Positions 1 through 64,000 of a stretch of 64,000 nucleotides of DNA are shown here, in pieces. A program made the position numbers and the translations under genes. Below the pieces are notes generated by a model, which did not search any database, had not been told where the DNA came from, and was given only the letters and a program-made list of their open reading frames with translations. Source of the stretch: Promethearchaeota archaeon (GTDB lineage Archaea; Asgardarchaeota; Lokiarchaeia; Sigyniarchaeales; SOKP01); contig JAEOTS010000122.1 of the NCBI GenBank assembly GCA_016839745.1, positions 7,572-71,571 on the forward strand, in the 5' to 3' direction. Each line of letters begins with the position of its first letter. The first letter of the stretch is position 1.

Positions 1-2
1 AC

Positions 3-377
3 CATGTTATCGATTATACCTCCGAAGATTTCACCAAAAGTGGTGAGAAGTACGATGTTATTTTTGATGTGGTGCGCAAGAGTTCGTTTTCTGGTTGTAT
101 TAGATCGCTCAAGAAAAAAGGAATCTACCTTCAAACTAACCATGGGCTGTTGCGAGGCGTCCGAGGGCGATGGAATTCAATAGTAAGACAAAAGAAAGTA
201 ATTAGTGGAATAATAACCGAAAGTACCGAAGATTTAATTTACCTCATAGAACTGATTGAGGCGAGAGAAATAAAACCGGTCATAGATAAAAGCTTTCCAC
301 TAGAACAGACTGCTGAAGCTCACAGATATGTCGAGGCAGGAAAAAAGAAGGGAAATGTAGTTATAAATGTGCATTAA
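3..377 (+). CDS. NAD(P)-dependent medium-chain dehydrogenase/quinone oxidoreductase-like protein, C-terminal part (5' end outside window)
   Basis: Frame is open from base 3 (HVIDYTSEDFTKSGEKYDVIFDVV...). Ends IKPVIDKSFPLEQTAEAHRYVEAGKKKGNVVI, a typical MDR C-terminus that matches the downstream paralog. Confidence 0.9.
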   Translation, partial: HVIDYTSEDFTKSGEKYDVIFDVVRKSSFSGCIRSLKKKGIYLQTNHGLLRGVRGRWNSIVRQKKVISGIITESTEDLIYLIELIEAREIKPVIDKSFPLEQTAEAHRYVEAGKKKGNVVINVH

Positions 378-393
378 AAGGAAGGGAACATAA

Positions 394-1365
394 TTGAAAG
401 CAATTGTATACACAGAATATGGACCTCCTGATGTTTTTCGGCTTGTAGATGTTGAAAAACCTACACCTAAGGACAATGAAGTATTAGTAAAAATTCATGC
501 AGTATCCTTAAATGGTACTGACTTAGATAAAATGAGAGGTAGGTATTCAATAACACTAGGAAGGCGCTTAAAACCAAAACATAAAATACTTGGATGTGAT
601 ATTGCTGGAAAAGTTGATGTAATTGGTAGAAATGTAAACAAATTTAAGCCAGGTGATGATATATTCATGGATTTGTATGAATTTGGTTTTGGTGCTTTTG
701 CGGAGTATGTTTGTGTTCCTGAAAATGCGTTAAGGGTGAAACCGGCCAGTATGACATTCGAGGAAGCAGCGACCTTCCCTCAAGCGGCAGTTCTCGCTCT
801 ACAGGGTCTTCGTGATAAAGGAAAAATTCAACCGGGAAAAAAAGTTTTAATTAATGGAGCTAGTGGTGGTGTGGGCACTTTCGCCGTGCAGATTGCCAAA
901 TACTTTGGTGCTGAAGTGACAGGCGTGGCTAGCACGAGGAAATTGGATATGCTGCGCTCGATTGGTGCAGACCATGTCATTGATTACACACAGGAAGATT
1001 TTACTAAAACTGGGCAGCGCTATGACCTGATCCTTAATGTTGCAGCACATCATTCGATATTTGACTACAAGCGTGTTTTGAATCCAAAAGGAATTTATGC
1101 CTTAATCGGAGGTTCCGGGGTGGCAATTCTTCAAGCTATATTCTTAGGACCATTAATTTCAATATTTGGAAGTAAGAAACTGGGTCTCATGGTATGGAAA
1201 CCAAATAAGAAAGAAGATATGGTTTTTTTAGGAGAACTTTTTAAAGCCGGCAAAGTAGTCCCTGTTATAGATAGAAGTTACCCGTTAAGTGAGGTTGCTG
1301 AAGCTCTCCGGTATCTTGAAGAAGGACACGCCCAAGGAAAAGTAGTAATAACTGTGGCAAAATAA
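394..1365 (+). CDS. NAD(P)-dependent alcohol dehydrogenase / QOR-like MDR family oxidoreductase
   Basis: MKAIVYTEYGPPDV N-terminus, GCDIAG, Rossmann INGASGGVG, C-terminal GHAQGKVVI. TTG start. Confidence 0.92.
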   Translation: MKAIVYTEYGPPDVFRLVDVEKPTPKDNEVLVKIHAVSLNGTDLDKMRGRYSITLGRRLKPKHKILGCDIAGKVDVIGRNVNKFKPGDDIFMDLYEFGFGAFAEYVCVPENALRVKPASMTFEEAATFPQAAVLALQGLRDKGKIQPGKKVLINGASGGVGTFAVQIAKYFGAEVTGVASTRKLDMLRSIGADHVIDYTQEDFTKTGQRYDLILNVAAHHSIFDYKRVLNPKGIYALIGGSGVAILQAIFLGPLISIFGSKKLGLMVWKPNKKEDMVFLGELFKAGKVVPVIDRSYPLSEVAEALRYLEEGHAQGKVVITVAK

Positions 1366-1434
1366 CATTTCAAAAAAAACTCTTTTTAAGTTGGTTTACG
1401 AAATCTTTTAACTTTCTATGAATGAATACTTATT

Positions 1435-2658
1435 ATGGGTTTTATAACCAAAGTAGCAATTAAGAAAATCAAAAATGAAGATGTGAAAACAGCTGTTTTT
1501 TCAGCACTTGAACTTATTAATGCTCAACAATTAATGCAAAAAAATAATATGGTAGTGTTACTAAAACCGAATGTCTTAATGGGTAAGCCAGCTGAGAGAG
1601 CAGTTAATACTCATCCCGAAGTTGTCCGAGCTGTTATTCAATGGGTAAAACAATTCAATCCATCAAAAATTTACGTAAGTGATTCTGCTGGGGGTCAAAA
1701 ACCCGGTTTTACAGAAGCAGCCATGAAAGAAAGTGGTATTCAGGATATTTGCGTAGAAGAAGGAGCAATTTGCGTACCTTTTGAACAAACTGAACGTGAA
1801 ATTTATGAAGTCAAAGATGCTCTTGAATTGAAAGAGATATCGAGTTCTCGTTTGATTAGGGAAGCAGATTTGATCATTAACATTCCTAAAATTAAAACCC
1901 ATGGGCAATGCACCTTAACTTGTTGTATCAAAAATATGTTTGGGACCGTGCTTCTAGCAAATAAAGCTAAAACCCATGCTCAAGCAGCAATTTTGGAGCG
2001 ATTTTGTTCGGCATTAGTAGACATATATTCTGTGTCTAAACCGCAGTTAACAGTTATAGATGGCTACTATTGTATGGAAGGTCAAGGTCCTTCTAGTGGC
2101 GATGTAGTTAAGTTGGATATAATTCTAGCAGGATATGACGGTGTTGCTCTAGACAGTACTGTATGTAAAATAATTGGATTTGATCCAGAGGAAATATTAT
2201 ATTTAGAAAAAGCTGAAAAGAAGAATTTAGGAACCACTGAATCAGAAAATATAGAAATTCTTGGTGAGACTATTGATTCTGTTTATCGAAAATTTAAGCG
2301 TCCAAAATTTCGACCAATCTCGATGCCTTTACCAAGGTGGTTGGCAGATTATATTGGAAAGACCATATTTCGAGCTAAAGTAAAGTTTGATGCTAAAAAA
2401 TGTAAATTGTGCGCTACTTGCTGGACTAATTGCCCAGTTAATGCAATTACACCACCAATTGATATAAAAAAAGGAAATATTCCAAAATGGGATAGTAAGA
2501 AGTGCATAACCTGTTTCTGTTGTGTTGAATTATGTCCTCACGAAGCAGTCAAATTTAAAATTAACTATATCAAAAACGCTGCATTTTCATGGATGGGTTT
2601 AGGTTTTGTCGTATTCTTAGCATTGATTACTATGCTTATTCTATGGCTTCTTCCATAA
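1435..2658 (+). CDS. DUF362 domain protein with C-terminal 2x[4Fe-4S] ferredoxin domain and terminal TM helix
   Basis: LLKPN, THPEVV, PKIKTH, KNMFG and MEGQGP DUF362 motifs; CKLCATCWTNCP and CITCFCCVELCP; hydrophobic C-terminus. Confidence 0.88.
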   Translation: MGFITKVAIKKIKNEDVKTAVFSALELINAQQLMQKNNMVVLLKPNVLMGKPAERAVNTHPEVVRAVIQWVKQFNPSKIYVSDSAGGQKPGFTEAAMKESGIQDICVEEGAICVPFEQTEREIYEVKDALELKEISSSRLIREADLIINIPKIKTHGQCTLTCCIKNMFGTVLLANKAKTHAQAAILERFCSALVDIYSVSKPQLTVIDGYYCMEGQGPSSGDVVKLDIILAGYDGVALDSTVCKIIGFDPEEILYLEKAEKKNLGTTESENIEILGETIDSVYRKFKRPKFRPISMPLPRWLADYIGKTIFRAKVKFDAKKCKLCATCWTNCPVNAITPPIDIKKGNIPKWDSKKCITCFCCVELCPHEAVKFKINYIKNAAFSWMGLGFVVFLALITMLILWLLP

Positions 2659-2843
2659 AACCTTAGGTTTTCTATTTTTTTCATGAGTTGATTTCTAGGT
2701 CTAGAAGATTATAATGGCTTATATAAATCTATTCTAAGGTTTAATTTTCGATATAGATATAAAAAAATGATTACTTGAAAATCTTTTAAAGCTTTAAGGC
2801 TAATATATAATATCCTTAAAAAAATGTTTGACAATATGATAAA

Positions 2844-4235
2844 ATGAAGTTCACTGTATTAAATGGGAGTCCTAAAGGCGCTGAGAGCGTCACCATGCAG
2901 TATATCTTATACATTAAGAAAAAGCATCCAGAACATGAATATGATATAATAAATATCGCACAGACAATTAAGAAGATCGAAAGTGATGAAAATAGATTCA
3001 AAGACATTATACACCGGGTGCAAGAATCAGATGGTGTAATATGGGGTTTTCCATTATATGTAATGTTAGTTTGCTCACAATATAAGCGATTTATTGAATT
3101 AGTTTTCGAAAAGAATGCAGAAGCAGCCTTCGAAAATAAATATACAATTGTCATATCGACTTCTATCCATTTCTACGACCACACTGCCCAGAATTATATG
3201 CAAAGTATCTGCGATGACTTAAAGATGAAGTATGTAGGTAACTTCCCTGCAGACAGTTGGGACCTTCTTTGGCCAAAGCGACGAGCAAGATGGCTATTAT
3301 TCGCTGAAGAATTTATAAACCACATTGAAAATAATTTTCCAACCTCAAGACACTATGCTCCTTTAAATCTGAGAGATTTCAAATATACTCCTAGTGAAAT
3401 TACAGATGATTCGAAGAAAATTGATACACTTGGTAAGAAAATTCTAGTTGTTAGTGATGAAACTGATAAAAACACTAACATAGGAAAAATGTTAAAAAGA
3501 TTCAGAGATTCTTTTTCTGATGAGATCGAAATCATAAATTTAAATGACATCGATATTAAAGGTGGATGCATATCATGTTTGCAATGTGGATACGATCATA
3601 AATGCTCTTATTTGGGAAAGGATGGTTTTATTGATTTCTGGGAAAATATGGTAATGACCAAGGATATTCTTGTTTTTGCGGGTGTTATTAAAGATAGGTA
3701 TTTATCATCAAGATGGAAAATGGTTCAAGATCGGGCTTTTTACATGACTCACACACCTACTTTGATAGGAAAACAGATGGGTTATATTGTCTCTGGACCT
3801 TTAAGTCAAATTCCAAACCTTTCTGAGATGTTTCAGGGTCATATAGAACTACAAGGCTCAAATTTAGTAGATATTATAACTGACGAATTTGGGACATCAG
3901 AAGAGATTGATGCTTTACTTCTCGATTTTGCTAGAAGATTAGTTACATTTTCCAACACCGATTATTTTAAACCTTTAACCTTTTTAGGAGAAGGAGGAAG
4001 AAAAATATTCCGTGATGATATCTATGGGAGAAATCGATTTGTTTTTATGGCTGATCACGAATATTACGAAAAACATGGTTTCTATAACACTTTTCCGCAA
4101 AATGATGAGCGTGCAAAAAAAATGAATGAAAAATTAATTCCACTAATGAAAATTGATAAAGTTAGAACTAAAATTAATATGAAAAAAGAATTTTTACGCC
4201 CTTTCTTAAGGGTTCTTGAAGATCCAAATAAATAA
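2844..4235 (+). CDS. NAD(P)H-dependent flavodoxin-fold oxidoreductase / iron-sulfur flavoprotein, two domains
   Basis: N-terminal LNGSPK; second domain IKGGCISCLQCGYDHKC (Isf-like CxxCxxCx5C). Confidence 0.8.
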   Translation: MKFTVLNGSPKGAESVTMQYILYIKKKHPEHEYDIINIAQTIKKIESDENRFKDIIHRVQESDGVIWGFPLYVMLVCSQYKRFIELVFEKNAEAAFENKYTIVISTSIHFYDHTAQNYMQSICDDLKMKYVGNFPADSWDLLWPKRRARWLLFAEEFINHIENNFPTSRHYAPLNLRDFKYTPSEITDDSKKIDTLGKKILVVSDETDKNTNIGKMLKRFRDSFSDEIEIINLNDIDIKGGCISCLQCGYDHKCSYLGKDGFIDFWENMVMTKDILVFAGVIKDRYLSSRWKMVQDRAFYMTHTPTLIGKQMGYIVSGPLSQIPNLSEMFQGHIELQGSNLVDIITDEFGTSEEIDALLLDFARRLVTFSNTDYFKPLTFLGEGGRKIFRDDIYGRNRFVFMADHEYYEKHGFYNTFPQNDERAKKMNEKLIPLMKIDKVRTKINMKKEFLRPFLRVLEDPNK

Positions 4236-4261
4236 TTAACATGTAAAGCGAAGGAATAATA

Positions 4262-4456
4262 ATGGCGTGGGGAGGCTCGTTAAACAAGGAGGGTTCCGAT
4301 CACCTAAGAAATTTAAGAGAAGCTGATAGCGTAGTAAAGTTCCTTGAAGAATTAAAGCGAAAACTAAACGATAAGGAAAAACAAAAAGTATCAGAGACGA
4401 TCAATATTATAGTGGAACATTACACTAAAGAGTCTAAGAATGAATCCTTAGATTGA
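4262..4456 (+). CDS. small hypothetical helical protein (64 aa)
   Basis: ATG start preceded by GAAGGA, charged amphipathic composition, fills the gap. Overlaps the convergent gene by 9 nt. Confidence 0.55.
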   Translation: MAWGGSLNKEGSDHLRNLREADSVVKFLEELKRKLNDKEKQKVSETINIIVEHYTKESKNESLD

Positions 4457-5020
4457 TTTAATTAATTCCTTAATTATTTTTATTAGTTTATCTGCTTCAA
4501 CTTTTAGTGTTCTCGTTAAATTTATTTCGAAGAAAGGTAGATCGATATTAATAGAACGTTCTTCAAGAGTTAAAGAGTCTTCTTTGTAAAGTTTTAAATC
4601 TTTAAATCCCTCTAAGCTTTCAGGAACAAAACCAATCATAAAAACATTCAAATTGGGTAATTTTTCTACAATTAAATCAATTACAATGTGGACGGGGATT
4701 GTATGAGTAGAAATTGGCACATATTCCTTAATAACCTCACGCTCCAATATAGTTATCGTTCCCGGTGGTTTCTTTACAGTACATGTATCAATAAGGATTA
4801 GGCACTCTGGTTTGAAATTAACAACATCATCAATTCTAGCCATGGGATCTGTTCCTGCGTTTATGAATAGAAATTTTTCTTTATCGGAAAAAGATAGAAG
4901 TTCACTAATAATATAAGGTCCAACACCGTCATCACTTAGTTTCTCTTCTCCAATCCCCATAAAAACTATACTTTTAACTCCGCTAAGTCTATTTAAAAGT
5001 AAGGCGTTAAAATCTCCCAT
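4448..5020 (-). CDS. hycI: hydrogenase maturation protease (HycI-like)
   Basis: GIGEEKLSDDGVGP, INAGTDP, ILIDTC, ISTHTIP motifs. Start placed at the second ATG (MGDFNALL); the track's upstream extension is AT-rich and intergenic-like. Confidence 0.8.
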   Translation of the reverse strand: MGDFNALLLNRLSGVKSIVFMGIGEEKLSDDGVGPYIISELLSFSDKEKFLFINAGTDPMARIDDVVNFKPECLILIDTCTVKKPPGTITILEREVIKEYVPISTHTIPVHIVIDLIVEKLPNLNVFMIGFVPESLEGFKDLKLYKEDSLTLEERSINIDLPFFEINLTRTLKVEADKLIKIIKELIKSI

Positions 5021-5136
5021 AAGTAAATTATTAATTATTTGTTTGAAAATTAATTTTTGTGTTTCAAAAAAAAAGTATATATGTGTTAACATAGAGATAA
5101 AATTACAATAAAAATTTAATTAATAAAAAGTGATAA

Positions 5137-6498
5137 ATGTTGTCAGATAACAGAAAAGATAGATTAAGTTCTCGTAATCTATGGGGATATGCAATTGGGG
5201 CAATCCCTGCAGGATTATTGGCGTATGTGTTTAGTCTCAAGTATGTGGAACTATTTTACGATGATTTACAATTACAACCAATGTTATTCATTATAGGGCA
5301 AGTTATATATATGACTATAAATGCTTTAAATGACCCATTATCCGGTCAATTGTCTGATCGTACAAATCGTAAGAGATGGGGAAGTCGTAGAATAATCTAC
5401 ATTAAATATGGCGCACCAATTTGGGCTCTAACCTTTTTACTTGTGTGGTTTCCATGGAGTTTTGATGATCAAATTGTTATATTTGTTCATTATGTCATAA
5501 GTATATGCTTATTTGATACACTTCTTACTCTAGTAGTTCTAGTTTGGATGGCTTTATTACCAGAAATGACTTCGGATCTTGATCAGAGAAATAAAGGAAA
5601 TTTTCTATCATTAGTATTTGGTGCAATATTCGTCGTTCCATTTTTCCTAATTCTTGGAGACATGAAGCCTACTTCTCAGAGTTTTCAAGTCTTAATGATA
5701 ATAATAGCTATAGTATCAACTATTTTTCTATGGCTCACAGCATATTTGTGCGAGGAAAAACCAGAGTATCAAAAAGATAAATCATTTACATTATGGAAAT
5801 CAGTAAAAGAAACATTAAAACTAAGATCATTCTTGATCTTTATAGGATTTAACTTTTGTAGTGTCTTCCTTACCTCAATAGGCTTGAGTTATTTATTTCT
5901 CTGGAGTTTTATTCTTGGTGCGGGAGCAACCTATATCTATTTTGGAATATATATTATTGTAGGTTATGGATCAAATATCCTATGTATGAGATTACGTCCT
6001 AAATGGGGCACAAAGAAGATTATATTGAGGTTCGGAATAATAAGGGTAATAGGTTTAATCATATCATTTATAACATTAATTCTTATTCAAAATTCATTGA
6101 TTGCTATTGTTGGTCTCATAATCTCAACTTTTTTTGGGGGGTATAGTGTATTTATTGTTCCTATAATGTACTTATCTGCGGATGAAGATGAAATCAATCA
6201 CGAAACCCGTAGAGAAGGAATGTTTTTAGGAATGAATGCTCTTTTTACAAAACCAGCAGCGAGTTTGGGACCAATTATAGCGACAATAATATTGGAACTA
6301 TACCTTTATGCCCCTGGATCAGAGATTCAATCACCTACCACATTAATTGGAATAGATATTTTGTTCTTACTTATACCAGCAATCGTTACCGCAATTAGTC
6401 TAATCTTTATGTATTTCTATCCACTCCACGGCGAAAAACTAAATGATATGAGAGAAAAATTAGAAGTCATCCATAATGCAAAAAAACAGAAGATTTGA
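5137..6498 (+). CDS. MFS transporter, glycoside-pentoside-hexuronide (MelB-like) family
   Basis: NALNDPLSGQLSDRT..WGSRR and DEDE..HETRREGMF GPH motifs; about 12 hydrophobic segments; FYPL near the C-terminus. Confidence 0.88.
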   Translation: MLSDNRKDRLSSRNLWGYAIGAIPAGLLAYVFSLKYVELFYDDLQLQPMLFIIGQVIYMTINALNDPLSGQLSDRTNRKRWGSRRIIYIKYGAPIWALTFLLVWFPWSFDDQIVIFVHYVISICLFDTLLTLVVLVWMALLPEMTSDLDQRNKGNFLSLVFGAIFVVPFFLILGDMKPTSQSFQVLMIIIAIVSTIFLWLTAYLCEEKPEYQKDKSFTLWKSVKETLKLRSFLIFIGFNFCSVFLTSIGLSYLFLWSFILGAGATYIYFGIYIIVGYGSNILCMRLRPKWGTKKIILRFGIIRVIGLIISFITLILIQNSLIAIVGLIISTFFGGYSVFIVPIMYLSADEDEINHETRREGMFLGMNALFTKPAASLGPIIATIILELYLYAPGSEIQSPTTLIGIDILFLLIPAIVTAISLIFMYFYPLHGEKLNDMREKLEVIHNAKKQKI

Positions 6499-6557
6499 AA
6501 TTAATTCAGATTAAAGATTTTAGTTAATTTTTTTTTTTACTCTACTATTTTTTTATT

Positions 6558-7439
6558 ATGGAAATTTTAAAAGGGAAAACCATAGTAATCACAGGTAGTG
6601 GAAGAGGCATTGGAAAATCTGTTGCTCTTGCTTGTGCTAAAGAAGGTGCTAATGTTTGTCTTACGGCCAGAACGCTTGATGAATTAAATGAAGTTAAAGA
6701 CGAAATTATTAAATTGGGTACTAAAGTTAGGGTTTTAGTTAAAACTGCAGATGTTACAAAATATGAAGAAATTGAGAGCGCGTTTAAGGCATTTTATGAA
6801 GATTTGGGAGAATTTAACGGAGTAATTGCCAATGCAGGCTATTCACGGATGTGGGATAGTCATGATTTTGACAGTAATAAATTTTCTGAGATAATTAATA
6901 TAAATGTGTCAGGCGTGTTTTTTACATTCAAAGCAGCTTTTTCTTATTTAAAGAAAGATAACAAGAGCGATAAAGCAAGATTTATTATAACTGGAAGCGC
7001 TGCTTTCACCAATCCTATGCCAAGATTCGCAGCTTATACCGCAAGTAAGTATGCTGTCGTAGGATTGCAGAATTCTCTTGCTCTAGAGTATAAGAAGGAG
7101 AATATTAATTTCAACATGATTCTGCCCACTATGGTAGACACTCGAATGGCGAGAGGTAGGAAAGCTGGAGATGGCAATAAGCCTCCGAACGTTATGAATC
7201 CTCAAGAGCTTAATCAATATTACATATTTCTTCTGAGCGATGATGCATATAGGACTGATAACGCTCTAATATTTATTAACGATTTCGAGGAAGTTAAGAA
7301 GTTTTTATCCGAAGCTCCTCCCGGAAAGAGTGAGAGTTGGGATGTTTTTAAGGATTATCTAGAAGAAAACGCTCCGAATATATATTCCAATGTTAAAAAA
7401 CTAGGAAAACTAGTCGATTTTATAATAAAAACATCCTAA
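6558..7439 (+). CDS. short-chain dehydrogenase/reductase (SDR)
   Basis: TGSGRGIG, NAG and YTASK (YxxxK) motifs. Confidence 0.92.
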   Translation: MEILKGKTIVITGSGRGIGKSVALACAKEGANVCLTARTLDELNEVKDEIIKLGTKVRVLVKTADVTKYEEIESAFKAFYEDLGEFNGVIANAGYSRMWDSHDFDSNKFSEIININVSGVFFTFKAAFSYLKKDNKSDKARFIITGSAAFTNPMPRFAAYTASKYAVVGLQNSLALEYKKENINFNMILPTMVDTRMARGRKAGDGNKPPNVMNPQELNQYYIFLLSDDAYRTDNALIFINDFEEVKKFLSEAPPGKSESWDVFKDYLEENAPNIYSNVKKLGKLVDFIIKTS

Positions 7440-7533
7440 TGGTATTTTTACTGGTGTAAAAATCTACTCATATAGCCTCTTTCACTTAAAGAATTAAATT
7501 CTTTAATTATTGTGTGTTTTGATAGTATAGAAC

Positions 7534-8142
7534 ATGAACGAAATATCGAATGAAAAAGCAGAGAAATCTCAATTTGAAGGAATTATTGAGAATGGAAATG
7601 TAATAATTTCTAACAAGGAAGGCATTGAAGAATTTTATAATAACTCCTACATCGGTACTTTAGATAAAAATAGTGATAATGAAGAAATTTTGATTTTAGG
7701 ACCAGTAGAAGTTTTATTATTATGTGAGAGACATCGTATCCTATTATATTCAAATAATAATAAAGAAGACGACAACTTATACGATTTTGAGGGTTTATTG
7801 ACATACTTCACACAATTTGACGATCGCCTATGGCAAAAATATATTATATACATGGATTTGCGGAAGAGAGGTTATATCGTTCGAGACGGATATGGAGAAG
7901 GTATTGATTTTCGAGTTTATAAGAGAGGGGCTGATTTTGAAAAAGATTCAGCAAAATTTCTAATATATCCTGTTTTTGAGGGTTATCCAATAGATTTGAA
8001 GGAGCTTGACAAAATGTCTCGGGTAGCCATGAGCTCACGAAAAGATCTTGTCGTAGCTACTGTTGATAGGTTGAGTAAACCAATATATTATAGCGTAAAT
8101 AAATTTGAAATTATGAATAAGGTAGAAAAAAGCGAAGATTAA
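7534..8142 (+). CDS. endA: tRNA-intron endonuclease family subunit (probably structural/non-catalytic)
   Basis: YMDLRKRGYIV, GIDFRVY and RVAMSSRKDLVVA match the EndA fold; the catalytic His position is Ser. Confidence 0.85.
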   Translation: MNEISNEKAEKSQFEGIIENGNVIISNKEGIEEFYNNSYIGTLDKNSDNEEILILGPVEVLLLCERHRILLYSNNNKEDDNLYDFEGLLTYFTQFDDRLWQKYIIYMDLRKRGYIVRDGYGEGIDFRVYKRGADFEKDSAKFLIYPVFEGYPIDLKELDKMSRVAMSSRKDLVVATVDRLSKPIYYSVNKFEIMNKVEKSED

Positions 8143-8143
8143 G

Positions 8144-9805
8144 ATGCCTAATAAATTTGCTTGTGACACATCAGTAATTTTCAATGGTATTATTTTGAAT
8201 TTAATAATCGATGGCGATTTAGGAGGAAAGCCAGAAATTTATGTCTCCAATGTTGTCGTAGCGGAAGTTGAATATCGAACTAATGTTCAAAAAGAAATTG
8301 GTTACTATGGCCTAAATGTGCTCAAAGAATTAAGAAAGTTAAATAACGAGGAAAAAATAACTCTTCATATTGTGGGAAAACGCCCTACTAGAGAGGAGAT
8401 AAAAATGAGCCCTGGAGGAGAACTTGATGCACTTATTAGAAAATCAGCTTTAGAACACAATGCATCCTTGATTACAGCAGATAGAATACAAGGAGATGTT
8501 GGTATTTTTGAGGGGCTTGAAGTTATGTACGCGAAAGAAAAAGGGATTCCTATAAAAACTGAACCGCTCTCGCTTAAGTTGCTTGATTACTTTGACGAGA
8601 CTACTATGAGCGTACATCTTAAACAAGGGTTACCCCCTTATGCTAAGAAAGGTAGCCCAGGAAATTGGTTTCTGGAAAAAATAGGAGATGAACAATTATC
8701 TGCCAAATTAATAGAGGAAATTGCTATCGAAATAATAGAAATGGTCAGAGAGGACGAGCATTCCTTCGTCGAGATTGAAAAAATTGGTGCCGTTGTTGCT
8801 CAATTAAGAGAATTTAGAATCGTAATAACACGCCCTCCATTTTCAAATGATGTTGAAATTACAGCTGTGCACCCTCTTGTTACTCTTTCATTAGGAGATT
8901 ATGCCATTGATGCTCGACTTCATAAAAGATTAGAAAAAGCTGAAGGAATTTTAGTAGCGGGAGCTCCAGGGGCTGGAAAAAGCACTTTTTCAGCGGCTTT
9001 AGCCAATTTTTATTTAGAACAGGGTAAAGTCGTAAAAACATTAGAAAGCGTTCGAGATTTGCAGGTAAAAGAAGAAATCACGCAATATACTAAATTAGAA
9101 GGGAGTCTTGAAAATTCTGCTGATATTTTACTGTTAGTAAGACCTGATTTTACTATTTTTGACGAAGTACGCACAACTAAAGATTTTCAAATTTACGCTG
9201 ATTTTCGCCTTTCTGGTGTGGGTATGGTTGGAGTTGTTCATTCGTCGTCTGCTATCGACGCAATTCAGAGATTTATCGGCCGAATTGAACTTGGAATGCT
9301 CCCTTCAATAATAGATACAATTGTATTTATTAAGGGTGGAGATATATCTACTGTATTAATTATTAAAATGACGGTAAAAGTTCCACATGGATTTAGAGAT
9401 AAAGATTTGGCAAGACCTGTGGTTGAAGTCAGAGATTTTAAAACTGACCGCCTTGCTTACGAGATTTATTCTTTCGGTCAGGACATAGTAATTAACCCGA
9501 TAAATCCAATTGGCCATACAAGTTCTTTTGATTCGAAAGAACAATATAGGTTAGATAAATTTAGTAGAAGGAGAAAAGAAAAACGAATTGAGTTAGATAT
9601 TGAAATCACTAAACAGAAAGTAATTCTTAAAGCAAGTCCTGAATACGCTAGTAGCAATATTATTGTTTTTTCTAACGGTCAAGAAATTTTTACAGGTTCC
9701 TTGAGTCGCTCTAGCATCATAACTCTCTCTCTTTCAAACAAAGAAGGAAGAAGAGTTCTTAAAGAATATGATAGAAATAAAAATTTTTATGGAATTTTAA
9801 AATAA
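8144..9805 (+). CDS. PIN-domain ATPase (PINA / PINc-VapC ATPase family)
   Basis: N-terminal PIN (CDTSV...AEVE...LDALI...TADR), Walker A GAPGAGKS, LVRPDFTIFDEVR, GVGMVGVVH, DLARPVVEV. Starts 1 nt after the endA stop. Confidence 0.9.
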   Translation: MPNKFACDTSVIFNGIILNLIIDGDLGGKPEIYVSNVVVAEVEYRTNVQKEIGYYGLNVLKELRKLNNEEKITLHIVGKRPTREEIKMSPGGELDALIRKSALEHNASLITADRIQGDVGIFEGLEVMYAKEKGIPIKTEPLSLKLLDYFDETTMSVHLKQGLPPYAKKGSPGNWFLEKIGDEQLSAKLIEEIAIEIIEMVREDEHSFVEIEKIGAVVAQLREFRIVITRPPFSNDVEITAVHPLVTLSLGDYAIDARLHKRLEKAEGILVAGAPGAGKSTFSAALANFYLEQGKVVKTLESVRDLQVKEEITQYTKLEGSLENSADILLLVRPDFTIFDEVRTTKDFQIYADFRLSGVGMVGVVHSSSAIDAIQRFIGRIELGMLPSIIDTIVFIKGGDISTVLIIKMTVKVPHGFRDKDLARPVVEVRDFKTDRLAYEIYSFGQDIVINPINPIGHTSSFDSKEQYRLDKFSRRRKEKRIELDIEITKQKVILKASPEYASSNIIVFSNGQEIFTGSLSRSSIITLSLSNKEGRRVLKEYDRNKNFYGILK

Positions 9806-9836
9806 GACTATATTTCTATAAAAAACTTCAATTCAA

Positions 9837-10217
9837 TTATTTGGCTAATGCATTTCGAGCTCTTTTTATGTCATCAACTCCAATAACTAACTTATTATGT
9901 TCAGCTTGATAGATTAGGTCAATATTAACACCAACATTGCCTATTTTACGGGCCATCTTCCCACCAGATCCGGGTTTTCCTGCAATATGACCAATATCCA
10001 TGACAAGCACCTCACGTACAGCACTTACTTTAAAACCTGCTGATTCGAGTACATACTGAGCAACAGTTTCATCTTGAACCAAAATATGAATGACACCTTC
10101 ATCATTAAGAGGAATTCCACATAAACCTTCCATATTTATCCCATTTTTGCCTAGAATCTCTCCCATATCAGCTAGTGCTCCCGGTCTATTTTCCAAAATA
10201 ACAGCTATATCTTTCAT
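9837..10217 (-). CDS. ACT domain (amino acid-binding) protein
   Basis: Two ACT-like repeats: LENRPGALAD and GKPGSGGKMARKIGNVGVNI. Confidence 0.85.
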   Translation of the reverse strand: MKDIAVILENRPGALADMGEILGKNGINMEGLCGIPLNDEGVIHILVQDETVAQYVLESAGFKVSAVREVLVMDIGHIAGKPGSGGKMARKIGNVGVNIDLIYQAEHNKLVIGVDDIKRARNALAK

Positions 10218-10432
10218 TTTATGTTTTCTCTTTTTTTTATTTATTTTTTTTATAAATTTGATTCTTTGGTGATTTTTTCCTAATGCTTAATTATGTCATC
10301 TCAATATTTAAGTTTTCTTTTGAAATTACATCAGATTAGATATTTTACCCCTTAAATGCTAAATATAAAGAGTTTGATATTTTTAATATCAATTTTGCTC
10401 GAATTTATCATAATTATAATCTGAAACAAAAA

Positions 10433-12328
10433 TCATTTTGAAATATCAAGTGTAAATAAGACTTCTCCATACTCTACAGATTTTGACTTCATAGGATATC
10501 CACTGTTATTAAGAATATAGAGCATGGGTTTGTTTTCAAGAAGAATTGATCCGGTAAAATATTTGTAATTAAGTTCTCTAGCTATTGTAATTAAGTAATC
10601 AAGTAGAAATTTAGCTATTCCCGTTTTGCGAAAATTTTTCTTAACAACTATGCCTAATTCAACAGTTGATGGTTGATGTGTTTTAAAAAATGCTGCTGAA
10701 GCAACTATTTTCTGTTCACCTTCTTCAAGAGATTCTCCTACCAAAATCATGTCAGTTTGATAATCTATGTTAACTAAGGGTTGTACAAACTTATGAGGAA
10801 ATTTGCGATCATGTGAGAAGAATCTCAAATATCTATCATCTTCATCTAATGAGTAATAAAGTCCTTGCAGTAATCGTTCATCAGTAGCTTTGATAGGTCT
10901 AATTTTAAGCATTTTGCCATTTTTCATTTGATAATTCGTCTCATATTTATCAGGGTATAAGCTGACCCTACCATTTATAGAAAGTGGTAATTTCTGATCT
11001 GAATAAACATAATTTATTTTTTTCGCATATTCTAAAAGTTCTTCTCTAAAATCCGGATGAGCAATATTTATCATTTGTAATACTCTTTCACGTATACTTT
11101 TTCCAAAAAGATAAGCAATTCCCCATTCAGTAACAACATAATGAATATCACCCCTTGTTATAACTACTCCCGAGCCTGGTTGAAGATACGGAACAATTCT
11201 CGAAACAGTTGTACCATCTTTAAGTGTTGCAGTGCTAGGGAGGACTGCTATAGGTTTTCCGTCTTCAGAGCGATTGGCACCTCTGACAAAATCTACTTGC
11301 CCACCTATACCACTATAAAATAATGATCCAAGCGAGTCAGCATTAATCTGTCCCGTTAAATCAATTGTAAGCGCCGCGTTAATAGCCACTTGCTTTTTGT
11401 TTCTGCTAATTATATAAGGATCGTTGCAATAATTACAGGGATGAAATTCGACAAAGGGATTGTTATCTACAAAGTTATAAAGCCTTCTGGAGCCCATGAC
11501 AAAAGAACAAATTATTTTACCTTTATGAAGTGTTTTTTTTTTACATGTTATTACTCCCTTTTCTACGAGATCAACAATTCCATCCGAGAAAACTTCACTA
11601 TGCACTCCTAAATCTTTTTTATCTTCTAATTCGACTGATAATGCATTAGGAATATTCCCAATTCCCATTTGAATCGTAGATTCGTCTTCAATAAGGGATG
11701 CGACATATTTTGCAATCTTTTTAATGGATTCATCTGGGGGATCGTAAGTAAACTCAATAATATCGTGATCTGATATAATATAAGCATCTATATCATTCAT
11801 GTGAATGAATGAATTACCCAGTGTGCGCGGCATCTTAGGATTAACTTCCGCAACCACATATTCAGCTGCCTCTGCTATAGGTTTAGCTATATCAACGTTA
11901 ATACCATAACTACAAAATCCAAAATCATCGGGAGGACTTACCTGAATTAATGCTGTCTTTAAGTGCATTTGTCCCCGTTCAAAAAATTTTGGGATGTCTG
12001 AAAGTAGCATTGGAGTGTAATCTGCTAAACCCCCTTTCACAGCGCCTCGAAGATTTTCACTAATAAAAAAAACATTGTGCCGAAATAAATCTTCTTTACC
12101 TCCAGCTGATTTATAATAATCCAGATCGGAAAGACTTATAAAATGTATCATCTCTACGTCAGTAAGCTGAGGACCGAGTTCAATAAGTTTTGAAGTGAGT
12201 TCGATTGGTTCAGCACAACCTGAATCAATAAAAACTCGGTCGCCAGGTTTGATATATCTCTTGATTGCATCTTCTATATTTACATGTTTCTGTTTATATT
12301 TTTTAATATTACTCAAATCATTTGTCAT
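10433..12328 (-). CDS. acetyl-CoA hydrolase/4-hydroxybutyrate CoA-transferase family fused to a C-terminal GNAT domain
   Basis: QVSPPD, EVNPKMPRT, QMGIG, HSEVFSDG, SGIGGQVDF, YVVTEWGIA, then LKIRPIK..DE...RYLRFF and FRKTGIAK (Pat-like GNAT). Confidence 0.9.
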   Translation of the reverse strand: MTNDLSNIKKYKQKHVNIEDAIKRYIKPGDRVFIDSGCAEPIELTSKLIELGPQLTDVEMIHFISLSDLDYYKSAGGKEDLFRHNVFFISENLRGAVKGGLADYTPMLLSDIPKFFERGQMHLKTALIQVSPPDDFGFCSYGINVDIAKPIAEAAEYVVAEVNPKMPRTLGNSFIHMNDIDAYIISDHDIIEFTYDPPDESIKKIAKYVASLIEDESTIQMGIGNIPNALSVELEDKKDLGVHSEVFSDGIVDLVEKGVITCKKKTLHKGKIICSFVMGSRRLYNFVDNNPFVEFHPCNYCNDPYIISRNKKQVAINAALTIDLTGQINADSLGSLFYSGIGGQVDFVRGANRSEDGKPIAVLPSTATLKDGTTVSRIVPYLQPGSGVVITRGDIHYVVTEWGIAYLFGKSIRERVLQMINIAHPDFREELLEYAKKINYVYSDQKLPLSINGRVSLYPDKYETNYQMKNGKMLKIRPIKATDERLLQGLYYSLDEDDRYLRFFSHDRKFPHKFVQPLVNIDYQTDMILVGESLEEGEQKIVASAAFFKTHQPSTVELGIVVKKNFRKTGIAKFLLDYLITIARELNYKYFTGSILLENKPMLYILNNSGYPMKSKSVEYGEVLFTLDISK

Positions 12329-12360
12329 TGCTTCGACCCATTATTAATAATATTAATAAT

Positions 12361-13116
12361 TTAATTTACATTCATCATTTCTTTTACTCTCTCAACGATA
12401 GGAGGAATTATTTCTCCAATCGCTTCAAAGAACCTCAAGTCAGCTTCATCATCGTACGGAGTTTCACCCTGATTTAAAATGATTAATTTTGCACCATTTC
12501 TCCAAGCATACCCCGGCATATTTGCCGCAGGAGTCACAACGAGAGAAGAACCAATTACAAAAAAAACATCAGAACTTTGAGATCGTCTTATAGATTCTTC
12601 AAGTTCGTCTATCGGTAAAGGATCGCCAAAATTAACAATACTTGAGATAAGTCTTCCTTCACAATTTGGACAATTTGGTTGGTTTTTGCGAATTCTACCA
12701 GTTCTGTATCCCTGTCCCAATTTCTTTTTATCCCATCCTGCTTCCTCAAATGTTAGTTTCTTTCCACAAGCTAAACACTTCATGAAATACATGTTGCCAT
12801 GTAGTTCAGCTAATTTTTCAAATGGAATTCCCGATTTTGCGTGAAGTCCATCCACATTCTGAGATATGAGGTAATCTAATTTACCCAATTTTAATAATTC
12901 TACAATTTCATAATGACCTTGATTTGGTTTAACTTGATCCCATGGAGGTGATTTTGGGGGTGGCAATCCAGCATCACGCCTTGTCCACACACCATCAGGA
13001 CCTCTGAAGTCTGGTAATCCACTCTCTGTCGAAATTCCCGCACCTGTGAATATAACAAGGCGATTAGACTCGAAAATCCATTTTGCTGCTAATTCAATTT
13101 TATCTTCCAATTCCAT
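12361..13116 (-). CDS. NAD-dependent deacylase, sirtuin family (class IV / SIRT6-like)
   Basis: [32 protein letters not shown]/CPNC zinc ligands, GSSL, LNQGET. Confidence 0.93.
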   Translation of the reverse strand: [251 protein letters not shown]

Positions 13117-13330
13117 ATAAATAAGATGAATTTCTGAAAATAAAAATGTATTTTATTTGATTTCTATTATTCGCTTTACGGTAATGAGTCGATATTTTGA
13201 CACTATTATCTAAATTAAGCACTTACTTTATAAAGGTCTATTCTAAATCTTTTATAGAGTATAAAATTTTCACAAATCTTTATACTCTTGTTGGTTGAAG
13301 TATTTATAGGATTAAATAAGTTGGATTTAT

Positions 13331-13723
13331 ATGACATATGCACTAAACTTCAATAGGGAAGAACTTTTGAGCATACAAATTGATTATGCCAAAATTAATT
13401 TTAAGCCCGAGCAGTTGTCTTTAATAAAAACTATATCAAAACTCATTTGTGAGCAAATTTCAATCCCGCATTTGGCAATGAGAAGCACAGCATGGTTCGC
13501 TCTAATCGAATGGTAAAAAAGGGAGAACAAATTGATTTCAGAAATCCCAACTATGAGTATGGCAAATAAATTAAAAGCTACTAAGGAAATTTTTAATATT
13601 GGAAAGGAAAGATTAAAAAACATACTCAATTATCCAAAAGAGCAGAGTGAAATTTTGTTGGATATTTGTTTTGAAAGAGCATTTAAGTGCTATTTAGAGC
13701 ATCTCAATAGAATTCGGAGATAA
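13331..13723 (+). pseudogene. hypothetical gene interrupted by an in-frame TAA (13514-13516), or two small ORFs
   Basis: ORFs 13331..13516 and 13532..13723 are in the same frame, separated only by TAA plus five sense codons (KRENK). Confidence 0.55.
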
Positions 13724-13729
13724 ATGAAA

Positions 13730-14479
13730 TTATTTATTTAAGTAAGTAATTCTTTTAAATTCTAAAGACGCTATTAGAGCTTCAAGATTTTCTCCTAATT
13801 TGTAAAATTCTATCATTTTTTGTGGACTTTCAATATCATTCAAACTTGAAATGTGGTGAGAATCACAACCAATTGATACTTTAATATATTTCTCTTTCAA
13901 TTTGTTAAAGAAGATATCATATTTCGGAGAGTAAAATTGTGGATAACTTGAATTGAACTCCACGATAACATCGTATTCTTTTAGGAATTCTAATAATACA
14001 TCCAAACCCCTAGTAATAAAAAATGAAGGATCGAAATGAGCAAGTCCTATTAGAGGAAAATCACTATTATATTTCTTCTTCCAAAAATTTAGAATCTTCT
14101 TAACGAAAGCTATTCCTTCAAAACTTTCGAGGTATTCGAATAAAATAAAATCATACTTGTTTGGAACTATATTGTTAATTATAAACTTCTCAGAACTACT
14201 TAAATCTATCTCTATTCCCTTAAAAAGGGTCAATTTTTTATTTTCATTAACAAGAAAATCTTTACACCTTGATAAATCTTCTAAATATCTCTTAATTTTA
14301 TCAATATTGTTAAGATTAGGGATATGATCGGCTTTCCATGAATCTGTAAAATGATCTGTAATGCAAATATAATCTAAATCCTTTTTCAGCGCACTATTTA
14401 CAATTTCCTCTATGGAATTTCTTCCATCTGAATATTTTGAGTGGATATGTAAATTTAATTTAGGAGATTCTATTTTCAT
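13730..14479 (-). CDS. PHP domain phosphoesterase
   Basis: NLHIHSKYSDG, ITDH, GIEID, AH and GCDSH motifs. Confidence 0.9.
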   Translation of the reverse strand: MKIESPKLNLHIHSKYSDGRNSIEEIVNSALKKDLDYICITDHFTDSWKADHIPNLNNIDKIKRYLEDLSRCKDFLVNENKKLTLFKGIEIDLSSSEKFIINNIVPNKYDFILFEYLESFEGIAFVKKILNFWKKKYNSDFPLIGLAHFDPSFFITRGLDVLLEFLKEYDVIVEFNSSYPQFYSPKYDIFFNKLKEKYIKVSIGCDSHHISSLNDIESPQKMIEFYKLGENLEALIASLEFKRITYLNK

Positions 14480-14525
14480 AACTCTATCTTTTAAAATTTT
14501 TAAAAGATATTATATTTTAAGCTAA

Positions 14526-16397
14526 CTAAATCCCTAGTGATTTTATTTCTTTATTGCGAAACCAAGATAAAATTCCGAAAATGAAGAGAATTATTCCAAA
14601 AATAAAAAGTACTGAAGTAAAAAGAGTTGTCCCTGCGAAACCTGGGATGTTCGTAATAGATGTACCGATATTAATAAATATATCCTGTATCGAGACGAAA
14701 TTATTTACGAACATAAACACTATACTAAAAATAACAACTCCCGAGATAAATAGCAAAACATCTATTATCAGATTTATAGTATGGATTAATTTAGATTTTT
14801 TTTTTCCTAAATCAATGATCTGAGCATTCCCGATATTAATTGCGACCCTCTCTTTATCAACAAACTTAACAAAATAATACGCTAACTCTCTCAGAGGCAA
14901 TAAATCGAGAATAACTGTTATAACTGTAAACACACACACTATAATTAAAACTCGATTTATTATTACTAAATCAGGGTTAACATCTGAAAAATTATTTATC
15001 GCCCATATAAAGAGCCCTATTATAATAGAAAAGAAGAATTTAATACCGGTTAGTGTCAAATTTATTGAGGGTTTATCAGTTATGGCTAACAAGTGATAGG
15101 TAAAGCCAATTACTAATATTATCAGTCCTAAAACTAAAGCTGGGATTGAAATTATAATACCTAGTATCACAGCAAAAACTAAAAAACAAATAAAAATAAA
15201 AATTGGTAAAAAAGGAAAGAAAGGCGCCTTAAACGGGCGATCTAACTCCTTTCTCTTTCGTCTTAATTTTACAGCAGCGTAATTTACAAAAGCAAGAGCA
15301 AAAAAGTATATGAAATTAGTAATTTCAGCTGTTAATCCAATTCCCGCAAAAATTGTGAATAGTAGAACTAAAATAACAGAAATAATTAAACCCAAAACAG
15401 GTAGATCTGATTTTGTTTTAGTCTCTCTAATTTTTTCATGAACAAATCGATCTCTTGCTAAAGCAGTAATTACAGCTACTGCTGAACCCAATGCTGCATT
15501 TATAGCGATTAACGTTGAAATAATAGCAGCAAAAACCATAAAATAGAAACCAAATGTTCCAATAACGCTTTCAAATACATCAGCTAATAATACGGGATTA
15601 TCACTTAAATCAGCGGGATTTCCTCCTATAACTAATAAAACTACAAAAGTAATTGATAAATATATAACTAATGTTATAATTATCGCATATATAATTGTTT
15701 TAGGGATGTTCTTTGAAGGGTTTTTTAATTCGGGGTTTAAATAAGCTATGTTTGAAGTTATTGAGGTAAAAAAAATAAATAATAATAAAAAGCCCGGAAT
15801 AACCCCCTCAAATTTAATTGGAGGAAGAAAAAAATTAGGATTTGTGAATGGTGAGATTAATAATCCAGAAATAATAAAGAACGCAAATAAGCAAATTAAT
15901 ATGAAGGTTAGCAATAATAACGCTTTGATAGCAATTTTTTGCGTCCTGAAAATTATAATGCTTGTAAAAAGTACAGGCAAGATAGATATAATTGTTACTA
16001 TTATATCTGAAATTGGAAGGTTAAATTTAGTAAAAACTTCATTAAACACAGATGCAAATATTTGTGCCGAAAATGAACATGTTGCGATATTTGCTATCCA
16101 TAAAAAGAAACCAATTATAAAAGCTAAGAATCCACCAAGACCCTCTTTGCTAAAATTATAAGCACCTCCAGCAATTGGAAGACTTGTAGAGAGTTCAGCA
16201 TAATTTAATCCCGTAAAAAAAATTAATATCCCCCCTAAAAGGAGACTTAATAATAAACCCGATCCGGCATATTCAATACCTAATCCTAACAATATGAATA
16301 TGGAACCACCTATTCCACATCCTATACCATATATTATCCCTTGAGATAACTTCAGTGTCCTTTCTTGTACAACTTCTTTGGGTTTTATCTCATTCAA
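14526..16397 (-). CDS. APC family amino acid permease with extra C-terminal TM segments
   Basis: GIGGSIF, YAELSTSLPIAGGAY, ELKNPSKNIP, ALARD, RPFKAP motifs; many TM helices. Confidence 0.85.
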   Translation of the reverse strand: MNEIKPKEVVQERTLKLSQGIIYGIGCGIGGSIFILLGLGIEYAGSGLLLSLLLGGILIFFTGLNYAELSTSLPIAGGAYNFSKEGLGGFLAFIIGFFLWIANIATCSFSAQIFASVFNEVFTKFNLPISDIIVTIISILPVLFTSIIIFRTQKIAIKALLLLTFILICLFAFFIISGLLISPFTNPNFFLPPIKFEGVIPGFLLLFIFFTSITSNIAYLNPELKNPSKNIPKTIIYAIIITLVIYLSITFVVLLVIGGNPADLSDNPVLLADVFESVIGTFGFYFMVFAAIISTLIAINAALGSAVAVITALARDRFVHEKIRETKTKSDLPVLGLIISVILVLLFTIFAGIGLTAEITNFIYFFALAFVNYAAVKLRRKRKELDRPFKAPFFPFLPIFIFICFLVFAVILGIIISIPALVLGLIILVIGFTYHLLAITDKPSINLTLTGIKFFFSIIIGLFIWAINNFSDVNPDLVIINRVLIIVCVFTVITVILDLLPLRELAYYFVKFVDKERVAINIGNAQIIDLGKKKSKLIHTINLIIDVLLFISGVVIFSIVFMFVNNFVSIQDIFINIGTSITNIPGFAGTTLFTSVLFIFGIILFIFGILSWFRNKEIKSLGI

Positions 16398-16459
16398 GTT
16401 TAATCGTTCTGTATTGTACTTTTCTTGTTAGGATATCTTAAGATCAAAACTATACTCAT

Positions 16460-17911
16460 TTAAGATTTTTCAAGATGAAAAACTCCACTAGCGACTGAAA
16501 AAACTCCCGCAATTATTAGGATAAGAAAAAGTAAGATTTCCATTTCGCTAAAATTTATAACTCCGGCGAAACCGAGTAGTACCAATATTATTATTAGTAT
16601 TCCGACACCAATAAGAATACCGCCGAAAAATTTTGATAATCTATAAACTAACGAGAGGAATTCTAATCTGTGAATTCTACTCTCTTTATCTCGAATTTCT
16701 TCCTCTTGAGTTTCAAGTTCTAACTTTAGTTTTTGAAGGAGAGTTTTAGCGTCGTTGGTACTTTGATCAATAACTTCTTTAGATTTTACAAGTTTTTCAT
16801 GTTCGGCATTCATATAATCTAGTTTCTCTGTAATAGAGTTTAATCGTTCTTCTCTTTCAGCATATTCAAGATTGGTGGTTTCAATATCTTTTTTGATATC
16901 TTCTAATCTAGTTTCGTTTGCTTTGATTAGACTTTCTTGACTCGATATTTGTTCAACAATAGATTTAGTAGCTTCGTTATGTTGTTGTATTTGTGATTCG
17001 ACTTCGATCAAATGTTCTTGCTTTTCTGTGAGTTGGATTTTATATTTTGCAATAAGTTCTTCGTATGTTTCTCTTTGTTTTTCCATTTCTGGAAAACCGT
17101 CTTTGTAATCCTCTATATTCTGTTCAATAATTTTAATCCGAGTCTCATTTTTCTCAATTTGCTCAGTTAATAGCTTCTTTTCTTCCTCTTTCGCTTCTAT
17201 TTCTTTGTTAGTATGTTCTAATTCGAATTTATTTTTACCTATTGAAACTTTAAGTGTTTCGTTTTCAGCTGTTTGACTTTTTATCTTTTTTTCTAAAGCC
17301 TCGGCAGTTTCTCTTTGTTTTTCAAGTAAGTTCTCTTTTTCTTGTATTTCTTGATTCAATTTTGTAATACTATTACGGAGTTCCTCTTGATTAGTTACTT
17401 TCTCTTTTACACTATCAGTAAGAACAATTAAATCTACTTGTCTCGTTTCAAAAGTATGTACTAACTGTTCATTATTTTTTAGTAATTCCTTATATTCAAC
17501 TTCTAAATTTTCTTTGCTCTCCTTAATTATTTCAAATCGTTCTTCTAAATTTTGCATATCTTCATTTTTATGATTATATCTTTCCTCAAGCGCCTTAATG
17601 GTTTCTTCAACAGCAGTTAAATATTCCTCTTTATCTTCAACTTTACTTTGAAATAATTCTAACTTTTCTTGAGCTTCTCGGATTTCTTCACTAATCTTAT
17701 CACTTCTTCTTTCTTTTTTGTCCGGTTCTGTGTCACCATCTTTAATTGTACCAGAAATATCTTCAATACTATTTTCAAAAGTTCTAAGTTTCTTGTCAAT
17801 CAAATCTCTTGAATTTTTAGCTTTTGATAAGTATTCTTTATCAACTTTTTCAACATCTTTTTCTGATTTATCCTCTGTTTTTTCCGGTTCCTCTTTGATC
17901 TCGTCAGTCAT
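16460..17911 (-). CDS. long coiled-coil protein with C-terminal two-helix membrane anchor
   Basis: About 400 aa of E/K/Q/L-rich heptad-like sequence followed by two hydrophobic segments. Confidence 0.8.
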   Translation of the reverse strand: MTDEIKEEPEKTEDKSEKDVEKVDKEYLSKAKNSRDLIDKKLRTFENSIEDISGTIKDGDTEPDKKERRSDKISEEIREAQEKLELFQSKVEDKEEYLTAVEETIKALEERYNHKNEDMQNLEERFEIIKESKENLEVEYKELLKNNEQLVHTFETRQVDLIVLTDSVKEKVTNQEELRNSITKLNQEIQEKENLLEKQRETAEALEKKIKSQTAENETLKVSIGKNKFELEHTNKEIEAKEEEKKLLTEQIEKNETRIKIIEQNIEDYKDGFPEMEKQRETYEELIAKYKIQLTEKQEHLIEVESQIQQHNEATKSIVEQISSQESLIKANETRLEDIKKDIETTNLEYAEREERLNSITEKLDYMNAEHEKLVKSKEVIDQSTNDAKTLLQKLKLELETQEEEIRDKESRIHRLEFLSLVYRLSKFFGGILIGVGILIIILVLLGFAGVINFSEMEILLFLILIIAGVFSVASGVFHLEKS

Positions 17912-18350
17912 AGTAAGATTTTTATTTTAGGAATTTTAGATTTGCATTTAATAAAAGGAGAATTTGGAATTTATAATTTAATATTTATTTAAATACAAAA
18001 AATATATTTTATCTTGCTTAACCATATGTTGACACAAATAAATATTCATTTTCTACATCAAACAAACTTCTTTATAAAATATACTCAACACAAATATTTA
18101 AACTTTTGACATGATTTTATTTAGGGGGTTTTTCGTTGCTAGATCAAGCAATAAATTTATATAAGAGTATCTATAGAAAGATAGAAAAAAAAGATTTTTC
18201 AACAGCTTAGATTACGGTATCAATAACCCCAACCGTTATAGTTCTTACAGAATAACATCAAAATTAAGAATCTAAGAATTTTCTTAATATATTAGTTCAT
18301 TCTATTCTGATCCTGACTAAATATTCTTGAAAATATTGGGATCGTATTGA

Positions 18351-19820
18351 TTAGCTTTCATTGATTAATCTAATCTTAATATTGATGAAAAAAGTTCTAG
18401 GCCCAAAAGTTACTAAAGCATAATAATTCTCACGGCTCCCAACTTCTAATTTTCTATCAACAATAGGTAAGATTAATTGACGGTTTCCATAAGTGCTTGC
18501 CAATTCATGATCATAATGGTTAAAATCGGCACGGTTTTCAAGTGCTGTTACTGTATGTAGAAATTGGGAACTGTCCTTAGAGGAAATTTCAGCAAACATA
18601 TAATGCAAATCAATATAATTTCCGTACTCATGTTCATTCATAATTAAGCTTACGGTTGTATGATATGACTTAACAAGTAATTCCCCATTTTTTAAATTCG
18701 GATTTGCTTCTAAGCTTAAGTTTAACACTTTCTCAATTACATTTGTAATATACAGTAATTGGGTTATAGCATAACTCCTCAACTTTACTTTATATGTTAA
18801 AGTTAATTCATTTTTATTTTCGACTCGACTAATTTCTTTAATTTCTTTCATAGAATTAAACATCGAAGGATCTTTACTAGGTGAGAAGTTTGTCGGATTT
18901 AATCTATTTAGGTTTCTATATCCCCAACTTCTTAAGATATTTTTTTGTGAGAATTTTAAAGTTTCCGTAGCTTCCAAAAATCCTCTTACCATTTGGGATA
19001 TTTCTAAAGTTGGAGTAGCACTTCCAATTATAATTCTGTGCCATGAATTTTGTAAAAATCCCTGTATTGAAAACATTTGAGAGAAAGCACTAGTAGGTGT
19101 CATACCCCCAAAAGTTCTCGGATCAATTTCGACCCACACATTATTGTAGAGTTTTAGAAGCTGATAGTATAAATTAAAATCTCCAGAGATATCTAAACCA
19201 CTCAAAATTGTAACGATATCGGAATGTTGTGATAAAAATGACTTAATTTTATCGTATGTAGTGTATTCCGTGTTGTTCTCTGGGAGATTAGTATTTCCTA
19301 TATCAATTTTAAGGAAATAACCCTTTTCCTTACAGTAATTAATTAAATCATTAAAGTTATTGTTGTCTGCATCAGTTATGTCTAGTTTTAAAAAAGAGGG
19401 ATAAACTACTACTCCAACGACTGGAATTTGATTTTGGATCGATTTTATGAAGGGTATGGCGCTATTGCTAAGATCAAAAGATAAAATTGCTTTAAACAAA
19501 TTAGGCTCCTTTTTTACAACTGTGATTACATCCTCATTAGTAATTCCGTAATCCCTATGCAAATCCATTGCCTGGATCAGTCCATGCTTGATATTTGAGA
19601 TAAAAAGCTCTATTTTTTCATCTTCTACACTAATTTTTCTACAATAAAAATAATTTTTCCCATCGTTATCTTGAAGCTTTAAAAGAGTTGCTAGAGCATT
19701 AGAAGGCTCAATATCGTTAAATATCGGCCAAATTAAGGAATCTATTTGACCGTAGATAAAAGCATTTGCGTAATTTGCTCCAAATATAGAACTCAAGTCT
19801 GGTTGATATAATCTTTCCAT
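18351..19820 (-). CDS. amidohydrolase-like (degenerate) domain fused to a C-terminal YjbQ/UPF0047-like domain
   Basis: The C-terminal ITNVIEK...NGELLVKSYHTTVSLIMNE...LILPIVDRKLEVG..FGPR matches the YjbQ pattern. The N-terminal region resembles amidohydrolase_2 (NVWVEI, RIIIGS, NILRSWGYRNL). Confidence 0.65.
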   Translation of the reverse strand: MERLYQPDLSSIFGANYANAFIYGQIDSLIWPIFNDIEPSNALATLLKLQDNDGKNYFYCRKISVEDEKIELFISNIKHGLIQAMDLHRDYGITNEDVITVVKKEPNLFKAILSFDLSNSAIPFIKSIQNQIPVVGVVVYPSFLKLDITDADNNNFNDLINYCKEKGYFLKIDIGNTNLPENNTEYTTYDKIKSFLSQHSDIVTILSGLDISGDFNLYYQLLKLYNNVWVEIDPRTFGGMTPTSAFSQMFSIQGFLQNSWHRIIIGSATPTLEISQMVRGFLEATETLKFSQKNILRSWGYRNLNRLNPTNFSPSKDPSMFNSMKEIKEISRVENKNELTLTYKVKLRSYAITQLLYITNVIEKVLNLSLEANPNLKNGELLVKSYHTTVSLIMNEHEYGNYIDLHYMFAEISSKDSSQFLHTVTALENRADFNHYDHELASTYGNRQLILPIVDRKLEVGSRENYYALVTFGPRTFFINIKIRLINES

Positions 19821-19927
19821 AGTAATTTCCTCTTTTTACAAATCGAACTTTAAATATTAAGCACTTTAAATAAAATATTTTAATGTAAGAAACCAAATAA
19901 TAATTATTAAGTTAATTCCTCTAATTT

Positions 19928-21928
19928 TTGAATTTTGCATTTATGATTGATTTAAAACTTGGAAACTATCCTATTATTATATCCCCTAATATTGGAAATC
20001 CTATTTTATTAAATTTAAAGGATTATCAAGATCGAGCTCAATTTCCCATAAAGAACTTGTCTTTTAGGGCTCTAGTAATTGCTTCTAAATCTCATTCAGC
20101 TCAAAAAATTTTGGAAAACTTTCATCAAAATTTATTTATCCAACCAATATTGAAAGAAAACGGTGAGTTTTCAAAAAGACGAGGAGATTTAATAGACTTA
20201 CATCTTGTCGAAATTGAAAAAATTGAAAAATTAGATTTCAGAGACCAACCAGTTTTAGAGGAAGAGAATTGTATAGTATGGGACATTAATAATTGCGTTT
20301 TTCAATTTGACGATGTTTTTGGAAAAAGAGAAGCTCTTTATAGAGTAAGATTAGAAATACGCGAACTTGTAACAATAGAAAAATTATTAAAAAATTCTAA
20401 CCGAGATTTTCTATTGTTCGATATCGTTCATGATATCCCCAATCTGAGCGAGAATAAGGTAAATTATCATAGTATCGCAATATTCGATAAAGATTGGAAA
20501 GATTTTAACTTTATTCACGCTACAGATTTTCACATTGCAAGGAGAAACGACTTTATATTACACTACTTAAGGGAAAAAGTAAGATCCAAGGTTGATAAAT
20601 TTGGTTCTAAAGTTAAAAAATTATCTAAAATTGATAAATTTGTTTTAACCCGAGACTTTGAATTTAAAGAAGAATTCCAAGAGAATAGATACGAGGAACT
20701 AAGGACTGCAAAATACAATTTTAATTATAATTTAAGAAAATTAATAGAATTTGCAAACAATAGAGCTTCGAAAAGAAATCTCGATTTTATGTTTATGACA
20801 GGGGATTTAATAGACTACTTAAACATAGCGAGAGGAAATTATCAATATGAGAATAATTTTCAAGTTTTTTTAGATATTTTACTTGGTTTGAATAAAGGAT
20901 TAGAAAATCCTCCATATTTAGGAGCTGATGAGGAATTTGTCAATAAACAAGAGATTATGGTTCCAATTTTTACAACAATTGGAAATCACGATTATCGCAA
21001 AGAACATTATGGGATGAGATTTGGTCAAATTCACAAAATTTTCGGGATGACTCATTCAGATGTAAAAGGATATTATGACATTAAATTCTTTAACTACATT
21101 ACTGCTCTTAGGTCTGATGATAAGTATTTGAAGGATTATTTTAGATATATTAACCCTAATCTTAATTTTAACCTAAAAATTGGTGAAAAGTATAATTTTA
21201 TTTTCCTTGATACTGGACAGGATTCGATAGCAGATATGCATGACTTATTAAAAGGGGGTCCGAGTACTAAAGGGATTAAAGAGTATCAAGTAGATTTATT
21301 GCGTGCTTATATAAGATTAGCTCATAATGAAAAAGTTATTGTAGTTATGCACACGCCCCCCATTTCCCCTAATCTTAATGCAAATAAAAGAAGAAAATAT
21401 AAAAAAAAATTGAATATCAAGAATAGAAAATTAGAATGGTCCGATTTCTACGAACAAAATTTAAGAAGATACGTTGGAACTGGAAGGTTAGACAAGATAT
21501 TAAACTTAAAATACCAAACAATCATGTATAATTGGTCCACGCTTCTAAGAATTTTTACAGGCTCAGATAAGATCATTAGAAGGAAAGTTGATATTGTAAT
21601 GTGTGGACATACACACACTTTAAAGGAATATCGTTTAAAAGAAGCTAAAAAAACCGAGCGAATAAATTTTGGTTTTTGGTTTTTCCCTATTTATATAGAA
21701 GTACCGTGTGAAGTTTATACTTCGCTTTATCGAGATAAATTTAAGGAAATCAAGGATCCTCTAGATTTACAAGTCTGGTTCGATGTAAACAAACCATTTA
21801 TATTTCAAACACAAGCTGTGGGACCACTTTCGGCGCACTTCAAATTTAAACCGCCCGGCTTTAGACTTTACACCATAAAAGATAATCAAATGACTAATGC
21901 TAAAGTATTTTCATTACACCTAAGGTGA
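19928..21928 (+). CDS. calcineurin-like metallophosphoesterase with long N-terminal domain and insertions
   Basis: HATDFH, TGDLID, IGNHD, MH and CGHTH metal motifs in the expected order. Confidence 0.85.
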   Translation: MNFAFMIDLKLGNYPIIISPNIGNPILLNLKDYQDRAQFPIKNLSFRALVIASKSHSAQKILENFHQNLFIQPILKENGEFSKRRGDLIDLHLVEIEKIEKLDFRDQPVLEEENCIVWDINNCVFQFDDVFGKREALYRVRLEIRELVTIEKLLKNSNRDFLLFDIVHDIPNLSENKVNYHSIAIFDKDWKDFNFIHATDFHIARRNDFILHYLREKVRSKVDKFGSKVKKLSKIDKFVLTRDFEFKEEFQENRYEELRTAKYNFNYNLRKLIEFANNRASKRNLDFMFMTGDLIDYLNIARGNYQYENNFQVFLDILLGLNKGLENPPYLGADEEFVNKQEIMVPIFTTIGNHDYRKEHYGMRFGQIHKIFGMTHSDVKGYYDIKFFNYITALRSDDKYLKDYFRYINPNLNFNLKIGEKYNFIFLDTGQDSIADMHDLLKGGPSTKGIKEYQVDLLRAYIRLAHNEKVIVVMHTPPISPNLNANKRRKYKKKLNIKNRKLEWSDFYEQNLRRYVGTGRLDKILNLKYQTIMYNWSTLLRIFTGSDKIIRRKVDIVMCGHTHTLKEYRLKEAKKTERINFGFWFFPIYIEVPCEVYTSLYRDKFKEIKDPLDLQVWFDVNKPFIFQTQAVGPLSAHFKFKPPGFRLYTIKDNQMTNAKVFSLHLR

Positions 21929-21948
21929 AATATTTTGAGAGAGCACTA

Positions 21949-22917
21949 TTACTTATTGTTCATTAATTCGATTACTTCCTCATACGATGTATCTGGCATG
22001 GGTCCGAAAAATTGAACTTTTAACGCTCCAGCCGCGTTTGCAAACATTCCAACTCTTTTTAAATCCCAACCTGCTAAATAACCAACAATAAAAGCGCCAT
22101 CAAATGTATCACCTGCTCCTGTTGGATCTATTTCCTCAACTTTAAATCCTGGAACCTTTATACCATCTACCAATCCAGAAGTAAAAATAGTGCACCCATC
22201 TTTTCCTTGTTTCAAAACAACTAGTTTTAAACCTTCTTCTAATAATTTCTTACACGCTTTTGATTCTCCCTTCACACCCGCAAGCATTTCTGCTTCTTCT
22301 CCACTTGGGAATAGTATGGTAGTCCCTTCTAAAATTGGTTTAGAAATTTCTATGATCGTCTTTATATCTAGCATTTCTGGTCTTAAATTTGGATCGAATG
22401 AAATAATTACTTTTGGATTTAATGATTGTGCAATTTTTATTGCTTTATAGCATGATTCCCGAGAACTTTCACTAATTGAAAGAGAACTTCCCATAATGTG
22501 AAGCGCTTTTATGTTTGAAAAGTATTCCTTTTCAATATCATCTGGAGAAGTTTGTCCTGCCGCTCCAGCAGCAAAAATGAATTTACGCGTGCCATCTGAA
22601 TTATATTGATTAAAGGCTATTCCAGTAGTTCTTGAATTGTTAATCCGAATTTTAGAAATATCGACGCCGTCAGATTTTAATTTATTAAAGATTACTTTTC
22701 CAAATTCATCATTTCCAACAACACCGATAAAACCTGTAGATAAATCAAACGACTTAGACATTCGAGTAACAGAGTCTATAAAGATGGCAGGAGCTCCACT
22801 AGGAAATGGTCCCTTATAAGAAGCCCCAACCATTCCATGAGGAGTATCTTTTTCAGATCTCATAACTTCAACTAATAATTCTCCCAAACAAATGATATTA
22901 GGTCCCATTGTGATCAA
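21949..22917 (-). CDS. PfkB family sugar kinase
   Basis: GELLVE, SGAPA, VGNDEFG, FDPNLR, DPTGAGDTFDG. Confidence 0.93.
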   Translation of the reverse strand: MITMGPNIICLGELLVEVMRSEKDTPHGMVGASYKGPFPSGAPAIFIDSVTRMSKSFDLSTGFIGVVGNDEFGKVIFNKLKSDGVDISKIRINNSRTTGIAFNQYNSDGTRKFIFAAGAAGQTSPDDIEKEYFSNIKALHIMGSSLSISESSRESCYKAIKIAQSLNPKVIISFDPNLRPEMLDIKTIIEISKPILEGTTILFPSGEEAEMLAGVKGESKACKKLLEEGLKLVVLKQGKDGCTIFTSGLVDGIKVPGFKVEEIDPTGAGDTFDGAFIVGYLAGWDLKRVGMFANAAGALKVQFFGPMPDTSYEEVIELMNNK

Positions 22918-23044
22918 CTTCTATTTATAACATAAAAATTCATTTTTATTTAAATTTTTTAAAACAAATTTTCCTTTTATGAGAAGCGTACTTTTTTTTA
23001 TATTTTAAATCTATATAATAATCAATAATTTTATTGATAAAATT

Positions 23045-23049
23045 AGGTG
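23045..23049 (+). promoter_or_regulatory. Shine-Dalgarno-like AGGTG preceding an ATT-initiated ORF
   Basis: AGGTG lies 6 nt upstream of ATT at 23056. Confidence 0.45.
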
Positions 23050-23055
23050 TGAAAA

Positions 23056-23295
23056 ATTAACAATAGGAAAAAAGTTGAATTAATAGCTGAAATTTTAGAT
23101 AGATACGACGATGGTGAATGTTTGTACTGTGGTGGAACTCTAAATGGCGATTTGGAAAGCGATGATTTCGATGATGGATATTCCGATGATTGGTGTGATA
23201 ATTGTGCTAAAGAAATTGACCCTCATGACGACTGGGAAGATGCTTGCTTAATTGCAATAGATAAAGTTATTCACGATAAACCATTCAAGGCTTAA
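23056..23295 (+). CDS. small acidic CxxC...CxxC metal-binding protein (79 aa), putative ATT start; absent from the ORF track
   Basis: Open frame (I)NNRKKVELIAEILDRYDDGECLYCGGTLNGDLESDDFDDGYSDDWCDNCAKEIDPHDDWEDACLIAIDKVIHDKPFKA*. Upstream in-frame TGA at 23050; no canonical start before the first CxxC. Confidence 0.65.
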   Translation: MNNRKKVELIAEILDRYDDGECLYCGGTLNGDLESDDFDDGYSDDWCDNCAKEIDPHDDWEDACLIAIDKVIHDKPFKA

Positions 23296-23475
23296 AATCT
23301 ATTTAGTACCCTATTTCTATTAGGAAATAATTGAAATGGAAGATGGAACAAGAGAAATCGACCCATGTGATTTTATAGCATATTTTATGTCTAAAGTTGC
23401 CATATAGTTTCCATGGATAAAAATGAGCATACCAATGTTATGGCCCTAAACCAAAGACTAAACTGTTGACATTAT

Positions 23476-24213
23476 TTAATGATTATGTCCAATAAATGAA
23501 AAGATCAAAATCATAATAAGAACTCCGGCCAGAATTAACACTAATTGCTTAAGTGTATGTTTTAAGCCCCACTTCTGATGTAGCTCAGGGGCTAAATCTG
23601 ATAACGCTATATATAAGAAACTTGCTGCGGATATAGCCAGGGCGTATGGTACTATAAATGATATAGCTCCTAATACAAAATAACTAATTATCGCTGCAGG
23701 TATGGTGGTTAAACTTGATAATACATTATAAGAAAACGCTTTCTTCTTTGAAAACCCTCCATGCAAAAGAATTCCAAAATCTCCAGTCTCCTGAGGAATT
23801 TCATGAGCAATTATGGCAATAGCTGCGGCTAATCCTACGGTAAAATTCGTAAGGAATCCAGCGGTAATGACAATTCCGTCTATAAAGTTATGAAAAGCGT
23901 CTCCTACTAATACGATAGGTCCAGCAGCAGCGTGAACATCACACTCCTCGTCAGTACAATTGCGCCAAATAATCAATTTCTCTAAGAAGAAGAAGAAAAG
24001 AATGCCACCTAACACATACGGCATTACAATATGAGATTCTCCTCCAACACTCTCAATTGCTTCAGGGATTAATCCAAGTAAGGCTGTAGTAAGTAGGGTC
24101 CCCGTAGCAAACGAGATTAATGTTGAAACTAACGCCTTTTGAAGTCTTTCTGCTAATAATACAAAACCGGCTGCTGCTAAAATAGCTCCTATACTGCCCA
24201 AAATACTAAACAA
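23476..24213 (-). CDS. ZIP family metal (Zn/Fe/Mn) transporter
   Basis: GDAFHNFIDG and AHEIPQETGDFG signature motifs. Confidence 0.93.
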   Translation of the reverse strand: MFSILGSIGAILAAAGFVLLAERLQKALVSTLISFATGTLLTTALLGLIPEAIESVGGESHIVMPYVLGGILFFFFLEKLIIWRNCTDEECDVHAAAGPIVLVGDAFHNFIDGIVITAGFLTNFTVGLAAAIAIIAHEIPQETGDFGILLHGGFSKKKAFSYNVLSSLTTIPAAIISYFVLGAISFIVPYALAISAASFLYIALSDLAPELHQKWGLKHTLKQLVLILAGVLIMILIFSFIGHNH

Positions 24214-24374
24214 AATTATCCATCCAAGAACGGCGAATCCACCACAATTTTACTATTGAATTAGACATTTGATAAGTTATAAAAATATAATATTAACATC
24301 CTTAATTATTATTCGCAACCCATTTCCATTAAATTGTAAAGATGATGAAATTATTATTGCAATTTGATTGAAAA

Positions 24375-24980
24375 TTATTCTTCTGATTCAAAAGGGATGA
24401 AAATTTTATTAAAAACTTGAGGTAAACCATCGATTATATTCTTTCTTGAAGCTGTAATTAATACTATTGAAAATACAGCAGCAGTTATAAATTGGAAAAA
24501 GTTACCAGGCATTTCAACTAGAGCTATAGCAATTCCAAGTCCAAGTATAAATGCTTCATATATAAAATAACCTAGGGGAATGAGAATTCCACCAGTAATT
24601 ACAGCTAATATATCACGATAAGAAATTCTTCCAACACAATCTCTAGGATTTGAAATTAATCCAATCATGAAGCCTTCAATCCCTTTAATGATAAGCGTAG
24701 CAGGCGCATAAATTATATATGGCGAGAAAATGTCTGCCATCATCGGACCCACACCACCAGCAACGCCACCAATGATAGGGCCAAATAAAAGTGCCGCGAA
24801 CATAACTGCAGTGTCCCCAATATTAATGTATCCTCCGGTAGCAGGAATTGGAATCTGGATCCAATATGTTACTACAAAATTTAGAGCTGTAAAAATAGCT
24901 ATAATTGAGATCGTCAATGCATTATTTGGTAAGAGATAACCTCTAAAATTTGGATCCTCTACTTCTCTTTTTCTCTCCAT
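24375..24980 (-). CDS. ECF transporter S component
   Basis: IPIPATGGYINIGD, GGVAGGVGPMMAD, YAPATLIIKGIEG; about 6 TM. Confidence 0.88.
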   Translation of the reverse strand: MERKREVEDPNFRGYLLPNNALTISIIAIFTALNFVVTYWIQIPIPATGGYINIGDTAVMFAALLFGPIIGGVAGGVGPMMADIFSPYIIYAPATLIIKGIEGFMIGLISNPRDCVGRISYRDILAVITGGILIPLGYFIYEAFILGLGIAIALVEMPGNFFQFITAAVFSIVLITASRKNIIDGLPQVFNKIFIPFESEE

Positions 24981-25197
24981 TATCTAAATCACTTACATAA
25001 ATATTCTTTATTTAATTTAAAAGTTATCTCTTCTTTAATTAGGTTCATTTTTGAAAACTGATTGAAAAAATCGGATTGAAGATCATGTTGAAGGGGATAC
25101 TACAAAATGGAATAAGTGCTTTTTACTAATACTCGAATTTACAAATTCCTTTTAAAAATCAATAAATCTTATTATTTGCAAAGAATAAATTATTCAT

Positions 25198-27792
25198 ATG
25201 TTTATATGTGTAAATAACTTAATTCAAACTGAATTAATTGCCGAAGAAGTTTTAATTCTTCCAGAACCACTTCATTTTAAGTTATTGGATTCTAAATTAT
25301 TAAAGATTAGTGATAACTCTTCAATTCTAACAAATTTACCTAAAGAAGATTTATCTATTATTTATCAATTCAAAGAACAACTGAAAGAATTTGGATTTAA
25401 AGAAAAACTAGATATTAAGTTGGATCATGAATTTCCTCATGTTTTTAATAAAAATTCGATTTTAGAATTATGTGCAAGTTATTTTCCTAAATTAGAGATT
25501 AATAATCTAATGCAAAGTAGCTGTGCAATTGAACAAGGGTATATCATAGTTTCAAACAAGTCAAGATTATACTTAGAGGCGGATTCTTTGCAGGGATTAT
25601 TTTATGGCATTCAAACGCTAATTCAATTATTGAATTCCAATTCAAATAAGGAATTATTTCCTCAAATAGCAATAATAGATTTTCCTCGTTTAGAAATAAG
25701 GGGTGTTTCGGATGACATTTCAAGAGGTCAATCCGCAACGATAGATAGCCTCAAGAAATTTATTAAAATTCTAAGTCATTTTAAAATTAATCATTATTAT
25801 TTAGTTTACATGCAAGATATGTACAAGTTTGAAGGTCACCCTGAAATAGGAAAGGGAAGAGGAAGTTATTCGAAAGAAGAAATAAAAGATTTATTTAAAT
25901 TTGCGAAAGATCATTTTGTAGAATTAATTCCAATATTTCAAACTATAGGACATTGGGAGAATATATTGCATAATGAAACATATTGGCAATACGGAGAATT
26001 TCCTGGATCAAATAGTTTAAATATTGCGAATGAAGAAATTTATCCTCTTTTAGACAATATGATAAAGAACTTAAGTGAAGTATTTAAATCAGATTATTTC
26101 CATATAGCTGCAGATGAAAGCTGGGACGTAGGAAAAGTGGGTTCTAAGGATTACATCGAAAAAATAGGAATCGGTAATGCATACCTGAAGCATTACAAGA
26201 AAGTTTATGAGATCGTTAAAAAACATGGATATAAAAAAATTGTCATATATCACGATATCCTTTGTAAATACGAAGAAGTTCTTGAGGGGTTACCCAAAGA
26301 TATGATTGTTATGTATTGGAAGTATAATACAAAAGAAAACCACCCACTTATTGATAGAATAAAAGAATTTAAGCTACCCTTCATCGTTAGCCCTTCTATT
26401 ATAGATTACAATCGAGTTTTTCCGTCACTAATGCGGGCTGAAAAAAATATGACAAATCTAATTAGAAATGGATTTAAAAATGGAGCAATAGGTGAAATAA
26501 CATCTAGTTGGGGAGATTATTATAATAAAGAAATTAGAGAAAATAGATTGTATGGATTTATTTACTCCTCGCAGTTAGGATGGAATCCACTTAAGGAAGT
26601 TATAATCGCAAATTACTGGAAAAGTCTTTTAACTTATTTATTTGGTATATATGATGATAGATTGTTTAAAATAATTAGAATCCTAAGGTCTATAGAAGTT
26701 AATAAACGTTTACATACCAGGCCTACTTTTTACTATAATCATTTTTTTAGTCATCCCTATAATAAGAATAGTAAGATGTATAGAAATAATCTAAAAACTA
26801 CTAAATTCGAGTTAGTAATTAAAGATATGGATGAAATTATTACTATTTGTCAAGATTTAGAAACAATAGTATTAAGAAATAGAGAGAATCTTCAAAATCT
26901 TGCTTTCATTGCTCAACACATAAAATTTTATTGTAAAAAGCGAATAAATTCTAAGAAACTCGTCGGTTTTTCCCCCAAAGCAGTAAAAGAAGACTACAAA
27001 TTGCAAATAATTAAGGAAATCGAGTCTTTAATAAAGGATTTGAGTTCTCTCTTAAGAGAATACGAATTTCTATGGATGGATGTCGCAAAGAAGGAAGGTT
27101 TTGAGCCAATAAAAACGAAATACATATGGTTACTAGAATTCTATAAGAGTAAAGTTGAAGAAATAAAAAATAATGACGAATGGCAAGACCCTAATATACT
27201 TAGCGAAACAATTTATCTTGATGTAAGAAAAAAGCATCAAATTAGTACAACACATTTTAAAAAAATCATTACCGTTAGCGAAGAAATTGAAACTGCTTAC
27301 TTACAAGTAGTTGGAGGGACTTTTGCAAAAATTATCGTTAATAATAATCATATTGGCCATGTAATTTCTCGTCATTCGTTAAACTATATAATTTTAGAAA
27401 ATAATATTAAGATTTTTGACATTAAGGAGCATTTAAAAATGGGAGATAATCTAATAATTATTGAAAATACTGATTATAGTGGTGGAATTGGGTTGGTTAA
27501 TATATTTGGTGAAATTAAGTTGAAATCAAAACAAAAAATTCAAATAAAATCAGATAAAACGTGGTTAGCAGTAAGAAACCTTGAAGAACATTGGAAAAAA
27601 GTTAGAAGTTTTGGTTCCCCTCCTAAGATTATTGGAGGATTATGTTATCCTGATTTTGAAAATAATAGACACTCATTAGAAAGCGATATGATGACTACTT
27701 TTAACGCTTTAATTGGTCGTATTCCTAAAAAATTATATTGGTTTTTAAAGTTGGTTATGAAACTATTTAACCGTTACAACATAATAGAATAA
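25198..27792 (+). CDS. glycoside hydrolase family 20 (beta-N-acetylhexosaminidase-like) with C-terminal beta-sandwich domain
   Basis: [38 protein letters not shown] and HIAADE (catalytic DE). No signal peptide evident. Confidence 0.88.
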
Positions 27793-27847
27793 AATCCTCA
27801 AAAGAATTAAATACAGATTTAAAAATTTAAATAAAAGAATAAAAAAG

Positions 27848-28501
27848 TTATTTATATTTCTTTAAAAATTCTGGTTTAGTTTTAGTAACTCTTTTTGTTA
27901 TCTTTGCTTGAATTTCTAACACGACTTTAGAATTACCTTCGGAGGGAATTGATAAATTGAACTTGTAATTTGGTTCTTCAATTTCAGAGGGTTCTGGTTC
28001 AGATTTAATAAAAGTTACATCCTTAGTTTGCTTAAAATCTAATGTAAGTTCTATAGGATTATTCAGTTTGTTTTCAATATTAATTTTACGTGCTATCTTG
28101 TCATACCTCGTTCTAACTTCAATATGTTGTTTAGGTTCAATAGCATCTTCAAATGTGATTTTTGGTTCTCCTTCTTCAACTTGGACTATGTCATCATCAA
28201 TAACTATATCATCATCAATTAGTTCTTCAGAATTTATCTTATTTCCTACAGTTTGAGCAGTATTAAGAAATAGGAATGGCAGGTTATCTTTATATAGCGT
28301 CATAGGAGAATTAGCCGGAAGATCAATATTTTCTCCTTCTTTAATTAATATATATTTAATAACAGCATCCCATTTGAGTTTATTTGATGAAACTGAATGC
28401 TCTGTATATTGGATTTCAATTTTACGTTCAACATTGAACTGACTATTAGCTTTAAACCATTTTAACTTTATTTTTTTCCTTGTTGGCACAGTCGCTTTCA
28501 T
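27848..28501 (-). CDS. DUF4139-like protein, C-terminal half
   Basis: LPANSPMTLY, KINIENKLNNPIELTL and FNLSIPSEGNSKVVLEI resemble the C-terminal beta-rich part of DUF4139 proteins. Own AGGAG SD. Confidence 0.55.
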   Translation of the reverse strand: MKATVPTRKKIKLKWFKANSQFNVERKIEIQYTEHSVSSNKLKWDAVIKYILIKEGENIDLPANSPMTLYKDNLPFLFLNTAQTVGNKINSEELIDDDIVIDDDIVQVEEGEPKITFEDAIEPKQHIEVRTRYDKIARKINIENKLNNPIELTLDFKQTKDVTFIKSEPEPSEIEEPNYKFNLSIPSEGNSKVVLEIQAKITKRVTKTKPEFLKKYK

Positions 28502-28514
28502 TTTTTCACTCTCC

Positions 28515-29252
28515 TCATAATAATTGTTTAAAACGTTGGGTTCTTTTCATTGGACCCTTTTTAGCACTTCTAAGGACATTTAATTCGTTCATAATACCTT
28601 GACTCATCTGTTCAGGCGCGTTATCTGTTTGATAGTCAATAATATCAGATGTTGGTGTAGGTAACTCAAATATAGCAAATCCTAATTCGACATTTTCGTA
28701 TGTGAAACCTGTTTGATTGTCCACAACGATAAAACCTTCAATTTCTGCGGTTTTTCCATCTTCATTAATATTTACCTGAAGTGTGGTGTCCCATTTTATC
28801 CTTACATCGGATAAGAAATAAAGGATTTTTACTATAATTTCACCTTCTTTTGTGGAATTTATTATAAAATTGAACGTTCCTTTCATGTCAGCAAAAGTTT
28901 TATAGGAAGATGCCTCACAAATACTCGATACTTTTTCTCTCATTTCCCTTGTAAAATCTATAGCATACGAGATAATGCTATTAGCTGCTGATTTTTCCCT
29001 GTCTATGATTTGCTGGGAATTATTATAATCTGGTAAGGTTATTATCGTTTGTTGTAATGTGATTAAATCTATATCCTCGGGATTAAGATGCTCCAATCTA
29101 ATATCAGCAGAGTTGGGATCAAAACTGGCGGGAACATTTTGAATTTCAAACTCATTTATTCCTTGTTGAATGGATAATTTCATTTCTCTTTCAACAATTC
29201 CCCCTCCACCATTAAAAATTACTAAGCTTTTTACTTTAGGGTCGATTAGCAT
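28515..29252 (-). CDS. DUF4140/DUF4139-like protein, N-terminal half
   Basis: LVIFNGGGGIVERE...GINEFEIQNVPASFDPNS (DUF4140-like) and ILYFL..IKW...AEIEGFIVVDNQTGFTYENVELGF (start of DUF4139). Confidence 0.7.
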   Translation of the reverse strand: MLIDPKVKSLVIFNGGGGIVEREMKLSIQQGINEFEIQNVPASFDPNSADIRLEHLNPEDIDLITLQQTIITLPDYNNSQQIIDREKSAANSIISYAIDFTREMREKVSSICEASSYKTFADMKGTFNFIINSTKEGEIIVKILYFLSDVRIKWDTTLQVNINEDGKTAEIEGFIVVDNQTGFTYENVELGFAIFELPTPTSDIIDYQTDNAPEQMSQGIMNELNVLRSAKKGPMKRTQRFKQLL

Positions 29253-29410
29253 TTTAGATTCAAATTCATTTTTTTAGTATTATCAAATAAGTAAACTTAG
29301 TTATTTAAATTTTTATTAAATTCAAATTGAATATTGAATTCGGGAAAAACCAATAGTAAATATTCAATAGAAATAAAAAAAATTGAAGAAATTGAATTAA
29401 TTAGGATGGT

Positions 29411-30370
29411 TTAGAAATTTGAATAAATCATAAATTTATTCGCTGAACCTAAACTATATATCTCAAACTTGGTTCCCTTCTTAGTTTCACAGAACATTTG
29501 TATCATCGGGAATAAATAGATTTGTGTAGTAATTTGAGCATCCTTATCTTTTGAGTAAGTTTTATAGTCGCTTCCTGCTGTACCTATCGTTTTTTTAATA
29601 TTTTTGTTCCAATAACCTAACGAAGGTTCTGCCTTAGACTCCAAATCTTTAAAATCGTTAAATCTTATACCTTCAACCTCCTCGATCATTTGGTGAAGGT
29701 CACGTTCAATCTCTTTCTCATATCTCGTCTGTGCGCTACTAGTCAATACTGGAATTCCTGTAACAACAGTTTTAAAAGGGACTGGGAGAATTTGGTATTT
29801 ATACATATTTTTGTGACCTCCACAATCCCTGCATTGCTCTTTGCTTGTACCAGTTCCATAACATACGCCGCAAGGATAAGAAAATAGTTTATCCTCTTTC
29901 TTTTGATCTTCTCCTGATAGTATAGTTAATTTTTCTTCGATTTTTCCAGTCCCTTTACAAGTTTTGCACCTACCTTCAATATATCCTTTACCGCTACAGT
30001 TTTTACAGGATATCGTTTGTAGCGTCTCATATGTAGGAACTTTATCATCGCCTTTCCAATTGTCCTTATTAACGTTAGATTTCCCTTTAAATGAATAAAA
30101 TGTTTCTCTTGGTACTCTAGGAGCAAGAACGATTTTTTCTTCCGTTCCTTTTGGTACAGCACCCACAGTCTTTTTTATAGCAAAATAAATTGCAGCTTCC
30201 TTTTGGGTGTCTTTAACATATTCTGCAGCACTCACGGCATCTAAAGAAAAAATCGCCCCTTTAGTTCCGAATTGCTTTTCCATCTTTTTTTTATCACTTC
30301 TTATAGAGCGTTGCTTCCACTTCTCAAAAATCTCATCTAAATTTGGTGTTTTAATTCTTACATCTGGCAA
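29411..30370 (-). CDS. CxxCxGxG zinc-finger protein without J-domain, SSUH2-like
   Basis: CKNCSGKG, CKTCKGTG, CGVCYGTG, CRDCGGHK; no HPD motif. C-terminal IYLFPMIQMF...FEIYSLG resembles SSUH2. TTG start with AGGTGA SD. Confidence 0.65.
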   Translation of the reverse strand: MPDVRIKTPNLDEIFEKWKQRSIRSDKKKMEKQFGTKGAIFSLDAVSAAEYVKDTQKEAAIYFAIKKTVGAVPKGTEEKIVLAPRVPRETFYSFKGKSNVNKDNWKGDDKVPTYETLQTISCKNCSGKGYIEGRCKTCKGTGKIEEKLTILSGEDQKKEDKLFSYPCGVCYGTGTSKEQCRDCGGHKNMYKYQILPVPFKTVVTGIPVLTSSAQTRYEKEIERDLHQMIEEVEGIRFNDFKDLESKAEPSLGYWNKNIKKTIGTAGSDYKTYSKDKDAQITTQIYLFPMIQMFCETKKGTKFEIYSLGSANKFMIYSNF

Positions 30371-30377
30371 ATGAAAA

Positions 30378-30383
30378 TCACCT
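30378..30383 (-). promoter_or_regulatory. Shine-Dalgarno AGGTGA for the 30370 TTG start
   Basis: AGGTGA lies 7 nt upstream of TTG on the minus strand. Confidence 0.6.
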
Positions 30384-30497
30384 GAAATAAATTTGAAATT
30401 ATTTTTATTTTAATACTACTAAAATTATAAAAATATAAAATATATCTATTTTATATAAATTATATCAAAATAAAAACAAAACAGATTTTAATTTAAC

Positions 30498-30665
30498 ATG
30501 TCAGCAGAAGAACGTCAAGCAGTGGAATATTTTAAGCAATGGATGGACCCCAATGGTGGAGGCCTTGCCCAATGGATCGAACATTTTTTAAATCAGGGCG
30601 ATGAAGCTAAGCTAAGACAAATTAAAGAAGTTTATGATAAAATTAAAACTGTTTTTGGATTTTAA
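30498..30665 (+). CDS. small hypothetical protein (55 aa); absent from the ORF track
   Basis: MSAEERQAVEYFKQWMDPNGGGLAQWIEHFLNQGDEAKLRQIKEVYDKIKTVFGF*. ATG start, protein-like composition, higher GC than the flanking AT-rich DNA. Confidence 0.7.
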   Translation: MSAEERQAVEYFKQWMDPNGGGLAQWIEHFLNQGDEAKLRQIKEVYDKIKTVFGF

Positions 30666-30714
30666 ATTCTGATTTTCTTATTTCAGCAATAAACTTAAGT
30701 TTTTTATAGGCTTA

Positions 30715-33393
30715 GTGATTTTTCTTTTGATTACCATTTCTAGGGATTATTTTATAGTTTTTGACAAAAATTGGGATATTAAAAAAGAATTATCATTCAA
30801 TGTTAACTTCTTTTATTTGAAATCTTTCAAGAAGAAAAATCAAACTTATTCTTATATAAAAAAACCTTTTTTCAGAGGCACTGTTCTCTTTGGATTAGAC
30901 TTTAAAGATAGAATTCGTCCCGTTGGTTTTTCTAAACTTGAAAATGATGGAAATTTAGAGCCTATTAATCCTAGACTTCTTAAAAAATTTCTTATTGATA
31001 AAAAAAATAAATTTATCGCTTTTTCTAGCCAAACTAAACCCGAAGATTTCACACCAATTAAAGAAATGCTCAAGAATCTTCAATATGATCAAGATAATAT
31101 CATAAATATGACTTTTTGCAAATCCTGCTTAGATAATAAAAAATTTACAATTCTAAATGAAAAATCCAAGATTAAATCGTTAAGGCATCAATTTATTTGT
31201 TCTGATTGTGCATTAGATGTTGTAGTAAAACAAGTTCAAGTTGCAGGACTTATTTCTTCTGGTAAACTTAATCCGAAACTTAAAAATTTTTTTAATCACT
31301 TAATTTTAAAATTTCGGGACCTAAATAAAATACTAAACTCTTTTAAGGTTGATTTCAATCCCGTAAAAAATAAAGAGATGACACTTTATGATATCGAAAA
31401 AAATCCACCAATTAGTAAGAAATATCTAAATTATACGATTGATAACTTAGAAATCCCCAAAGATTTTAAGGAGTTACTAAAATCACTCAAAATTATGAGG
31501 TTATTGCCGATACAAGCAATCTCAATAGAAACAGGATTATTAAAAGAGCAAAAAAGTCAATTGGTTATGGCGCCGACATCAGCAGGTAAAACTCTAATTG
31601 GTGAGTTGGCAGGGATTTCAAGAGTTCTGAAAGATAATCGCAAATTGCTTTATCTAGTGCCTATCAGAGCGTTGGCAAGTTTAAGGACGGAAGAATTTAA
31701 AAATAAATATAAACCATTAAATTTGCAAATAATAAAAAGAATAGGAGAATCTATATTAGAGAAGAAAGAAAAGGAAGATTTAGAAGAATTGATAAAGGCA
31801 GACATTATTATAGCTACTTATGAGGCTATTGACTATATTTTAAGAAGTGGTAATAAAAATAATTTGGGATCCATTGGGACAATAATTATTGATGAAATTC
31901 AAACTTTGAGTGATCAGGAACGTGGATTTATTTTAGATGGTTTAATAGCACGGCTAAAATCAATATTTAAGGGGATTCAATATTTATATTTAAGTGCTAC
32001 AATAGGAGAACCAGTAGCTTTAGCTAAAACATTAGATTGTGTTTTGATTAATTACAATAATAGACCCGTTCCAATCGAACGACATTTAGTACTATGTCTT
32101 AACGAAGCAATAAAACTTAAAAATATAACAAAATTAGTGCGATCTGCTTACTTAGAAACCTCAACTTATGGATTTAAAGGCCAATCTATAATATTTACAA
32201 ATTCAAGAAAAAAGTGCGAGTCTCTGACGACTTATTTACAAAATAAGGGACTCAGAGTAAGATCTTACCATTCTGGATTAACTAATGAAGAGAGGTTGAT
32301 AATAGAAAGGGAATTCCAGAATCAAACTATTTCAGCAGTTGTAGCAACCGCAGCACTAGCTGCTGGTGTTGATTTACCTGCAAAACAGGTGATTTTCGAA
32401 TCATTAACAATGGGTATAAACATATTAACAGTCGCTGAATTTGAGCAAATGTTAGGAAGAGCTGGAAGGTTAAAAAAACACGACCTTGGATTGGTATATC
32501 TTCTAATTGAACCTGGAAAGATATATTCCCATAGAACAAAGGTTTCCGAAGAAAATATCGCCATTAACTTACTTAATGGAAAAATTAAAGATTATGAATT
32601 ACATCCTGATGGGGATAAATCCCTAACTGAACTGCTCGCTTTTATCTCGATGTATAATGAAGGTATTGTAAGAGATAAGATATATAAATTTAATGAATAT
32701 TTAATTAATTCTAACTATGAGCTAGAAGAATTCTTGAAAAAGCTAACAAATTATCGACTTGTCCGCATAGAAAGCAATATTAAATATAGTGCTACATATT
32801 TAGGTCAATCTATAGCAAAATCCTTTCTAACTGTTGAAAAAAGTTTGGAAATTGTTGAGATATTAAGAAAGAAAGAAAAAAAGATTATTGAAATTGTTCT
32901 TGAGTTAAAAGCACTAAAGAATGTATATTTAACAAAGAAAGTTGTTGCAGACTTGTCAAAGCACAGAGCAGCAAAATATTCCTCAAATAATTTCTTTAGC
33001 GCGAGCGTTCTTTCGCTCATGGATGCAAACTATGTTAAGAAGAGAAAATCCTTTTCAGATGAATTTATAGAATATGTTGTAAAATGGACAGGAGAAATTT
33101 TTAATTGCGATTGTAAAGATAAACCTTATTGTGAATGTGGGAGAATTAATCTAGAAAGGATAATTTTAAATTTACGGATTGAAAATAAGTTCTCAATTAG
33201 AGAGATTAGTGATTATCTCGAAGAGGAGCTAAAAATCTTAATCTATAAGGGAGATATCACGGATTATTTAGAAAATTTGATTTATTCTTTCGAAAGTGTA
33301 CTAAATATTTCAAAAGGAATCTCTAATTTAGATCCCGATTATGAGAAGGAGCTATTAGATATACCCAATATTATTGAAAAAATTAGAAGTTGA
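30715..33393 (+). CDS. archaeal DEAD/DEAH-box (Ski2-like) helicase with DUF5814-type Cys-rich regions
   Basis: APTSAGKT, DEIQ, SAT, FTNSRK, YHSGL, TAALAAGVDLPA, QMLGRAGR; N-terminal CKSC/CSDC and C-terminal CDCKDKPYCEC. Confidence 0.9.
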   Translation: MIFLLITISRDYFIVFDKNWDIKKELSFNVNFFYLKSFKKKNQTYSYIKKPFFRGTVLFGLDFKDRIRPVGFSKLENDGNLEPINPRLLKKFLIDKKNKFIAFSSQTKPEDFTPIKEMLKNLQYDQDNIINMTFCKSCLDNKKFTILNEKSKIKSLRHQFICSDCALDVVVKQVQVAGLISSGKLNPKLKNFFNHLILKFRDLNKILNSFKVDFNPVKNKEMTLYDIEKNPPISKKYLNYTIDNLEIPKDFKELLKSLKIMRLLPIQAISIETGLLKEQKSQLVMAPTSAGKTLIGELAGISRVLKDNRKLLYLVPIRALASLRTEEFKNKYKPLNLQIIKRIGESILEKKEKEDLEELIKADIIIATYEAIDYILRSGNKNNLGSIGTIIIDEIQTLSDQERGFILDGLIARLKSIFKGIQYLYLSATIGEPVALAKTLDCVLINYNNRPVPIERHLVLCLNEAIKLKNITKLVRSAYLETSTYGFKGQSIIFTNSRKKCESLTTYLQNKGLRVRSYHSGLTNEERLIIEREFQNQTISAVVATAALAAGVDLPAKQVIFESLTMGINILTVAEFEQMLGRAGRLKKHDLGLVYLLIEPGKIYSHRTKVSEENIAINLLNGKIKDYELHPDGDKSLTELLAFISMYNEGIVRDKIYKFNEYLINSNYELEEFLKKLTNYRLVRIESNIKYSATYLGQSIAKSFLTVEKSLEIVEILRKKEKKIIEIVLELKALKNVYLTKKVVADLSKHRAAKYSSNNFFSASVLSLMDANYVKKRKSFSDEFIEYVVKWTGEIFNCDCKDKPYCECGRINLERIILNLRIENKFSIREISDYLEEELKILIYKGDITDYLENLIYSFESVLNISKGISNLDPDYEKELLDIPNIIEKIRS

Positions 33394-33519
33394 TCTTTTT
33401 ATTCAATTAAAAAAAAATTAATGGTAAAAATTTAATAAATAAAATATTATTCGATAATTAATTAGTTGTTAAAATCTCTGGTAAATATTTAAGAATTAAA
33501 AACACATCTCTGTATCTAT

Positions 33520-34479
33520 ATGATTTACTCCATTTTTCTTTATCAAAGTCCAACAGGTTTATTGATATACGACAAGAGTTTCCAAGAGATCAGTTCTGGA
33601 AAGATGGAAATGTTTAGTGCTTTTTTTTCTGCAATAAAAACTTTTGTTTCTGAACTCGTATTAGGCGATTCGTTAGATCGTTCAAAAGAATTAACAAATA
33701 TAGAATTAAAAGATTATATCGTTTTGGTTACTTCCCTATCTAAAATTAAAGTTGATATGGTCATCATTGCCGATAAAGAAGATACAAAATCTATTAATAA
33801 AGTTATTCCAAAATTGATTAAACTATTAAATAAATACGAGCAATTATTTCTTTCATGGGATGGGAATAGAGATGAATTAAAAATACTAGATCACCCACTA
33901 ACAGAATTAATTGCAGCTAATATAAAAGTTGTAAGAAAATCTTTGCTGGAACATCCCGATCAAATGTTAAAATCAATTTGGGCTCATAAAAAGCAACTTT
34001 CAAGAGAAAATGTCGAAAACTTAATTCAAGAAAGAGATCTTATTATATATAAAATTGAAAATACTGCGAATCTTACTAGAAAAATAGCTATGTCTGAAAC
34101 TGTAGTAGAATTATCAGAGAAATTAAAAGACGAGACAACCTTTCTAAAATATCAAAAAGAAGTAAATAAATTAAAAAATGAAATAAAGGATGTAAAATTT
34201 AAATTGAACTATTATTTGGAAAAAACAAGAGAAGCTCTAAGCGAGGCTATTAAAAATTTAGATAATAAACCAATTCATCAAGGAGATTATAAAAATACCT
34301 ATCTAAATTTGTATTCCTTTAGTACAAAACTAAAATTGATAAAAGAAAACGGTTGGGAAATTTACCGGGAATTAGCAAGTAAACTCATTGAAAAAGATGC
34401 ATTAAGTGATAGTAATCTTTCTGAACTTATCCAGAATTTATTAAAAATGAGTTCTAATATAGAAGATTATTTGAATTAG
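33520..34479 (+). CDS. N-terminal longin-like domain protein with helical C-terminus
   Basis: IFLY..TGLLIYDKSF....MFSAFFSAIKTFVSEL pattern, typical of Asgard longin-like domains. Confidence 0.6.
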   Translation: MIYSIFLYQSPTGLLIYDKSFQEISSGKMEMFSAFFSAIKTFVSELVLGDSLDRSKELTNIELKDYIVLVTSLSKIKVDMVIIADKEDTKSINKVIPKLIKLLNKYEQLFLSWDGNRDELKILDHPLTELIAANIKVVRKSLLEHPDQMLKSIWAHKKQLSRENVENLIQERDLIIYKIENTANLTRKIAMSETVVELSEKLKDETTFLKYQKEVNKLKNEIKDVKFKLNYYLEKTREALSEAIKNLDNKPIHQGDYKNTYLNLYSFSTKLKLIKENGWEIYRELASKLIEKDALSDSNLSELIQNLLKMSSNIEDYLN

Positions 34480-34506
34480 TAAAAAAAGTTTACATTGTTC
34501 TGTTAC

Positions 34507-35703
34507 TTATTTTATATGTAATTCGATTATATCATTTTCTTTTAACTCGTAATCTAAACCAACTTTTTTCTTCTCTTGTCTAGCGTCCTTCCGAATAATT
34601 GTTGCGTAATCGAGTGATTCGAGGAAACTTCTGTGGATCTTTATAGCTACATTCCGCACTGTTGGGTGAATATTGTCAATTAATAGTGGTTTTTCAGCCA
34701 CAACTCCCTTATGCATTGTATAAACCTTGATTTTTCCTAAAAATTTTAATACAATTTTTCCAAAATCCTCAGGTATTTCCTTTTTGTTTACACTCGTTCC
34801 AATTACTAATGGAAATTGTTCTGAATAATAATTTTCTAGTTCCAAAAAAGAATTTTTTGTAAGAGATAAGTCTCCCTTGGTCCCTAAGATAATAGATTTT
34901 TTGTATGTCATGGAAGGATTTAGTGTATCAACGACTTGTTCAAGATTTATCTTCCCAAAAACCTTAACAATGCCATTCCGTATGCCACCTGCTTTAGTTA
35001 TTTCTTTAATTCTCTCAGTTAATTCTTCAATGTTTTTATTTTCTTTAGCTTCGCTCGTTAAATAAAATACTTGAATCTTATTAGAACCTGTCTTCTCAAT
35101 GGTAATTGGAGGTGGTGGAACATTAAGGCGTACATGGGATTCCTGTAATTCCTTTAATAGCAAATTCATTTGTTCTTTATAATTACGCGATAAGTCTATG
35201 CAAAAGCATATTAGATCGCAAGCTCTTAATTGAGATATTATTTCTTTACCGTTTCCTATCCCATTTGCAGCCCCCTCCATAATTGAGGGCATATCAACAA
35301 TTTGATAACGAACTTTATTATGTTCATAAATACCAATTTCAGGAAGAGGAGTAAATTTACCTATCTTTTCTTTTGCAGCCCCGGTTAATAAATTCAGAAG
35401 GGATGTTTTCCCAACACCGGGAGAATGATAGTCACTTATTAGAATTAGTTGGATTCCTTCTTTTTTTATTGAAAAAGGACTAACTTGTTTACCCATAGAC
35501 TTAATGCGATTTTTTTGCGCTTCTTGTTCTCTTCTAAGTTTTGCAAGGCGCGATTTGTTTAGGGCGACTATTTTTTCAGTAGCTTTGTGTTTAGGAACTA
35601 AGGATAGATACTCTTCTAGACGCTTTATCTTTTCATCAATGGTAGTGGCTTCCAAATATTTTTGATATGCTGCTTGCGCTTCTGGTCCTATATTTGAACT
35701 CAT
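34507..35703 (-). CDS. DRG/OBG family GTPase with TGS domain (divergent G motifs)
   Basis: VPKHKATEK N-terminal helix, PGVGKTS, IVDMPSIMEGA, TKGD, TGS (VAIKIH...KVGLDYELKENDIIEL). Confidence 0.88.
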   Translation of the reverse strand: MSSNIGPEAQAAYQKYLEATTIDEKIKRLEEYLSLVPKHKATEKIVALNKSRLAKLRREQEAQKNRIKSMGKQVSPFSIKKEGIQLILISDYHSPGVGKTSLLNLLTGAAKEKIGKFTPLPEIGIYEHNKVRYQIVDMPSIMEGAANGIGNGKEIISQLRACDLICFCIDLSRNYKEQMNLLLKELQESHVRLNVPPPPITIEKTGSNKIQVFYLTSEAKENKNIEELTERIKEITKAGGIRNGIVKVFGKINLEQVVDTLNPSMTYKKSIILGTKGDLSLTKNSFLELENYYSEQFPLVIGTSVNKKEIPEDFGKIVLKFLGKIKVYTMHKGVVAEKPLLIDNIHPTVRNVAIKIHRSFLESLDYATIIRKDARQEKKKVGLDYELKENDIIELHIK

Positions 35704-35731
35704 TAAAAAAAGCCAACTCTTAAAAAATAAT

Positions 35732-36187
35732 TTAGAAAATCGATCGAAACCTATCTTCTGTTTTTAGTTTTAAATCTCCTATAATTTTATCAATTCTGGC
35801 TTCAAAATTCTTGAAAAATTTTTCTTTTTTCGAAAAAATATCGTTAAGAGAGTATCTATTTAGAAAATGAGAATTAACTTCACTTAACTGTTTTTTGACG
35901 ATACTTGAATCCGTTTCTTTCTCAGTTATAGCAAAGGAAATTAATGGCTGCTTATTTAATTCATCGCTTGGTAAAGATATTAAATCGCAATAGCAAACTA
36001 GTTTAAAAGAGGCTAAAGATATAACATTTATATCATCTCCAAACACTTCTGATGTAAAACTTTCGAGTGCAGAGAGAAATCCTGCTCTTAATTCTGGATC
36101 TAAACCTACTCCTGTATCAGAATCGTAGTATTTTATATTCAAAAGGTTTCGTATACCTAAATTTATGCCAAGTTCTAAAATAGCCAT
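35732..36187 (-). CDS. stand-alone longin-like domain protein
   Basis: DPELRAGFLSALESFTSEVFGDDINVISLASFKLV; C-terminal helix HFLNRY. Confidence 0.6.
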   Translation of the reverse strand: MAILELGINLGIRNLLNIKYYDSDTGVGLDPELRAGFLSALESFTSEVFGDDINVISLASFKLVCYCDLISLPSDELNKQPLISFAITEKETDSSIVKKQLSEVNSHFLNRYSLNDIFSKKEKFFKNFEARIDKIIGDLKLKTEDRFRSIF

Positions 36188-36301
36188 CTTTCAATGTGAG
36201 TCAATTTTTAATCCTAACCTTATAAGGTTGTAAGTATATTTAATAATTTCACTTTAGATTATTTGTTTTTTTTTGATAAATAATTCGTCATATTAAGAGG
36301 A

Positions 36302-37159
36302 TTACAGCTTAAAGTGGTTTTTATAGGTAAAGAATGTGTTTTGGAGTAAAAAGCTTACTGTCATCGGTCCAACACCCCCCGGATTTGGAGTAATCCAGGA
36401 GCACTTGTCAAAAACTCCTTGATAATCAACGTCTCCACATGTTTTTCCATTTACTTTACTGATACCCACATCTATTATAACCACACCTTCTTTTATTTTT
36501 TCTTTAGTGATGAAGTTTGGTTGACCGACAGCGGTTATTAAAATGTCTGCATTCATAATGTAATCATTTATATTTACCGTTGATGTGTGACAAATTGATA
36601 CTGTTGCGTTTCTTTTTAAAAGCATGAAAAATAATGGTTTTCCAACTAAATTTGATCGGTTTATAATAACAGCATGTTTTCCCTTGATTTCTATATTATA
36701 GTACTCTAGAAGCGCTATAATCCCTTTTGGAGTACAAGGCACGAGATCTTCATTGTAGTCAAACAATTTGCCCCTATTGATTGGATGAAGCCCATCTACA
36801 TCCTTTAGAGGACTGATTATTTCATTAAAATCTTTAGTGAAAGGTTTTAATTTTTTTGGAAGAGGTTGTTGCAATATTATCCCATGAATGGTGTTATCTG
36901 CGTTTAACCTTTCAATTTCATTTATTAACGCTTCTTTTGTAATAGCTTGCTTTAAATTTACTAAAATTGATTCAATTCCAATTTCAGTGCACCTTCTTCT
37001 TTTTATGTTTAAATATAATTCCGACGCAGGATCATTACCAACTAGAACACCCGCTAATTTCGGTTTTACACCAGTTTTTTCTGAAATCAATTTTATTTTC
37101 TTTTCTAATTCAAAATTTAATTTCTGTGATAATTCTTTACCATCTAATATTTTTCCCAT
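36302..37159 (-). CDS. folD: bifunctional methylenetetrahydrofolate dehydrogenase/cyclohydrolase
   Basis: ILDGK, KDVDGLHP, PCTPKG, RSNLVGKP, NATVSICH, IDVG, TPNPGGVGPMTV. Confidence 0.96.
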   Translation of the reverse strand: MGKILDGKELSQKLNFELEKKIKLISEKTGVKPKLAGVLVGNDPASELYLNIKRRRCTEIGIESILVNLKQAITKEALINEIERLNADNTIHGIILQQPLPKKLKPFTKDFNEIISPLKDVDGLHPINRGKLFDYNEDLVPCTPKGIIALLEYYNIEIKGKHAVIINRSNLVGKPLFFMLLKRNATVSICHTSTVNINDYIMNADILITAVGQPNFITKEKIKEGVVIIDVGISKVNGKTCGDVDYQGVFDKCSWITPNPGGVGPMTVSFLLQNTFFTYKNHFKL

Positions 37160-37272
37160 AATAATCTTGACTTTTCAAGTGATAAACTTAATTTTAATCA
37201 AATATATGTAAAACAAGGTATTCATTGAAATAAATAAGTATTATTATATGCTTATTAAATGATAAAAAAAGT

Positions 37273-38382
37273 TTAAATTCTTCTCCTACGCAAAATTAAG
37301 TAAACAACTAATACGATTACTCCTATAACTGTAAGTACAATAATCAAGATTAAAAAATTAAGCTCGACCATGAAAATATCTTCGTTCAATAAATCTAGCG
37401 ATCCAAGGATTTGTAAAATTTTGAAAGCAGAATAGGATGTACTAATAGAAGAGAGTCTTTGATTGATATCTTCATTCCAATCACTAAAACCACCATCGAG
37501 AAAACTTTGATGTTCTAATACCCAATTGGAAGTTGCGACTCTATTTAATTCAGTCTCGTCTATTAATCTAATTCCTTCAACGCAGAGGTATGTACTACTT
37601 AATAATGGAGTTTTAGCGTATAAATCAGGTAAATAACCACCGTAGTGTTCAAGATTATTAGAGTCTCCGATATAATGTGATTTAAAGTAATTTAAAGTTG
37701 CAGTTTGATTAGCTAAATCATTTATTGAACCTAATTCACTAAATAAATTAACCGCAAAATATGTAGTAGTCAATGTAGATGATAAAGATTGGTTTCCTCC
37801 ATACCCTCCGTCTGTATTATTGCACGATAATACCCAAGTTTTATGGATTGTTTCATTTTCAACCGGTTCATCGATTATGGTAAATATATTATATATATAG
37901 TAAGTTGAAGCCATGTTTGCAGCATTAGATATGTTTGTAGGACTAAAGCCACCTCCGATCTGAATGGTGTCATTTATGTACGTATAAATTTGATCACGTA
38001 AAACTGAATTTAAAGAAGTTTCTAGGGATTCCAGCATGTTTAATGTTTCTAAAAGATAGTATATTTGGTAGATATCAATTTCTCCTGTCTCAAACATAGT
38101 TCGAATTTGTTCTTGTAAGTAAGCCTTTAAACCAGTTATACCAACGCTTCTAATCTCCTCAAATAAGACTTCAATAAGATAAGCATTATAAAAGTCCAAA
38201 ATTTCTATTGCGTTAGCTGTGTCTTGGGGTGATATGCCAAAACTTTCGTTTGCTTTTTGATTTTCGTAAATAAAATCGACTAAATGACTCTGACGGGTTT
38301 TTGCTAATGCTATTGGTGTAATACTTAGCATTAAAGTAATTAATAATAAAGCAAATGTTAAATTCCGAACTCTGTTTTTCAA
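37273..38382 (-). CDS. type I membrane protein with prenyltransferase/squalene-cyclase-like alpha-alpha repeats
   Basis: Signal peptide, repeats QIGGGFSP, CNNTDGGYGG, YGGYLP, QSFLDGGF each followed by STY/TTY, C-terminal TM and RRRRI tail. Confidence 0.75.
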   Translation of the reverse strand: MKNRVRNLTFALLLITLMLSITPIALAKTRQSHLVDFIYENQKANESFGISPQDTANAIEILDFYNAYLIEVLFEEIRSVGITGLKAYLQEQIRTMFETGEIDIYQIYYLLETLNMLESLETSLNSVLRDQIYTYINDTIQIGGGFSPTNISNAANMASTYYIYNIFTIIDEPVENETIHKTWVLSCNNTDGGYGGNQSLSSTLTTTYFAVNLFSELGSINDLANQTATLNYFKSHYIGDSNNLEHYGGYLPDLYAKTPLLSSTYLCVEGIRLIDETELNRVATSNWVLEHQSFLDGGFSDWNEDINQRLSSISTSYSAFKILQILGSLDLLNEDIFMVELNFLILIIVLTVIGVIVLVVYLILRRRRI

Positions 38383-38528
38383 TTAAAAAAAAACCCCAAT
38401 CTGGTTTTAACTAAATTTTAATTTTTTAAATTTAACGTGTAATTAAAAATTAACGATCTTTTGAGTTTTTAGTTAGATTATCATGTAAACTATAATAAAA
38501 ATTAGAAATAAATTGATCAAAGTTTGAT

Positions 38529-40055
38529 CTAAAAAATATCGCTAATATTCTTATATAACGCAGCACTATTGGATTGAAATTCTTCGTGGGTTACAAATAG
38601 ATTTTGAAAGCTCGGCAAGCTCCCGAGTATACTAGCGCCATTAAATATAGCAAACTGTAAGTTTTCTGGTACGAAGAATCTTACTACCTCTTCCGATGAC
38701 TCGTAAAAACCAGAAAATTCTCTAGCAGGTGGAGTATTCTTAACGATCTCAGGAGGTACCTCTGGTATCTCTGTTAATGGAAAACTTTTTCCACAATAAG
38801 GACAAAAAATCGAATCTTCATCTTCAACTTTCTTTTTGCAATTAGGGCAAATTCTCTTTCCTTTTTCACTTTTAGAATTTGTGCCTAGTTTAATGCTTCC
38901 AATTGAAAGCTCGGGTAAAATCATTCTACCATTACAAGACGGACAGAACTCTTTACCATCAGTTAGATCTACTAACGTACCACAATGTGGACAAGTATCT
39001 TCCTTCTTCTGTGATTTTTCTTTTAATTTCATTTTTTGCCTTTCTTCCCGTGAGGCTTTCACAATCTTAGGTTTTGGTATTTTTCCCAGCTGTGGGATTA
39101 ATTGTGCTAGTTCAGATCGTAGTCTCTCTTCAAATCCAGAATATGAAAGATTTCCACCCGATATCATAATATGTGAAAGAAGATCGCTCCAATAATATTT
39201 GTCAATTCCTTGCAAGCTATTTATAACCGCTTGTGGAATGTTAAGGATATTATACCCTAATAAGTTAGGTTTAAATAATACTTCTGGTGCTTCATGGAAG
39301 ATATAATTTGGTATATTAATATTAGATCCATCTGGCATTGTAAAACTAAAACTATCATCTAACTTTGGAGGGTGTTCAGGATCTAAAGCGAAAAAGCAGT
39401 TTTTTTCTTTGATATCTTTAATTATTTCGTCGACTGCACTTGATTCAATATTAATACCTTCTCTCATAAGTAAATTCTTTAAATGTTGATTTACATCTGT
39501 ACCAGCTAAAGTTAATTTTTGCACCGATTGATCAACAATTTCTCCACTCAGAATGGGGCATACCCAAGTGATTCCATCTCCACTCTCTATAACTGTACCA
39601 GTTGTTAACCCTACACTAAATAAAGACAGTATAGGGGTAGGAATCATTATTAAACTTCTGACTTTATGGGTTTCATATAAAACTCGAGCAATATATTCCT
39701 TAGTCTCCCGCTGGACAAACGGAGGTTCAGTGTATAGCACTGGATAATTAGTAAGATTTTCAATTCTTAATAGCGAATAGAAAATATAATTTAAGATTTC
39801 ATAATAATCGTTCCAATCCATTATTGCACCCCGTTCGATAGGGTGTTTTATTTTTAGAACTCCTCGCATTTTTGAAGCGTCTGATCCGATATATATATTT
39901 CGGGCGCCAACATCAACCATTACAGCTTTATATTTTTCAGTACCGGTGATGGTGGGGAAAACAAACCTAGGACTAGGCTCTCCCGCGAAACCTATCTTAG
40001 TGTAGGCTGAACCAATGTCGACGATAATCGGGGTTCCCGGTAATGGTACTGCCAT
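38529..40055 (-). CDS. actin-related protein with double zinc-ribbon insertion
   Basis: IVDIGSAYTKIGFAGEPSP, HPIERG, VLYTEPP, TTGTVIESGDG, LAGTDV, IKEK, MPDG, PEVLFKP, SGG, GASILGSL; insertion carries four CPxC. Confidence 0.93.
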   Translation of the reverse strand: MAVPLPGTPIIVDIGSAYTKIGFAGEPSPRFVFPTITGTEKYKAVMVDVGARNIYIGSDASKMRGVLKIKHPIERGAIMDWNDYYEILNYIFYSLLRIENLTNYPVLYTEPPFVQRETKEYIARVLYETHKVRSLIMIPTPILSLFSVGLTTGTVIESGDGITWVCPILSGEIVDQSVQKLTLAGTDVNQHLKNLLMREGINIESSAVDEIIKDIKEKNCFFALDPEHPPKLDDSFSFTMPDGSNINIPNYIFHEAPEVLFKPNLLGYNILNIPQAVINSLQGIDKYYWSDLLSHIMISGGNLSYSGFEERLRSELAQLIPQLGKIPKPKIVKASREERQKMKLKEKSQKKEDTCPHCGTLVDLTDGKEFCPSCNGRMILPELSIGSIKLGTNSKSEKGKRICPNCKKKVEDEDSIFCPYCGKSFPLTEIPEVPPEIVKNTPPAREFSGFYESSEEVVRFFVPENLQFAIFNGASILGSLPSFQNLFVTHEEFQSNSAALYKNISDIF

Positions 40056-40213
40056 GCTTGATCAATTAAATTTTTTAAAGGTTTATGTTCTTTTATATAA
40101 ATCTCTAAATTTAAGTATTAGTACAATAATATAATAAAATGATTTTCCTTAATTAAATAATTTTTCCAAAAGAGGAAAGATAAGTTAGAATATTTTAATT
40201 ACCAAGATCCATA

Positions 40214-40636
40214 TTAATCGATTTTTAAAGATTTTTCTAGCTTCTTTTCAATTCCTTCTAATTCGGTTAGGAGATTTTTATAAGTTTTCAGTAAATACTT
40301 GCCCCAATCGTTTAGTTTAACCCATCCCCCTCCACCAAGACCTCCTTTTCTAGTTTCTACAGGTGTTTTTCCTGATCTTTCTTTTATTTTATTTAAAATG
40401 TTCCACGCATATTTGTATGAATAACCGCACTCTTTTGCTGCTTTTGTTAAAGATTTGGGCTCGTTGTTATTAGCGTCATCAATACATTCAAGTAAATTAG
40501 CCCATCCTGACCCTAAAATATTTTTACGACCCTCATCTTGAAATTCTAGCCAGAATTTGATTCCAAAACTAATTTTACCTTTTAATTTTTCGATATTAGA
40601 GTTATCCTCCAATTTTTCACTAGAAGGTTCTTCCAT
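40214..40636 (-). CDS. ModE-like winged helix-turn-helix transcriptional regulator
   Basis: ILGSG..LL..I, SLTKAAKECGYSYKYAW, VETRKGGLGGGG.KLNDWG. Confidence 0.85.
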   Translation of the reverse strand: MEEPSSEKLEDNSNIEKLKGKISFGIKFWLEFQDEGRKNILGSGWANLLECIDDANNNEPKSLTKAAKECGYSYKYAWNILNKIKERSGKTPVETRKGGLGGGGWVKLNDWGKYLLKTYKNLLTELEGIEKKLEKSLKID

Positions 40637-40737
40637 ATTATTTAATTGACTTACTTAATTTTAATTGTTTTTTATAAGAGTAAAGAGAAAAAGATTAAAG
40701 TTAAGTCGATTTTTTTTTTGTAAAATAACTACAATGA

Positions 40738-41496
40738 ATGAAAATGTTTTTTCCTGATACAGAGAATTCAGTAAAATTAGGACGAGAAGTTACTGAAGAT
40801 ATTTATCATTTTGAAGAGAACCCGATGTTGGATTGTAATCAGTTTATAATTAACGACAAAAGTACTGGTGAGTTGGCGCTATTTGATTCTGGAAATGGAC
40901 TTTCTTTAAAGAGTTTGTTCGAAGGTATGAATAATCTGGGTTTAGATTATAGAAAAATAACTAAAGTATTTCTAACTCACGAACATGTAGATCATGTTCT
41001 GGGCTTGTACCCGCTGATAAAAACTCTAAAAAGTAATCCCCCTGAATTATATGCTTATGGTGAAACAGCGAAAATATTAAGAGAAGGCATTGAATCAAAG
41101 ATTTTTCCCGGTAATCTCGGGATCAGTCCAAAAATGTTTGGTTTAGAAATAATTCCTTTAGATGTCAAGATTCTGAATATTCATGAGACAATTAACATCG
41201 GTTCAGAATTCACTTTTAATATTTATTACACTCCAGGTCACTCTCAAGGTTCAATTTGTTATTATGAATCTAATAAAAAAATCTTAATTCCTGGAGATTT
41301 AGTATTTACGGGAGGGAGTTTTGGAAGATACGATTTTCCAGGGGGATCTCTGGACGCTTTAATTGAATCGATAAAATTTGTTAATAATTTGGATGTCAAA
41401 TATTTACTTCCGGGTCATATGGGGATAAGCGATAACGGAAACCCGCAAATTGACTATTCCTATAAAATGGTTCAGTCAATAAAGAGCTTTTTTTAA
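40738..41496 (+). CDS. MBL-fold metallo-hydrolase (glyoxalase II-like)
   Basis: THEHVDH, TPGHS, GD, GRYDFPGG, LPGH. Confidence 0.92.
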   Translation: MKMFFPDTENSVKLGREVTEDIYHFEENPMLDCNQFIINDKSTGELALFDSGNGLSLKSLFEGMNNLGLDYRKITKVFLTHEHVDHVLGLYPLIKTLKSNPPELYAYGETAKILREGIESKIFPGNLGISPKMFGLEIIPLDVKILNIHETINIGSEFTFNIYYTPGHSQGSICYYESNKKILIPGDLVFTGGSFGRYDFPGGSLDALIESIKFVNNLDVKYLLPGHMGISDNGNPQIDYSYKMVQSIKSFF

Positions 41497-41659
41497 TTTT
41501 TATTAATCAAACACATTTAATTCTATCAGTAGGGATTTTACAAAATCTAATTTCTTTACCCATTTGATATTTAATTGATAAGAACATTTTTTAACCTAAG
41601 ATTCTATATTGAAGTTAATCACTTCATTTAAAATATAAAAAAAGAACAAATTAAAATTT

Positions 41660-42319
41660 GTGATTAAAATGTCTGATAAATCAATAGACGAAGTTTATTT
41701 AAGGTCTTACCCAAAAGTTATATTTTTCTGGCCTATGGCGCTCTTTTCGTTTGTATTATGGCTGTTGCAATTGCTTTACCCTGAACCTCTTGCAATATTC
41801 GGTAACATCTGGCTTATTGTATTTTTCATTAACATGTTTATCGTTGCTTTCGATTTTAGTAGTACGAAATTTTTCGTTTTAATTCTCGTTGTCGTTGTTG
41901 TAGTTTTACTTCTTGTTTTTCTCGTACCAGGAATGTTTGCTGCTCTTCCAGGAGGAACCTTTAATCCGGGTTTAACAGCAGAATTTTACGTAGTAGTTAC
42001 TATTATAATGGCGTTTATTTTAGGACTCGTTGTTTTGGGATCGAGATTTGATTACTGGAAAATTGAAAGAAACGAAATTTATCATAAAAGCGGAATCTTC
42101 TCAAGCGCAGAAAGAATTCCTACAAAAAGTTTAAGAATCAGGAAATCCATCCCAGATGTGTTTGAATTCTTTATCTTGCGTGCAGGATCAATCACACTTA
42201 TGCCAGGCCAAGGCGACGTAATCCCACTTCCTACAGTGCTAAACATAAACAAGAAACAGAAGCAGATTGACTATTTATTGAGCTATGTATCAGTAGAACC
42301 GGACGAACTGGACGGGTAA
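41660..42319 (+). CDS. integral membrane protein with small C-terminal soluble domain
   Basis: About 4 TM segments followed by a beta-rich domain (DYWKIERNEIYHKSG...IPDVFEF..GSITL). True start probably ATG at 41669. Confidence 0.8.
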   Translation: MIKMSDKSIDEVYLRSYPKVIFFWPMALFSFVLWLLQLLYPEPLAIFGNIWLIVFFINMFIVAFDFSSTKFFVLILVVVVVVLLLVFLVPGMFAALPGGTFNPGLTAEFYVVVTIIMAFILGLVVLGSRFDYWKIERNEIYHKSGIFSSAERIPTKSLRIRKSIPDVFEFFILRAGSITLMPGQGDVIPLPTVLNINKKQKQIDYLLSYVSVEPDELDG

Positions 42320-42556
42320 TTTAGAGCCAATTGAAATTCAAAGCCTAAGATTAATATGTTTTTTTTCCTTTTTTAAAATCTATATTTTTTTACAAGTTTT
42401 TGTTTTTTGTAAACAACAATAGTTATAAAATGAATATAGTCCAAGCCTCTTTAATACATTAAATCCATCTTTTGTTAAATGATACGCCTCGGCTTTTATA
42501 GTTGAGAAAGATAGCGGATCCATACCTAAATGTTTCCCAAAACCTTCTATGATGTG

Positions 42557-42631
42557 ATAAACAAAAAAAAGAAACAGATTGACAATTTATTGAGCTATGT
42601 ATCAGCAAAGCCAGATTAATTAGATTACTAA
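42557..42631 (+). repeat. degenerate direct duplicate of the last 75 nt (42245-42319) of the upstream membrane protein gene
   Basis: Gapless alignment, 59/75 identical by hand count; the copy carries a premature TAA. Confidence 0.85.
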
Positions 42632-42717
42632 ATTTTATAAGAAGAAAGTAAAAATAATTATTTTTTTTTTTGATTTTCATTAGATTTAAGAAGTAAACTA
42701 TATTTTAAGTAATACTG

Positions 42718-43443
42718 ATGACACATCCTCTAATTTTATTATTCGACTTTGATGGTGTAGTAATTACTCAACGAGCGCTTGAGTTTACTGCTTTATTGTA
42801 CTTGAAAAAAGGATTCTATAATTGGAAAAACACCAAACAATTGAGATTAATTGATATTGCAAGACTTTTTGAGGAAGCAGATTCGAGTAACAGATTGAAA
42901 GCATTTTTTAATGTTTATCGTGTATATAAAAATTACATCCCTAATCGATGGAAGCGGATTTTATTTTTTATCAAATTTAGAAGAACTTTTCCTAAATACG
43001 AAAAATATGAGACTCTGAAACCTAACTTGGAGGGCATTCTAAAAGAATTAAAAAAACGGGGAGTCATTTTTGGAATTGTTTCAAATACAAGTGGAGAAAG
43101 ATTAGAGCTATTTAGAAATAGATTAAATTTAGATGATTTTTTTTCTGTTTTTATTTCCCGTGACGATACAGCAATAAGAAAACCTCATGGATATCCTGTT
43201 ATAGTTGCGTTAAGGCAAATTAAACAGATTTTAAAAGTTCCTATAGATAAGGACAAGGTGTATCTAATAGGAGACCTTCCTACAGATATTGAGTGTGCAA
43301 TCAACGCAGGAGTGAAAAGTATTGCATTACTTTCAGGTCATGGTACTAAAATTGATTTGGAAATGGCTAATCCAAGCATTGTTCTTCAAGAAATTAAGGA
43401 TATTTTAGAAGTTGACCCTTTCAAAAAATTATTATTGGACTAA
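42718..43443 (+). CDS. HAD family hydrolase (phosphoglycolate phosphatase-like)
   Basis: LFDFDGV, IVSN, RKPH, IGDLPTDIECAINAG. Confidence 0.9.
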   Translation: MTHPLILLFDFDGVVITQRALEFTALLYLKKGFYNWKNTKQLRLIDIARLFEEADSSNRLKAFFNVYRVYKNYIPNRWKRILFFIKFRRTFPKYEKYETLKPNLEGILKELKKRGVIFGIVSNTSGERLELFRNRLNLDDFFSVFISRDDTAIRKPHGYPVIVALRQIKQILKVPIDKDKVYLIGDLPTDIECAINAGVKSIALLSGHGTKIDLEMANPSIVLQEIKDILEVDPFKKLLLD

Positions 43444-43462
43444 ACATTAAATTTCGTTAACA

Positions 43463-46198
43463 ATGTTTAATTTGGAAGAGTTTGAACAAGATCAAGTAAT
43501 TTACCCCCTAGTTGAGAAACTCGATAAGTTACTTGATAAAAGTAAGACTGAAAAAGTAGAAAAAGTAATTAAACAACTAGAGGAACTATTAGTAGAACAA
43601 AAACATGCGATTCTTATTTCCTATATTTTGAGTATCTTAGCAGAAAGTGATTTTAACCTAATAAACGAGAGCGTCATTAAGAATTTGGAAAGTTACATAA
43701 ATACAAATGATCCAAAATTAAAGGTTAATACTCTTATAGTAATTGGATTTGCTATGCTCTCAAAACAAAAGTATCTAGATGAATATTGTCCGAAATTCAT
43801 TGAAAATTTAGGTGACTTAAACAAAGATGTACGAGATAATATCTATTATTTTTTACAGGAGATTGGAGAGAAAAATCCCAAATTACTATGCGTATATAAA
43901 AAAGAATTCATAAATGCTTTATTGACTGAAGACGCTGAAGAAAATCTAATTTCTATAATGAGTTTTCTAGAAAAGTGCAGTGAATTTGATTTTGAACAGT
44001 TATACAGTTTAAGGGAAGTCTTGAAATCACTCATAAATCAACATTTTACTAAAGATTCCTCCAAAATTTATTCAAAAACATTAACCTTAGTTAAAATTAT
44101 TTTCCCATCTGTGAAAGATTTAGGTATTGAAGAATTTGGATTAAAAGAGTTATTAGAAACGATTCAGAATATTTTTTTGATGAAAAAATACAATTTTACT
44201 GAAATTTCTAAGGAGACGGGAGTAGGTTTAAAAGATTTTGTTAAAAGTATGAGTATAAAAAACCAAAAAGATTGTAAGATATATTTCTACACTAGCAATA
44301 AAGGACAAGAAAATGTCTATTTTTATGAAATCGAGAAAGAAAAACTGATAAATATATTCGGGAAGGAAGAAAAATTACAGAAGAAAAACATCCTTAAAAT
44401 TTTTTCCCCTATTATTCGTACTGAACAGGAATTGAGATTATTTTTAAATACCTTAATTAAGTTGGGGCACATTAAGGGGCATTATTCAAAATTGGGTTAT
44501 TTTTACTCTTACAACTACATAAAATCAGATCTAAAAGACTCATTTCATAATAATGGGATGGTAAATCTTAAAAAATTTGATTATCTGCCTCCTGATTTTA
44601 TTAATGAAATTATAAGAGATATATCGAATCTAACTAAACAGGTTTTTCTGACAGGAAAAGATAATGCTGCGTACTACTCCTTGAAAAGCATTCAGCAACA
44701 AATTAACACTGAAGCAGCAAAAAATACTGCAATTGATTTAAAATCATATAGAGAACGCTTAACGGAGAAAGATTTTATTAAATTGATTAAAAATTTACCA
44801 AAAGGTTATTTAACTTATTTTAGAACAGGAACTCAATGGTTGACTAATGTAGGATTATTAAATGTCAAAAAAGAAATTGAAAATTCTCGATTAATTGGTT
44901 ATTATTCAATTCCAATGCTCTCAGATAAGTTAAATGTAAAGAGAGAATTGTTAGTTCAGATTTTTGAAAGTTTTATTGATATTAGGAGCGGAATATTTGA
45001 CAAGAACAAAGAAATTTTCTATTATTCAAAATTTCTAAATCAAAAAATCGAAGAAATATACTCAATAAAGAACCAAAATGAAAGAAATGTACAGATAAAT
45101 CTGATAGCTAAAAATTTAAACATCGATAGAAGCCATATACTTACAAAATTAGACGAAAATTTAAAACTAATAGGAGAAGAAATAAAAGGAATGGATTTGA
45201 TTCAAATCGAAGATTACATTGAAAAAACAGGCATGTCATATAATTTGTTTATTGAATTTATCAATAATTTAGGATTAAATTATTTCAAAAAAGGAGAATT
45301 CCTCATCTTTAACGAGAATAAAATCGAGGAATCCAAAAAAGAGATAAAATTGGAATTAATCGACAAATCTAGATCTGAGAATGTGATTTATTTGGGAGAT
45401 ATAGATGTTACTTCTAGTATTGTTGAGAATTTGCTTAAAGAGCTCCAAAGCGATGAAAAAATTAAGGGCATTTTTCATATTCATGAAGGGGAGCTAGTCT
45501 TTTACACAGAAAAAGGAATAGAAAATTTGATGCTAGATAATAGTTTTATGTTTTCTTTCAATGATTTTTTTTACGGGAAGATTCTAGATGATAAGGATAA
45601 AGAGATTTTAACATCTATTTTTAATAATTTATTGAGTAAAAATCTGTTGAAAGGTACTTTTGACGAAGAAACATTAACATTTGCTAGTTCAGAAGTAGTT
45701 TTTGCACAGGATTATAATATAATATTATTTGACTTTTCGAAAATGATAATGGAATACATAAAAATATTCAATACTGAGTTCGAAAAAATTAAAAAAATCT
45801 TAACAAAACAGAACGAGACAATATATCCTCAAGAGGTTCGGATGATTCAAGGAATAATTGATGTAATTAACGAAAAATATATCCATTGGAGAAACGGAGT
45901 AGAAGCGTTCGTGAGAAAAGCTAATACTTCACTTTTAAAAAAACAAGGGTATACTGTTAAAAAATATAAATCTATTTCACTTTCTACAGGAAAAAAAGAA
46001 GATGTAAAATTATTTGAAGAGGATCCGGAAGTTATAGATCTAATATCAAAATTTAACAATTGGGTTAAATTATTTAATGAATTAGAGCTTAAATATGGAA
46101 ATGTTATATTTTATCAAAAAAGGTTAATAAATGATGCAGGAAATATTGGAAATCAAAAAACCTTAAATGATCTGTTAGAAAGATTAAATCTAACATAA
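43463..46198 (+). CDS. large protein: N-terminal HEAT/ARM-like repeats, tandem winged-helix (PCI/UFL1-like) units, C-terminal helical bundle
   Basis: HEAT-like D.....VR.N/D.KLK.N units; recurring L...G.I.G.F/Y wH ends (LIKLGHIKGHY, LQSDEKIKGIF, LLSKNLLKGTFD). Confidence 0.6.
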   Translation: MFNLEEFEQDQVIYPLVEKLDKLLDKSKTEKVEKVIKQLEELLVEQKHAILISYILSILAESDFNLINESVIKNLESYINTNDPKLKVNTLIVIGFAMLSKQKYLDEYCPKFIENLGDLNKDVRDNIYYFLQEIGEKNPKLLCVYKKEFINALLTEDAEENLISIMSFLEKCSEFDFEQLYSLREVLKSLINQHFTKDSSKIYSKTLTLVKIIFPSVKDLGIEEFGLKELLETIQNIFLMKKYNFTEISKETGVGLKDFVKSMSIKNQKDCKIYFYTSNKGQENVYFYEIEKEKLINIFGKEEKLQKKNILKIFSPIIRTEQELRLFLNTLIKLGHIKGHYSKLGYFYSYNYIKSDLKDSFHNNGMVNLKKFDYLPPDFINEIIRDISNLTKQVFLTGKDNAAYYSLKSIQQQINTEAAKNTAIDLKSYRERLTEKDFIKLIKNLPKGYLTYFRTGTQWLTNVGLLNVKKEIENSRLIGYYSIPMLSDKLNVKRELLVQIFESFIDIRSGIFDKNKEIFYYSKFLNQKIEEIYSIKNQNERNVQINLIAKNLNIDRSHILTKLDENLKLIGEEIKGMDLIQIEDYIEKTGMSYNLFIEFINNLGLNYFKKGEFLIFNENKIEESKKEIKLELIDKSRSENVIYLGDIDVTSSIVENLLKELQSDEKIKGIFHIHEGELVFYTEKGIENLMLDNSFMFSFNDFFYGKILDDKDKEILTSIFNNLLSKNLLKGTFDEETLTFASSEVVFAQDYNIILFDFSKMIMEYIKIFNTEFEKIKKILTKQNETIYPQEVRMIQGIIDVINEKYIHWRNGVEAFVRKANTSLLKKQGYTVKKYKSISLSTGKKEDVKLFEEDPEVIDLISKFNNWVKLFNELELKYGNVIFYQKRLINDAGNIGNQKTLNDLLERLNLT

Positions 46199-46215
46199 AA
46201 GTTTACAATATTTCG

Positions 46216-46518
46216 TTAAGACTTCCTTTTATTTTCAATTTGAGATATTATTCCCTCAATATCGATTTTTTGGACCGATTTAATTTTATACGATTTAGGA
46301 GAATAGGTGCCGTTCATCTCCAGAATACCTTCCTTTGCGAGATAATTAAGAGATCTCCAAATAAAATTTATTTTGGAGCGATTTGAGGCTTTGATATTAT
46401 TACATCTTCTTATACTTTTAGTAGTGACTAAGTTGATGTTATTATCTATTAATTTATTAATCGCCTCTATAGTTTCCCTTAAATTTCTTGAAAAGAAGTC
46501 CATAAAATCCTCGCTCAT
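46216..46518 (-). CDS. small hypothetical, possible winged-helix DNA-binding protein
   Basis: 100-aa basic ORF; FIWRSLNYLAKEGILEMNG..SPKSYKI resembles a recognition helix plus wing. Confidence 0.6.
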   Translation of the reverse strand: MSEDFMDFFSRNLRETIEAINKLIDNNINLVTTKSIRRCNNIKASNRSKINFIWRSLNYLAKEGILEMNGTYSPKSYKIKSVQKIDIEGIISQIENKRKS

Positions 46519-46666
46519 TAAAAAAAGTATTTTACTAATTAGTGTATTAATTTATTCATACGGATTTAAAAACTTTTTTTCTGTTGAATTATAAACGCTC
46601 ATAAGAATTAAAATTAAATGATCCTATTCTCTATCGATACCCAAATCAAAATTTAAATTAGATTTC

Positions 46667-48265
46667 TTAATGTCGAAAAACTCTTTTACCGCAAAAGACT
46701 AATGCGCAATTTAATTCATCTGCACGCTTAATAATTGCATCATCGCGAATGGAACCTCCAGGATTGATTATAGCCTTAGCACCTACATCCACAGCAGCTT
46801 CTAAACCATCAGGAAATGGAAAGAAAGAGTCAGTACCCATAACAGAATCCTTTAATTCAGTTTCGTGACCAAATTCTTGTGCTTTTTGTGCTGCTAATTT
46901 AACTACATGGACTCGACTTTGTTGTCCAGCCCCAATGCCAATGGTATAAACTCCATTTTCATAAATTTGAGCAAAACAAGCTGAATTAGATTTCGTCCAT
47001 TTTGAAACTTTATAAGCAAATATTAGAGCCTCTTTTTCTTCATTGGTTACTTGCTTTTTGCTTACAACATTCCAATCTTTAATTATATGTTTATGGTCAT
47101 ATTCTTGAACTAAAATTCCTCCCAATACACCTCTAATTTCATGATTTCTATAAATTATTTCTCGTTTGTCCAATAAATCGCCAAATTCTATTATCCTCAT
47201 ATTTTCTTTTTGTTTTAGTATCTCAAGCGCTTCATTTTCGAAAGATGGTGCCAATAGGACTTCAACAAAAATTTTTTCTTTATTTACAATGAAATTTGCT
47301 GCATTTGCGGTCAATTCCTTGTTTACACCCCAAATTCCCCCGAATGCAGATAAGGGATCTGTTTTGAACGCCATTTTAATAGATTCTAATTGGTCGGTTT
47401 TATCGATAGCAATCCCATTAGGACTTGTATGCTTTAAAATAGCCGTTACATAATGGTTTCTATCAAAATCTAGAAGCATTTGAATACACGCATCAATGTC
47501 TAAGTAATTGTTGAAAGAAATCTCTTTTCCTCCGAGTTGTTTTAGATTATGAAGCCCATATTCACAGGATAGATCTCTATAATAAGCAGCAGCTTGATCC
47601 CAGTTTTCTCCATAACGACAATCTTGAACTTTTTCATACGTATTAATTATATTAGTTTTCATGATTTGATCTGGGTGATAATAGCTTTGTAAATAATTTG
47701 AAATTGCTGCGTTATAATCAGCCATTATTGTAAAGACTTCTTGAGCTAATGTTGCTCTCGTTTCATCGCTAATTCCCCCTAATTGTTCCAATTCTTCGAT
47801 TATTTTATCATAATGCCTAGCATTAGGCACGACAACAACATTTGGAAAATTTTTTGCTGCTGCTCTTATCATTGTAGGACCGCCTATATCGATCATTTCC
47901 AATGCATCAAGTAAAGTAATATTAGGTTTTGAAATTGCTTCCTTAAATTGATACAAATTACATATCACCATATCTATAGGTGGAATATTGTATTTTAGAG
48001 CATCTTCAGAATCTTTTTTTAGTTCTCGTCGAAAAAGTATTCCTCCTTCGATTTTCGGATGTAAAGTCTTAACTCTACCATCAAACATTTCAGGAGAACC
48101 GGTATAATTAGAGATTTGTTCAAAATTAATATTGTTTTCCTTTAATAGCCGCCCGGTTCCTCCTGTAGATAGAATTTTAATTCCAAATTTACTTAACGAT
48201 CTTACAAATTCAGCAATGTTATTTTTATCAAAGACACTGACGATAGCTCTTTCAATTTTTTTCAT
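46667..48265 (-). CDS. purH: bifunctional AICAR formyltransferase/IMP cyclohydrolase
   Basis: SVFDK, STGGT, GRVKTLHP, IDIGGPTMIRAAAKN, RYGEN, SAFGG, GAGQQSRV, PGGSIRD, RVFRH. Confidence 0.97.
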   Translation of the reverse strand: MKKIERAIVSVFDKNNIAEFVRSLSKFGIKILSTGGTGRLLKENNINFEQISNYTGSPEMFDGRVKTLHPKIEGGILFRRELKKDSEDALKYNIPPIDMVICNLYQFKEAISKPNITLLDALEMIDIGGPTMIRAAAKNFPNVVVVPNARHYDKIIEELEQLGGISDETRATLAQEVFTIMADYNAAISNYLQSYYHPDQIMKTNIINTYEKVQDCRYGENWDQAAAYYRDLSCEYGLHNLKQLGGKEISFNNYLDIDACIQMLLDFDRNHYVTAILKHTSPNGIAIDKTDQLESIKMAFKTDPLSAFGGIWGVNKELTANAANFIVNKEKIFVEVLLAPSFENEALEILKQKENMRIIEFGDLLDKREIIYRNHEIRGVLGGILVQEYDHKHIIKDWNVVSKKQVTNEEKEALIFAYKVSKWTKSNSACFAQIYENGVYTIGIGAGQQSRVHVVKLAAQKAQEFGHETELKDSVMGTDSFFPFPDGLEAAVDVGAKAIINPGGSIRDDAIIKRADELNCALVFCGKRVFRH

Positions 48266-48417
48266 GGTAATTCATTCTTTTATATTATGATATAAAAATC
48301 AAAATTGGTATTACTAAGTAAGAAATAATGCTGTTTTAAGTTAATTAATAGGGATTTAATAAAATTACAATCAATTGAATTTATATTATTGGATGGATTA
48401 AAAGGAAGAAATAATCA

Positions 48418-49896
48418 TTAATACCTGCTAAGTAGGTCGTGAGGTCTACTTTCACGCTGCCCTACATAAGAAACTACGCCAACTTTTGCCTTCTTCATCT
48501 CATCTATAGTTTTTGCTCCTGCGTATATCATACCATTTAAAAGTCCTTCTTTTAAGGACAATAATACGCCTTCCATGTCTCCAACAAAAGGAACATAATC
48601 ACTTACACCTTCTGGAAGACTTTTTGAGCCTTCTGTATATCGATCTGCTACATATCCAGATGTCCTTGCTTCTTTGGAACCCATTCCTCTGTAAATTTTC
48701 ACTTTTCTACCTTGTATTGTATCGACATATCCTGGACTTTCTGTTGATCCCGCAAAAAAGTGTCCAGACATTATTAAATCAGCACCTGCAGTAAACGCTT
48801 TGGGTAAATCTCCCGGATTTTTAAAACCACCATCTGCAATTAAACTAATTTTTGAATTATAATCTATTATAGCATCAGCCACTTGAGCAGTTGCAAAAAG
48901 AGTTGGAGCCCCTACACCAGTTTGAATGGATGTAGTGCAAATTGATCCCGATCCCATCCCAACTTTTAATCCAATGAATTTATCCTCATTAAAATTACCT
49001 TTTGTAATTAAATGTTCAGCGGCTTCATAAGTTCCAATGTTTCCTAACACAAAATCGGAATCTAGAAAATCCATGAGTTTTTTAGTGCCTTTAATATCTG
49101 ATGTTTTATAGAAATCTGCTACATCAATAAAGAAGATATCTACATAATTCTCGATTTCTTTTAATAATTTTTGAGCATGTGTCGATTCTGGAAATTTAGG
49201 AGATAAAGCTAGAGCGCAAATCAAATGACCTTCGCTATCCATGGATGCTAAAGGAAATTCTGGAGCTAAATCCTTTTTAGTAATTAATCCCTTTAAGTTT
49301 CCTCCTTTATCTATAATAGGAAGTTTCTCTTTACGAGATTCAAAAAGAACTTCTAACGCCTTTTCTCTAGAAGCCCCCGGTTCGATGGATATCACATCCT
49401 TTGTCATAAAATTCTTTACTTTACCGTTGTTAATATCATTTTTTGAGAAAGGTATATCTCTTTTAGTGAAAATACCACATACTTTGTTTTCTTCGTTAAC
49501 AACAACAATTCCACTAATATTATAGTTGTCCATCATATATTTTGCTTTAGAAACGGATTCATCAGGCTGTATCGTGGCTACATCATCAATAACAAATGAT
49601 CTTGCTCTTTTTACAATCCTCACCATTTCTAATTGTCGTTCATAGGAACAATTTCGATGTAAAACGCCTAATCCGCCTAATAATGCCATTTTAATAGCCA
49701 TCAATTCTTCGGTTACTGTATCCATCGCTGCAGACATTATAGGTAAATTGAATTTATATGATCCTAGATTAGAAGACATATCAACTTCAGAAGGTTCAAA
49801 GTTAGTAAATCCTGGTTGAATTAGGACATCATCGAATGTAGCAATTATTTCGTTATATTTAACTTTGCTTCGATAATAATCTGTCATTTTCTGCAC
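48418..49896 (-). CDS. guaB: IMP dehydrogenase with CBS pair
   Basis: TFDDVLIQP, SAAMDTVTE, KVGMGSGSICTT (catalytic Cys), IADGG, YRGMGS, PEGV. Confidence 0.95.
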   Translation of the reverse strand: MQKMTDYYRSKVKYNEIIATFDDVLIQPGFTNFEPSEVDMSSNLGSYKFNLPIMSAAMDTVTEELMAIKMALLGGLGVLHRNCSYERQLEMVRIVKRARSFVIDDVATIQPDESVSKAKYMMDNYNISGIVVVNEENKVCGIFTKRDIPFSKNDINNGKVKNFMTKDVISIEPGASREKALEVLFESRKEKLPIIDKGGNLKGLITKKDLAPEFPLASMDSEGHLICALALSPKFPESTHAQKLLKEIENYVDIFFIDVADFYKTSDIKGTKKLMDFLDSDFVLGNIGTYEAAEHLITKGNFNEDKFIGLKVGMGSGSICTTSIQTGVGAPTLFATAQVADAIIDYNSKISLIADGGFKNPGDLPKAFTAGADLIMSGHFFAGSTESPGYVDTIQGRKVKIYRGMGSKEARTSGYVADRYTEGSKSLPEGVSDYVPFVGDMEGVLLSLKEGLLNGMIYAGAKTIDEMKKAKVGVVSYVGQRESRPHDLLSRY

Positions 49897-50075
49897 GGTT
49901 AAAATTATATTTTAATAGTATTATGAAAAATATTATTCTTAACATTGAAATTTAAGTATTAGTAATAAAGACAATTTTGATTTTAAAATTTTAGGTATTT
50001 AGTCTATGGAAAATATATATTTTTTCATAGTATTTTATTATACTATTGAAGAGATAAAAAAGAGAAGGAGCTGGA

Positions 50076-50984
50076 TTACATTTGGGTCAAATTTTTCCGT
50101 GGTAAATTTTTTATTTTTGGGTCATTGATGTAGGAATCGAGCGTCTTAATGAAAGCATCTCTATCAATTTTAATGTTTGAAGATTCTAATGAACAATAGT
50201 TACTGACATGATCGTTGAACACTTGGGAGGAAACATTTTCCCCTAAATTAGCAATAATATTTCGTTCTTCAATCAGATTTTCTACGGGAGATAATAATTC
50301 AAAATCTCCATTCTTCCAGTCCTTCCAAAGCGGAGTGTTAGGCATTAGATTTAAAGTTCTAAATCGGAAAATTGTAGGGTTTATTTCAGTGAGTACTCCA
50401 GCTGTTTCTTTAATGTGTTCCTCTGAAAATTTTTTCCCTCCTAAGCCTAAAATAACATATAAACTTAGTTTTATGCCCGAATTTAACACCCTTTTTCCAG
50501 CTTTAATCATTGATTCTGCATTGGTACCCTTCTTCATAAGTCGTAGAATTTTACTACTTCCACTCTCTAATCCCATATATACTATATCTAATCCCGCTTC
50601 TGATAATTTTTTTAATTCTTCATCAGTCTTCCTTAGAATGTCTAAAGCTTTCGCATAACAACTTACTCTTGGTACATTTTTCATTCTTAATCTGACATAT
50701 TCAATTATCTTTACGAGGTAATCTGTAGGTGCTGAAGTGGGATTACCTCCGGCCAGAAAAACAGGATATCCATGATAATTTTTATCAGCATAGAGATCAA
50801 TATCCTTCAGCACATCTTCTAGTGGGCGTACTGCATAATCTTGAGTTGTTCCATAGATCCCTTTATATGTTCCACAAAAGCGGCATTTATTCCAATTACA
50901 GCCCCCTGTAACAGCTATGAGTACACTGTATGCTTCAACAGGAGGTCTGATAATAATTTGACTTGGGGGTACTTTAAAAACCAT
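50076..50984 (-). CDS. radical SAM protein
   Basis: IRPPVEAYS, GCNWNKCRFC, YMGLESGS, DHVSNY. Confidence 0.9.
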   Translation of the reverse strand: MVFKVPPSQIIIRPPVEAYSVLIAVTGGCNWNKCRFCGTYKGIYGTTQDYAVRPLEDVLKDIDLYADKNYHGYPVFLAGGNPTSAPTDYLVKIIEYVRLRMKNVPRVSCYAKALDILRKTDEELKKLSEAGLDIVYMGLESGSSKILRLMKKGTNAESMIKAGKRVLNSGIKLSLYVILGLGGKKFSEEHIKETAGVLTEINPTIFRFRTLNLMPNTPLWKDWKNGDFELLSPVENLIEERNIIANLGENVSSQVFNDHVSNYCSLESSNIKIDRDAFIKTLDSYINDPKIKNLPRKNLTQM

Positions 50985-51179
50985 ATCTCATCAAGGATAT
51001 ATATTCTCGATTATTAATTTGCTATGAACAAAACTACTAAGTTATTTTAAGCATTTTTAGAATAAAGATTTTAGTATTATATTTTAACACTAAATTGATT
51101 AAATTTTTCTTGTAGCATTAATTTAAGAAGTTATTAGCTTAAATCAAAATCTAACTTATTAGAATAATCGGTATTTTAA

Positions 51180-51785
51180 TTGATCGACACATATACTCAG
51201 GGAAAAGAAATCTTATTTACTTTTAAAACCGTAATAGTTGGTCCTCCTAGCGCAGGTAAAACTTGTCTTTTTAACCGTTTTTGTTTTAACTCTTTTAATT
51301 TCGACACTTCACTCACAATTGGAGTTAATTTTCACTCCATCGATCTAAAAATCCGTTCTAAAGATGAAATTAAAAACCCCAAAGAAACTTATAATGTGCA
51401 ATCAATTTTTGATTTTGGAGGTCAAGAAAGGTTTAAAGCTTTAATTCCAAAATTTTTAGGAGGAGCTAATGGTGTTCTATTAGTATTTGATTTAACAAGT
51501 AAAAATTCATTCGAACAGTTAGAATTCTGGTATAACCAAGTATTAGAACATGCTAATGGCTTAAATCTTCCAAAATTATTAGTTGGAAGTAAAAGCGATT
51601 TAATTTCATCTACCATCATAGAGAACCTTGTTACAGAAGAAGAAATATGTAATTTTATCCAAGAAAAGAATATGGATGGGTTTTTTAAAACATCAGCCTT
51701 ACAGAACCAAAATGTATTGACTGTATTTAAAGAGCTAAATAATTTGATGTTAAAGCATCAAAACACTCAATATGTTGTATGCTAA
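51180..51785 (+). CDS. Rab-like (Ras superfamily) small GTPase
   Basis: GPPSAGKT, TIGVNF, FDFGGQERF, LVFDLT, GSKSD, KTSA. Confidence 0.93.
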   Translation: MIDTYTQGKEILFTFKTVIVGPPSAGKTCLFNRFCFNSFNFDTSLTIGVNFHSIDLKIRSKDEIKNPKETYNVQSIFDFGGQERFKALIPKFLGGANGVLLVFDLTSKNSFEQLEFWYNQVLEHANGLNLPKLLVGSKSDLISSTIIENLVTEEEICNFIQEKNMDGFFKTSALQNQNVLTVFKELNNLMLKHQNTQYVVC

Positions 51786-51802
51786 TATTCTTCTTTGTAA
51801 AA

Positions 51803-52876
51803 CTAAAATTCTCTCATATACATAAAGTCGGAGAATTCATTGAAGAATGTTTTCTGATTTTTGTTAAGATCTGGATAAATATTTCTAAGCGACACTTTTG
51901 CTTGGTTTATTAGATTTTTAGAGAAATGCTCTGCTATTATCACAGCGTTAGTTTCGGCAAAAATTGTCTCAACAGTCTTAACATCACTTTTACTTAAATC
52001 TTCTAAATGATATATTTCATTTAAGGTCTTTGATTGATTTTCATCTGTATTTTGAACAGCAAATATGTATATTATTTTTTTCTTCCTTGCTTTAATATCA
52101 CTTTTAATATCAATTATATCATCTCGGATCGCAAATGCCTGACCCATTAGGTTCATAGCATTACTTAAAGGTTCAATTTGATAATGAAAATTGCCTTTAG
52201 CCAAGATAGCTCCAATTTTTACAGATTTTTCAAGCAGACTTGCTCTTTGCATCTCTGCGATAGATAAATATTGCTCTAAAGACATGGTAATATTGTGATA
52301 ATTCATATATTCTTCTATAATTTGCCCTTTCATTAATCTATCCATTGCTGCTGTATATTCATTTATAGCCTGCAATTTTAAATTATCGGAAAATCTCGAA
52401 GTTTTAAGAATGTTTAATCCTAAAAGATATCCCTGTGTTCCACCTAATATACTCATGTCTCTCCCATACATCTTAATTATTTCTTCTTTATTCGGAAGTT
52501 CTGTATTATTGTATACTTGGTTTAATTCATTTTCGAGTTGAACATGAAAAGTGGGTTTACCTCTTCTCTCCAAATCAGCATCAATAAGATCGTCATATAT
52601 TAAGTACCCACTATGTAGCAACTCCACCGATAAGGAGACTTTCCTGATTTGATGTAATTGAGTATCCATATTAATAGGATTTACAATACCTACAAATGCA
52701 GCAATCAATAGAATTGGATGAAGTCTCTTTGCTTTCTTATTTAGAATGAAATCTTGAAGATGAGCAATAAAATCCTTTAATAGAATCTCTTTTTCTATAT
52801 CGTTTAAATAAGAGAAATAATCTTCTAATTCATTATCAATAGCTTCTTTCTCAGATTTCAGGAATTCTTCTATCAT
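51803..52876 (-). CDS. polyprenyl diphosphate synthase (trans-isoprenyl diphosphate synthase family)
   Basis: KRLHP, first Asp-rich DDLID...RRGKPT, GQ, second Asp-rich DDIID. Confidence 0.9.
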   Translation of the reverse strand: MIEEFLKSEKEAIDNELEDYFSYLNDIEKEILLKDFIAHLQDFILNKKAKRLHPILLIAAFVGIVNPINMDTQLHQIRKVSLSVELLHSGYLIYDDLIDADLERRGKPTFHVQLENELNQVYNNTELPNKEEIIKMYGRDMSILGGTQGYLLGLNILKTSRFSDNLKLQAINEYTAAMDRLMKGQIIEEYMNYHNITMSLEQYLSIAEMQRASLLEKSVKIGAILAKGNFHYQIEPLSNAMNLMGQAFAIRDDIIDIKSDIKARKKKIIYIFAVQNTDENQSKTLNEIYHLEDLSKSDVKTVETIFAETNAVIIAEHFSKNLINQAKVSLRNIYPDLNKNQKTFFNEFSDFMYMREF

Positions 52877-53004
52877 TTTTAATCATTGCCTTTGTTTAAC
52901 TAATTCCTATTTATAATAATTAAATGATAATTTATTTACTTGTGTAAACAAGATTTTTATTATTGTTCTTCCAATATTTCTTAAATCTGTAAAGTAAAAT
53001 AAAA

Positions 53005-53010
53005 AGGTGA
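53005..53010 (+). promoter_or_regulatory. Shine-Dalgarno AGGTGA preceding the putative ATT start at 53018
   Basis: Same motif and same 7-nt spacing as the SD of the 30370 gene. Confidence 0.6.
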
Positions 53011-53017
53011 TTTTAAT

Positions 53018-53527
53018 ATTCTAATAGCAGTTTTCTCAGATTCACACGATCATCGAGATAATATTTTAAAAGCAGTTTCTATAATAAACGATAAAAAAGT
53101 AGATGCATTAATTCATTGCGGTGATTACGTTGCACCTTTCGTTAAATTATGGTTCAATAAACTCAATGAATCAATAAAAAAGCAATTTTTTGGCGTTTTC
53201 GGAAATAATGATGGAGAAATTCTATACCTCACACAAAACTTAGGTCAAATTTGTGATTTTGCAAAAAATGGTCATGAGTTAATAATTGAGTTAGGAGGAA
53301 AGCGAATTTTTGCTTCACACATGCCTAAACAAGAAACCATTGATGCATTAGCAGAATCTGGAAAATTTGATATTATCTTATCTGGTCATACCCATAACAT
53401 GGTAAATCGGAAAGAGAATGGGGTGTTAATAATAAATCCCGGTGAACTCTGCGGATATTTAACGAATAAATCAACATTTGCAATTATTGATACTGAAACT
53501 ATGAATGCTGAAATTATTGAAATTTAG
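53018..53527 (+). CDS. YfcE/MJ0936-like metallophosphoesterase (169 aa), putative ATT start
   Basis: (I)LIAVFSDSHD...IHCGD...FGNNDG...ASH...SGHTH...INPGE. The track's 53321..53527 ORF is only the C-terminal part; in-frame TAA at 53000-53002. Confidence 0.88.
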   Translation: MLIAVFSDSHDHRDNILKAVSIINDKKVDALIHCGDYVAPFVKLWFNKLNESIKKQFFGVFGNNDGEILYLTQNLGQICDFAKNGHELIIELGGKRIFASHMPKQETIDALAESGKFDIILSGHTHNMVNRKENGVLIINPGELCGYLTNKSTFAIIDTETMNAEIIEI

Positions 53528-53592
53528 TAACAGTTCAATTTATTCGTTTTCTTAATTTTTTTATAGCAGTAAGCTTTAATCTATATTATATT

Positions 53593-54810
53593 ATGAGTCT
53601 CCCCTTAGAAGGTAAAGTTGTTATTGACCTTGCTCGGATGCTACCTGGACCATATGCCTCAATGATATTGGCAGATCTTGGTGCAGAAGTTATAAGAGTT
53701 GAGGATCCTAAGTATCCATACGCAAGTCCTCCACCATTTTTTCAGAAAGGTAGGTATCGTGAGAGTGCATTTAATTCAGTTATAATGAGAAATAAAAGAT
53801 CTATAGCACTTGATTTAAAAAAAAGTCAAGCTTTAGAAATATTCTATAAATTAGTAGAAAAAGCAGATGTTATATTAGAAACTTTTAGACCAAAAGTTAC
53901 AAATAAATTAAAAATTGATTATGATACATTATTTAAAATTAATAAATCAATAATTTATTGTTCATTGACAGGGTATGGTCAATACGGACCTTACGAACAA
54001 ACAGCGGGTCATGACTTAAATTACATTGGAATTTGTGGGATATTAGATTTAAATAAAGAGAGAGAGTTAGAAGAGAAAAAAGATCAAGAAAGAAAACCTA
54101 TTCTCCCTGGCGTGCAAGCCGCTGATATAGGAGGAGGATTGGTTTCAACAATTGGAATACTTGGAGCTTTACTTGAACGAGAGAGAAATCCCAAAAAAGA
54201 GGGTCAATATATTGATGTTTCTATGACGGATTGCGTTTTTTCTTTTATGCCTATGGCGGCTGCTTTTCAATTTTCTAAAGGTAAAAACGACGGTATGACT
54301 AAACCAAGAAATCCTTTGCACGGGGAAGTTCCATTTTATTCAATTTATAAAACCAAAGATAATAAGTATATGTCTGTCGGTGCGATTGAGGTAAAATTTT
54401 GGCGTGGTGTATGCAAGGGGCTTGGGCGGGAAGATTTAATACCAAAAGGAAATGTGTTGGGAATAGAAAAAGAGGAAGTATTCCGCGAAGTTCAAAATGA
54501 ATTTTTAAAGAAAACCCAAAACGAATGGATGGAGATTTTTTCAAATATTGATGCTTGCGTTATGCCTGTAAAAACTTTCAGTGAAGCATGTGAAGATCCA
54601 CAAATTAAATCGCGAAACATGGTTGTTGATATGAATCATCCAAAATTTGGTAAAATTCAAAATGTAAACTCGCCAATTAAATATTCCAGAACACCTTTAA
54701 CAATAAGGAGTTTAGCACCGCAAATTGGTCAAAATACAAGAGAAATTCTGAAGGAGCTTAACTACTCAGAAGAAGATATTAAAAATCTTAAAAAATCGGG
54801 AATAATTTAA
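53593..54810 (+). CDS. CaiB/BaiF family (class III) CoA transferase
   Basis: LPGPYASMILADLGAEVIRVE, RNKRSIALDLK, GYGQYGP, AGHDLNY, ADIGGG, APQIGQNT. Confidence 0.95.
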   Translation: MSLPLEGKVVIDLARMLPGPYASMILADLGAEVIRVEDPKYPYASPPPFFQKGRYRESAFNSVIMRNKRSIALDLKKSQALEIFYKLVEKADVILETFRPKVTNKLKIDYDTLFKINKSIIYCSLTGYGQYGPYEQTAGHDLNYIGICGILDLNKERELEEKKDQERKPILPGVQAADIGGGLVSTIGILGALLERERNPKKEGQYIDVSMTDCVFSFMPMAAAFQFSKGKNDGMTKPRNPLHGEVPFYSIYKTKDNKYMSVGAIEVKFWRGVCKGLGREDLIPKGNVLGIEKEEVFREVQNEFLKKTQNEWMEIFSNIDACVMPVKTFSEACEDPQIKSRNMVVDMNHPKFGKIQNVNSPIKYSRTPLTIRSLAPQIGQNTREILKELNYSEEDIKNLKKSGII

Positions 54811-54910
54811 AGTTCAAATTTTTATTTAAACATAATTTTATTTAAGAAAATTATCATAATAAAGTAAAGAGGTTAGTATTACCTCATCTGAGTTTATATA
54901 AGGCAAAATT

Positions 54911-56443
54911 ATGACTGAAGAATCGCGTAAGAATGAAGATCGTGATAATGTTGAAAGGAAAGAAGCCACACAAGATAAAGATAGCGAAATAAAAAGGGGT
55001 AAACCCGTAGTTCTCAAAGCAGAGGCATATAAAACAATAATATTATATGCTAGTAGATACGCAAATCAAGCTATACCTTCCGAAGACTGGAAAGAAATAT
55101 ACGGTCTTTTAATCGGATTTTACGACGATGATTTCTTATATGTCGAAAGAGCAATTCCAATGACATATGGTCACGACACAGATGTAGAATTTAGCGAAAC
55201 CGATTATGGGGATGTTGAAAAAATACACGAGGAATTAGATAAAGAAGGCAAAGGATATTTTATCGTTGGATGGTTCCATTCTCATCCAGGTTTGACCTTA
55301 TTCTTTTCATATATTGATCTTATTAATCAACTTGGATTTCAGGGCAAATTTAAGGATGCTATAGGATTGGTTTTCGATCATACTCTTCTTGGAAAGAAAA
55401 GGGAAGAGAAAATTGATAACAATATTCTAACTAAATATGACACGGGATTTGAGATATATCGGTTAACTGATGTAACAATGGATTCTAATTCCGTTGAGTT
55501 TGAGACTAATTATCATAAAATCGATTATATTGTTGAAGGATTAAATAAATTCTTTTTTGCAAATGTTCTCGCGGAGTTATCTTCTTTAGCTTCAGCAGGA
55601 AAACCACTTCAAGAAGCCTTTAAGGAGCATTATAGGCTAGAATCAGATTATAAAGATATTGATGGAGTGTTAGAGGACTCAAATATTGAATTATCACAAG
55701 AAAATCTTGTCGATATCCCTTTATCAGAAGATATTAAATTCAACGTTGACGATATTTTTTATGAGACTATTATTGATAGCGATAAAATAAAGGAATTAGC
55801 GGATAAAATTATTTACGAAGGAAATCAAGCTTTTAAAAACAAAGATACTTTTACGGGTATAGAAAAATATCGCCGGGGCATTGAAAAATATAAAGAAATC
55901 AATGATGTGAACCGGGTAATGGATTTGTTAAGAAAAGTATCAAGATCTTGCATAGCCAACAATCATCTAGTGATTGCCAGAGAATTCGCTGATGAATTAT
56001 TTAATCTAGCAGAATTTAACAATCAAATTTTTTATAAAGGTATAGCAAATTATATAATAGGTTATATTATCGTAAGAGAAGGAGACATAGACGTATTAGA
56101 ATATGGTTTGAAAAAAATTGAAGAAGCAGCTGTAGATTTTATAAAAGTTAAAGATTTTGCTGGCGCTGGAATGGCTTTTAATAAAATTGGATTGAGTTAT
56201 GAGAAAAAGATTAAACAAATTGGAACCGCATGCCTTTTTTATCGGGAAGCTATAGAAAATTACAATAATGGCTTGAGTTATAGTCACCCGCTACGAATTA
56301 CCCCATGGAGCAAGCCAGAAGTTCTGATTGAAAAAATAATAGAATTGAGAGATATCATTGATGTTCTGTTACCAGATATAGAAAATTCTGAGATAAAAAA
56401 GAAGGTTGTTAATGATCTGAAATCCATTCATTATAATTTTTAA
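54911..56443 (+). CDS. JAMM/MPN+ metalloprotease (Rpn11/CSN5-like) fused to C-terminal TPR-like helical repeats
   Basis: KEIYGLLIG, VGWFHSHPG..LFFSYID..NQ..FQ, IGLVFD; C-terminal TPR-like EGNQAF...GIEKY and AGMAFNKIG repeats. Confidence 0.88.
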   Translation: MTEESRKNEDRDNVERKEATQDKDSEIKRGKPVVLKAEAYKTIILYASRYANQAIPSEDWKEIYGLLIGFYDDDFLYVERAIPMTYGHDTDVEFSETDYGDVEKIHEELDKEGKGYFIVGWFHSHPGLTLFFSYIDLINQLGFQGKFKDAIGLVFDHTLLGKKREEKIDNNILTKYDTGFEIYRLTDVTMDSNSVEFETNYHKIDYIVEGLNKFFFANVLAELSSLASAGKPLQEAFKEHYRLESDYKDIDGVLEDSNIELSQENLVDIPLSEDIKFNVDDIFYETIIDSDKIKELADKIIYEGNQAFKNKDTFTGIEKYRRGIEKYKEINDVNRVMDLLRKVSRSCIANNHLVIAREFADELFNLAEFNNQIFYKGIANYIIGYIIVREGDIDVLEYGLKKIEEAAVDFIKVKDFAGAGMAFNKIGLSYEKKIKQIGTACLFYREAIENYNNGLSYSHPLRITPWSKPEVLIEKIIELRDIIDVLLPDIENSEIKKKVVNDLKSIHYNF

Positions 56444-56546
56444 TTTTAAAATAAATTTAAATATATAATTCCTATTTTGGAAGGGAACAATCAAAAAAAT
56501 TAAATTTTAGGATATATTTATTTTATTACATACTTCTTTTGGTTGG

Positions 56547-57233
56547 TTGACTATTCCACGTAAAAAACAAAAAATAAAATTTTCTCGCAAATTTGCTTGT
56601 AAACATCTTACTCCTATGGGAGATATCGCAAATAGTTTACAACCATTATGCAGTTGCCCAGAAAGAGATTTAATTCTTGGTAAAAAAGCCTATGTCTGTC
56701 AAGTTTGCACACTTTATGTGCAAACCGGTCAGAAAGTTTCAGAAGTTTATGAAGAGAGTAGAAAAGGTGCAGAAAAAAAAATAAAAGAGAAAAAAATAGA
56801 ATTAGAAGCATTTGAACTAGCCGAACTTAAAGGTGACAACGATCTCGACTTAACAATTGACGAATTTGAAGAAGAAGAGGAGGAAGAAATTCCACTAAAA
56901 TTTGAAAAGAGAAAATTGGTAAAAGATGAGGTAGAAGATGCTGAGGAATTTACTGAGGTTGAATGCCCATTTTGTGGAGAATTATTTGATGATCTACGAG
57001 CCCACTTACCAAATTGCGAATTTGCTCCCGAAGACGCAAGCATAGATGATATTATGCCTAGTAGAAAGAAGAAGAAAAAAGCAAAACCAGCTTCAGAAAA
57101 GGATACTAAAGAAAAACAGGTTTGTCCTTATTGCGGAAAAGAATTTGTTCGATTAGGGCGTCATCTTACATCCTGCCCAAAAAAACCTGAAGATGTTGAT
57201 GAAAAGGAAGAAAGCGGAAAAAAAAAAGCCTAG
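56547..57233 (+). CDS. acidic/basic low-complexity protein with N-terminal Cys cluster and two C-x2-C-x9-H-x3-C zinc fingers
   Basis: CPFCGELFDDLRAHLPNC and CPYCGKEFVRLGRHLTSC; N-terminal CKH...CSC...CQVC. Confidence 0.75.
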   Translation: MTIPRKKQKIKFSRKFACKHLTPMGDIANSLQPLCSCPERDLILGKKAYVCQVCTLYVQTGQKVSEVYEESRKGAEKKIKEKKIELEAFELAELKGDNDLDLTIDEFEEEEEEEIPLKFEKRKLVKDEVEDAEEFTEVECPFCGELFDDLRAHLPNCEFAPEDASIDDIMPSRKKKKKAKPASEKDTKEKQVCPYCGKEFVRLGRHLTSCPKKPEDVDEKEESGKKKA

Positions 57234-57318
57234 GAAGATGAATGAGAATACTAAAATTTCCTTAATTTAGTTTGTACTTTATATATTTTATATCCCTGGT
57301 CTTATCTTACTAATTATT

Positions 57319-58245
57319 ATGACGCATAATGAAAGAATCTACTATTGTGAACCAGTATTTCGCCCCCCCTCAGAACATAATTCTCTATTAATTCAATTAA
57401 CTGAAGGATGCACTTTCAAATGCGATTTTTGCATGTCAAATCTTAGAAAAAACTTTAAAATTAGATCAATTAAAGAAGTTAAAAAAGATTTGGATATAGC
57501 AGCGAATAAACGGTTTAGTTCTTCCATAAGTAAACTTTTCTTTTTAGACGGAAATGCAATGGTAACCCCAACTGAAAAGCTCTTAGAACTTACTAGGTAT
57601 GCTATTAAAAAACTTCCAAAATTGAAAAGAGTGGGGGTTTATGCTCATGCTAAGGATATTTTGAAGAAATCGGACAATGATTTGAAAGAGTTATCAGATG
57701 CTGGATTAAAAATTGCTTATGTAGGGTTCGAAAGCGGATATGATGTTCTACTTAAAGACGTTCATAAACATGCTACGAAGGCGGATTATATTAACATTTC
57801 TAAAAAATTATTTAAAGCCAACATCACCCTATCTGCTACCTTCATTAATGGCCTTGGTGGAGCAGGAAACGAGGATGTTTCTAAAGCTCATGCTCTTGAA
57901 TCGGCGGATTTAATAAATCAAATTTGCCCCAATGATGATAGAATATGGTATATAGCATTTTTATCACTTATGATACCCCCCGGAACCGTTATGTATGAGA
58001 AGAAAATAAGGGGTGATTTCATAGAAATGAACTCTAATGAGATTTTAAACGAATTGAAGATTTTCATTGAAGCGATTAACTTTAAAAATAAAGGTGCTAA
58101 TTGTATTTTTAGGTCGAACCACGCTTCTAATTACTTACCAATAAAAGGAACTTTAGAAAAGGATAAAGCCAAAATCTTAGAAGTTATTGATTTTGGATTT
58201 CATCATAAGGAAGCATTAAGACCTGAATATTACCGTGCGTTATAA
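57319..58245 (+). CDS. radical SAM protein (paralog of 50076..50984)
   Basis: FRPPSEHNS, GCTFKCDFC, YVGFESG, FRSNHASNY, LRPEYYRAL. Confidence 0.9.
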   Translation: MTHNERIYYCEPVFRPPSEHNSLLIQLTEGCTFKCDFCMSNLRKNFKIRSIKEVKKDLDIAANKRFSSSISKLFFLDGNAMVTPTEKLLELTRYAIKKLPKLKRVGVYAHAKDILKKSDNDLKELSDAGLKIAYVGFESGYDVLLKDVHKHATKADYINISKKLFKANITLSATFINGLGGAGNEDVSKAHALESADLINQICPNDDRIWYIAFLSLMIPPGTVMYEKKIRGDFIEMNSNEILNELKIFIEAINFKNKGANCIFRSNHASNYLPIKGTLEKDKAKILEVIDFGFHHKEALRPEYYRAL

Positions 58246-58253
58246 GATTAATT

Positions 58254-59000
58254 TTACTTGTTAAAAATCACTATGTTATTGTATTTTGTGTATTGTTTAA
58301 TAGGACTTCTCTGTTTGTTAATAATTAAATTAATAATATCTTCAACCCTCTCAGGAGTTATTGATAACATTTCAGAGATTTCTCGTAATGACAATCTATC
58401 GTAATTCTTAGACATTAAGTTAAATTGAATAAAAAGCAGATTTTGGAAAATAGTTGAAACTAAATATTTCAAATTTGGAAAGCTATCAACTTTATAATCT
58501 TTAACGAATTTTATAATTTTCCCAGAAGCATCGTAATAGTTTAGAACTTTATAAGAACTAATGATAGTATACAATTTCTTAATAAAAGTGAAATATGTAA
58601 TGATATTATCTCGTAAATCGTAAAGATTATACTTGTTTAAATTGTCATCTACCTCATTTTTGAGCATTGCTAACAATTTTAAGAAGTCTTCCAAATTAGT
58701 CTCAGTAAGGGATTCCTTCAAAAGATTATTATATCGCCTAAGGTAAATATTACGATGGGTATCGAATTCACTAAGAACCTTCTGCCGGATTTCACTAAAT
58801 TCTTTTAGCTCATGTTTTAAATCGAAGTAGGATTGAAATTCATCTATTAAAGTTAAGGCAGAATCTATTTTCGTTAAAGCAGATTTGAAATCCTCAATAT
58901 CTATTTTTTTTGACACAATTGATTGATAAATATTTAATTCTTCAATTAGCTCCTTTTTCTGCTTATATTTAGCGAAATTACTATTAGAGGTCATATTCAA
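58254..59000 (-). CDS. helical protein with C-terminal PCI-like winged helix
   Basis: MSKNYDRLSLREISEMLSITPERVEDIINLII matches the PCI consensus Y..ISL..LA..L....EEVE.....I. Confidence 0.6.
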   Translation of the reverse strand: MNMTSNSNFAKYKQKKELIEELNIYQSIVSKKIDIEDFKSALTKIDSALTLIDEFQSYFDLKHELKEFSEIRQKVLSEFDTHRNIYLRRYNNLLKESLTETNLEDFLKLLAMLKNEVDDNLNKYNLYDLRDNIITYFTFIKKLYTIISSYKVLNYYDASGKIIKFVKDYKVDSFPNLKYLVSTIFQNLLFIQFNLMSKNYDRLSLREISEMLSITPERVEDIINLIINKQRSPIKQYTKYNNIVIFNK

Positions 59001-59134
59001 TTAGGAAAAAAAGGCTTTACGTATACCTATAATAACATTTATGATCAATCACTAATTTAAATTTTAAGATGAAAAATAATGGTTATATTAATTTCAAAAA
59101 GAAAAATAAAAATTTTTATATTTTTATTAGTTTC

Positions 59135-59956
59135 TTAATCATCTTCAGTTTTGTTTGTTTTGTTTTGATCTTTTTCTGTTGCTTCTTCAAGTTTTTTTGC
59201 GTCATCTTCAAGGGCTTCTACTTCTTCCTCTAATTCTTCTACTTCTTCCTCTAATTCTTCTACTTCTTCTTCTAATTCTTCAGCTTCTTCTCCTAATTCT
59301 TCTGCTTTTTCTTCTAATTCTTCTGCTTCTTCCTTTAATTCTTCTGCTTCTTCTTCTATTTCTTCTGCTTTTTCTTCTAATTCTTCAGCTTCTTCTTCTA
59401 ATTCTTCTACTTCTTCCTCTAATTCTTCTACTTCTTCCTCTAATTCTTCTGCTTCTTCTCCTAATTCTTCTGCTTTTTCCTCTAATTCTTCTGCTTCTTC
59501 TTCTAATTCTTCTGCTTTTTCCTCTAATTCTTCAGCTTTTTTTTCGATTTCTTTTGCTTTTTTCTTTGCTTTCTTTATCTTTTTCTCAATTTTAGCTTCT
59601 ATTTCTTCTGCTTTTTCTTCCACTTTTTCTTCTAGTTCTTTAGCTTTATCCTCTACTTTCCGATCAAGTTTTTCAGCTTTTTTCTCTATTTTTTCATCAA
59701 TCTCTTTTGCTTTAGCAAGAAATCCGGGTTTTTTATTACCTGGCCATGCGATATTTACAAAAAGCCCGAGGGAGACTATTACAACAGCTATAATAATATA
59801 AACGATTAAATTATCTCGAGGAAAGAATTGTAAAACATACTCCATCCAAATTATCATAAATGTTCCCATCGGACTTACAATTGGGTACAAAAAGGTCAAA
59901 ATAGCTGCAACTATGTCGGCAATAACTTGGATAAAATCGATAAGTAGGAGAATCAT
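59135..59956 (-). CDS. N-terminally membrane-anchored protein with acidic 11-mer and 7-mer helical repeats
   Basis: Hydrophobic N-terminal ~70 aa, then AKEIDEKIEKK-type 11-mers and 16 (A/V)EELEE(E/K) heptads. ATGA overlap with the upstream gene. Confidence 0.8.
   Translation of the reverse strand: MILLLIDFIQVIADIVAAILTFLYPIVSPMGTFMIIWMEYVLQFFPRDNLIVYIIIAVVIVSLGLFVNIAWPGNKKPGFLAKAKEIDEKIEKKAEKLDRKVEDKAKELEEKVEEKAEEIEAKIEKKIKKAKKKAKEIEKKAEELEEKAEELEEEAEELEEKAEELGEEAEELEEEVEELEEEVEELEEEAEELEEKAEEIEEEAEELKEEAEELEEKAEELGEEAEELEEEVEELEEEVEELEEEVEALEDDAKKLEEATEKDQNKTNKTEDD
59201..59536 (-). repeat. coding tandem repeat, 16 x 21 bp
   Basis: Unit on + strand ~TTCTAATTCTTCTGCTTCTTC; units 3-7 and 11-15 encode the same 35 aa. 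Confidence 0.92.
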
Positions 59957-60468
59957 GATGAATCATTACCTCCTGTATCTTTTTTATATCTTTTTTCTCG
60001 AATTTTTTCTCGATTGAGAACGAAGTCAAAGAAATCATATCCTTTTAGAAGTATGGTAAGAAAATAGACTCCCATGTAGAGCATTACCATATTTTGAACA
60101 TTTATAGAAACAAAACCGACATTAATTATTTCAAATACTATTTCAAAACGTATTTCAGTAGCTCCACTAAATTTATACGACCATATATATAGACAGTTTA
60201 AAACTATTTGTACTAAAGCGAAAGTTCCTTTTCTTACTGACTGTTTGGGTGATGAATAGTTAAAAAAAGCTGTTGCACTAATAAGAAGTCCGAAAGCAGA
60301 AATCCAAAAAATAATGTTCTCATAATCGTGTTGAGTTAATACAATGTCGACCCCTAAAATTGATAGATTCCTTACCCAAGTAAAAGTGAGAAAAGGAATA
60401 ACCATCGTGGTTACGATATAAACACCCATATAAATAATCCCTTTAATAATGTTGAAAAATCGTCCCAT
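59953..60468 (-). CDS. four-TM integral membrane protein
   Basis: Four hydrophobic segments, basic C-tail, GGTGA SD 5 nt upstream of ATG. Confidence 0.8.
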   Translation of the reverse strand: MGRFFNIIKGIIYMGVYIVTTMVIPFLTFTWVRNLSILGVDIVLTQHDYENIIFWISAFGLLISATAFFNYSSPKQSVRKGTFALVQIVLNCLYIWSYKFSGATEIRFEIVFEIINVGFVSINVQNMVMLYMGVYFLTILLKGYDFFDFVLNREKIREKRYKKDTGGNDSS

Positions 60469-60479
60469 TTAAATCACCC

Positions 60480-61013
60480 TCATGGATAATGCCCCAATGA
60501 TACATTAATTATAGCAACTGTAAAGGTATAGAGATTTAGTGAATAAGAAGCTCTAAATACAAGACCTGCGTAGAAATCTAATCCATAAGCCAAATTCACA
60601 TCAGTAAGCGGTAATGATCCTGAATAACTATAATTCGCTTTGAGAGTTTGTCCTGGTAACACTGAACCATAAGATTGATATATATCAAAAATTTGAATAG
60701 TCTCAGTGGCATTACTATTCGAAATATTTGCGAAAGCCATATCGAGTTGAAATCCTAGAAATATGTTGGATAACTCATATATGCCTCCATTTGAAATATT
60801 AAAAGGAACGATAATTTCTATAGTTGAATTACCAATATCAGGATTAACTATTATAGGTCCATCGGGAACATTAATGTCGTCACTACCGGGATTCAAAATG
60901 GTTACAGCAGACCAACCTCCCAATATAGACACAGCTGATAATGATAGCGTAAAAACCAATAAGAAAGCTCGAACAACCCACCTAAACACTCTAGACGGTC
61001 TCATAATCACCAA
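60480..61013 (-). CDS. N-terminally anchored/exported beta-rich protein (LEA-2/WHy-like)
   Basis: Basic N-terminus plus TM; IIVPFNISNGGIYELSNI resembles the LEA-2 .V.N. motif; several NxS/T sequons. Confidence 0.6.
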   Translation of the reverse strand: MVIMRPSRVFRWVVRAFLLVFTLSLSAVSILGGWSAVTILNPGSDDINVPDGPIIVNPDIGNSTIEIIVPFNISNGGIYELSNIFLGFQLDMAFANISNSNATETIQIFDIYQSYGSVLPGQTLKANYSYSGSLPLTDVNLAYGLDFYAGLVFRASYSLNLYTFTVAIINVSLGHYP

Positions 61014-61313
61014 TCTTTACAAATACTTTTTTATTAGATTTAGTAAGATAACAATAATTAGATAGGCATAAATATAAATTTATGGTCAAGTTTAACAAAA
61101 AAGGGAACTCTTTAAATACAACACGAGCAGTAATTTTAGCTGTTCATGTAAAATAAATTCCACTGCTCCATTTGAAAAGATGTTTTAAACAACCATCAGC
61201 AGTATCATTTTTTTATGAGCTTATATTAACTTATATATAATTTATAACACTATTATTTATCTGAAATACTTAGTTTAATATTTTAATATAAAATTGAAAA
61301 AAATGAAGAAAAA

Positions 61314-64000
61314 ATGACGGAAATAAAACAGATTAGCGCACACTCGGAGAATGTTGACAAAGTTATAGAAGCATTTGGTACTTCAATTCAAAGAGGTTTG
61401 TCTGAAGGGGAAGCACAGGCTAGGCTTGAAAAATATGGGAAGAACGAATTAGTTAAAGAAAAAGGAAAAACTGCTCTTCAAATTTTTATTGGACAATTTA
61501 AAAGCTTCTTAGTCTACTTACTACTTTTTGCAATTGCAATCTCCTTTATAATTGGAATTTGGGAGAGTAGTCAGCCTGGTGCTGAAGAGTGGTCTTCGGA
61601 ATATACAGATGCGATAGTAATTTTAGCGATTTTAATTGTAAACGCAATTTTAGGTTTTTACCAAGAATATCAAGCTGAAAAGTCTATGGAAAGCTTAAAG
61701 AAGCTAGCACCTCATTTTGCTAAGGTTCGCCGAGATGGCAAGGTGATTGAAATTGCAGTAGAAGATGTAGTTCCAGGAGATATTGCTCTTATTGAGGATG
61801 GGGATAAGTTTCCAGCAGATCTAAGATTCATAAAAGAATTCTCTCTCTATGTGGACGAAGCTATTTTGACAGGAGAATCAAAACCTGTTAGAAAACAACT
61901 CGATATCGTAGATGAAAAAATGATTTTGGCCGATAGAACTAATCTTGGATATATGAATACTATAATTACCCGAGGAAATGCAGAGGGCGTTGTAATTGGA
62001 ACGGGAATGAATACTGAAATAGGTAAAATCGCTGAAAGCCTGCAAAAAGAGAAAATAGAACCTAGTCCTTTTCAAGTAGAAGTAAACCGATTTGGGAAGT
62101 TATTAGGGATAATTATCATATTAATTTGTGCGGGTGTATTCATTACAGAAATAATTATAATACTAGCGACAGAGGGTTTAGTATTTTCTCCAACAGAAAT
62201 AGAAGAAATTATTGAAGCACTAAAAATTTCTATAAGTTTAGCGGTGTCGGCGGTTCCAGAGGGTCTTGTCGTTGTTATTACTGTGGTTTTAAGCATAGGA
62301 ATGAAAAAAATGGCTGCAAGAAACGCGTTAGTTAGGAATTTAACAGCTGTAGAAACTCTAGGTCGAGTTAATGTAATTGCATCAGATAAGACAGGTACGC
62401 TCACGAAAAACGAAATGACCGTAGTAAAAATGTATTTAAACGATACTGAGTTGGATGTAGAGGGTGTTGGATATAATTTAACAGGTGAAATTAAAGAAAA
62501 TGGGAATTCCGTTGTTATGAATGCCGATCTTAGACGTTTCTTGGAGATTTGTCTATATTGCAATAACTCTAATGTAAATATTCTCGATCAAAAAACTGGT
62601 GAAGTTAGTGTTGTCGGTGATCCTACCGAAATTTCAATGAAAGTGCTCGCTTTAAAAACAGGTTTAAACGAATCTTTTGAAAAAATAGACGAAATTCCTT
62701 TTGATTCCGATCGGAAAATGATGAGTGTAGTAGGTAGAATTGACGGTAAAACATTTGCGCTAATAAAAGGAGCCCCAGATGTACTGCTGAGGAACGCTTC
62801 TTATATATTGGAAAATGGGGATAGCAGACCAATTAGTTCCGCTAGGGATAAATTATCGAATAAAAATGAGGAGTTTGCTAAAAATGCTTTAAGAGTTCTG
62901 GGAGTGGCTTATAAGGAATTAGAGCCGGGGTATGATCTTAACGAAGTTGAGAAGGATTTTACTTATATAGGTTTAGTAGGAATTATTGATCCTGCCCGCG
63001 ATGAAGTCAAATTAGCAATTCGCGAAGCAAGAATGGCTGGAATTCGCACTATCATGATTACGGGAGATCATAAGATTACTGCTATAGCGATAGCTCACCA
63101 GATTGGTCTAACAGAATCAAATGAAGCTATAACGGGCGTTGATTTAGAAGCCATGGATGACGACGAGCTATTAGAAAGAGTAAAAACTACGGATGTTTTC
63201 GCGAGAGTTACTTCTGAGCATAAACTGAGAATTTTAAAGAAACTAAAAGAACTCGGTTTAATAGTTGCAATGACTGGAGATGGAGTTAATGACGCTCCAG
63301 CTGTAAAAGGAGCTCATGTAGGTGTAGCAATGGGTTTGAAAGGGACGGAGGTTACTCAAGAGGCTTCGGACATGATCCTTATCGACGATAATTACGCTAC
63401 GATCGTAAACGCTATCGAAGAAGGGAGAGGTATTTTTGAGACGACCAAAGGATTCTTCCGCTACATGCTAAGTACGAATTTTGATGAAATATTTCTAATT
63501 TTAGTAGCATATATCTTAATGAAATTATTCGCAACGAGTTTTATTGGAATCCCTGTTGAGCCAATTCAGATTCTCTGGTTAAATATAGCAACAGACGGCA
63601 TCCCAGCAATGGTATTAGGTTTCACACCTACGGATCCCGATGTTATGAAAGCACCTCCGAGAAAAGGATTTACGTTACTTAAGGAAATTAAAGGTCCTGC
63701 ATTGTTTTTAGGCTTGTATACTTCAATCACAGACATTTCGCTTTATATTATTCTTTGGACAGTCCTTATTCCTGCGTGGAGCATAATTGATCCAAATTTA
63801 GCTAATTATGCCGTTGCTGGTCATCCAGATCAAATATATGCCATTAGTCTAGCACAGACGATTTTATTCACAAATTTAGTAATATGCGAGTTACTATTTG
63901 TCTATACATGTACAAGCAATATAAAACCGTTTTACAAATTTCCTAATAAGCATTTATTCTGGGCTACAGGACTTTCACTTGGCTTGCAATTATTAATACT
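61314..64000 (+). CDS. cation-transporting P-type ATPase (type II, Ca2+/Mn2+-like), 3' end outside window; absent from the ORF track
   Basis: MTEIKQISAH...GLSEGEAQARLEKYGKNEL, LTGES, AVPEGL, SDKTGTLT (Asp at 62385, in frame), KGAP, MITGD, MTGDGVNDAPA, QILWLNIATDG. Confidence 0.96.
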   Translation, partial: MTEIKQISAHSENVDKVIEAFGTSIQRGLSEGEAQARLEKYGKNELVKEKGKTALQIFIGQFKSFLVYLLLFAIAISFIIGIWESSQPGAEEWSSEYTDAIVILAILIVNAILGFYQEYQAEKSMESLKKLAPHFAKVRRDGKVIEIAVEDVVPGDIALIEDGDKFPADLRFIKEFSLYVDEAILTGESKPVRKQLDIVDEKMILADRTNLGYMNTIITRGNAEGVVIGTGMNTEIGKIAESLQKEKIEPSPFQVEVNRFGKLLGIIIILICAGVFITEIIIILATEGLVFSPTEIEEIIEALKISISLAVSAVPEGLVVVITVVLSIGMKKMAARNALVRNLTAVETLGRVNVIASDKTGTLTKNEMTVVKMYLNDTELDVEGVGYNLTGEIKENGNSVVMNADLRRFLEICLYCNNSNVNILDQKTGEVSVVGDPTEISMKVLALKTGLNESFEKIDEIPFDSDRKMMSVVGRIDGKTFALIKGAPDVLLRNASYILENGDSRPISSARDKLSNKNEEFAKNALRVLGVAYKELEPGYDLNEVEKDFTYIGLVGIIDPARDEVKLAIREARMAGIRTIMITGDHKITAIAIAHQIGLTESNEAITGVDLEAMDDDELLERVKTTDVFARVTSEHKLRILKKLKELGLIVAMTGDGVNDAPAVKGAHVGVAMGLKGTEVTQEASDMILIDDNYATIVNAIEEGRGIFETTKGFFRYMLSTNFDEIFLILVAYILMKLFATSFIGIPVEPIQILWLNIATDGIPAMVLGFTPTDPDVMKAPPRKGFTLLKEIKGPALFLGLYTSITDISLYIILWTVLIPAWSIIDPNLANYAVAGHPDQIYAISLAQTILFTNLVICELLFVYTCTSNIKPFYKFPNKHLFWATGLSLGLQLLI

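What the first reader, a model, noticed from the sequence alone, without database searches (positions are those of the whole stretch)
38529..40055. Actin-related protein with a ~130-aa insertion carrying two zinc ribbons
Seen: a complete actin fold with a D-loop-like segment (KYKAVMVDVGARN). Between RLRSELAQLIPQ and VRFFVPENLQFAIFNGASIL lies an insert (~38690-39089) with a basic helix, CPHC-x12-CPSC, CPNC-x11-CPYC and a Pro-rich linker. This maps to the loop near actin residues ~322-326 (subdomain 3), where Arp3 also has an insertion. Positions equivalent to actin Q137 and H161 appear to be T and W. Inference: a non-canonical, possibly hydrolysis-poor Asgard ARP whose zinc ribbons recruit partners, acting as a capper, nucleator or adaptor rather than as Lokiactin.
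Basis: partly seen in the sequence, partly recalled or inferred. Interest (0 to 1): 0.75.

Follow-up and report, generated by a model that had tools for sequence, protein, structure and literature searches.

The report
Zinc-ribbon actin-related protein of Lokiarchaea
This is a real, conserved actin relative of Loki-type Asgard archaea that carries small zinc-binding modules in a surface loop and probably caps or anchors one end of the archaeal actin filament.

Summary
Window 38529-40055 (-) encodes a 508-aa protein with a complete actin fold, interrupted at actin residue 326/327 by a 135-aa insert with two Cys4 zinc ribbons.

It is not a chimera. 114 of the 120 listed relatives are 498-511 aa with the same architecture. 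The insert is found in 128 of 134 genomes of the window's family. Diverged orthologues with one or two ribbons at the same site occur in 5 of 5 genomes of sister families. None was found in 5 of 5 genomes of other orders of the class.

The 17 zinc-ribbon ARPs form one clade apart from Lokiactin. Actin Q137 is never Q in 120 of 120 members, and H161 is W in 97%. The pointed-end face stays Lokiactin-like, while the barbed-end subdomain-3 face around the insert has diverged.

My best reading (about 0.4) is an ATP-binding, hydrolysis-poor ARP that docks on Lokiactin barbed ends and tethers partners through its ribbons. Five full-text searches found no description of the insert.

This scan noted the same family before on another genome (e1-5575657). 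Verdict: a new variant of a known kind.

The parts
38529..40055 (-). Complete gene for the zinc-ribbon actin-related protein (508 aa plus stop codon)
   Evidence: ORF list and translation; Pfam Actin plus zinc ribbons
39090..40055 (-). Actin core, residues 1-322 (subdomains 1, 2, 4 and most of 3), matching actin 8-326
   Evidence: phmmer alignment to actin; AF2 pLDDT mostly above 90; Foldseek TM about 0.9 on actin chains
39900..39944 (-). D-loop equivalent (residues 38-52, EKYKAVMVDVGARNI). It is nearly invariant in the family and closer to Lokiactin's D-loop than to eukaryotic actin's
   Evidence: identity 0.40 to Lokiactin against 0.13 to fungal actin; pLDDT below 50 at residues 45-50
38685..39089 (-). 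135-aa insert (residues 323-457) at actin residue 326/327
   Evidence: alignment; used as the query
38997..39083 (-). Lys-rich flexible linker (residues 325-353), starting with the conserved LPQLGxIPKP
   Evidence: Median net charge +4 but range -8 to +10 across 120 members; pLDDT below 50 at residues 333-348; identity 0.46
38928..38996 (-). Zinc ribbon 1 (residues 354-376, CPHC-x12-CPSC)
   Evidence: C355, C358, C371 and C374 invariant in 120 of 120; as conserved as the core (0.75 against 0.77)
38853..38927 (-). Variable linker between the ribbons (residues 377-401)
   Evidence: Identity 0.35, and 0.06 in distant orthologues; pLDDT below 50 at residues 380-399
38787..38852 (-). Zinc ribbon 2 (residues 402-423, CPNC-x11-CPYC)
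   Evidence: Pfam Zn_ribbon_3 covers residues 401-423; at least 90% conserved; absent in L088 and P0127
38721..38786 (-). Pro-rich variable linker (residues 424-445)
   Evidence: Identity 0.34; pLDDT below 50 at residues 428-444
38685..38720 (-). Return segment with E446-F447 (residues 446-457). It is predicted as a strand, as is residues 327-329 at the other end of the insert
   Evidence: E446 and F447 are invariant in A1 and at least 90% conserved in A2; strands 327-329 and 447-450 in the model
38532..38684 (-). Actin core, residues 458-508 (the rest of subdomain 3 and the C-terminal part of subdomain 1), matching actin 327-375
   Evidence: second stretch; pLDDT about 91-94
40091..40100 (-). 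TATA-box-like TTATATAAAA, 36-45 nt upstream of the ATG. This carries little weight in a genome of about 30% GC
   Evidence: Read directly from the sequence
40214..40636 (-). Upstream neighbour on the same strand: 140-aa ModE-like helix-turn-helix protein
   Evidence: NCBIfam ModE_repress domain, E 6.9e-14, below its cut-off; adjacent in 70 of 80 loci and in 3 of 5 distant genomes
37273..38382 (-). Downstream neighbour on the same strand: 369-aa alpha/alpha-toroid protein with an N-terminal signal-like helix, a C-terminal membrane helix and an R/K-rich tail
   Evidence: Pfam Prenyltrans, E 4.8e-19; AF2 pLDDT 88; Foldseek hits to prenyltransferase beta subunits; adjacent in 78 of 80 loci and in 5 of 5 distant genomes
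36302..37159 (-). Next gene downstream on the same strand, labelled folD-like by my reading of its sequence (no family search was run on it)
   Evidence: Adjacent in 75 of 80 loci and in 5 of 5 distant genomes

Best explanation
The gene encodes a lineage-specific actin-related protein found in one order of Lokiarchaeia. It is neither the filament-forming Lokiactin nor an artefact. It keeps the residues that hold the nucleotide but has lost actin's catalytic glutamine, so it most likely binds ATP and hydrolyses it slowly or not at all (inferred). Its pointed-end face (D-loop, residues 61-65 and the subdomain-4 loops) remains Lokiactin-like and is strongly conserved. Its barbed-end subdomain-3 face has diverged and carries the insert. 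The most likely mechanism is that it docks with its pointed face onto the barbed end of a Lokiactin filament and prevents or changes further growth there. In that position one or two zinc ribbons, held on flexible linkers, would tie the filament end to a partner that is still unknown (inferred). Shown here: the architecture, its conservation and distribution, the residue substitutions and the asymmetry between the two faces. Inferred: binding to Lokiactin, capping, and the role of the ribbons.
For: Architecture.

Conservation: 114 of the 120 listed relatives are 498-511 aa, and 119 of 120 carry precomputed zinc-ribbon Pfam families. Ribbon 1 cysteines are invariant in 120 of 120. The ribbons are as conserved as the core (0.75 and 0.66 against 0.77), while the linkers are not (0.34-0.46).

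Distribution: the insert matches 128 of 134 genomes of the window's family. Orthologues occur in 5 of 5 sister-family genomes and in 0 of 5 genomes of other orders.

Separate clade: 17 of 17 zinc-ribbon rows sit on one branch with SH-aLRT 100, apart from the Lokiactins and two other ARP clades.

Active site: D11, K18, G156, G158, K213, E214, G301 and G302 are invariant. Q137 is T in 84% and never Q. H161 is W in 97%. D154 is E in 97%.

Face asymmetry: mean BLOSUM62 score to the genome's own Lokiactin is 2.36 for the pointed-face set and 0.34 for the barbed subdomain-3, W-loop and C-terminus set, against 1.78 overall. The direction is the same in 9 of 9 zinc-ribbon members tested and in 2 of 4 members of the 371-aa ARP clade (ARP371 and par_L098; in par_L096 it is reversed and in par_L097 the two sets are nearly equal). 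Only 65 of 5000 random block sets reach the observed difference.

Within-family conservation is 0.81-1.0 for pointed-face sets but 0.68-0.69 for residues 283-294 and the W-loop, against 0.81 overall. The D-loop is 0.40 identical to Lokiactin's and 0.13 to fungal actin's.
Against: No binding or activity was tested. The only complex job was not folded, so contact with Lokiactin rests on inference.

The lists of interface residues are recalled from the F-actin literature and mapped through a MAFFT alignment. They were not measured on a structure of this protein, and the sets are small (36 and 32 positions).

The hydrophobic barbed-end cleft is not degraded (2.23 against 1.78 overall), so a ligand or another subunit could still bind there.

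The insertion site flanks actin K326/K328. The title of PDB entry 9zbp links these residues to tropomyosin, and I recall them as lying on the outer filament surface, so the insert need not block polymerisation.

The charge of the Lys-rich linker is not conserved (-8 to +10).

The tree used the quick method and its backbone is unresolved, with 28 of 69 inner branches open.
Confidence: 0.4

Rival explanations
1. It is a co-polymerising or side-decorating subunit. It is built into Lokiactin filaments along their length, and the ribbons project from the outer surface as attachment points.
For: The insertion site is at actin 326/327. PDB entry 9zbp, a K326/328Q actin-tropomyosin complex, indicates that this site is a surface used by a side-binding protein. 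The hydrophobic cleft is retained.
Against: The barbed subdomain-3 face, the W-loop and the C-terminus are the least Lokiactin-like parts (0.34 against 1.78 overall) and are below average in within-family conservation. A subunit inside a filament would need both faces.
Confidence: 0.15
2. It is not a filament protein. It acts like a nuclear-type ARP or an adaptor, as a monomeric, ATP-locked scaffold whose basic stretch and ribbons bind nucleic acid or a signalling or regulatory partner.
For: The catalytic Q is lost. Zinc ribbons and a Lys-rich stretch are common nucleic-acid binders. There are weak sub-threshold resemblances to RNA polymerase subunit P and YacG ribbons (E 0.003-0.008). A ModE-like HTH gene lies upstream in 70 of 80 loci.
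Against: The D-loop and pointed face are among the most conserved parts and resemble Lokiactin's, which is hard to explain without an actin-type partner. The basic charge of the linker is not conserved, being -8 and -6 in two distant orthologues. The ribbon matches are generic.
Confidence: 0.15
3. It forms its own homopolymer or homodimer, making a second actin-like filament system cross-linked through the ribbons.
For: The actin fold is complete with a conserved D-loop and cleft.
Against: The barbed subdomain-3 face and the W-loop are less conserved within the family than average (0.68-0.69 against 0.81), which is not expected for a self-interface. Q137 is lost. In a cultured relative, transcripts of the non-Lokiactin homologues were several-fold lower than Lokiactin's (PMC9834061, passages read). 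I did not establish which of those homologues is the orthologue.
Confidence: 0.1
4. It is an Arp2/3-like nucleator or pointed-end cap that templates a new filament from its barbed face.
For: Some eukaryotic ARPs work this way. I recall that Arp3 carries an insert at this loop, but this was not tested.
Against: The asymmetry runs the wrong way, because the pointed face is kept and the barbed face has diverged. No Arp2/3 chain appears among the 60 best PDB sequence matches, which are actins and Arp1.
Confidence: 0.07
5. It is an assembly or gene-calling artefact that fuses an actin gene with a zinc-ribbon gene.
For: None found.
Against: The frame is continuous. 114 of 120 relatives from many sources have the same length and architecture. 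The gene is in 128 of 134 family genomes, including single-contig genomes. Contigs of three DNA runs bridge both junctions.
Confidence: 0.01

Closest known systems
Lokiactin and eukaryotic actin (closest solved chains: 9wc4_A 'HC1 actin' at 250.6 bits; yeast actin 1yag at 236.8 bits)
   Same: Same fold (Foldseek TM about 0.9 on actin chains), same nucleotide-holding residues, and a D-loop of the same kind as Lokiactin's.
   Different: About 36-40% identity only and a separate clade. It has a 135-aa zinc-ribbon insert at residue 326/327, Q137 replaced by T, H161 by W and D154 by E, and a diverged barbed subdomain-3 face.
The non-Lokiactin actin homologues ('ARPs') of cultured Lokiarchaeia, placed in actin-family trees by Rodrigues-Oliveira et al. 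2022 (PMC9834061)
   Same: That paper reports four actin homologues in one cultured strain, three of which cluster with Asgard and eukaryotic ARPs and are transcribed less than Lokiactin (passages read). Genomes of the sister family hold an orthologue of this gene at 40-47% identity with the insert at the same site.
   Different: The paper's text contains no occurrence of 'zinc'. The paper's supplements could not be seen and may show the architecture.
Eukaryotic Arp1 (centractin; 5nw4_G at 231.8 bits)
   Same: It scores almost as well as actin itself. JGI's automatic name for four relatives (P0028, P0031, P0114) is 'centractin'.
   Different: There is no evidence of orthology, because no named ARP sequences were available for the tree. 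Arp1 keeps both filament faces and polymerises (general knowledge). Arp1 has no zinc ribbons.
Arp3 of the Arp2/3 complex
   Same: It is an ARP whose function depends on inserts in the actin core (PMC4947185, passages read). That one of them lies at the same loop is recalled, not tested.
   Different: Arp3 works from the pointed end with a conserved barbed face (general knowledge), whereas here the opposite face is conserved. Arp3 has no zinc ribbon.
Barbed-end capping proteins such as CapZ and gelsolin (similar in function only)
   Same: The proposed activity: occupying the barbed end and linking it to other structures.
   Different: They are unrelated in sequence and fold. Here the cap would itself be an actin-fold protein. 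As far as I recall, no eukaryotic ARP is known to cap barbed ends.
Generic double zinc ribbon modules (Pfam DZR PF12773, Zn_ribbon_3 PF13248)
   Same: Two CxxC knuckle pairs per ribbon, scoring above the Pfam cut-offs. In related genomes the same kind of module sits at the N-terminus of membrane proteins (L107, L109, L108).
   Different: Here the module is inserted inside an actin fold. The family names say nothing about the ligand.

Membership tests
Actin family (Pfam PF00022) | Sequence match above the curated cut-off across the whole fold | tested here: met
   240.4 bits against a cut-off of 27, in two stretches on either side of the insert
Actin family (Pfam PF00022) | Four-subdomain actin fold | tested here: met
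   AF2 core pLDDT mostly above 90; Foldseek TM about 0.9, normalised to the target, on actin chains
Actin family (Pfam PF00022) | Nucleotide-binding residues (D11, K18, G156, G158, K213, E214, G301, G302) | tested here: met
   All invariant in 120 of 120 members
Catalytically competent actin | Q137 and H161, which position and activate the attacking water (general knowledge) | tested here: not met
   Q137 is T in 84% and S or A in the rest, never Q, in 120 of 120. H161 is W in 97%
Lokiactin (the conserved Asgard actin) | Groups with the Lokiactin clade, is about 380 aa long and has no insert | tested here: not met
   The genome's own two Lokiactins are separate genes. The zinc-ribbon proteins form another clade with SH-aLRT 100. 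Identity is about 39%
Eukaryotic ARP orthologous groups (Arp1-Arp10) | Sister relationship to one named ARP group in a phylogeny | tested here: inconclusive
   No named ARP sequences could be obtained. The look-up of ten of the 39 unnamed representatives found names for five, all 'actin', 'actin-like' or 'actin-related protein'. The tree backbone is unresolved. PDB scores for Arp1 and actin are nearly equal
Zinc ribbon (PF13248, PF12773) | Two CxxC knuckles per ribbon and a score above the cut-off | tested here: met
   Zn_ribbon_3 at 41.5 bits (cut-off 27) and DZR at 29.5 bits (cut-off 27.3); cysteines conserved
Zinc ribbon (PF13248, PF12773) | Actual zinc binding | not testable with these tools
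   Needs metal analysis of the purified protein
Barbed-end capper (functional class) | Binds filament barbed ends and blocks elongation | not testable with these tools
   There is only indirect support from the face asymmetry. The complex job was not folded

The most novel reading that the evidence does not exclude
The zinc-ribbon ARP may be the cytoplasmic half of a link between the cytoskeleton and the cell surface. In this reading it caps Lokiactin barbed ends and, through its ribbons, ties them to the membrane at the site of the alpha/alpha-toroid surface protein encoded immediately downstream. That gene pair persists across the order even where the proteins have diverged to 35-44% and 25-28% identity. 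This would be an archaeal counterpart of anchoring barbed ends at adhesions or protrusion tips, and the first actin-fold barbed-end cap.
Probability: 0.1. Interest if true: 0.85.

Novelty: new variant of a known kind. Interest (0 to 1): 0.62.

Why it matters
[quoted passage not shown] Which proteins control the filament ends in these cells is not settled by anything I read.

This ARP is present in nearly every genome of its family. It has lost actin's catalytic glutamine, keeps only the face that would dock on a barbed end, and carries conserved zinc modules. That makes it a concrete and cheaply testable candidate for an end-regulating or anchoring factor.

It also shows that ARPs specialised by inserting a domain into the actin core within archaea as well as in eukaryotes. 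The insert gives a handle, in the form of pull-downs with the ribbon module, for finding new partners of the archaeal cytoskeleton.

Tried and rejected
1. Complex prediction of the genome's Lokiactin (alignment A3) with the ARP (A2). The job was counted but not folded, because the tool does not pair chains it judges eukaryote-like with microbial ones. It gives no evidence either way, and I did not try the question elsewhere.

2. ESM Atlas search with the insert alone gave no usable hit.

3. Naming the unnamed representatives so that eukaryotic ARPs could be placed in the tree. In the look-up of ten clusters, five carried no name and the other five were named only 'actin', 'actin-like' or 'actin-related protein', with no Arp1, Arp2 or Arp3. 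The position relative to Arp1-10 therefore stays open.

4. The Arp3-insert paper (Liu et al. 2013) is not held. One find call failed on term syntax.

5. Standalone copies of the insert. The short open frames that matched turned out to be ARP genes cut by contig ends (L105, L106) or generic N-terminal zinc ribbons on membrane proteins (L107-L110).

6. Expression. Only one 233-nt contig of one RNA library (X19) lies on the gene, at 38883-39115 with 4 differences. The tool warns that DNA can be present in such libraries, so transcription is not shown.

7. Membrane binding by the Lys-rich stretch. I rejected this as a conserved feature, because its net charge ranges from -8 to +10.

I could not test whether the E446-F447 segment or the ribbons pack on the barbed-end cleft, nor dock the model on F-actin.
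Full report
**Observation**

Window 38529..40055 on the minus strand is one open frame of 508 aa. Pfam finds Actin (PF00022, E 3.6e-71, 240 bits against a cut-off of 27) in two stretches. Between them it finds zinc ribbons: Zn_ribbon_3 at 41.5 bits (cut-off 27) and DZR at 29.5 bits (cut-off 27.3).

Against the sequences of solved structures, 162 distinct chains match at E up to 0.001. The best are 9wc4_A 'HC1 actin' (250.6 bits), yeast actin 1yag (236.8 bits) and Arp1 5nw4_G (231.8 bits). In the printed alignment, query 10-326 pairs with actin 8-327 and query 458-498 with actin 327-367.

The motifs read exactly as described: CPHC-x12-CPSC, CPNC-x11-CPYC, a Lys-rich stretch before them and a Pro-rich stretch after them.

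**Not an artefact**

The protein search returned 314 proteins at E up to 0.001 among 8000 scored candidates.
- Of the 120 listed, identities are 61-95%.
- 114 are 498-511 aa long. The other six are 372-490 aa, and the two of them I read (P0029, P0050) look like a truncated and a miscalled gene call.
- 119 carry precomputed zinc-ribbon families beside PF00022. The one exception, P0029, nonetheless has four CxxC motifs.

In an alignment of 34 relatives all eight cysteines are invariant. So are LPQLGxIPKP at the start of the insert and E446-F447 near its end. In 120 sequences the four cysteines of ribbon 1 are invariant, and those of ribbon 2 are at least 90% conserved.

Contigs from three DNA runs bridge both junctions of the insert. 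One of those runs may be the source sample.

**Distribution**

I searched 400 genomes of the phylum with the insert alone. It matches 145 genomes at E up to 1e-5:
- 128 of 134 in the window's own family;
- 1 of 1, 7 of 14 and 2 of 4 in three sister families;
- outside the order, only weak matches (E about 1e-6) to short generic ribbons.

The insert-only query undercounts distant orthologues. With the whole protein, 5 of 5 genomes of two sister families hold an orthologue at 40-47% identity in open frames of 514-560 aa. Read out, four of these have two ribbons and one (L088) has a single ribbon, all at the same site.

In 5 of 5 genomes from two families of other orders of the class (82-93% complete), the best match is a Lokiactin-type frame of about 380 aa, and no orthologue appears.

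In the 1.84-billion-protein library, the family and its distant orthologues collapse to seven representatives at 50% identity (P0122-P0128). Of the six read in full, five have two ribbons and P0127 has one; P0125 breaks off after ribbon 1. The next hits are eukaryotic actins at about 36% identity and tandem or fused actin gene models.

Submitters' labels on close relatives vary: Promethearchaeota, Hodarchaeota, Hermodarchaeota, Thorarchaeota, Odinarchaeota and even a bacterial name. All of these are at least 61% identical to the query, so I do not use the labels for distribution.

**Relation to other actins**

The window's genome (3.53 Mb, 192 contigs, 89% complete) has five actin-family genes:
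- two 381-aa Lokiactins;
- a 371-aa ARP;
- a 398-aa ARP;
- this gene.

I built a quick maximum-likelihood tree of 72 rows using 376 columns filled in at least half of the rows, so the insert dropped out. The rows were:
- 17 zinc-ribbon proteins;
- the 4 other paralogues of the window's genome;
- 12 paralogues from the sister-family genomes (a 19-aa fragment, L095, and the partial L100 were left out);
- 39 of the 150 library representatives, chosen as those 355-440 aa long minus two partial ones.

All 17 zinc-ribbon proteins sit on one branch with SH-aLRT 100, apart from the Lokiactin clade and the two other ARP clades. The backbone is unresolved, with 28 of 69 inner branches open.

No named Arp1-10 sequence was available. 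In the look-up of ten representatives, five carried no name and five were named actin, actin-like or 'actin-related protein'. Any relation to a particular eukaryotic ARP is therefore untested.

**Structure**

AlphaFold2 on the 120-sequence alignment gives mean pLDDT 80.7 and pTM 0.73:
- the actin core is mostly above 90;
- the two ribbons are about 70;
- three linkers (333-348, 380-399, 428-444) and the D-loop tip (45-50) are below 50;
- short strands at 327-329 and 447-450 lie at the two ends of the insert.

Foldseek places the core on actin chains with target-normalised TM about 0.9.

**Active site**

I mapped residues through a named fungal actin of 375 aa (P0300). Across 120 members:
- D11, K18, G156, G158, K213, E214, G301 and G302 are invariant;
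- Q137 is T in 84% and S or A in the rest, never Q;
- H161 is W in 97%, and W, Y, H, S or T in the five distant orthologues;
- D154 is E in 97%.

By established knowledge of actin, Q137 and H161 act on the attacking water. The pattern predicts nucleotide binding with poor hydrolysis. This is an inference.

**Which faces are kept**

I used lists of F-actin contact residues recalled from the structural literature and fixed before scoring. Mean BLOSUM62 scores to the genome's own Lokiactin, against 1.91 for the whole core, are:

| Residue set | Score |
|---|---|
| D-loop | 2.07 |
| residues 61-65 | 3.6 |
| 200-208 | 1.56 |
| 241-247 | 2.86 |
| 283-294 | 0.17 |
| 322-326 | 0.6 |
| W-loop | 0.88 |
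| C-terminus | 0.5 |
| two halves of the hydrophobic cleft | 2.6 and 2.0 |

Within-family conservation follows the same pattern: 0.81-1.0 for the pointed-face sets and 0.68-0.69 for 283-294 and the W-loop, against 0.81 overall.

In a second alignment the pooled scores for this protein are 2.36 for the pointed face and 0.34 for the barbed face, against 1.78 overall.
- The same direction is seen in 9 of 9 zinc-ribbon members, with pointed-face scores of 1.94-3.31 and barbed-face scores of -0.69 to 0.84.
- In the 371-aa ARP clade the pointed set exceeds the barbed set in 2 of 4 members (ARP371 1.64 against 1.03; par_L098 1.89 against 1.16), is nearly equal in one (par_L097, 1.64 against 1.35) and is lower in one (par_L096, 1.25 against 2.03).
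- 65 of 5000 random sets of blocks of the same sizes reach the observed difference.

The D-loop is 0.40 identical to Lokiactin's and 0.13 to fungal actin's.

A subunit with an intact pointed face and an altered barbed face would add to a filament's barbed end and not be elongated from. This is the basis of my preferred mechanism, and it argues against an Arp2/3-like nucleator. I computed the asymmetry independently here.

**The insert**

Identity to the window's protein among 114 family members, with the five distant orthologues in brackets, is:

| Segment | Family | Distant orthologues |
|---|---|---|
| core | 0.77 | 0.43 |
| ribbon 1 | 0.75 | 0.42 |
| ribbon 2 | 0.66 | 0.39 |
| E446-F447 return segment | 0.58 | 0.27 |
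| Lys-rich linker | 0.46 | 0.24 |
| linker between the ribbons | 0.35 | 0.06 |
| Pro-rich linker | 0.34 | 0.10 |

The net charge of the Lys-rich stretch has a median of +4 but ranges from -8 to +10. A conserved electrostatic membrane anchor is therefore unlikely.

The ribbons are thus folded, selected modules on flexible tethers. Their ligand is unknown. The same generic kind of double ribbon sits at the N-terminus of membrane proteins in related genomes.

**Genomic context**

In 80 loci from named MAGs (all at least 61% identical to the query), the gene has these neighbours on the same strand:
- downstream, an alpha/alpha-toroid protein (78 of 80), a folD-like gene (75 of 80), a 151-aa protein (72 of 80) and a GTPase (70 of 80);
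- upstream, a 140-aa ModE-like HTH protein (70 of 80).

Across the order, in five genomes where the ARP is only 35-44% identical, the toroid gene (25-28% identity) and the folD-like gene still follow it directly in 5 of 5. The HTH gene precedes it in 3 of 5. The other neighbours are not retained.

The toroid protein matches Pfam Prenyltrans at E 4.8e-19. It folds at pLDDT 88 with terminal helices at 2-20 and 343-368. It resembles prenyltransferase beta subunits (TM about 0.6) and ends in a hydrophobic helix followed by an R/K-rich tail. By the positive-inside rule its toroid domain would face outward, which is an inference.

The intergenic gaps are 113-158 bp, and a TATA-like element lies 36-45 nt upstream of the ATG. 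Co-transcription is therefore not implied.

**Literature**

Five full-text searches found no description of an actin or ARP with a zinc ribbon in Asgard archaea:
- Asgard + 'actin-related protein' + 'zinc ribbon': 0 papers;
- lokiactin + ARP + insertion: 5 papers, of which I read passages of PMC9834061 only;
- Asgard + actin + 'zinc ribbon': 17 papers, judged from titles and abstracts, with passages of PMC10936438 read;
- Asgard + actin + 'Zn-ribbon': 7 papers, with passages of 10.1101/2020.10.19.343400 read;
- Lokiarchae + actin + 'zinc finger' + insert: 9 papers, judged from titles and abstracts only.

The paper on a cultured Lokiarchaeon reports four actin homologues, three of them ARPs transcribed below Lokiactin, and contains no occurrence of 'zinc' (PMC9834061, passages). 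The 2026 motility paper does not discuss ARPs of the archaeon (PMC13716822, passages).

Subscription papers are not searched.

**Verdict**

This is a conserved, order-restricted ARP clade whose defining feature is one or two zinc ribbons inserted in the subdomain-3 loop.

Its most likely role is a hydrolysis-poor binder of Lokiactin barbed ends that tethers them to an unknown partner (confidence 0.4). Rivals are a co-polymerising decorator (0.15), a non-filament adaptor (0.15), a homopolymer (0.1) and a nucleator (0.07).

It is a new variant of a known kind. The gene family is in databases and in published trees, but I did not find its architecture or its implied mechanism in print.

Noticed in passing
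window 36302-40636 (-); L111-L115: The four-gene order of ModE-like HTH, zinc-ribbon ARP, alpha/alpha-toroid membrane protein and folD-like gene persists across the order. The toroid and folD-like genes are adjacent in 5 of 5 distant genomes and the HTH gene in 3 of 5, while the other neighbours are lost.
   Followed up: partly
window 37273-38382 (-): A 369-aa protein with a prenyltransferase-beta-like alpha/alpha toroid (AF2 pLDDT 88, Foldseek TM about 0.6), an N-terminal signal-like helix and a C-terminal membrane helix ending in R/K-R-R-R-I. It is probably surface-exposed. Whether it is catalytic was not examined.
   Followed up: partly
L001 1474-2616 (+) and L002 1498-2640 (-), the window's own genome: The genome carries two Lokiactin paralogues of 381 aa that are 81% identical, on different contigs. 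In the three single-contig sister-family genomes searched, one ~380-aa Lokiactin-type match each was seen.
   Followed up: no
L003 (own genome), L096-L099: The 371-aa ARP clade lacks the zinc-ribbon ARP's consistent asymmetry. Its hydrophobic cleft is the part most like Lokiactin (2.46-2.85), and its pointed face is at or below its overall score. This hints at a complementary role at the pointed end.
   Followed up: no
G123:C314:4073-5041, G125:C172:16582-17556, G124:C99:4016-4987: Genomes of another order of the class lack the zinc-ribbon ARP but have actin-like matches (28-32% identity) inside open frames of 778-834 aa. These may be a different kind of extended ARP.
   Followed up: no
L107 and L109 (G210:C34, G195:C271); L108; L110: Generic double zinc ribbons sit at the N-terminus of multi-pass or single-pass membrane proteins in related genomes. 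They are the nearest non-ARP matches to the insert.
   Followed up: partly
window 34507-36187 (-): A GTPase with MMR_HSR1 and TGS domains and a 151-aa protein with no Pfam or NCBIfam family lie downstream in 70 and 72 of 80 loci.
   Followed up: no
window 43463-46198 (+): A 911-aa protein with a weak match to the condensin Cnd1 HEAT-repeat family (E 3.5e-6, 27.6 bits against a cut-off of 26.4).
   Followed up: no
window 38883-39115: One 233-nt contig of a metatranscriptomic library (X19) lies on the ribbon 1 and linker part of the gene with 4 differences. This is a weak hint of transcription of a close relative, not proof.
   Followed up: partly
L011 (DATKTW010000100.1) and other loci: Some close relatives (61-85% identical) sit in MAGs labelled as a bacterium or as other Asgard phyla. 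Mis-binning or loose labelling is likely.
   Followed up: no
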